DNA from: Chiloscyllium plagiosum | Taxonomy: Eukaryota | Direction of reading: 5' to 3' | Assembly (NCBI RefSeq): GCF_004010195.1 | Contig: NW_025213793.1 | Span: forward strand, 1 to 32,635 | Length of the DNA: 32,635 nucleotides | Shown here: piece after piece, positions 1 to 32,635 of the stretch | How positions within the stretch are numbered: position 1 is the stretch's first letter | How the letters are laid out: every line of letters begins with the position of its first letter | Notes under the pieces: model-generated | Database searches by the model: none | Told to the model about the DNA's origin: nothing | The model's input: only the letters and a program-made list of their open reading frames with translations | Position numbers and translations under genes: made by a program

Positions 1-582
1 GGCTGGCTGATTGGCTGGGCTGGATGACTGATTGGCTGGCTGATTAATTGGCTGGCTGGCTGATTTGGCTGGCTGGCTGATTTGGCTGATTAATTGACTG
101 GCTGATTAATTGACTGGCTGATTAATTGACTGGCTGATTAATTGGCTGGCTGGTTGATTAACTGGCTGGCTGGTTGGTTAACTGGCTGGCTGGTTGGTTA
201 ATTGGCTGGCTGGTTGGTTAATTGGCTGGCTGGTTGGTTAATTGGCTGGCTGGCTGATTGGCTAGCTGACTGGATGACTGGCTGATTGACTGGCTGGTTG
301 ATTGACTGGCTGACTGGCTGGTTGATTGATTGATTGACTGGTTGATTTGGCTGGCTGGCTTATTGGCTGGCTGACTGACTGGCTGATTGATTGGCTGGCA
401 GGCTGGCTGGCAGACTGGCTAGCAGACTGGATGATTGACTGGCTGACTGACTCTGGCTGATTGGCTGGTTGATTGACTGGATTGTTTGATTGACTGACTG
501 GTTGGTTGATTGATTGACTGGTTGATTGATTGACTGGTTGATTGGCTGGCTACTGATTGGCGGGCTGACTGGATGATTGGTT
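1..582. repeat. Degenerate tetranucleotide low-complexity repeat (GGCT/GACT/GATT/GGTT mosaic)
   Basis: Mosaic of related 4-mers with local higher-order 16-20 bp units; grades into the perfect array that follows. Confidence 0.9.
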
Positions 583-3500
583 GACTGGATGATTGGGTGG
601 CTGACTGACTGGATGATTGGGTGGCTGACTGACTGGATGATTGGGTGGCTGACTGACTGGATGATTGGGTGGCTGACTGACTGGATGATTGGGTGGCTGA
701 CTGACTGGATGATTGGGTGGCTGACTGACTGGATGATTGGGTGGCTGACTGACTGGATGATTGGGTGGCTGACTGACTGGATGATTGGGTGGCTGACTGA
801 CTGGATGATTGGGTGGCTGACTGACTGGATGATTGGGTGGCTGACTGACTGGATGATTGGGTGGCTGACTGACTGGATGATTGGGTGGCTGACTGACTGG
901 ATGATTGGGTGGCTGACTGACTGGATGATTGGGTGGCTGACTGACTGGATGATTGGGTGGCTGACTGACTGGATGATTGGGTGGCTGACTGACTGGATGA
1001 TTGGGTGGCTGACTGACTGGATGATTGGGTGGCTGACTGACTGGATGATTGGGTGGCTGACTGACTGGATGATTGGGTGGCTGACTGACTGGATGATTGG
1101 GTGGCTGACTGACTGGATGATTGGGTGGCTGACTGACTGGATGATTGGGTGGCTGACTGACTGGATGATTGGGTGGCTGACTGACTGGATGATTGGGTGG
1201 CTGACTGACTGGATGATTGGGTGGCTGACTGACTGGATGATTGGGTGGCTGACTGACTGGATGATTGGGTGGCTGACTGACTGGATGATTGGGTGGCTGA
1301 CTGACTGGATGATTGGGTGGCTGACTGACTGGATGATTGGGTGGCTGACTGACTGGATGATTGGGTGGCTGACTGACTGGATGATTGGGTGGCTGACTGA
1401 CTGGATGATTGGGTGGCTGACTGACTGGATGATTGGGTGGCTGACTGACTGGATGATTGGGTGGCTGACTGACTGGATGATTGGGTGGCTGACTGACTGG
1501 ATGATTGGGTGGCTGACTGACTGGATGATTGGGTGGCTGACTGACTGGATGATTGGGTGGCTGACTGACTGGATGATTGGGTGGCTGACTGACTGGATGA
1601 TTGGGTGGCTGACTGACTGGATGATTGGGTGGCTGACTGACTGGATGATTGGGTGGCTGACTGACTGGATGATTGGGTGGCTGACTGACTGGATGATTGG
1701 GTGGCTGACTGACTGGATGATTGGGTGGCTGACTGACTGGATGATTGGGTGGCTGACTGACTGGATGATTGGGTGGCTGACTGACTGGATGATTGGGTGG
1801 CTGACTGACTGGATGATTGGGTGGCTGACTGACTGGATGATTGGGTGGCTGACTGACTGGATGATTGGGTGGCTGACTGACTGGATGATTGGGTGGCTGA
1901 CTGACTGGATGATTGGGTGGCTGACTGACTGGATGATTGGGTGGCTGACTGACTGGATGATTGGGTGGCTGACTGACTGGATGATTGGGTGGCTGACTGA
2001 CTGGATGATTGGGTGGCTGACTGACTGGATGATTGGGTGGCTGACTGACTGGATGATTGGGTGGCTGACTGACTGGATGATTGGGTGGCTGACTGACTGG
2101 ATGATTGGGTGGCTGACTGACTGGATGATTGGGTGGCTGACTGACTGGATGATTGGGTGGCTGACTGACTGGATGATTGGGTGGCTGACTGACTGGATGA
2201 TTGGGTGGCTGACTGACTGGATGATTGGGTGGCTGACTGACTGGATGATTGGGTGGCTGACTGACTGGATGATTGGGTGGCTGACTGACTGGATGATTGG
2301 GTGGCTGACTGACTGGATGATTGGGTGGCTGACTGACTGGATGATTGGGTGGCTGACTGACTGGATGATTGGGTGGCTGACTGACTGGATGATTGGGTGG
2401 CTGACTGACTGGATGATTGGGTGGCTGACTGACTGGATGATTGGGTGGCTGACTGACTGGATGATTGGGTGGCTGACTGACTGGATGATTGGGTGGCTGA
2501 CTGACTGGATGATTGGGTGGCTGACTGACTGGATGATTGGGTGGCTGACTGACTGGATGATTGGGTGGCTGACTGACTGGATGATTGGGTGGCTGACTGA
2601 CTGGATGATTGGGTGGCTGACTGACTGGATGATTGGGTGGCTGACTGACTGGATGATTGGGTGGCTGACTGACTGGATGATTGGGTGGCTGACTGACTGG
2701 ATGATTGGGTGGCTGACTGACTGGATGATTGGGTGGCTGACTGACTGGATGATTGGGTGGCTGACTGACTGGATGATTGGGTGGCTGACTGACTGGATGA
2801 TTGGGTGGCTGACTGACTGGATGATTGGGTGGCTGACTGACTGGATGATTGGGTGGCTGACTGACTGGATGATTGGGTGGCTGACTGACTGGATGATTGG
2901 GTGGCTGACTGACTGGATGATTGGGTGGCTGACTGACTGGATGATTGGGTGGCTGACTGACTGGATGATTGGGTGGCTGACTGACTGGATGATTGGGTGG
3001 CTGACTGACTGGATGATTGGGTGGCTGACTGACTGGATGATTGGGTGGCTGACTGACTGGATGATTGGGTGGCTGACTGACTGGATGATTGGGTGGCTGA
3101 CTGACTGGATGATTGGGTGGCTGACTGACTGGATGATTGGGTGGCTGACTGACTGGATGATTGGGTGGCTGACTGACTGGATGATTGGGTGGCTGACTGA
3201 CTGGATGATTGGGTGGCTGACTGACTGGATGATTGGGTGGCTGACTGACTGGATGATTGGGTGGCTGACTGACTGGATGATTGGGTGGCTGACTGACTGG
3301 ATGATTGGGTGGCTGACTGACTGGATGATTGGGTGGCTGACTGACTGGATGATTGGGTGGCTGACTGACTGGATGATTGGGTGGCTGACTGACTGGATGA
3401 TTGGGTGGCTGACTGACTGGATGATTGGGTGGCTGACTGACTGGATGATTGGGTGGCTGACTGACTGGATGATTGGGTGGCTGACTGACTGGATGATTGG

Positions 3501-4950
3501 GTGGCTGACTGACTGGATGATTGGGTGGCTGACTGACTGGATGATTGGGTGGCTGACTGACTGGATGATTGGGTGGCTGACTGACTGGATGATTGGGTGG
3601 CTGACTGACTGGATGATTGGGTGGCTGACTGACTGGATGATTGGGTGGCTGACTGACTGGATGATTGGGTGGCTGACTGACTGGATGATTGGGTGGCTGA
3701 CTGACTGGATGATTGGGTGGCTGACTGACTGGATGATTGGGTGGCTGACTGACTGGATGATTGGGTGGCTGACTGACTGGATGATTGGGTGGCTGACTGA
3801 CTGGATGATTGGGTGGCTGACTGACTGGATGATTGGGTGGCTGACTGACTGGATGATTGGGTGGCTGACTGACTGGATGATTGGGTGGCTGACTGACTGG
3901 ATGATTGGGTGGCTGACTGACTGGATGATTGGGTGGCTGACTGACTGGATGATTGGGTGGCTGACTGACTGGATGATTGGGTGGCTGACTGACTGGATGA
4001 TTGGGTGGCTGACTGACTGGATGATTGGGTGGCTGACTGACTGGATGATTGGGTGGCTGACTGACTGGATGATTGGGTGGCTGACTGACTGGATGATTGG
4101 GTGGCTGACTGACTGGATGATTGGGTGGCTGACTGACTGGATGATTGGGTGGCTGACTGACTGGATGATTGGGTGGCTGACTGACTGGATGATTGGGTGG
4201 CTGACTGACTGGATGATTGGGTGGCTGACTGACTGGATGATTGGGTGGCTGACTGACTGGATGATTGGGTGGCTGACTGACTGGATGATTGGGTGGCTGA
4301 CTGACTGGATGATTGGGTGGCTGACTGACTGGATGATTGGGTGGCTGACTGACTGGATGATTGGGTGGCTGACTGACTGGATGATTGGGTGGCTGACTGA
4401 CTGGATGATTGGGTGGCTGACTGACTGGATGATTGGGTGGCTGACTGACTGGATGATTGGGTGGCTGACTGACTGGATGATTGGGTGGCTGACTGACTGG
4501 ATGATTGGGTGGCTGACTGACTGGATGATTGGGTGGCTGACTGACTGGATGATTGGGTGGCTGACTGACTGGATGATTGGGTGGCTGACTGACTGGATGA
4601 TTGGGTGGCTGACTGACTGGATGATTGGGTGGCTGACTGACTGGATGATTGGGTGGCTGACTGACTGGATGATTGGGTGGCTGACTGACTGGATGATTGG
4701 GTGGCTGACTGACTGGATGATTGGGTGGCTGACTGACTGGATGATTGGGTGGCTGACTGACTGGATGATTGGGTGGCTGACTGACTGGATGATTGGGTGG
4801 CTGACTGACTGGATGATTGGGTGGCTGACTGACTGGATGATTGGGTGGCTGACTGACTGGATGATTGGGTGGCTGACTGACTGGATGATTGGGTGGCTGA
4901 CTGACTGGATGATTGGGTGGCTGACTGACTGGATGATTGGGTGGCTGACT
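583..4950. repeat. Homogeneous 24-bp tandem array (GACTGGATGATTGGGTGGCTGACT)n, about 182 copies
   Basis: Lines repeat with 120-bp periodicity and no visible variant; 4368 bp / 24 = 182 units; produces the spurious (WMIGWLTD)n ORF. Confidence 0.98.
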
Positions 4951-5410
4951 GTTCAGATGAGACTTACTCGGGTGTTCCTTGGTATGGAAGGACGGTCTTA
5001 CGAGGAAAGGCGGGGGGAGCTGTTATTGTTGGCGAGAGGAAGGATGAAAGGTGATGTAATCGAGACGTAAAAGATAGTCAGAGTGTTAGATAGGGCGGAC
5101 AGTGACAGTCTTTTTCCTCGGATGGCTAAAGCTCATACGAAGGGACGCAGCTTTAAACTGAGTGGTGATAGATTGAGGACAGATTTCAGGGGTAGTTTCT
5201 TTACTCAGAGAGTAGTAGGGGCGTGGGACGGCCTGCCTGCAACAGTAGCAGACTCGCTGACATTAAGGGTACTTAAACGGGCATTGGACATGTACATGAA
5301 TAATAATGGAATGCTGTAGGTTAAAGCACATCCGATTAATTTCACAAACCAGTGCAACATCGAGGGCTGAAGGTCCTTTACAGCGCTGTACAGTTATATG
5401 TTCTGTGTTT
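4951..5410 (+). mobile_element. CR1-clade LINE, 5'-truncated 3' fragment (ORF2 C-terminus plus 3' UTR)
   Basis: Translates to VQMRLTRVFLGMEGRSYEER...KGDVIET*KIVRVLDRADSDSLFPR...SFFTQRVVGAWDGLP, the typical CR1 ORF2 tail; ends in a short tgttctgtgtt-type tail. Confidence 0.88.
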
Positions 5411-5419
5411 GAAGGGTGG

Positions 5420-5900
5420 TGTGGAATTTTCACTTGGGAAAAGTGGAGAAGTTTCTGAGCACGCCACCCATCTCCCATTCATGGAAGGTGGCATCAAAAT
5501 AACAGTTGCAATAAAGATAGTGAAACAGCGAAAATGGAATGACGTCCTTGCTGAAAGTTGGGTTTGTGAATGCATAGTCAAGGTAACTGGGTGTTGATGG
5601 GATTGTACTGGAAAACAATGACTAGCCTGTACCCTGAAATCGAAACAAAGATGTCGAGGATTGGAAGAGAGCAGTTAAAGATGGATCACGTGTGGAAGAG
5701 AGTAGGATATAAATTGGCAGCGAAATTGATAAACTTCTCCAAATCCAAACTAGAGGGAGATGCAGCACCGATAATGTCATCGATGGAGCAGTGGCATATT
5801 TGTGTGGAGGGGATTGTGTAAAACTGGAACAAGGAATGTTCCACGTAGCCCAGAAAGGGGCAGGCATGTTGGCACTCATGACCACACCTTCACAATGAAG
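5420..5900 (-). mobile_element. Penelope-like element, decayed reverse transcriptase fragment
   Basis: Minus-strand reading CSIDDIIGAASPSSLDLEKFINFAANLYPTLFHT*SIFNCSLPILDIFVSISG resembles the PLE RT RYIDD...LPFLD block; element may extend to about 6200. Confidence 0.75.
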
Positions 5901-6274
5901 ATGCGGACAGCCTTAAGACCATCCGATGGGGGGCTGGACGTACAGAAGGTGATGAGGTAGTTGCTGCAGGCAAAACTGAAATTCTGAATCTTCACGAAAG
6001 CTTTTGAAGAATCATGGATCAAACTGTTAAGGGAATGGACAGGGAGAGAAACATGACAGTTAAGATAGCAAGAAATGTGTTCCATCCAAAGGAACACGCA
6101 GACATGATGGGTCAGTTGAAGCATAAACTTTGTGAACTTTGGGAAGAATTTAGAAACGGCCTTTATGGGGTTGAGGTTCTGTCACCCTGGAGGCTGTGTG
6201 AGGAAACGGGGAGATACACAGGCAACAAGAGATAAGTGCTTATAGTGCACAAATACAAACATCTCCACGTTCTT

Positions 6275-6375
6275 AATCAGTTCTGAGGAAATGTCAGTTG
6301 ACCCAAGTGTTGATTCCGTTTCTACACAGATGCTGAAAAATCTGCTGAGTTTCTTCAGAAATTGCAGTCTTTTGT
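6275..6375 (+). repeat. Penelope-associated terminal repeat fragment with degenerate hammerhead core
   Basis: CTGAGGA (6283-6289), gtca-gt-tgac hairpin, decayed GAAAC, then cagatgctg...ctgctgagtttcttcag; similar layout to copies at 23816 and 30552. Confidence 0.55.
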
Positions 6376-7321
6376 CTCAGTACAGACTGACTGAATCCAG
6401 AAGGTTATATCACTGCACCCTCTAGGTAGTTCTATTATGTGTACAGTTGGGATTTTCAAATGTTCTTTATTGATTCTGAAAACAGATAAACATATCTGTA
6501 CAATCCAGAACTCCAACACTCCCAGAATCACGGCAAACGACACTAAACACACGTAAATATCACATTACAAGCAAAACTGCTCTCTACATGAAAATGTATC
6601 AAAGGAAGGGACTTCAGCATCAAAATTGCCTTCTCACTCGTTGTCTGTTATACGAAAAACAAGAACATGTTAACACGAGAAATACAAAGAATAAATGAAG
6701 TGGTTTGGATTTACCCCGTGAATACATGCAGTGACCAGGGTTCATCAGACATAAATGGTTCCTCAACAGGAACTATGCAGCTCAGTCACGTTTCAAAAGA
6801 ACAAAGTGACTATACTTATACTCATCCCAACAAAGAAAATTATCTTTGACACTTACATATATCTTGGAATTTGCCTCCTGTTGTGGAACGGCAGTTTGAA
6901 CACCTTGAATCGCACACGAATCCTTCGATCTGAATAATTATGAGAAATGAACTGAGCATTGGCATTAACGATTCTCAATTTGAACGGACATCAACCAGAA
7001 GTTGAATTGCTGACTGCTGCTTTTGAGTGGTGGTCTGGTTTATTTGTCCTCGTGATTTATGCAGTAGAAAACAATGTGAGGTACTACATTTTATGAGGCC
7101 AGCATTTTGAGGTGAACGTCTGCATCCAGTTCGATGTGAGTTTTGAAGAACTAGAAAACAAGTTAGATGGGAAGTTCACAGGATTCATCCATCCTAATGG
7201 AAAATGCTGTTTATTTCATGTTAACACATTAAAATGTCCTTCCTCCTGTATACCTGCCCTCTGTCTGTCTGTCTGTAACTCTGTTTGTTCCCCTGCTCAC
7301 AATTCTCCGTCTGTCTCCCTC

Positions 7322-7363
7322 TGGTTCTTGGATCCTCTCTCTCGTTCTTGGATCCTCTCTCTC

Positions 7364-7401
<38 letters not shown>

Positions 7402-7402
7402 C
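7322..7402. repeat. (CT)n microsatellite with duplicated gttcttggatcctctctct unit
   Basis: Directly visible. Confidence 0.85.
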
Positions 7403-8334
7403 ATTCACTACAAGCTCTCCGACACTGTCCTTCAGTCTGTACGGGTTGGTAATGTAGCTGCATCTTTCTGTTCCTCGCCCTACCTGAGTTAGAATCGTTT
7501 CACCACTCACCCACCCCAATCTCCCCAAATTGAAAGGTAACGGTTTTGTAAGATCAAGTACCTTTCTCAGTGGGAGGACATCTTCCTGGGGACTGGGAGC
7601 TTGCTGTGCAGTAAGGCACTCAGATAGAAGGCCAGTCATTTTCTGGCCATATTTCCAGTGCCCTCCAGGTCCTGAGGGAGTCATGCAGGAATTAGGAGTG
7701 GTGAAGCTGCACAGAATTGAGGGTGCTTATTAGAAATTGAGGCTTCAAATATTTTAAGAGTTCAAAGTGGATGTTGGTGGAATATCAGGGTGGTGAATAA
7801 TTAAAGGGGCGTAAAACGTTATGGGTGGAAATATTTCATGGGCGATGAAACTGGAGGTTTAGAATTGGGATGGAGTGCAATCATTGGTTGCAATATTTAG
7901 GGGATGAAAATAAGGAAACATAATATTTGATGAGACAATATTTGGAAAGACGTGCATTTGTGTGGAGGAGTGAATATCTGATAGGGTGCACTATTGCTTT
8001 GGATAGCACAAACTTTGAAGGGGGCAAAATTGAGGACATACCTCTGGGTGCAAAGAGATGGGCAAATGCGGAACTCAGTGAATTTTCTTGGGCTAATATC
8101 TGAAAGGCTTAAAATAGAAGAAGGGAGGGATGTGCCATGAAGGGATATATGGGGACTGAAAATTAGATAACACAGTTTGTTTGAGTGCATGTTTGAGGGT
8201 CGGGGAATTTGAGGTGAACAATCATATTTAAGGGAGGAGTATTGTGGGACTATATTTTCGTGGGGTGTATTTGTGGGAAACAATTGCGGCAATTCTGGAT
8301 GGAGCCAAATATTTTGGGGTTTGGTGTTGAAATA

Positions 8335-8770
8335 AAAAAAAGAGAGAAACAGTGAAAACAGAGAGATAGAGAAAATAATGGGAGTAGGCAGACAGAGAAA
8401 GGAGAATGCTGGCAAAGAGAGAGAGAAACATGGAGACAAAGAGAGAAGGGGAGACAAAAAGAGAAAAAGAGGGAGGGGATAAAGAAAGAAGGAGTGGGCA
8501 AAGGGAGAGGGAGGGCGGGAACAAAGACAGAGAGGTTGCCAGGAAGTGGAAGAATGAAAGAGCGACTCAAGAGACAAAGACGAGAGAAAGAGTGAGAATG
8601 AGACAAAAAGAGAGGGAGACCGAGAAAGAGAGAGAGAGTACAAAACAGAAGCAAGTGAAGAGACATTGACAGAACGAGACAGAAAAAATGAGAAAAAGAA
8701 AGAGAGAGGAGAAGAGAACAAGAGACAGACAGAGAGAAGAAGAACAGAGAGATCAGTCAGAGAGACAGTA
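8335..8770. repeat. GA-rich low-complexity tract (decayed microsatellite)
   Basis: Almost purely purine on the + strand; generates several spurious F/S/L-rich ORFs on the minus strand. Confidence 0.85.
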
Positions 8771-9396
8771 GTTCAGGAAAGGCACGATGTCTGAAGAGGC
8801 GCTATTCAATTTTCCTAAGGGTCTGAGCTCTCTCTCTCCCTCTCTCTCTCTCTCTCGGTGCTTTCACACAATCCAACTCCCCCGTGAATGACAGAAATTT
8901 CTCCTGTGGTTTGGCTCACCCTGGAACTGTTTCAGTGAAGGGGGTGGGATAAAGTTGTATCCTGGATTTGAGATTCCAGCCGTACCTGCACGGCCTCTCT
9001 CACACACAGAGACTCAGAGACGGAAACAACCAGAATACTTCTGATACTCAGTGCTTCGCTCCATCCTCACGTCAAAATGAAGTACAGCTACCAAGGCCTG
9101 GTTTATAAACACTCAGGTATGTCGCTCCAAGTATTATCTCCTCCTAAATCGCAATTCATCTGGTCAATTCTCAGTTTTTTCTATCTGGAACACACTTCCT
9201 CGATGTACGGAGCAAACCAAGAGGCTTCTATGTGACAGAGTTCAACAATGGTAGGGAGTTGCCAGTTCTCTATGTTCATGTCTTTTCTAGTTTGGTTTCG
9301 TTTTAGCAAAGGCAGTTATGAGATTCTGCAGTCGAGAGGATGCCTTCAAGCATCAGCAAATGGTTCCTGTATGGTCTCTGAAATCTCTCCTGCTTG

Positions 9397-9769
9397 TGTC
9401 GTGCAAATTAAAATGAGTCGACTCAAATGCTAGCAAAGAAAAAGAAAAAGTTTAATCGGATTCTGCAGAATCGACGCAAAACATTTGCCGAAATGCATCA
9501 TTTAAGGGGTGCCTGAATAGCTTTCACATATTCCCTTTATACTAAACTTCGCTTACTCTTAACACATCTGGGAACATTCGAGCTCCTTTCCACACATTGA
9601 GTTGTTTTTCTCACTCCTTGACTGTTGATAAGATAGTTGACTGTCCTTCTGAGACGACTGTGAGTCTGGTTTAACTTTTACATTTTTCCTGTCATTGATT
9701 TTCTGCCTTCCTGCAAAACTTTGCAAAGTATTCTTTCTCAGATTTCAAATAAATGTTAATTGCCATTAA
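9397..9769 (-). repeat. ERV 3' LTR (~370 bp)
   Basis: Follows the PPT directly; minus-strand TATAAA (9541-9536) and ATTAAA (9456-9451) in U3-R order; 9397-9432 matches 20419-20454 at 30/36 by eye and 9700-9769 resembles 20456-20554. Confidence 0.72.
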
Positions 9770-9770
9770 G

Positions 9771-9786
9771 TTTCCCCTCTTTTTTT
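9771..9786 (-). promoter_or_regulatory. Polypurine tract
   Basis: Minus strand AAAAAAAGAGGGGAAA between env and the 3' LTR. Confidence 0.8.
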
Positions 9787-10030
9787 ATCACTTTATGACA
9801 ACAACGACAGAAACAAAAAAAATGTGCAGAGCCAGACGGCTATAGATTACATTGCTGAGGGAGCACCAGGCATTTCCTCAGAAACTACCGATCTGTAACA
9901 CAGCTTTGTGGTAGTATCATCACTTGCTCTGGTGTGCCCTGTACATTGCCCATTTTCACACGTCACACACTTCAACGTCAAAGTATGATGGAGTCCTCAC
10001 ACTCCAATCTTTCTGCTGTGGGGCCACTGA

Positions 10031-11403
10031 TCATTTTACCATTTGGTATCCCAATGCACTCATAAGCAAATGGTATAGGTACTTACACAAGCCGAATCCT
10101 TTACAAAGCACAATGATTATGACCATTCCTATAACTTGTAGAACGTTTAGGATCCAATGCCCCTATTCTCCCCAAACGGAGGTGATCCATCGGAACGAGG
10201 AGTCATCTGCTGGGGGAGGCGGTCGTATCGCCGCCTTCATATGATTTATTACACGAGTGTTATTCTGGGACTCATCAGGAATATTAAAACAGCACGAGGT
10301 ACCTAACATTTTGCATATGCCCGCCATTATAGTCTGATTAGTGACGAAGGAATACGTAATGTTGATGATCATACCATTCACTTTGGTTGCTGAGCAAAAG
10401 TCATTGTTCAAGTACTGCGTCATAGTACACTGGGAGATGCCCAAATGTAGTTTCCCCTGATTTGTGCAAATACAGCTTTCTCCCCTGCCTTCGACTGTTT
10501 GAAAAGCTGTGGTCGGAAGCGTGTCAGCCTTGAGACTGCAGTTAGGCTTGAGTTCGGGTGGTGCCGCGAGATTTGCCGTTATTGCTCCCCCTATCAGTGT
10601 CACGGTGGTGGCCGCCCTCAGAAGCAGGCAGCGAGCATTTCTCGCCAGGTTCTCTGTGATTGGTTCGGCAGTCTACCGTTGGGTTATGTGCAAGCATATT
10701 CAACAAGTGTGGCCGACATCTAATCTCTGGTATTGTATTAGGGAAAAAACACATGCTCTGTTCTCTTCACATCGAGCAATGGCCCTCCGCACTTCGCAAT
10801 CTATTGGCGTAGCCTTTACAACATTTATCTTCTGAGGGGTCAATTCCACAACCGCGTTAGACTCGCTATTATGCCTCGGTCAACACCCTCCGGGTTCGTG
10901 TAAGACATTAATGCCCTCCACCCGTCTTGGATTCAGGTCCATGATTAGGTTTGATAGGTTGACATGCCCTAGTGCAACTATCTTCTGTAGGACCTTCTGC
11001 ACTGCATCTCGGGGAGGCGACTGTATCACTATATTCACCTATCTATAGGTGTCGGAGAAGGCTCTATGCCAGATGCCCTCATCGCTCTTCTGAGTCTTGG
11101 ATATTGCCGCCCGTGCTCTGGCAACTACAATCTTGATTATACAATATCTATTTCCAGTGTGAGGTGTCCCTTTGGCCGTGGTGGCTACTTCTAAGTGCCA
11201 GTCACCGGAGCCACAAGTATCCCTTCGTAAATATTTATTATCCATTTATAGTCCTGGTGTCTAAACGGCCATGTGTCACATGTGAAGGTCCCCTTAGTTC
11301 CCTCAGTTAAGATTCCTCTGTGCGGCTGCATCACGGATGTCCTTACCCTTATGAATAGTCTTACCAGGGCGCTTGCTAAAAGTTTGAGCTGGGGCATCCC
11401 CAT
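10031..11403 (-). pseudogene. env: ERV envelope (gamma-type), decayed and internally deleted
   Basis: Hydrophobic start MGMPQLKLLASALV; SU isomerase motif C*IC (CWIC with TGG>TGA, 10705-10694); TM motif GICKMLGTSCC = CX6CC (10315-10289); Trp-rich FRWITSVWGE*G, then after a frameshift the membrane anchor WILNVLQVIGMVIIIVLC. Start codon is inferred. Confidence 0.85.
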
Positions 11404-11462
11404 AATTGTATGAGGCTTCTGTTCACTACTTGCACTTAATTGGTTATGGTGCTGTCCCACGT

Positions 11463-13734
11463 CTACTCAGGTCCAGCTACACGCTTGCAATGACTGGCGT
11501 GTATCCACGTGGCTCTTTCTGCTATCTTAACTGCTGTCTGTGTTGCAAGGAGCACTTGAAACGGTCCAAGCCACGTCTTCGCCTTCCAAGTTTTCCTCCT
11601 GATGTCTTTCACCACTATCCAGTCTCCCGGTTCTAGATCGTGCAGCTTCCCTTCCGTTAATCCGATTGGGGGTAACGCTGCTTTCACTTGATTCTGTATT
11701 TGAGATAAAACTGTAGAGAGTTTGATACAGTAACAAACCACTCATCCTCACAATGGCCTGTTATCTGTCTTACCTTAGGTCTTGGGGCCAATTCTTGTGT
11801 TGGGCAGTCTACCAAACAAAATCTCAAACGGGCTAAGATTAGCTTTTCCTCTCCTCCTGGATCTCATATACATTAACACAATCAGAAGTGCCTTTTTCCT
11901 TGTTACTCATAGTTCCTCGCAAGATTTTGTCAATTTATTTTTTAGGGTAGCATTTTCTCTTTCCACTGGCCCACCACTCGCTGGGTGGTAGGCACAGTAT
12001 TAACTCACGTTTATTCCCAAGTCATCAATGATCTGGTTTAAGGCATTATTGACAAATGGTGTCCCATTATCGCGACTAGGCCATTCAGGGTTGCACCATC
12101 TCGGAATTATCTCAGTTAGCAAAGCTTTGGCTGATTAGACGTGGAGAACGCTTCCACCCATTTGGAAAACATATCAACTATTGCCAGACAATACCTTTTC
12201 CCTTCACTGGGTGTGAGTTCAATAAAATCCGCCTGTAAATGTTCAAAAGGGTTTTGGGGTGTGGGGTGTGCTGCCTGACTTATCTGAATTCGCCTCCCCA
12301 CATTATTAGTTGCACAGAAAAACACAACGCTCACAATATTTCTTGGAGTAATGAGTAAAACCCTTAGTGCAACAATAAGCCGAAATATTGTCGTAGATCA
12401 CCCTTTTGACACATGGTACTTACCGTGTGTCAGTTTGGCATAGAACGGAAATCATGATCCTGGTAGACAGGGTTTACCATTGGGGCCACACCATATTCCT
12501 TCCCTCACACTGCATCCTGCTTTCATCCACTCACGCTTTTCTTCCAGTGTGGCCTGTAACTAACTCCCGTACGTCTGCTGTTGGGATACAAATTTTTGTC
12601 ATACATCTGTCAATCTGCTCACTTATTAGCTGCTAGGCTGCTGTTTTTGCTGCTGAATCTGCCCTTGCATTGCCTTCAGAAGTAAATTCACTATTTTTTG
12701 TGTGGGCTTCACAATAACACACAGCAATTGATTTAGGCATAAAGACCACTTCCAGGAGGTCAGAAATCAGGCCACGTCGTGTGATGGGTTTTCCAGTGGA
12801 AGTCAAGAAGCCCCTGTGTTTCCAACGGGTTCCAAAATCATGTACAATCCCCAATGCATATCTGCTATTGGTGGAAATATTCACTGTTATTCCCTCAGCC
12901 AATTTACAGGCCTCAGTCAAGGCAATCACTCCGCTGCTTCCACTGACAGATGAGAAGGGAGTGATCCCCATTTCAAAATCTCCTAGGTAGTCACTACAGC
13001 ATACCCGACACAGCTTTTTCATCTGCAGCCACGCCGCTCAGGTATTTAGGCAATCCTGCCGTTACGGGGTCGAGTTTAGCTGGAAAATAAGCTACCGGCC
13101 TCAATCTTCCCCCATGATCCTGCAACAGCAAAGATGCCATGCTGCCACGCTTCTCATCCACTGTTGGTACAAAATACTTGTTTGGATTCGGAATCTCCAG
13201 CGGATGTGTAGTTCGGAACGCGTTTTTAATTCAGCAAAGGTACTCTTGTCCTCTGGGGCCCACTGCAACGGACTTTCGTTCTGCAAACCTGTGCCGTGGG
13301 CTATGTCACTTAGGGTAGCCTCACGGGTTGTGTAATGTGAGATAAACGTTCTACAGTAGGAGCACATGACCAAAAGGGTAAGTAATTGTTTCTTCGTGTG
13401 AGGTTTTGGAATTGCTGGGTTGCTTGAACTCTTTCTTGACCAATAGCCTTCCCTTGTTCAGATATTACGTGACCTAAGAACTTCACCTGTTGTGCAAATT
13501 GTAGCTTTGTGAGTCTGCCTTTGTGCCTTCCCTTGCAAGATGGCAGATCAGTGCAACGGTATCATTCTCACATTGTTCCTTTGTTAGTGCCGCTATCAAG
13601 TAATTATCTACATACTGCAAAGGCGCTGACTCAGGGGTTAGAGCAAGACTCTCCAGAATCCTGCGTAGACCCTCATTATATATGGTGGGGGATACACAGT
13701 AACCTTGACAAAGTCGCGTGAAGGTATATGGTTT
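11463..13734 (-). pseudogene. pol: ERV pol, second partial copy (RT C-half, connection, RNase H, integrase)
   Basis: FTRLCQGYC.SP, RNase H IALTEACKLAEG...RYALGIVHDFG...GNARADSAAK, IN PFEHLQADFIEL...VDMFSKWVEAF, C-terminal WLGPFQVLLATQTAVK...WIHASHCK. Confidence 0.92.
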
Positions 13735-14351
13735 NNNNNNNNNNNNNNNNNNNNNNNNNNNNNNNNNNNNNNNNNNNNNNNNNNNNNNNNNNNNNNNNNN
13801 NNNNNNNNNNNNNNNNNNNNNNNNNNNNNNNNNNNNNNNNNNNNNNNNNNNNNNNNNNNNNNNNNNNNNNNNNNNNNNNNNNNNNNNNNNNNNNNNNNNN
13901 NNNNNNNNNNNNNNNNNNNNNNNNNNNNNNNNNNNNNNNNNNNNNNNNNNNNNNNNNNNNNNNNNNNNNNNNNNNNNNNNNNNNNNNNNNNNNNNNNNNN
14001 NNNNNNNNNNNNNNNNNNNNNNNNNNNNNNNNNNNNNNNNNNNNNNNNNNNNNNNNNNNNNNNNNNNNNNNNNNNNNNNNNNNNNNNNNNNNNNNNNNNN
14101 NNNNNNNNNNNNNNNNNNNNNNNNNNNNNNNNNNNNNNNNNNNNNNNNNNNNNNNNNNNNNNNNNNNNNNNNNNNNNNNNNNNNNNNNNNNNNNNNNNNN
14201 NNNNNNNNNNNNNNNNNNNNNNNNNNNNNNNNNNNNNNNNNNNNNNNNNNNNNNNNNNNNNNNNNNNNNNNNNNNNNNNNNNNNNNNNNNNNNNNNNNNN
14301 NNNNNNNNNNNNNNNNNNNNNNNNNNNNNNNNNNNNNNNNNNNNNNNNNNN
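13735..14351. other. Assembly gap (617 N)
   Basis: Run of N. Confidence 1.
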
Positions 14352-14452
14352 TACCAGGGCGCTTGCTAAAAGTTTGAGCTGGGGCATCCCCATATTTGTA
14401 TGAGGCTTCTGTTCACTACTTGCACTTAATTGGTTATGGTGCTGTCCCACGT

Positions 14453-17400
14453 CTACTCAGGTCCAGCTACACGCTTGCAATGACTGGCGTGTATCCACGT
14501 GGCTCTTTCTGCGATCTTAACTGCTGTCTGTGTTGCAAGGAGCACTTGAAACGGTCGAAGCCACGTCTTCGCCTTCCAAGTTTTCCTCCTGATGTCTTTC
14601 ACCACTATCCAGTCTCCCGGTTCTAAATCGTGCAACTTCCCTTCCGTTAATCCGGTTGGGGTAACGCTGCTTTCACTTGATTCTGTATTTGAGATAAAAC
14701 TGTAGAGAGTTTTATACAGTAACAAACCATCTCATCCTTACAATGGCCTGTTATCTGTCTTACCTTAGGTCTTGGGGCCAATTCCTGTGTTGGGCAGTCT
14801 ACCAAACAAAATCTCAAACGGGCTAAGATTAGCTTTTCGTCTCCTCCTGGATCTCATATACATTAACACAATCAGAAGTGCCTTTGTCCATGTTACTCCT
14901 AGTTCCTCGCGAGATTTTGTCAATTTATTTTTTAGGGTAGCATTTTCTCTTTCCACTGGCCCACCACTCGCTGGGTGGTAGGCACATAATTGACTCATGT
15001 TTATTCTCAAGTCATCAATGATCTGGTTTAAGGCATTATTGACAAATGGTATCCCATTGTCGTGACTAAGCCATTCAGGGTTGCACCATCTCGGAATTAT
15101 CTCAGTTAGCAAAGCTTTGGCTGATTAGACGTGGAGAACGCTTCCATCCATTTGGTAAACATATCAACTATTGCCAGACAATACGTTTTCACTTCATTGG
15201 GTGTTAGTTTAATAAAATCCGCCTGTAAATGTTCAAAAGGGTTTTAGGGTGTGGAGTGTGCTGCCTGACTTATCTGAATTCGCCTCCCCACATTATTAGT
15301 TGCACAGAAAAACACAACGCTCACAATATTTCTTGGAGTAATGAGTAAAACCCTTAGTGCAACAGTAAGCCGAAATATTGTTGTAGATCACCCTTTTGAC
15401 ACATGGTCCTTCCCGTGGGTTTACCATTGGGGCCACACCATATTCCTTCCCTCACACTGCATCCTGCTTTCATCCACTCACGCTTTTCTTCCAGTACGGC
15501 CTGTAACTGTAACTCCCGTGCGTCTGATGTTGGGATACAAATTTTTGTCATACATCTGTCAATCTGCTCACTTATTAGCTGCTAGGCTGCTGTTTTTTGC
15601 TGCTGAATCTGCCCTTGCATTGCCATCAGAAATCAATTCACTATTTTTTGTGTGGGCTTCACACTTAGACACAGCGGTTGATTTAGGCATAAAGACCACT
15701 TCCAGGAGGTCCGAAATCAGGCCACGTCGTGTGATGGGCTTTCCAGTGGAAGTCAAGAAGCCCCTGTGTTTCCAACGGGTTCCAAAATCATGTACAATCC
15801 CCAATGCATATCTGCTACCGGTGGAAATATTCACTGTCATTCCCTCAGCCAATTTACAGGACTCAGTCAAGGCAATCAATCCGCTGCTTCCACTGACAGA
15901 TGAGAAGGGAGTGATCCCGCTTTCAATGTCTCCTAAGTAGTCATTACAGCATACCCGACACAATTCTGGCCTGTGTCCTTGCTCGCGAATGCTGACGCAT
16001 CCACAAAAATCTCCATATCGGCCTTCTGAACTGGTGAATCCAGCAAATCTGGTCTGGGGCTGCAAGTCTCATTAGTTAGCAGCGACGCAATCATGTGGGT
16101 GACCTCCTCCTTCTGTGGGTAAAAGGCTAGCAGTGTTAAGGCCGTTACATCGCTCTATTGTAATGTTAAGCATCTCCAAGAGCACAGTATTCCATCTGAG
16201 CCAAAGTGCTGCTGAAATGGGTGTGGTCCTTTGCTCGGAAAGCATAAAGGATACTGCATGTGGGACCAGACGAGTTAATTCACCGCAGCCAAAAATATTC
16301 CTGGACGCTGCAACAGCTTTTTCATCTGCAGCCACGCTGCCCAGGTATTTCGGCAATCCTGCCGTTACGGGGTCTAGTTTAGCTGAAAAATAAGCTACCG
16401 GCCTCAATCTTCCCCCATGATCCTGCAACAGCAAAGATGCCATGCTGCCACGCTTCTCATCCACTGTTGGTACAAAAGACTTGTTTGGATTAGGAATCCC
16501 CAGCGGATGTGTAGTTCGGAACGCGTTTTTAATTCAGCAAAGGCACTCTCGTCCACTGGGGCCCACTGCAACGGACTTTCGTTCTGCAAACCTGTGCCGT
16601 GGGCTATGTCACTTAGGGTAGCCTCAAGGGTTGTGTAATGTGAGATAAACGTTCTACAGTAGGAGCACATGAACAAAAGGGTAAGTAATTGTTTCTTCGT
16701 GTGGGGTTTTGGAATTTGCTGGGTTGTCTTGACCAATAGCCTTCCCTTGTTCAGATATTACGTGACCTAAGAACTTCACCTGTTGTTGTGCAAATTGTAG
16801 CTTTTTGAGTCTGCCTTTGTGCCTTCCCTTGCAAGATGGCAGAGCAGTGCAACAGTATCATTCTCACATTGTTCCTTTGTTAGTGCCGCTATCAAGTAAT
16901 TATCTACATACTGCAAAGGCGCTGACTCAGGGGTTAGAGAAAGACTCTCCAGACTCCTGCGTAGACCCTCATTATATATGGTGGGGGACTCACAGTAACC
17001 TTGACAAAGTCGCGTGAAGGTATATGGTTTAGCTTTGAATGAAAACGCAAACCAGAATTGACTATCTCGGTGCACCAGTACATTGAAGAAGGCATTTGCT
17101 AAATCCACAACAGAGAACCATTTACTGTCCGGTGGAAGTTGAGCCAATATAGTATGGGGGTTAGGAACTATTGGGGCGCGCGGCAGAACAGCGCTATTGA
17201 TTGCCTGCAAGTCTTGAACAAACCTCCATCCCTCCGGTTCACCAGGAATGTTTGCCTTCTTCACCGGGAAAATGGCGTTTCTCAGCAACGAGTTTTCACA
17301 GGGGATTATCACTCCAACCTTTAGGAGGGATTCAAAGACTCGAGTAATTCCTTCTGTGGCGTCGGGTTTTAACGGGTATTGTGCTCTGCAAGGACGTTAT

Positions 17401-18627
17401 TCAGTCTTCGGGGTTACCCTTCTGGGCTCACAGACCCGTCTAAGCCACCTATCATGTTTGCCCTTTGCCCACAACTCAGTAGGGGCCATTTTTAATCTTG
17501 GGTCTGAGGCTTCTATCTTAAGCTAGCCCCTTAGACTTTTCAGGGCTAGCTGGGGTTCCTGGATGGTCCTATCTGCCTGAGTTAGCCAATTAAGTTTATT
17601 CTTATATGTCCGCATATTTGCATTGAACCAGACACCCACATCGTCCATGAAGACCCAACATTTCGTTCTTCGTGCCCTTAGTACCCATGGCCCCAAATCC
17701 TGCCACCTGTCACCAGACGCCTTTGCCAGTGCCACTTGAGGAACGGAGCCTTCCACATCAAAAAGATAGGGTTTGCATGCTGTTACGGATACCTTAGATA
17801 AGTTCACACTGACTGTACATCCGTGATCACTCCAGTAAAAATCGCACAATAACAAGTGATCTGGTCTAACCAATCTCCTGAACCAATCCTTCGCAGATGA
17901 TTCGTCAGGGCCATCACGGTGTATGTGTTCTGAGCAGTACAGCATATCTCCGGCAAGAAAATCGGTGTTAATAGGATAAACATGGTTGCTTGCTTCCAGG
18001 GTGAGTGAATCACTCACTAAATGTATCGCTCTCTGGCCTTATCGCCACTCTTAGATATACATCAGGGATCGTGGGTCATATTTTACAGACTACACTGGTA
18101 AATATTCCCTTTGAATTACCTGCAAGCCTATCGGAGTACTGACCAAGTCCAACCTCATGCTTCTTATGAGGTCCAAAGCCATCAGATTTAAAGGACAAAA
18201 TTCTAATAACAAGAAGGAGAAGTGGAAAGTTTCATCATTAGTAGTTTTCTACAATCGGGGTGCTAAAATCTCTTCCGCACCACGACTCCTGATGCACCCG
18301 TTGTGTTCAGGAACCTTTCACTCATCTTTATTTGTGTCGATTGTCTAAACTGGCTTAATTTAAGGAATGATTATGTTGCCCCAGTATCTTCCAAAAAGGT
18401 ATCTGATGTACCTTCAACATATAACATTGACTTATACGCATCATTGTGATATTGGACATACTGCCCACACTTCGCAATCTCAGCGCTGAATATAGAGGTG
18501 TGACATGTCTCATTGCCTGTAAGGTTAGTAGAATAGATAAGCATAAGTGAGTCTTCATTGCCAAGCATAAAAGAAAGAGACTTACTGTACCTTGTGAGCT
18601 TCCCACCTTCACCTCAGCCTTCCACTG
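14453..18627 (-). pseudogene. pol: ERV pro-pol (protease, extra domain, RT, RNase H, integrase), frameshifted
   Basis: Protease FLEDTGAT (~18380); RT QYPLK...FPVKKA...WRFVQDLQAIN...VVDLANAFF...TRLCQGYCESP...LQYVDNYLIA; connection RPVAYFSAKLDPV; RNase H; IN core SHDNG...AYHPASGGPVERENATLK; ends WIHASHCKRVAGPE*. Confidence 0.95.
17560..18000 (-). other. 2H-phosphoesterase-like domain inserted between protease and RT (catalytic His positions decayed)
   Basis: Stop-free 164-aa stretch with two motifs about 67 aa apart resembling HxT/S: MLYCSEH (Y=TAC, 17939-17937) and SVPQVALAK (Q=CAA, 17738-17736), followed by WQDLGPWV. Confidence 0.68.
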
Positions 18628-20211
18628 TCAATCATCCTGCTGTCCAACCTCCAGGGCCGATTGAGGCTGTCTGTGTGGGCACTATCTCGCCCAGTGGTCC
18701 ATTGTTCCACACACAAAGCACCCGCCAGATTTATCTCTGCCGACCTCTCTTCTGCGACAACTTCCACGACCTACTTCTCTTCCGCAAGAACCACCTCTGC
18801 CTCTGTCTCTTCCTGCAGCACCTCTCTCCAACGGCTGCGTGACCATTTGCATCAGAGGTAGCTGAGCTTTATGCGCATGCATTTCCATCTTTCGCTTCCG
18901 CTTATCCTTCTCTTGGCTAAGCATTTTTTCAGCATGTATCACATGTTGTTCTATCAAATTCAGCTTTCTCGTGTCCCAGGTAATACATGAGTCTTTTATC
19001 TTTTTCGCTATTTCGTCCTTCATTCTATTGATGAAGCTGTTCCTCAGGTGTGCCTCATACGGCGCGATTTCTCTGCTGTTCTGTCATCGGTTGGTCCCGG
19101 TTCACTATGGGTATTATGGGCTTCAGTGAAGAGCGTACGATACTGGGACACTGTCTTACCTTCTTGTTGTTTACACATTGCAATTTTGGTCATTTCCATT
19201 CGTTCTGCGAAAGCCTCCCTCTAGGCGGATGCCAGCACTTCAACAAAAGCATTAACGTCTCCGTTCTGCTCCGCTTTCGGCTTGGCTGCACTGGCTTGGA
19301 TGTTTGCAGTTGGCCAATTATACTTGATCTTGGTGACATTGGCACCCAGCTTTTGTCCCAGCAGACGTTTCATCTTATGGATGGAATGCGGTACAGAACT
19401 TTGTCACTTCTTCGGTGAACTTATTACCTCCAAACTCACGTGGTTCAGGCAATTGCCTCTAGGCAATTTCCAAATCCTTCATGGTCCATGGCCGGTGGAC
19501 CAACATTGGGTACCCTTCTGGACCTGCAACTTCAAACACTTGCGCTTGCAGGACAACTTAATTAGGTCATCGCACGACAGTACTCTCGCCATCTGATGCA
19601 TCGTCCGTCGTGGGGCGATCGCGAACAGGTCCTGGATACCTTTCTGCCCTGTAGTGGTCATCCTTCTTTTGGGCTTCTCTCTCCAATAGGTTGTGGGTAC
19701 GAAATACCACCGGCGAATCAGCAGACACCCAGGCGGCAGCCGCTGACTTGGAACCTTCACTAATCGGATCTCGTAGGAGGGTTGTAGGTCTCGGAGGTCA
19801 GTCATCAAGGTCAGGATCTGAAACAGACTTAAGACACTGTACAATTGCATTAGGTTGTTTTCCGCACGCGTCTGCATGTGCACTGGTGTTTGTACGCGTA
19901 TTTGATCTATGTTTTACTTGAGATTTCCTTTCCCTGATGTCAGCCTCAGCCTTCCACATGTTATAAGCACTCCAGTTTACGGGCTCTATTTTTTCCTTTC
20001 CTTTTCTCCTTCTCTCTCTCTCTCCTCCAACCGTGACCTCAGTATTTCCACCTACCTTTTACTAAGACTTCCTCCCTCTGGAAAACCACATTCCTTGATC
20101 CACAATACTAACTGCTTTACAGACTCTGGGTCGTAAATATTTAGTAAGTATTACATTTTTGGTTGGCCATTTGGTGGACCCTCTTTTTGTTTTGCTCGTG
20201 CTGGAGCCCAT
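18628..20211 (-). pseudogene. gag: ERV gag, frameshifted
   Basis: ATG at 20211 gives MGSSTSK (myristoylation consensus MGxxxS); matrix-like LWIKECGFPEGGSLS; capsid LVHRPWT...LPEP; RG-rich tract then zinc knuckle CFVCGTMDHWAR*C; ends QQDD-TGA at 18630-18628. Confidence 0.88.
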
Positions 20212-20396
20212 TTTCAGCGTTACTGGAAAAGCGTTCAGCTATCTCTGTCTCTCTGTTGCGGTGCCGTTATCATTTCCATTTTATCTACTTTTACCTCCGG
20301 AGGTCCCTTCTCCCATTGGGCGCGTCTGCCTCAATGCCTTGATTTTCGTAAACCAAAAACCACATACCCGGTAAGTCATTGACGAGTCCAACTCAG

Positions 20397-20411
20397 CCAG
20401 CGGTGGCTCCA
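20397..20411 (-). promoter_or_regulatory. Primer binding site, tRNA-Thr-like
   Basis: Minus strand TGGAGCCACCGCTGG matches 14/15 the complement of the vertebrate tRNA-Thr(AGT) 3' end as I recall it (TGGAGGCACCGCTGG); lies a few bases inside the 5' LTR end. Confidence 0.72.
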
Positions 20412-20418
20412 AGTCTGC

Positions 20419-20554
20419 TGTCATGAAAATTAAATCGACTCGACTAAAATGCTATTTTTATGTCTGTCTGCAAATGCTTGCAAAATCAAGACTTTACTTC
20501 TTTGTTTCAAACAAGCTTTTACAGAATCACAATAACTGTTAATTTTCCTTCACA
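20419..20554 (-). repeat. ERV 5' LTR remnant with large internal deletion
   Basis: TG...CA termini; both ends resemble the two ends of 9397-9769, but about 260 bp including TATA and polyA signal are missing. Confidence 0.62.
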
Positions 20555-20555
20555 A

Positions 20556-20760
20556 CTGTCCTCCCATCGAATACTCCCAGGGTAGTGACAGCATAGTATT
20601 AGCCCCGGAGTAAAGCTCTCTCTACATTGTCCCCATCGAACACTCCCAGGGACAATGGTTTAGATACAGAGTAAAGTCTCCTCCATAGCATCTCGTATCA
20701 AACACTCTCAGGATAAGGAGATTGGCCATCGTATAAAGCTCCTTCCACACTGTCCTCCAC
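20556..20760. repeat. Degenerate ~65-70 bp tandem repeat, about 3 units
   Basis: Recurring tgtccccatc(g/a)aacactcccagg...ttagatacagagtaaagctc(t/c)ctctaca motif at ~20556, ~20628, ~20690. Confidence 0.7.
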
Positions 20761-20796
20761 TGTCCTGACACCCGGGTCAAAAAGACATCGGGATTA

Positions 20797-21070
20797 GACA
20801 GCTCCACGGTGGCTCAGTGCTGAACACTGCTGCCTCACAGCAACACCAACCCGGGTTCGATTCCAGTCTTCAGGCGACTCTGTATGTGGAGTTTTCACAT
20901 TCTCCCTATGTCTGCGTGGGTTTCCCCCTACAAGCCAAAGATAAGCTGATTCGGTGACTTGGCTCTGCTGTATTGCCCATAGTGTTCAGTGGTGTCGAGG
21001 ATGGATGCATGAGTCAGGGCTATTTTAGCGTAGTAGGTTAACAGAATGGGTCTGGGTAGGTTACTCTAGC
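20797..21070 (+). mobile_element. tRNA-derived SINE (HE1/V-SINE-like)
   Basis: A box TGGCTCAGTGC (20810-20820), B box GGTTCGATTCC (20854-20864), followed by V-domain-like tgtggagttttcacattctccctatgtctgcgtgggtttcc. Confidence 0.85.
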
Positions 21071-21084
21071 TATCTTTGTCCTAG

Positions 21085-22292
21085 CTCGGTAAATAAAGAA
21101 CTGGTGAAACAACAGGACACAAAGAGTCATAGTAGAACGACGTTTCTTGAAATGGTGAAAAGTGACCAGTGGTGTTCCGCAGGGATCAGTGTTGGGGCCA
21201 TTGTTGCTTGTGATACACATAAATGATCTGAAAGAGGACTGTTGGTATGATCAGCAAGCTTGCAGATGACACAACGATTCGTGTAGTAATAGAAAGCATA
21301 AGGGATTGTCAAAGAATAAAGAATGTATATAGACTGGAGAATTGGGTGGAGAGGTGGCAGGTGGTGTTCAAGCCATTCAAATGTGAGGTGATGCATTTTG
21401 GCCAGTCTAATTCTAATGCGAAATATACAGAGAACGAAACAGTCTTGGGAAAATTTAATGAGCAGAGAGATCATGGAGTTCGGGTCTTTGTTCCCTGAAG
21501 GGGACTGCAACATGGATAGAGTGGTCAAGAAGGCATATGGTGTGCGTGCCTTCATCTGACAGGGTATTGAGTGTCAGAGCTGGCAGATCAAGTTTAAACA
21601 TGTAAACAGAGAACATAGAAACGTACAACACAGAACAGACCCTTAGGCCCATGATGTTGTGCCGAGATTTAATCCTATTGTAAAATATAGCAACTTAACT
21701 TATGCACCCCTCATCTCAGTGCTATCCATGTGCAAGTCCAGCAGTCGCTTAAACGTTGGTAAAGACATTGGTTCGGCAACATTTTGAATACTGTGGACAG
21801 TTCTGTTTGCAACATTAACAAAAGGATGTGGACGCTTTGGAAAGGGTGCAGAGAATGTTTATGAGGATGTTGTTCGGAATGGAAGGTGCGAGCTATGAAG
21901 AGATGTTGAATAGGCTAGAATTGTTTTCATTAGTAAAAAGGAGATTGAGGGGGGATCTGATTGAGGTCTACAAAATCAATGAGAGTTTCGACAGGGTAGA
22001 TAGAGATAATCTTTACGTTTTCAAGGTGAAAGGTGAAAAGTTTAAGGGGGAGACACGCAACAAGTACTTTACACAGAGGGTGGTCGGTGCCTGGAGCACG
22101 TTGCCAGGAGAGGGAATAAAGGCAGGCACGGTAAATTCATTCAAGATACGTCTGGATAGACGCATGAGTATGTGGGGAGCAGAAGGATGCTTCGCAATTG
22201 GAGGAGAGGTTTAGACAGTGGATTTGGATCAGTTCAGGATTGGAGGGTTGAAGCGCCTGTTCCTGGGCTGTAAATGTTCGTTGTTCTTTGCG
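21085..22292 (+). mobile_element. CR1-clade LINE, 3' part of ORF2 (RT) and 3' UTR
   Basis: VTSGVPQGSVLGPLL, MISKLADDTTI, WQVVFKPFKCEVMHFG, LERVQRMFMRML...RRLRGDLIEVYKI...FTQRVVGAWSTLP. Confidence 0.92.
21607..21758 (-). mobile_element. Short CR1 3'-end fragment nested antisense in the CR1, with GTAAA target-site duplication
   Basis: Reverse complement resembles the 3' UTR at 5350-5410; GTAAA at 21602-21606 and 21759-21763; removing it restores host ...KTLVRQHFEYCGQF. Confidence 0.7.
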
Positions 22293-22370
22293 CTAGGAGC
22301 GCCTCGCATTATAATCTGTAAAAAAGGCCGGTAAGAAAATGTGTAACACTTTTTTTTATCATCAGCGTCT

Positions 22371-23157
22371 TGTGGTTATGATAAAGTAATTCATGACGAT
22401 GACTTTGCAATCGACTTGATACAGTTTATTTACCTAACTATAACATTGAACGAATTAACTAAACTATTAACAGAGTGAACAATTCCCCTCTACCGACTAA
22501 TTATTCCAGAATAATTTCAATAGTATGCTGCTCCAATAAATACAATCCACTTATGTAAAAGAACAATGTAATTTAATTTCTTTAAAGGACAGCCAGGTCA
22601 AATCTTCTGTAATGTTCTGTGCATTCTTCCATCGTTTCCCTCTCCCCGAAATAAGTTCGCTGACGTTTTCCTCTGTCGAAATGCTGTCTCCTACGTTAGT
22701 ACTGATGTGATGTAAATTGCTTATTAAGATTGTACTTTCTCTAATACATAGAAGACATTGAGAGTTAATTACTCTCTCTCTCGAGACAGAGAAAGAGAGA
22801 GAGCTGAAGACTGCTATCTGGCAAATGGCAGTGAGTGGTGTGCGATTTTCAAGGTGACCTCATCTTTTATACCCTTGACGACCTCTCAGCTTTTTTACGA
22901 TCCGATTGGTTCTATGTTGTGATAAACATCAGAGTTAAATTTAATAGGTTTTTTGTCATCTAAAGGCCTGATTTAAACTGATTAGCCAAATTCAAAGTTG
23001 TTTTTCAAGAAAAACAAAACTGTTGCATGGAATGCTGACCACACAGCAGTTTTGATATAAATAATTAAATTCAGTGTCTCTGTGCACCTGAAAAGGCATA
23101 TGCATTATCTTTTAATCTCTAAGCTTAAGAAAAACGCCATCCTTTAAAAGCACAACA
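22371..23157 (-). repeat. Solo-LTR-like interspersed repeat
   Basis: TG...CA ends; minus-strand TATAAA (~22870) upstream of AATAAA (~22428); shares blocks with 24040-24660. Confidence 0.45.
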
Positions 23158-23789
23158 CAGTGCTTTCCCCACTTTGAAATATTAAAGTTTTACACGCAAA
23201 TTTCGCAACAATAGGTGACTCTATCCATGCGATCTAACACCCATACAACTAACCTGTCACGAATTCAGCTGAGGTCTCCACCCCTGTTTTTCTCGTCTCC
23301 ACCAACCCCTTCCCTGCAACCAAATCCAGAAAACCTCGTGACCTGTGCTCCCACCTTCCACAACTGCTGTGGTTGCTCTACCCACGGCAAAACCACAGGA
23401 CCAATATCTCCTATTCCACCTCCCGCCCCGAAGTTCGCATCATTGCCTGGCCTGAAACCAATAAACAACTGGGCGCTAACGTTTCTGTCACCAGCCCAAG
23501 TCAATCCCTCAGTACCCATAGACGTAACGTTTCATTTCTGTACTGCTGTGGCAGGGAGAAAATCCTTGCTGCGTTCTAATCTAGCGTTGATCATGATGTT
23601 CCTGTGAGATCCTGCCCCAGTCCTTCTGAACTCCAGTAAATATAGATAAATCTTCGCTGAACTTATTCTGTGGTAAAAAAAAAACCCTTATTCTGATAGT
23701 CAGTTTTTTTTTAAAAAGTGAATGTCGATTCATTTCTGGTAACTGAAACTGAAACACTCAGAGAGTTTCGCCTAGCTTAATAATCTCTC

Positions 23790-23940
23790 AACTCTCGAGG
23801 CTTCCAGCCTCATTCCTGATGAACAATTTTGCCCAAAAGGTCGATTTTCCTGCTACTCGGAAGCTGCCTTACCTGCTGTGCTTTACCGGCACTACAGTCT
23901 TGACTCTAATCTAAAACATCTGTAGCCCTAATTTTCGCTT
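23790..23940 (+). repeat. Penelope-associated repeat with degenerate hammerhead core
   Basis: cattcCTGATGA (23816-23822)...gcccaaaaggtcgattttcctgct...gctgcc..acctgctgtgcttt; clearly homologous to 30552-30680. Confidence 0.7.
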
Positions 23941-24039
23941 CATATTCTGTTAAAAGACGCATGAACACTGTTATTACCTACCTCTCACCCTCCAAATCTG
24001 CTATAACAGATTGAAATTGAAATGAAATCTTTTCACTGA

Positions 24040-24660
24040 CTCAATAATCAAGAAGGAAAGATTTATTTATTTAACACCAACAGTGATGAAATGAAAAGAG
24101 CCAGTAACAAACCAAACAATTCCCCTGTAACTACTAACTGTTCCTGAATATAACAAAATGGAAGTGCAGTGCTATTTTAACAAATAAAAGTCCCACATAT
24201 GCAACAAAACAATAGAATTGACCCTCTTGAATTTTCAGCTGGGATATGTCTTACCAAAGCTACACATTGTCTCCACTGATCTTCTTTCTGGAATACCCAC
24301 GACTTGCAACAGCAGCGCTATTCTCCATAGAATTTATGCGTCAGGAGAATTCATTAATATTTCCACTGTACCTTTCGTCAGATGATAGTTACTCTAGGAT
24401 CTGAGAGAGCTAACCTCTCCAGATGATAGTTTGCTTTCCACCGATTTTCAAACGACTTCTTCATTTATACCCCTGATAACCTATTAATTTCTGTACAATT
24501 GGAAGGATTCCAGGTTATCAAAACAATCAGTTTTACATTTAATTGGTCCATAGTGCATGTTTTAAAATAATTGTCTAAATTTAAATATCTACTGTCTTGG
24601 TAAAACAGTAAAATGCCTTTTTGGTAAACAGTGCAGCGTTTTGAATACAACTGTTTCAAT
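24040..24660 (-). repeat. Second, diverged LTR-like relic related to 22371-23157
   Basis: Shared blocks aacaattcccct.ta...actaa...ttcc.gaata and tttataccc.tga..acct in the same order. Confidence 0.45.
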
Positions 24661-24682
24661 TCGAGCAGCTGCAACGGTATAC

Positions 24683-26196
24683 TTACGTGACCACTTTCAG
24701 GGAGTGATGGACCAGGGCCCCAAGCTCTCTCTGCGCATCAATGCTGTTAACAGGTCTGCCATTGACTGTATACTTTTTCTTAATATTTGTTCTACGAAAG
24801 AGGAACATCTCACACTTGGCCAGATTAAATTTTATGTGATGTTTCTCCGCCCATATCGGCAACTGATTTATATTCTGTACAGTTGAAAACATTCTACACA
24901 ATCCACAACTCCCCTGCTTTCTGCGCCTTATGCAAACGTGATAACCAACCTTCCTACGCTTTCATCCAATTAGTTTGTAAAAACCACAAACTGCAGAGCT
25001 CCCTGTACGGATCCTTGTGGAACACCAATAGTCACGACCTCCAGTCAGATGAACATCTATCCACCACTACTCTTTTTTTTCTTGCGCAAGCCAATTCTAA
25101 ATCAAAATTGTCAAGTCATAGTGGATACCGTGCATCTTATTCTATTGATGAGCCTACCAGGCGAAAGTTCGACAAATGCACAATTAAAAACGATGAAAAC
25201 AATATCCGCCGCTCTACCATCATCAATCACCTACTCACCTCCTTAAAACAATCAATAAAGTCAGTAATATACTACCTGCATGCACAATGAAATGCTGATG
25301 TTCTAAAAATAGGCCATGCCTTTCCTAATGCACATTATTCCTATATCTAAGAATCCTCTGCATAAGCTGCCCAACCAATGATGCAAGACTCACTCATTAT
25401 TTCCTGGATTATCTCTGTTCCCCTTCTTGAACAGAGGAACAGCATTAGCTACTCGTCAGGCCACCAAGACATCTCCAGTCAATACACATGAAGAAAGATC
25501 CTGATGAAGATTCCAACAATCTCATCTCTTGACTCTCTCAATACGTGGGTTCGAATCCACCGGGCCCTGTGTACTTATACAACTTAACATACGTCAAGAG
25601 ACTTAACCCCACAGCGTTTTTGATTTCAAGCTGCCATACCAAAATGCCCTAGACTAATATCAGTGTCCTCTATATCCTTCTCCTCGGAGAATACAGGAGC
25701 AAAAAGAACTCAATTATGATTCGTCCGTATCCTGTGTATCAAGTGCAAGTTTCGTCCTTTGCACTTGAGTGATCCCAATCTCACCCGCGCTATTTAACTG
25801 CTTTTAACTGTCTTGGGATTCTATTTATGTAGTTATTATGATGCCGCCTTTGTCTCCGACTTCAGTTTTATTGTACTTTCATCATATTCCGCAAGGGCTC
25901 TGTCTGATTTTACCTTCCTAAACTTAATAAACGTTTCTTTCTTCCCTCTTTAATTAAATGCACAATCTCCCTCATCCCTTACCTTGACATACTGGTGCTT
26001 TCTCCCCAGTGGAACCTGTCGGTCCCAAACTCTAATCAGCAGATCGTTGAAAAATTCCCACAAGTCAGACGTGGATAATAGCTCCTCCCATTTAGCACTC
26101 CACTAATTTTGACATAGTTTTCCCTCTGCAATTTAGTACCACTCCGGAAGTTCCTGAATTATTCTTATTCATAGCTACCTTAAAACGTTAGGAGAG
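24683..26196 (-). mobile_element. CR1-clade LINE ORF2 (RT region), decayed
   Basis: Minus-strand VVTIGVPQGSVQG and WAEKHHIKFNLAKCEMFLFRR; decayed sequence apparently continues to the gap. Confidence 0.82.
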
Positions 26197-26772
26197 NNNN
26201 NNNNNNNNNNNNNNNNNNNNNNNNNNNNNNNNNNNNNNNNNNNNNNNNNNNNNNNNNNNNNNNNNNNNNNNNNNNNNNNNNNNNNNNNNNNNNNNNNNNN
26301 NNNNNNNNNNNNNNNNNNNNNNNNNNNNNNNNNNNNNNNNNNNNNNNNNNNNNNNNNNNNNNNNNNNNNNNNNNNNNNNNNNNNNNNNNNNNNNNNNNNN
26401 NNNNNNNNNNNNNNNNNNNNNNNNNNNNNNNNNNNNNNNNNNNNNNNNNNNNNNNNNNNNNNNNNNNNNNNNNNNNNNNNNNNNNNNNNNNNNNNNNNNN
26501 NNNNNNNNNNNNNNNNNNNNNNNNNNNNNNNNNNNNNNNNNNNNNNNNNNNNNNNNNNNNNNNNNNNNNNNNNNNNNNNNNNNNNNNNNNNNNNNNNNNN
26601 NNNNNNNNNNNNNNNNNNNNNNNNNNNNNNNNNNNNNNNNNNNNNNNNNNNNNNNNNNNNNNNNNNNNNNNNNNNNNNNNNNNNNNNNNNNNNNNNNNNN
26701 NNNNNNNNNNNNNNNNNNNNNNNNNNNNNNNNNNNNNNNNNNNNNNNNNNNNNNNNNNNNNNNNNNNNNNNN
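26197..26772. other. Assembly gap (576 N)
   Basis: Run of N. Confidence 1.
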
Positions 26773-27170
26773 AAATCATCCACTCTCGGTCGTAGCTTTA
26801 CATTCTGATGTGGAATGACACCAGTTAGACTGGGACAACACATCAATCCTCGGAGTAGCCAAACAGAGACACGCGCGATATTCATGGAAGAATGACATTT
26901 CAACTGTTACTCTATAAACAAACACATTGACTTGGACTGCATTTACAAACAACCGAGAAAAAAACACGAAATGACATCACCACGGGAAATAACATCGCCG
27001 CGGGAAATGATGTCACCAACTCAATGAAACCTAAACACATAAATGAAAGGCAGGTGGTATCACCTATGCTTCATCCAGAGGCCTACTGACGACGTTATCT
27101 CGCATGATGATGAAATGTCTGAAAATGTACCTTGCATTGAGCAAATCTACATCCAAATTCCGCCCTAAGT
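26773..27170 (+). mobile_element. Penelope-like element 3' end (endonuclease C-terminal tail plus pLTR with hammerhead motif)
   Basis: LHSDVE*HQLDWDNTSILGVAKQRHAR / FMEE*HFNCYSINKHIDLDCIY resembles the tail of PLE GIY-YIG domains; CTGACGA...GAAATGTC at 27086-27119. Confidence 0.78.
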
Positions 27171-28400
27171 ATATTGCTGTTAGCGAATTCCAGTTAATAT
27201 TGGGGAACGTAATCTCAATCACAATGACAAAAGTGTTGCTATTGCATCTTTCTATTTTCTGCCTCTACGTTTCTTTGACAATAACTCGATGGCTGCTGGG
27301 GAGCCCATAGTACAATCCGAGCAGAGTAATTGCAACAATCGTATTTTTGAGGTGTGCCCATATTGTCTCAGTTGATGAGCCATCCAGTGTATTCTCTTGA
27401 TTCCCTAATTAATAACGTAACTCGTCCATGTCTTTTCCCTTCTTTTCTGCCTGGTCTACAATAATAAAACACTGGAACATTGAGCACCCGGTCCTATCCT
27501 TTGCTCAGCCAGGTCTGTAATGGCCACAGCATCATTTTACCATGAACTAATACAGGAGGTTAGCTTTACCTGTCATATTTGCATTGAAATAAAAATACAT
27601 CAACTTATGATTACCATTGTGTTCATCTACCTGTTTTGGCCTGTCATTCCTTTACCATTTACTGGTAGGAAGATTTATTTCACCAATCCTCTACTTGCTG
27701 ATTGCTGTTCTGGATCTAAACCAACTGCCACTCGAGTATAAGCCGTCGAGGGTAGCACTAGCTATCCATCATGCGAATGTATGTGTTCCTCACCAGTTTA
27801 AGTGCTTATCGTCTCTCTTGTACAGGACACCCATGTACAAGATGCCCCAATAATCAAGAAACCTGAAATACTGCCCTCATACCAGTTCCTTCGCCACATG
27901 TTCATCTGTCCTTCCTTCCAATTCTTTGCCTCACAAACACATGGTACTGGTAATAACCCAAAGATTACAAACCTTGAAGTCCTTCTTTTCAGTCACTTTC
28001 TAAACTTCTTGTACTCACTACGCAGGACCTCACCACTCTTTATCCCTATGTCCTGCCACCAATCTGCGCAACGAGCTCTCGCCACTCAATCTCCCCCCTT
28101 CAGAATGTCATACTACAGCTTAGAGAGGTCATCACGTTGGCACCCACGAGGCAACACGTTTCCCTGCAGTCTCGAACTTGATCACAGAAACGCCTATCAG
28201 TGCTCCGAACTGGCTAGTCGCTGATCACTATCGTTCGCTTGGACTCTGCCCGACCCTGATGTACAGCAGAGTCAGTTGTGGTGCCACCAGCTTGGCTGCT
28301 CTGTTATACTGTTCCAAGAGGCTATCCTCCCAACTGTATCCAAAACGGTATACATGTTCAAGAAAGAATTAGCCATGGAAAACTCCGTCACGGCATTTTG
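27171..28400 (-). mobile_element. CR1-clade LINE 5' portion (ORF1 esterase-like region and ORF2 endonuclease start), decayed
   Basis: Minus-strand remnants resembling IVIxDSxVRxTDRRFC...CCLxGA (ORF1) and WLSKG*DRVLNVP (APE start); probably the same element as 24683-26196. Confidence 0.65.
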
Positions 28401-29246
28401 CAAGGATTAAAATGAAAACATTCTCCGACCATCAGAAAGGCTGTTATTTGACATTGAGAAAGAAAGAAAGAAATATAAATCACACACAAAATAACAATCC
28501 TAACGTAAGAAATTAGGCTAACTTCCTTTAAAAAGGGGTTATAGATAGTGGAGAGGAGATCCCATCTCGTCAGAAGGTGTGACTGAACAATAAATGGGAC
28601 ATCAGTTACCATCTGAAAGATCCCAGCCTGACTTCGAGAAGTTAAACAATGACAGCATCACGACCTATACAGTGAGCCAGTCAATGATGACCGAGACAAC
28701 TGAAGTGAATTCATTCAGCCGCGAATCAAGGGAGAAATGACAAAGATAAATGATAAGGTAATAGGCAAGCAAGAATATATTTGATAAAAACGGATGTGTT
28801 CAGACAATTTTATTGAGCTGCAAAAATGTTCTAGTTTAAATCTTGTGAATATGAATTGAGTCTATTTTGTCTTATGAAGTAAAAGTGTCAGTTTGGCAAC
28901 ATTTACATAAGGGTCAGTAAATTTCCTCTTAGTAGCAAAGTCCTCTTCAAGACAAACTTAAAAAAAATGGAATACTAATGTATAGAGTTCCAAGTTAGAG
29001 GAGCAAAGATTGTCTGGTCATTTAAGGTGAGGTGAGACTGATGATGCTCACAACTTGTAGCATGATGATGACATTCGCAGTAACCACATAACTTTACATA
29101 ATCTACAATCTTAGAAGTGATGTCATGAAATGCATCGCAATTATTTGGATTTAGCATATTTTTAGCAAAATTTATCGTACCTCCCGAATTGCCAGATGAC
29201 AGTATAAGTGAACTAAGTGACTGTGGATCTGAAGTCAGATGGAGGC

Positions 29247-29466
29247 AAGAAAGACAGGTTCCTTCCCTAATGGACATTAGCGAAGAAGGTGGGCTGTTCC
29301 ACCATTCACAATGGATTCACGGTCATCATTCAACTCTTATTTGGAGATTTTATTGAATTCACATTATACCAGTGCCAAGGCATGAGACTCGAACCCAGGC
29401 ATCCAGAACATGACTGGGGCTTTTGGATTAACAGGCCGGCGAGAATGCCACTCGGCCACCACCTCC
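29247..29466 (-). mobile_element. tRNA-headed SINE with Deu-domain-like core (SacSINE1/DeuSINE-like)
   Basis: Minus strand ggaggtggTGGCCGAGTGG (A box)...GGTTCGAGTCT (B box)...gctaatgtccattagggaaggaacctg. Confidence 0.68.
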
Positions 29467-29934
29467 TGGTGCATTGCCTGCTCTTAGGATAATGGGAAAT
29501 ATAAGGTGAATAAATGAGTAAAGAAATGAATGCACAGAATTCGAATGTTACTCACAAAGATAAGTAAGCCTGGCAAATCTCTGAGAATATGCATACCATT
29601 AAGATTGGAAAGTGAATTAATGTGCAAAATTGTCAGATCGCAAGACCAGATAATAACGTTGTCTGGCATACATCATGACATTACGGAAAACCTAGGGCAA
29701 AGAAGACACGCAGTATATTTGCCTTTATTCGTCGAGACATAGAGTTTCAGAGCAGGGAAGTGATGCTGGAATTGTATTCAACATTGATTAAACCACAGCT
29801 GGTGTATAGCGTGGATGTATGGAATCCACAATATTGGAGGGACATGAATGGCCAGCGAGGATGAATAGAAAATTTCCCAATATGTTCCCCAGACTGGAGA
29901 AATGTATTCATGCGAAACCATGGAAACGCTATAT

Positions 29935-30225
29935 TACGGAAACAGACCATTCGGCCCAACTGTGTGGAGAGAATCCCTCCCAGACTGATCTACCATCTGT
30001 ATCCACGTAACCTTGCGTTTCTCATGCAAGGTTTACCACATTAACATATCTCCTGACATGATGGGCATGGGACTATCACCCTAACTGCACAACTTTGGAC
30101 TGTGGGAGGAAACTCATGCAGACAAATAAAGAACGTGCGCACTCCACAAATACAGTCGCCCCAAGCTGGCAATAAACAAGAGTCCCTGCCACTGTGAGAC
30201 AATAGTGTTAAACACTGAAACAGTA
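29935..30225 (-). mobile_element. Second HE1/V-SINE-like copy, decayed
   Basis: Reverse complement aligns by eye with 20797-21070 (tcagtg...actattgtctcacag...ggcgactg...tgtggagt...cctcccacagtccaaag). Confidence 0.75.
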
Positions 30226-30549
30226 TTGCACAGATTTGTGCTATTTAATTTCGAACAGGGAAGTTTGGGAGGGGACGTGACTGAAATGTAAATAAAGATA
30301 CGAAGAGCACAGTCGTGGAAACAGGATAAACGTTGTCTCTTGACAGAGGAATTAATGATTGTGGGCGTGCATTAAAGGTAAGGTGAAGAACATTTGGATG
30401 GAATTTAAGCAAATACATTTTTTGCAAGCAAAGGGTGGTGGCAATCTGGAGCCCACGCTTTGGAATGTTGGTCGAGTGAGAGCTGTTCACAGCTTTGAAG
30501 AATTACTTCGATGTGCACTTGAGCTGTCAAGGCATGTAAGGCTATGAAG

Positions 30550-30680
30550 GGCTGATGATGGGCTATTGCACGAAACGTCGATTTTCCTGCTCGTCGAATG
30601 CTGCCTGACCTGCTGCGCTTTTCCTGCACCTTACTCTCGACTCTATTGACCAGCATCAGCAGTCCCCACTTTCGCCTATG
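30550..30680 (+). ncRNA. Minimal type I hammerhead ribozyme motif in Penelope-associated repeat
   Basis: CTGATGA (30552-30558), stem II gggc-tatt-gcac, GAAAC-GTC (30572-30579); downstream body homologous to 23816-23940. Confidence 0.62.
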
Positions 30681-30759
30681 CAAGCCTTAGATCCAAACGG
30701 TCTAAATAGTGACTCAAACAGTTACTGTGCAGTGCTGATTCTCCATGCAAATGTGACCA

Positions 30760-32635
30760 AACCTGCACACTGGAGAGAATACTGAAGCATCACTTCACTG
30801 TGACGGACAACTCGCAAAACAGCAGTCTACCAGTTATATGCCTGCATTCTATTGGGCTCGACCAACGTAGCAGGGGACGCTTTCAACGGAGGGAAATATC
30901 ATCGCACCTCATTGGACAGTTACTACCCGCCTCAAACTGGGCAGCACCCAGCTGATTATGTGCAGACCCGCCACAGTTCGCCCGCTTCACTGGGGTCGTT
31001 GGGTCTTAGGGAGACAAGTAGCCCGAACTGCGGACTGTTTATACCACAGCAAGCACAACAAGAAGACAAAGAAATAAGCCAGCACTGAGACTTGGATTCT
31101 GGAACATACGGACGATGACCACTGTTATATCAGAGAACATTACGCAGATCAGCGACACATGCAAGACAGCAGGGATTAGCAATGAACTGCTGCGACTTCA
31201 AGTGGGCATCGCAATGCTCCAAGAGAAACATCCCACAGAACTGAGAACCATGCACGACAGAGTCTGTACTTCCTGGCAGAGGAAGAGCTCTGATGAAAGC
31301 AAAGAGCATGGTATCGGCTTGGCCATGAAGAACCCATTGCTGACCCAAGCAAGAACCGGACGGACCAGATTTTCTCACTTCGACTCCTCGCGTCTGACAG
31401 GCCTGTCAATCTTGTCATTGTCTCTGCCCCAACCCTTAACACTACACGCACCGCAAAGGATGAGATCCCCGACAAGCTCTCAATGAGAATACAAGGGATC
31501 CAAAGTCATGAACAGTAGCTGCTATTTGGTGACTTCAACACCATAATAGACGGCGACCATGAATCTTGTTCCAAGCTGCATGGGACGGTATAGGATTGGC
31601 AGGATGAATGACAATGGGCAACGACTGCTTGATCTTTGCATGCTCAGTGAGTGGTGTGTCGGCATCACTTACTTCCAGACCAAAGTTCAGCACAAATCGT
31701 AGGTCGATTCTCTGCTGACACCAGATAGACATCAGATAGACCTGATATTCACAAGACACCACCACCTGAGAATCGTGCTCATGAATCGCTCCTTTCTGAA
31801 TGCCCCCTGCGACAATAGATCACTCTCTGTTTTGCTGCAAAATCAGTATTCGGCAAAAGAAGATGCACTGTGCCAAGCATCCAGGCAGGCAGGTCATCAT
31901 TATCATTCAGACCCTACACCTAAACAATGCGGTGAAGTTCAGCAAGTCACTGGAACATGCATTCCTTGCAGACTCACCAGAAGGAGATGCTCAGCAGTGG
32001 TTGGGACTCTCTCAGGAACAACATTCACAGCATTGCACTCAAGGCCTTCAGCAATAAACAGGGCAAGAACCAGGACTGGTTTGAAGAGAGCTCAAGGAAG
32101 CTCATGGCTGTCATGGAAGCATAGTGTGTTGCACTGCTGGAGGACAAATGGAACTTTGCCCAGGCAACATTGCAAGTGTTACGGATAACAAGACGCAAGA
32201 CCAAGTAATCAGCCAGACACTGTGCAAATGATTATTGGCTACAACTACGTGAAAGTGTTCAGTCATCATTTGAGACTGGCAGCATCCGTGGAGACTACAA
32301 GGGGATCAGGAAAACCATCGGTTCAACCAAATGCCAGACAGGTCGACTGAAAATAATTACAGGATAGTCCATCAAAGACAAAACCAAGCAGATTGACAGA
32401 TGGATTACTGTGAAATGTATTCTGGAGAAAACTGCATCTCAGACAGAAACCTAGACATCGTGAAATGAAGCAACTGGACGTCTGTCACGAAGGAATTGGA
32501 TGCATTGCCAACTGCCAAAAAGTTGAGTCAAGGAATCTACAAACTGACGACTGTCAAATCGCCAGGAATGGCTGGCATTCCAAGAGAGGCCATCAAGTGC
32601 ACAAATAGCGTCCTGCTAAACCACCTGCATGAAAA
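30760..32635 (+). mobile_element. RTE-clade LINE, 5' part (5' UTR, AP endonuclease, linker), decayed; runs off window
   Basis: LRLGFWNIRTM...KTAGISNELLRLQVGIAMLQE, HGIGLAMKN, LFGDFN, GIGRMNDNGQRLLDLC, ITYFQTK, HQIDLIFTR, KSPGMAGIPREAIK. Left boundary approximate. Confidence 0.85.

Follow-up and report, generated by a model that had tools for sequence, protein, structure and literature searches.

The env gene of a decayed provirus in the genome of Chiloscyllium plagiosum begins with a hydrophobic leader followed by peptides that resemble the strands of an immunoglobulin (Ig) domain, which raises the question of whether a retroviral Env took up a host receptor domain. The provirus lies in the window, by which we mean the whole stretch of 32,635 nucleotides analysed (assembly GCF_004010195.1, contig NW_025213793.1, positions 1–32,635). 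A first-pass annotation made from the letters alone had proposed a captured Ig-superfamily domain fused to Env, acting in receptor binding or as an immune decoy. Our analyses indicate that the locus belongs to a lineage of fish gamma-type Envs with an N-terminal four-cysteine V domain, which was probably captured from a fish receptor of the CD300/pIgR/NILT type and probably serves as a cell-attachment module.

The env gene of the window provirus

The window env extends from 11403 to 10031 on the minus strand and is preceded by decayed gag-pro-pol, as seen from translation and Pfam matches (Table 1). Since RT, RNase H, and an integrase whose C-terminal domain is of the MLV type were all recognised in gag-pro-pol, the element was assigned to the class I ERVs. 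Its env shows the order leader, V domain, linker, CXXC core, CX6CC, and TM, with the leader starting ~35 nt past the place where pol ends in the family. The peptides that had first drawn attention were all recovered on the minus strand: the leader, which starts at 11403, the segment with the B-strand Cys, and, in the other frame, the E-, F-, and G-strand segments to ~11021. A matching 5' LTR was looked for in the window and not found.

Table 1 Features of the provirus in the window.
Feature	Position	Strand	Basis or remark
env leader, hydrophobic, predicted signal peptide	11332..11403	-	translation; same leader in sibling copies
Ig V-set domain, CD300/pIgR/NILT type (supported), broken here	11021..11331	-	Pfam of siblings, predicted fold, profile ranking
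Linker of ~75 codons, V domain to SU core; stop at 10882	10796..11020	-	translation
SU core with CXXC (10705-10694, stop inside)	10318..10795	-	ends at internal deletion
TM remnant: CX6CC (10315-10289), membrane helix, short tail; stop at 10165	10031..10317	-	
Decayed gag-pro-pol: zinc knuckle, RT, RNase H, integrase (MLV-type C-terminal domain)	11436..20416	-	
Partial remnant of the 3' LTR, resembling a portion of sibling LTRs at 70-75%	9397..9562	-	

The gene is heavily damaged. A frameshift interrupts the V domain near 11243, and five stops (11041, 10882, 10702, 10675, 10165) lie in the second env frame, which continues across them to the CX6CC and the TM helix. The earlier reading that this frame runs through stops only into a CWIC-bearing SU was right about its course, but a stop falls within the CXXC motif here. 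The C-strand Cys is substituted, and a four-codon in-frame gap near 11075 takes out the F-strand Cys. Assembly error was rejected as the cause of this gap, because two sibling loci share it and contigs from two independent runs cross the site with no gap relative to the window. A further deletion of ~131 codons removed the end of SU, the furin site, the fusion peptide, and the immunosuppressive domain (ISD).

The window copy, which is dead, and three other loci form a subfamily in which the fusion parts were lost, while the V domain, linker, and anchor were retained; the F-strand Cys is missing in 3/3 of its readable copies. The ~131-codon deletion (window 10318–10340), which fuses the SU core to the CX6CC, was also seen in loci L002, L003, and L025. 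Window positions 7335–10312 were 96.7% identical to a copy on contig C17 (L056), and because the identity reaches into the flanking DNA, the two represent one duplicated insertion or two alleles rather than independent insertions.

Taken alone, the window copy is weak Ig evidence. Its first half matched Pfam Ig_2 with an E value of 0.16, its second half had no Ig match in Pfam, and neither the cyprinid-viral nor the host CD300-like profile found the V domain in the six frames of the window. It rises beyond chance only through its family, on whose evidence a chance motif was rejected.

The ERV family in the C. plagiosum genome

Searches of the 3.56-Gb genome yielded at least 44 DNA matches (from 40 of 355 candidates) and at least 150 protein matches (from 150 of 410 candidates). 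Among the V-bearing loci fetched, integrase was found upstream in 42/42 and SU/TM downstream in 40/42, and the sibling frames carry the CXXC, furin site, fusion peptide, ISD, and CX6CC. The linker begins with a proline-rich stretch in sibling copies, and a sibling frame of the TM region passed the Pfam TLV_coat cut-off.

This family is old and dead. No complete open env was found in the 150 protein matches (of 410 candidates), the longest frame over the domain being 339 aa. Four of the ten copies examined had LTR pairs longer than 300 bp, of which three were 415–435 bp long and 91.8–93.6% identical and one was partial (88%); the other six had no long pair. Two RNA runs gave 1 and 0 reads at a sampling of 2–6%, a depth that speaks neither for nor against transcription. 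On contig C8 (~31–76 Mb, L035–L038), clustered integrase-V fragments, some in inverted pairs and with altered leaders, look like the product of segmental amplification.

Sequence signature and predicted fold of the V domain

In Pfam searches V-set was the top match for all five sibling frames, one of which exceeded the curated cut-off (26.3 bits), while both halves of the window copy stayed below it. Across 44 aligned domains, the cysteines of strands B, C, C', and F were retained in 38, 30, 40, and 35 copies, respectively, and all four together in 21. The absent F-strand Cys, which the first-pass annotation had given as its caveat, is indeed missing from the window copy, but this loss is specific to its subfamily. 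The inner pair, kept in 30 and 40 of the 44 copies, has Cx3C spacing. At the canonical C-strand Trp site 42/44 copies have Leu, as does one pIgR domain, and the cyprinid relatives mostly have Phe; the Trp of the YKW peptide, earlier taken for the C-strand Trp, lies just before strand C and was misassigned. The FG loop contains an acidic pair aligned with CD300A. PDB profile searches also favoured CD300/pIgR, and in the Atlas CD300/pIgR/FCAMR-like clusters were matched at 0.93–0.94; with the whole Env as query, the Atlas gave no usable match.

A model of a natural, unbroken sibling domain was predicted as an IgV fold (pLDDT 86, pTM 0.79); an earlier model from a shallow alignment had reached pLDDT 35. 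Its best structural matches were CD300A, CD300lf, and pIgR, with CD300A at Foldseek E 2e-7 and Z 12.4–13.4 (rmsd 2.3 over 99 aligned residues for the match at Z 12.4). Other IgV families followed only 1–2 Z units behind, and IgV matches overall had Z 10–13. In a viral fold library, only generic viral Ig proteins were matched. The V domain is thus predicted to be an IgV fold with B-F and C-C' disulfides.

Intact relatives in other fish

Word-based homologue searches with the V region as query found nothing. With the TM region as query, 21 proteins were recovered, and in 13 of them the CXXC core is preceded by the F-strand motif; several other matches are truncated gene models. The named V-bearing carriers are Cypriniformes, including Danio rerio, and all are annotated as uncharacterised or hypothetical, with automatic Pfam tags for both V-set and TLV_coat already on 3/21 database entries. 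P0001 is one 615-aa ORF that passes the Pfam cut-offs for V-set (36.5 bits) and TLV_coat, and it was the only one of 20 homologues to exceed the former. Single ORFs such as P0001 show the order leader, V domain, linker, CXXC core, furin site, fusion peptide, ISD, CX6CC, and TM. The V domain is in frame and intronless in intact ORFs from several fish genera, and the four cysteines are retained at 21–31% identity.

In a TM tree with three other C. plagiosum env families as outgroups, these Envs formed one clade (100/99), within which the placement of P0018, a piranha protein without a V domain, was not settled; its position inside the clade weakly favours loss of the domain. Run on the 30 env loci fetched, the viral V profile matched only the five loci of the present family.

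Identity to the sibling frames differed by region. P0001 was 53% identical in the V domain, 30% in the SU core, and 69% in TM, and the cyprinid proteins 21–30%, 28–33%, and 59–64%, respectively. The contrast between V domain and core in P0001 could reflect a swap of the V module or a shared ligand. Seven proteins (P0002, P0008, P0010, P0011, P0014, P0016, P0017) have a longer leader, at whose end a second furin-like site lies directly before the V domain, and most of these cypriniform versions have an extra CxxC within an enlarged BC loop.

Relationship to host receptors

The C. plagiosum genome contains ~25 CD300/pIgR-like V exons on contig C26 (11.0–11.6 Mb and 7.46–7.54 Mb) and two TIM-like exons on contig C14. 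A profile built from viral sequences only was used to rank 38 host V exons, leaving out loci without a parsable exon (9/30 candidates, 3/20 controls). The top 17 all came from the CD300/pIgR-like cluster, and all 17 control exons (Ig, TCR, nectin-like) ranked below them; two further cluster exons and the two TIM-like exons scored lower. A rearranging Ig or TCR donor was rejected on this ranking. The subfamily of the domain can be narrowed to the CD300/pIgR/NILT type, which is nearest in both sequence and predicted fold.

An exact DNA pattern search for host exons found none. The viral V domains were 27–37% identical to the best host exons over alignments of at least 45 aa, and 16/17 parsed host exons had inner spacings of Cx6C or Cx7C and none Cx3C, one being mis-parsed. 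Recent capture from C. plagiosum was rejected on this low identity and on the Cx3C spacing. In a tree without teleost host sequences, the viral domains fell on the CD300/TIM side of a branch with support 93/99, outside the C. plagiosum CD300-like paralogues. Given this position and the low identity to any host exon, no donor gene can be assigned. An AU test of one versus two viral captures gave p 0.44. In the accessible part of the literature, Cx3C spacing is described for some teleost NILTs, and human CD300, TREM, and pIgR have Cx6–9C. Because Cx3C matches some teleost NILTs and the host exons have Cx6C/Cx7C, we infer a bony-fish donor.

The viral domain shares with host CD300/pIgR/FCAMR and teleost NILT its best sequence and fold matches, the K-Y-x-C motif with a second inner Cys, and Cys-Gly-x-Asp after strand F. 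It differs from host CD300/pIgR/FCAMR in being single, intronless, and inside Env, in its Cx3C spacing, and in the Leu/Phe at the C-strand Trp site. The proposal of a host-type V domain fused in frame at the N-terminus of Env was thus upheld by the sibling copies, the intact fish ORFs, the predicted fold, and the profile ranking.

Selection on the V domain

V-domain alleles common to at least 4 of 39 copies comprised 25 synonymous and 39 non-synonymous changes (ratio 0.41, p 0.0007); without CpG sites the ratio was 0.55 (p 0.069). Private changes in the domain were neutral (0.94). For shared alleles elsewhere, the ratio was 0.38 in the SU core, 0.22 in the SU end and TM, 0.23–0.25 in the integrase, and 1.0 in the leader, so the signal of the V domain is weaker than that of the integrase. 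These values suggest, though not firmly, that the V domain was under constraint during replication. Being non-significant, the non-CpG result would also suit a domain that had no function or came in only after integration, as a neutral passenger. We consider such a passenger very improbable, given that intact ORFs from several genera of fish contain the domain in frame and without introns, that its four cysteines are kept at such low identity, and that dispersed insertions with paired LTRs carry it.

Proposed role of the V domain

The domain stands at the RBD position, joined by a linker to the near-minimal core that follows, and this arrangement argues for an attachment module. From CXXC to furin site, P0001 has ~190 aa; the accessible text of a preprint gives 162–175 aa for minimal Env cores (bioRxiv 10.1101/2024.03.17.585361). 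The V module was kept across C. plagiosum and cypriniform ERVs within one TM clade. We propose that a spliced host RNA recombined into a replicating virus, and that the V domain would be shown at the SU tip on its flexible linker, where it may bind a cell-surface ligand of the kind bound by CD300-family receptors, such as an aminophospholipid or a surface protein. Fusion would be left to the standard CXXC/CX6CC apparatus. Phosphatidylethanolamine and phosphatidylserine are bound by human CD300a, according to the title of a reference in PMC3917432; with the acidic FG-loop pair aligned with CD300A, this makes lipid binding by the viral domain a lead only, drawn from sequence and analogy.

The existence of V-less relatives makes an immune decoy or shield the main rival to attachment: the V domain would compete for ligands of CD300, NILT, or pIgR or mask the SU core, and the core would bind the entry receptor. 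In P0018 the signal peptide leads straight onto the core, and in P0004 the leader is joined to the linker and the V domain skipped, so the module may be dispensable. A decoy would also fit a donor family described as immunoregulatory in the accessible literature, and the retention of V domain, linker, and anchor in the window subfamily after its fusion parts were lost. However, since that subfamily has lost the F-strand Cys as well, it seems defective rather than specialised. The near-minimal core, the RBD position of the V domain, and its fusion within Env rather than in a separate ORF also speak against a decoy, which we regard as unlikely.

Precedents for captured Ig domains in Env

The earlier statement that typical gamma-type Envs have no Ig module was only partly right. 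According to the accessible text of the preprint by Hotzel (2024, bioRxiv 10.1101/2024.03.17.585361), the RBDs of MLV, FeLV, and EnvP(b)1 have an IgV fold in a modified form that lacks the B-F disulfide, and a SIRP-like canonical IgV occurs in a CXXC-less alpha-like Env, reported there as the first host capture; no further RBD type was found in CXXC Envs. The words "CD300", "fish", and "shark" do not occur in that text. The SIRP-like RBD of Env-Dbi and Env-Per, as described in the accessible text, shares with the fish domain a canonical host IgV that has the B-F cysteines and stands at the SU N-terminus in a gamma-type Env, and it is likewise interpreted as a captured RBD. Env-Dbi and Env-Per have no CXXC, come from mammals, and are close to SIRP, whereas the fish Env has the CXXC and the Cx3C pair, is nearest to CD300/pIgR/NILT, and is far more diverged from host genes. 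CrocERV31, which captured Nectin3, is likewise an ERV lineage with host Ig-superfamily sequence at the env position; according to the accessible part of PMC4299795, an entire three-domain host mRNA there replaces env, whereas the fish Env is complete and has a single domain fused into it.

In its accessible part, a survey of anamniote Envs has no mention of immunoglobulin, V-set, IgV, or Ig-like, and no Env of the CD300-like V type appears in the accessible parts of PMC9967133, PMC8672886, PMC6001957, PMC10072453, PMC7683403, and PMC4299795. The open full-text literature contained no report of a CD300-like V domain in an Env; subscription papers and preprint supplements lay outside this scope, and prior notice there is possible. 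If our reading is correct, this would be a second case of a retroviral Env with a host IgV front end, and, within the literature covered, the first in a CXXC-type Env and in fish. The intact ORFs of zebrafish make the question of the ligand testable.

Relationship to gammaretroviral RBD-C

The V domain might also be a little-changed survivor of the event behind RBD-C, a reading that is compatible with an attachment role and differs on origin. RBD-C would then have begun as a captured CD300/pIgR-type V domain from which the RBDs of MLV, FeLV, and EnvP(b)1 descend, and the fish lineage would keep the B-F disulfide and the Tyr-Cys-Cys-Trp-Asp marks. RBD-C, as present in MLV, FeLV, EnvP(b)1, and ZFERV, is likewise an IgV-like domain before a linker and CXXC core with a Tyr-x-Cys...Cys..Trp, late Asp pattern. 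It differs in having VRA/VRB/VRC expansions and no B-F disulfide, whereas the B-F cysteine pair is present in the fish family; no sequence-level match between the two was found.

In Foldseek the EnvP(b)1 RBD ranked eighth (E 3.8e-6). In the Z-scored structural comparison its alignment covered 111/112 residues with Z 10.0 and rmsd 2.9, and the identity was 19%, most unrelated IgV rows having 7–14%. Its Z of 10.0 equals that of many generic IgV domains, however, and its Foldseek rmsd was 6.2. MLV and FeLV RBDs were absent among the fold matches listed, with which kinship is still compatible. Look-alikes of the residues that mark RBD-C (Tyr-x-Cys...Cys-x-x-Trp plus an Asp in a late loop) recur in the family, with the Tyr in 42, the post-Cys Trp in 39, and the FG Asp in 37 of 44 copies; three look-alikes of the Tyr/Trp/Trp/Asp tetrad are thus conserved, an equivalence judged by pattern and not from coordinates. 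The post-Cys Trp sits in a short helix predicted before C'. PDB sequence searches gave no match to any RBD-C, Pfam TLV_coat was never matched before profile position 243, and the TM trees took in no RBD-C Env. Because EnvP(b)1 scores no higher than generic IgV domains and the sequence searches matched no RBD-C, we hold a common origin with RBD-C to be possible but doubtful. According to the accessible text of the preprint (bioRxiv 10.1101/2024.03.17.585361), the donor of RBD-C has yet to be identified and its origin is open; CD300/pIgR/NILT would provide a named candidate donor family.

Other features of the window

A part of pol is present twice in the window, at 11362–13734 and 14352–17030, with 95–96% identity around an N gap (13735–14351), which reflects either a tandem duplication or an assembly artefact. 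Between protease and RT, the segment at ~17500–17970 has no Pfam match and aligns with a cyprinid pol. Positions 582–4951 consist of a 24-bp minisatellite with 182 near-identical copies.
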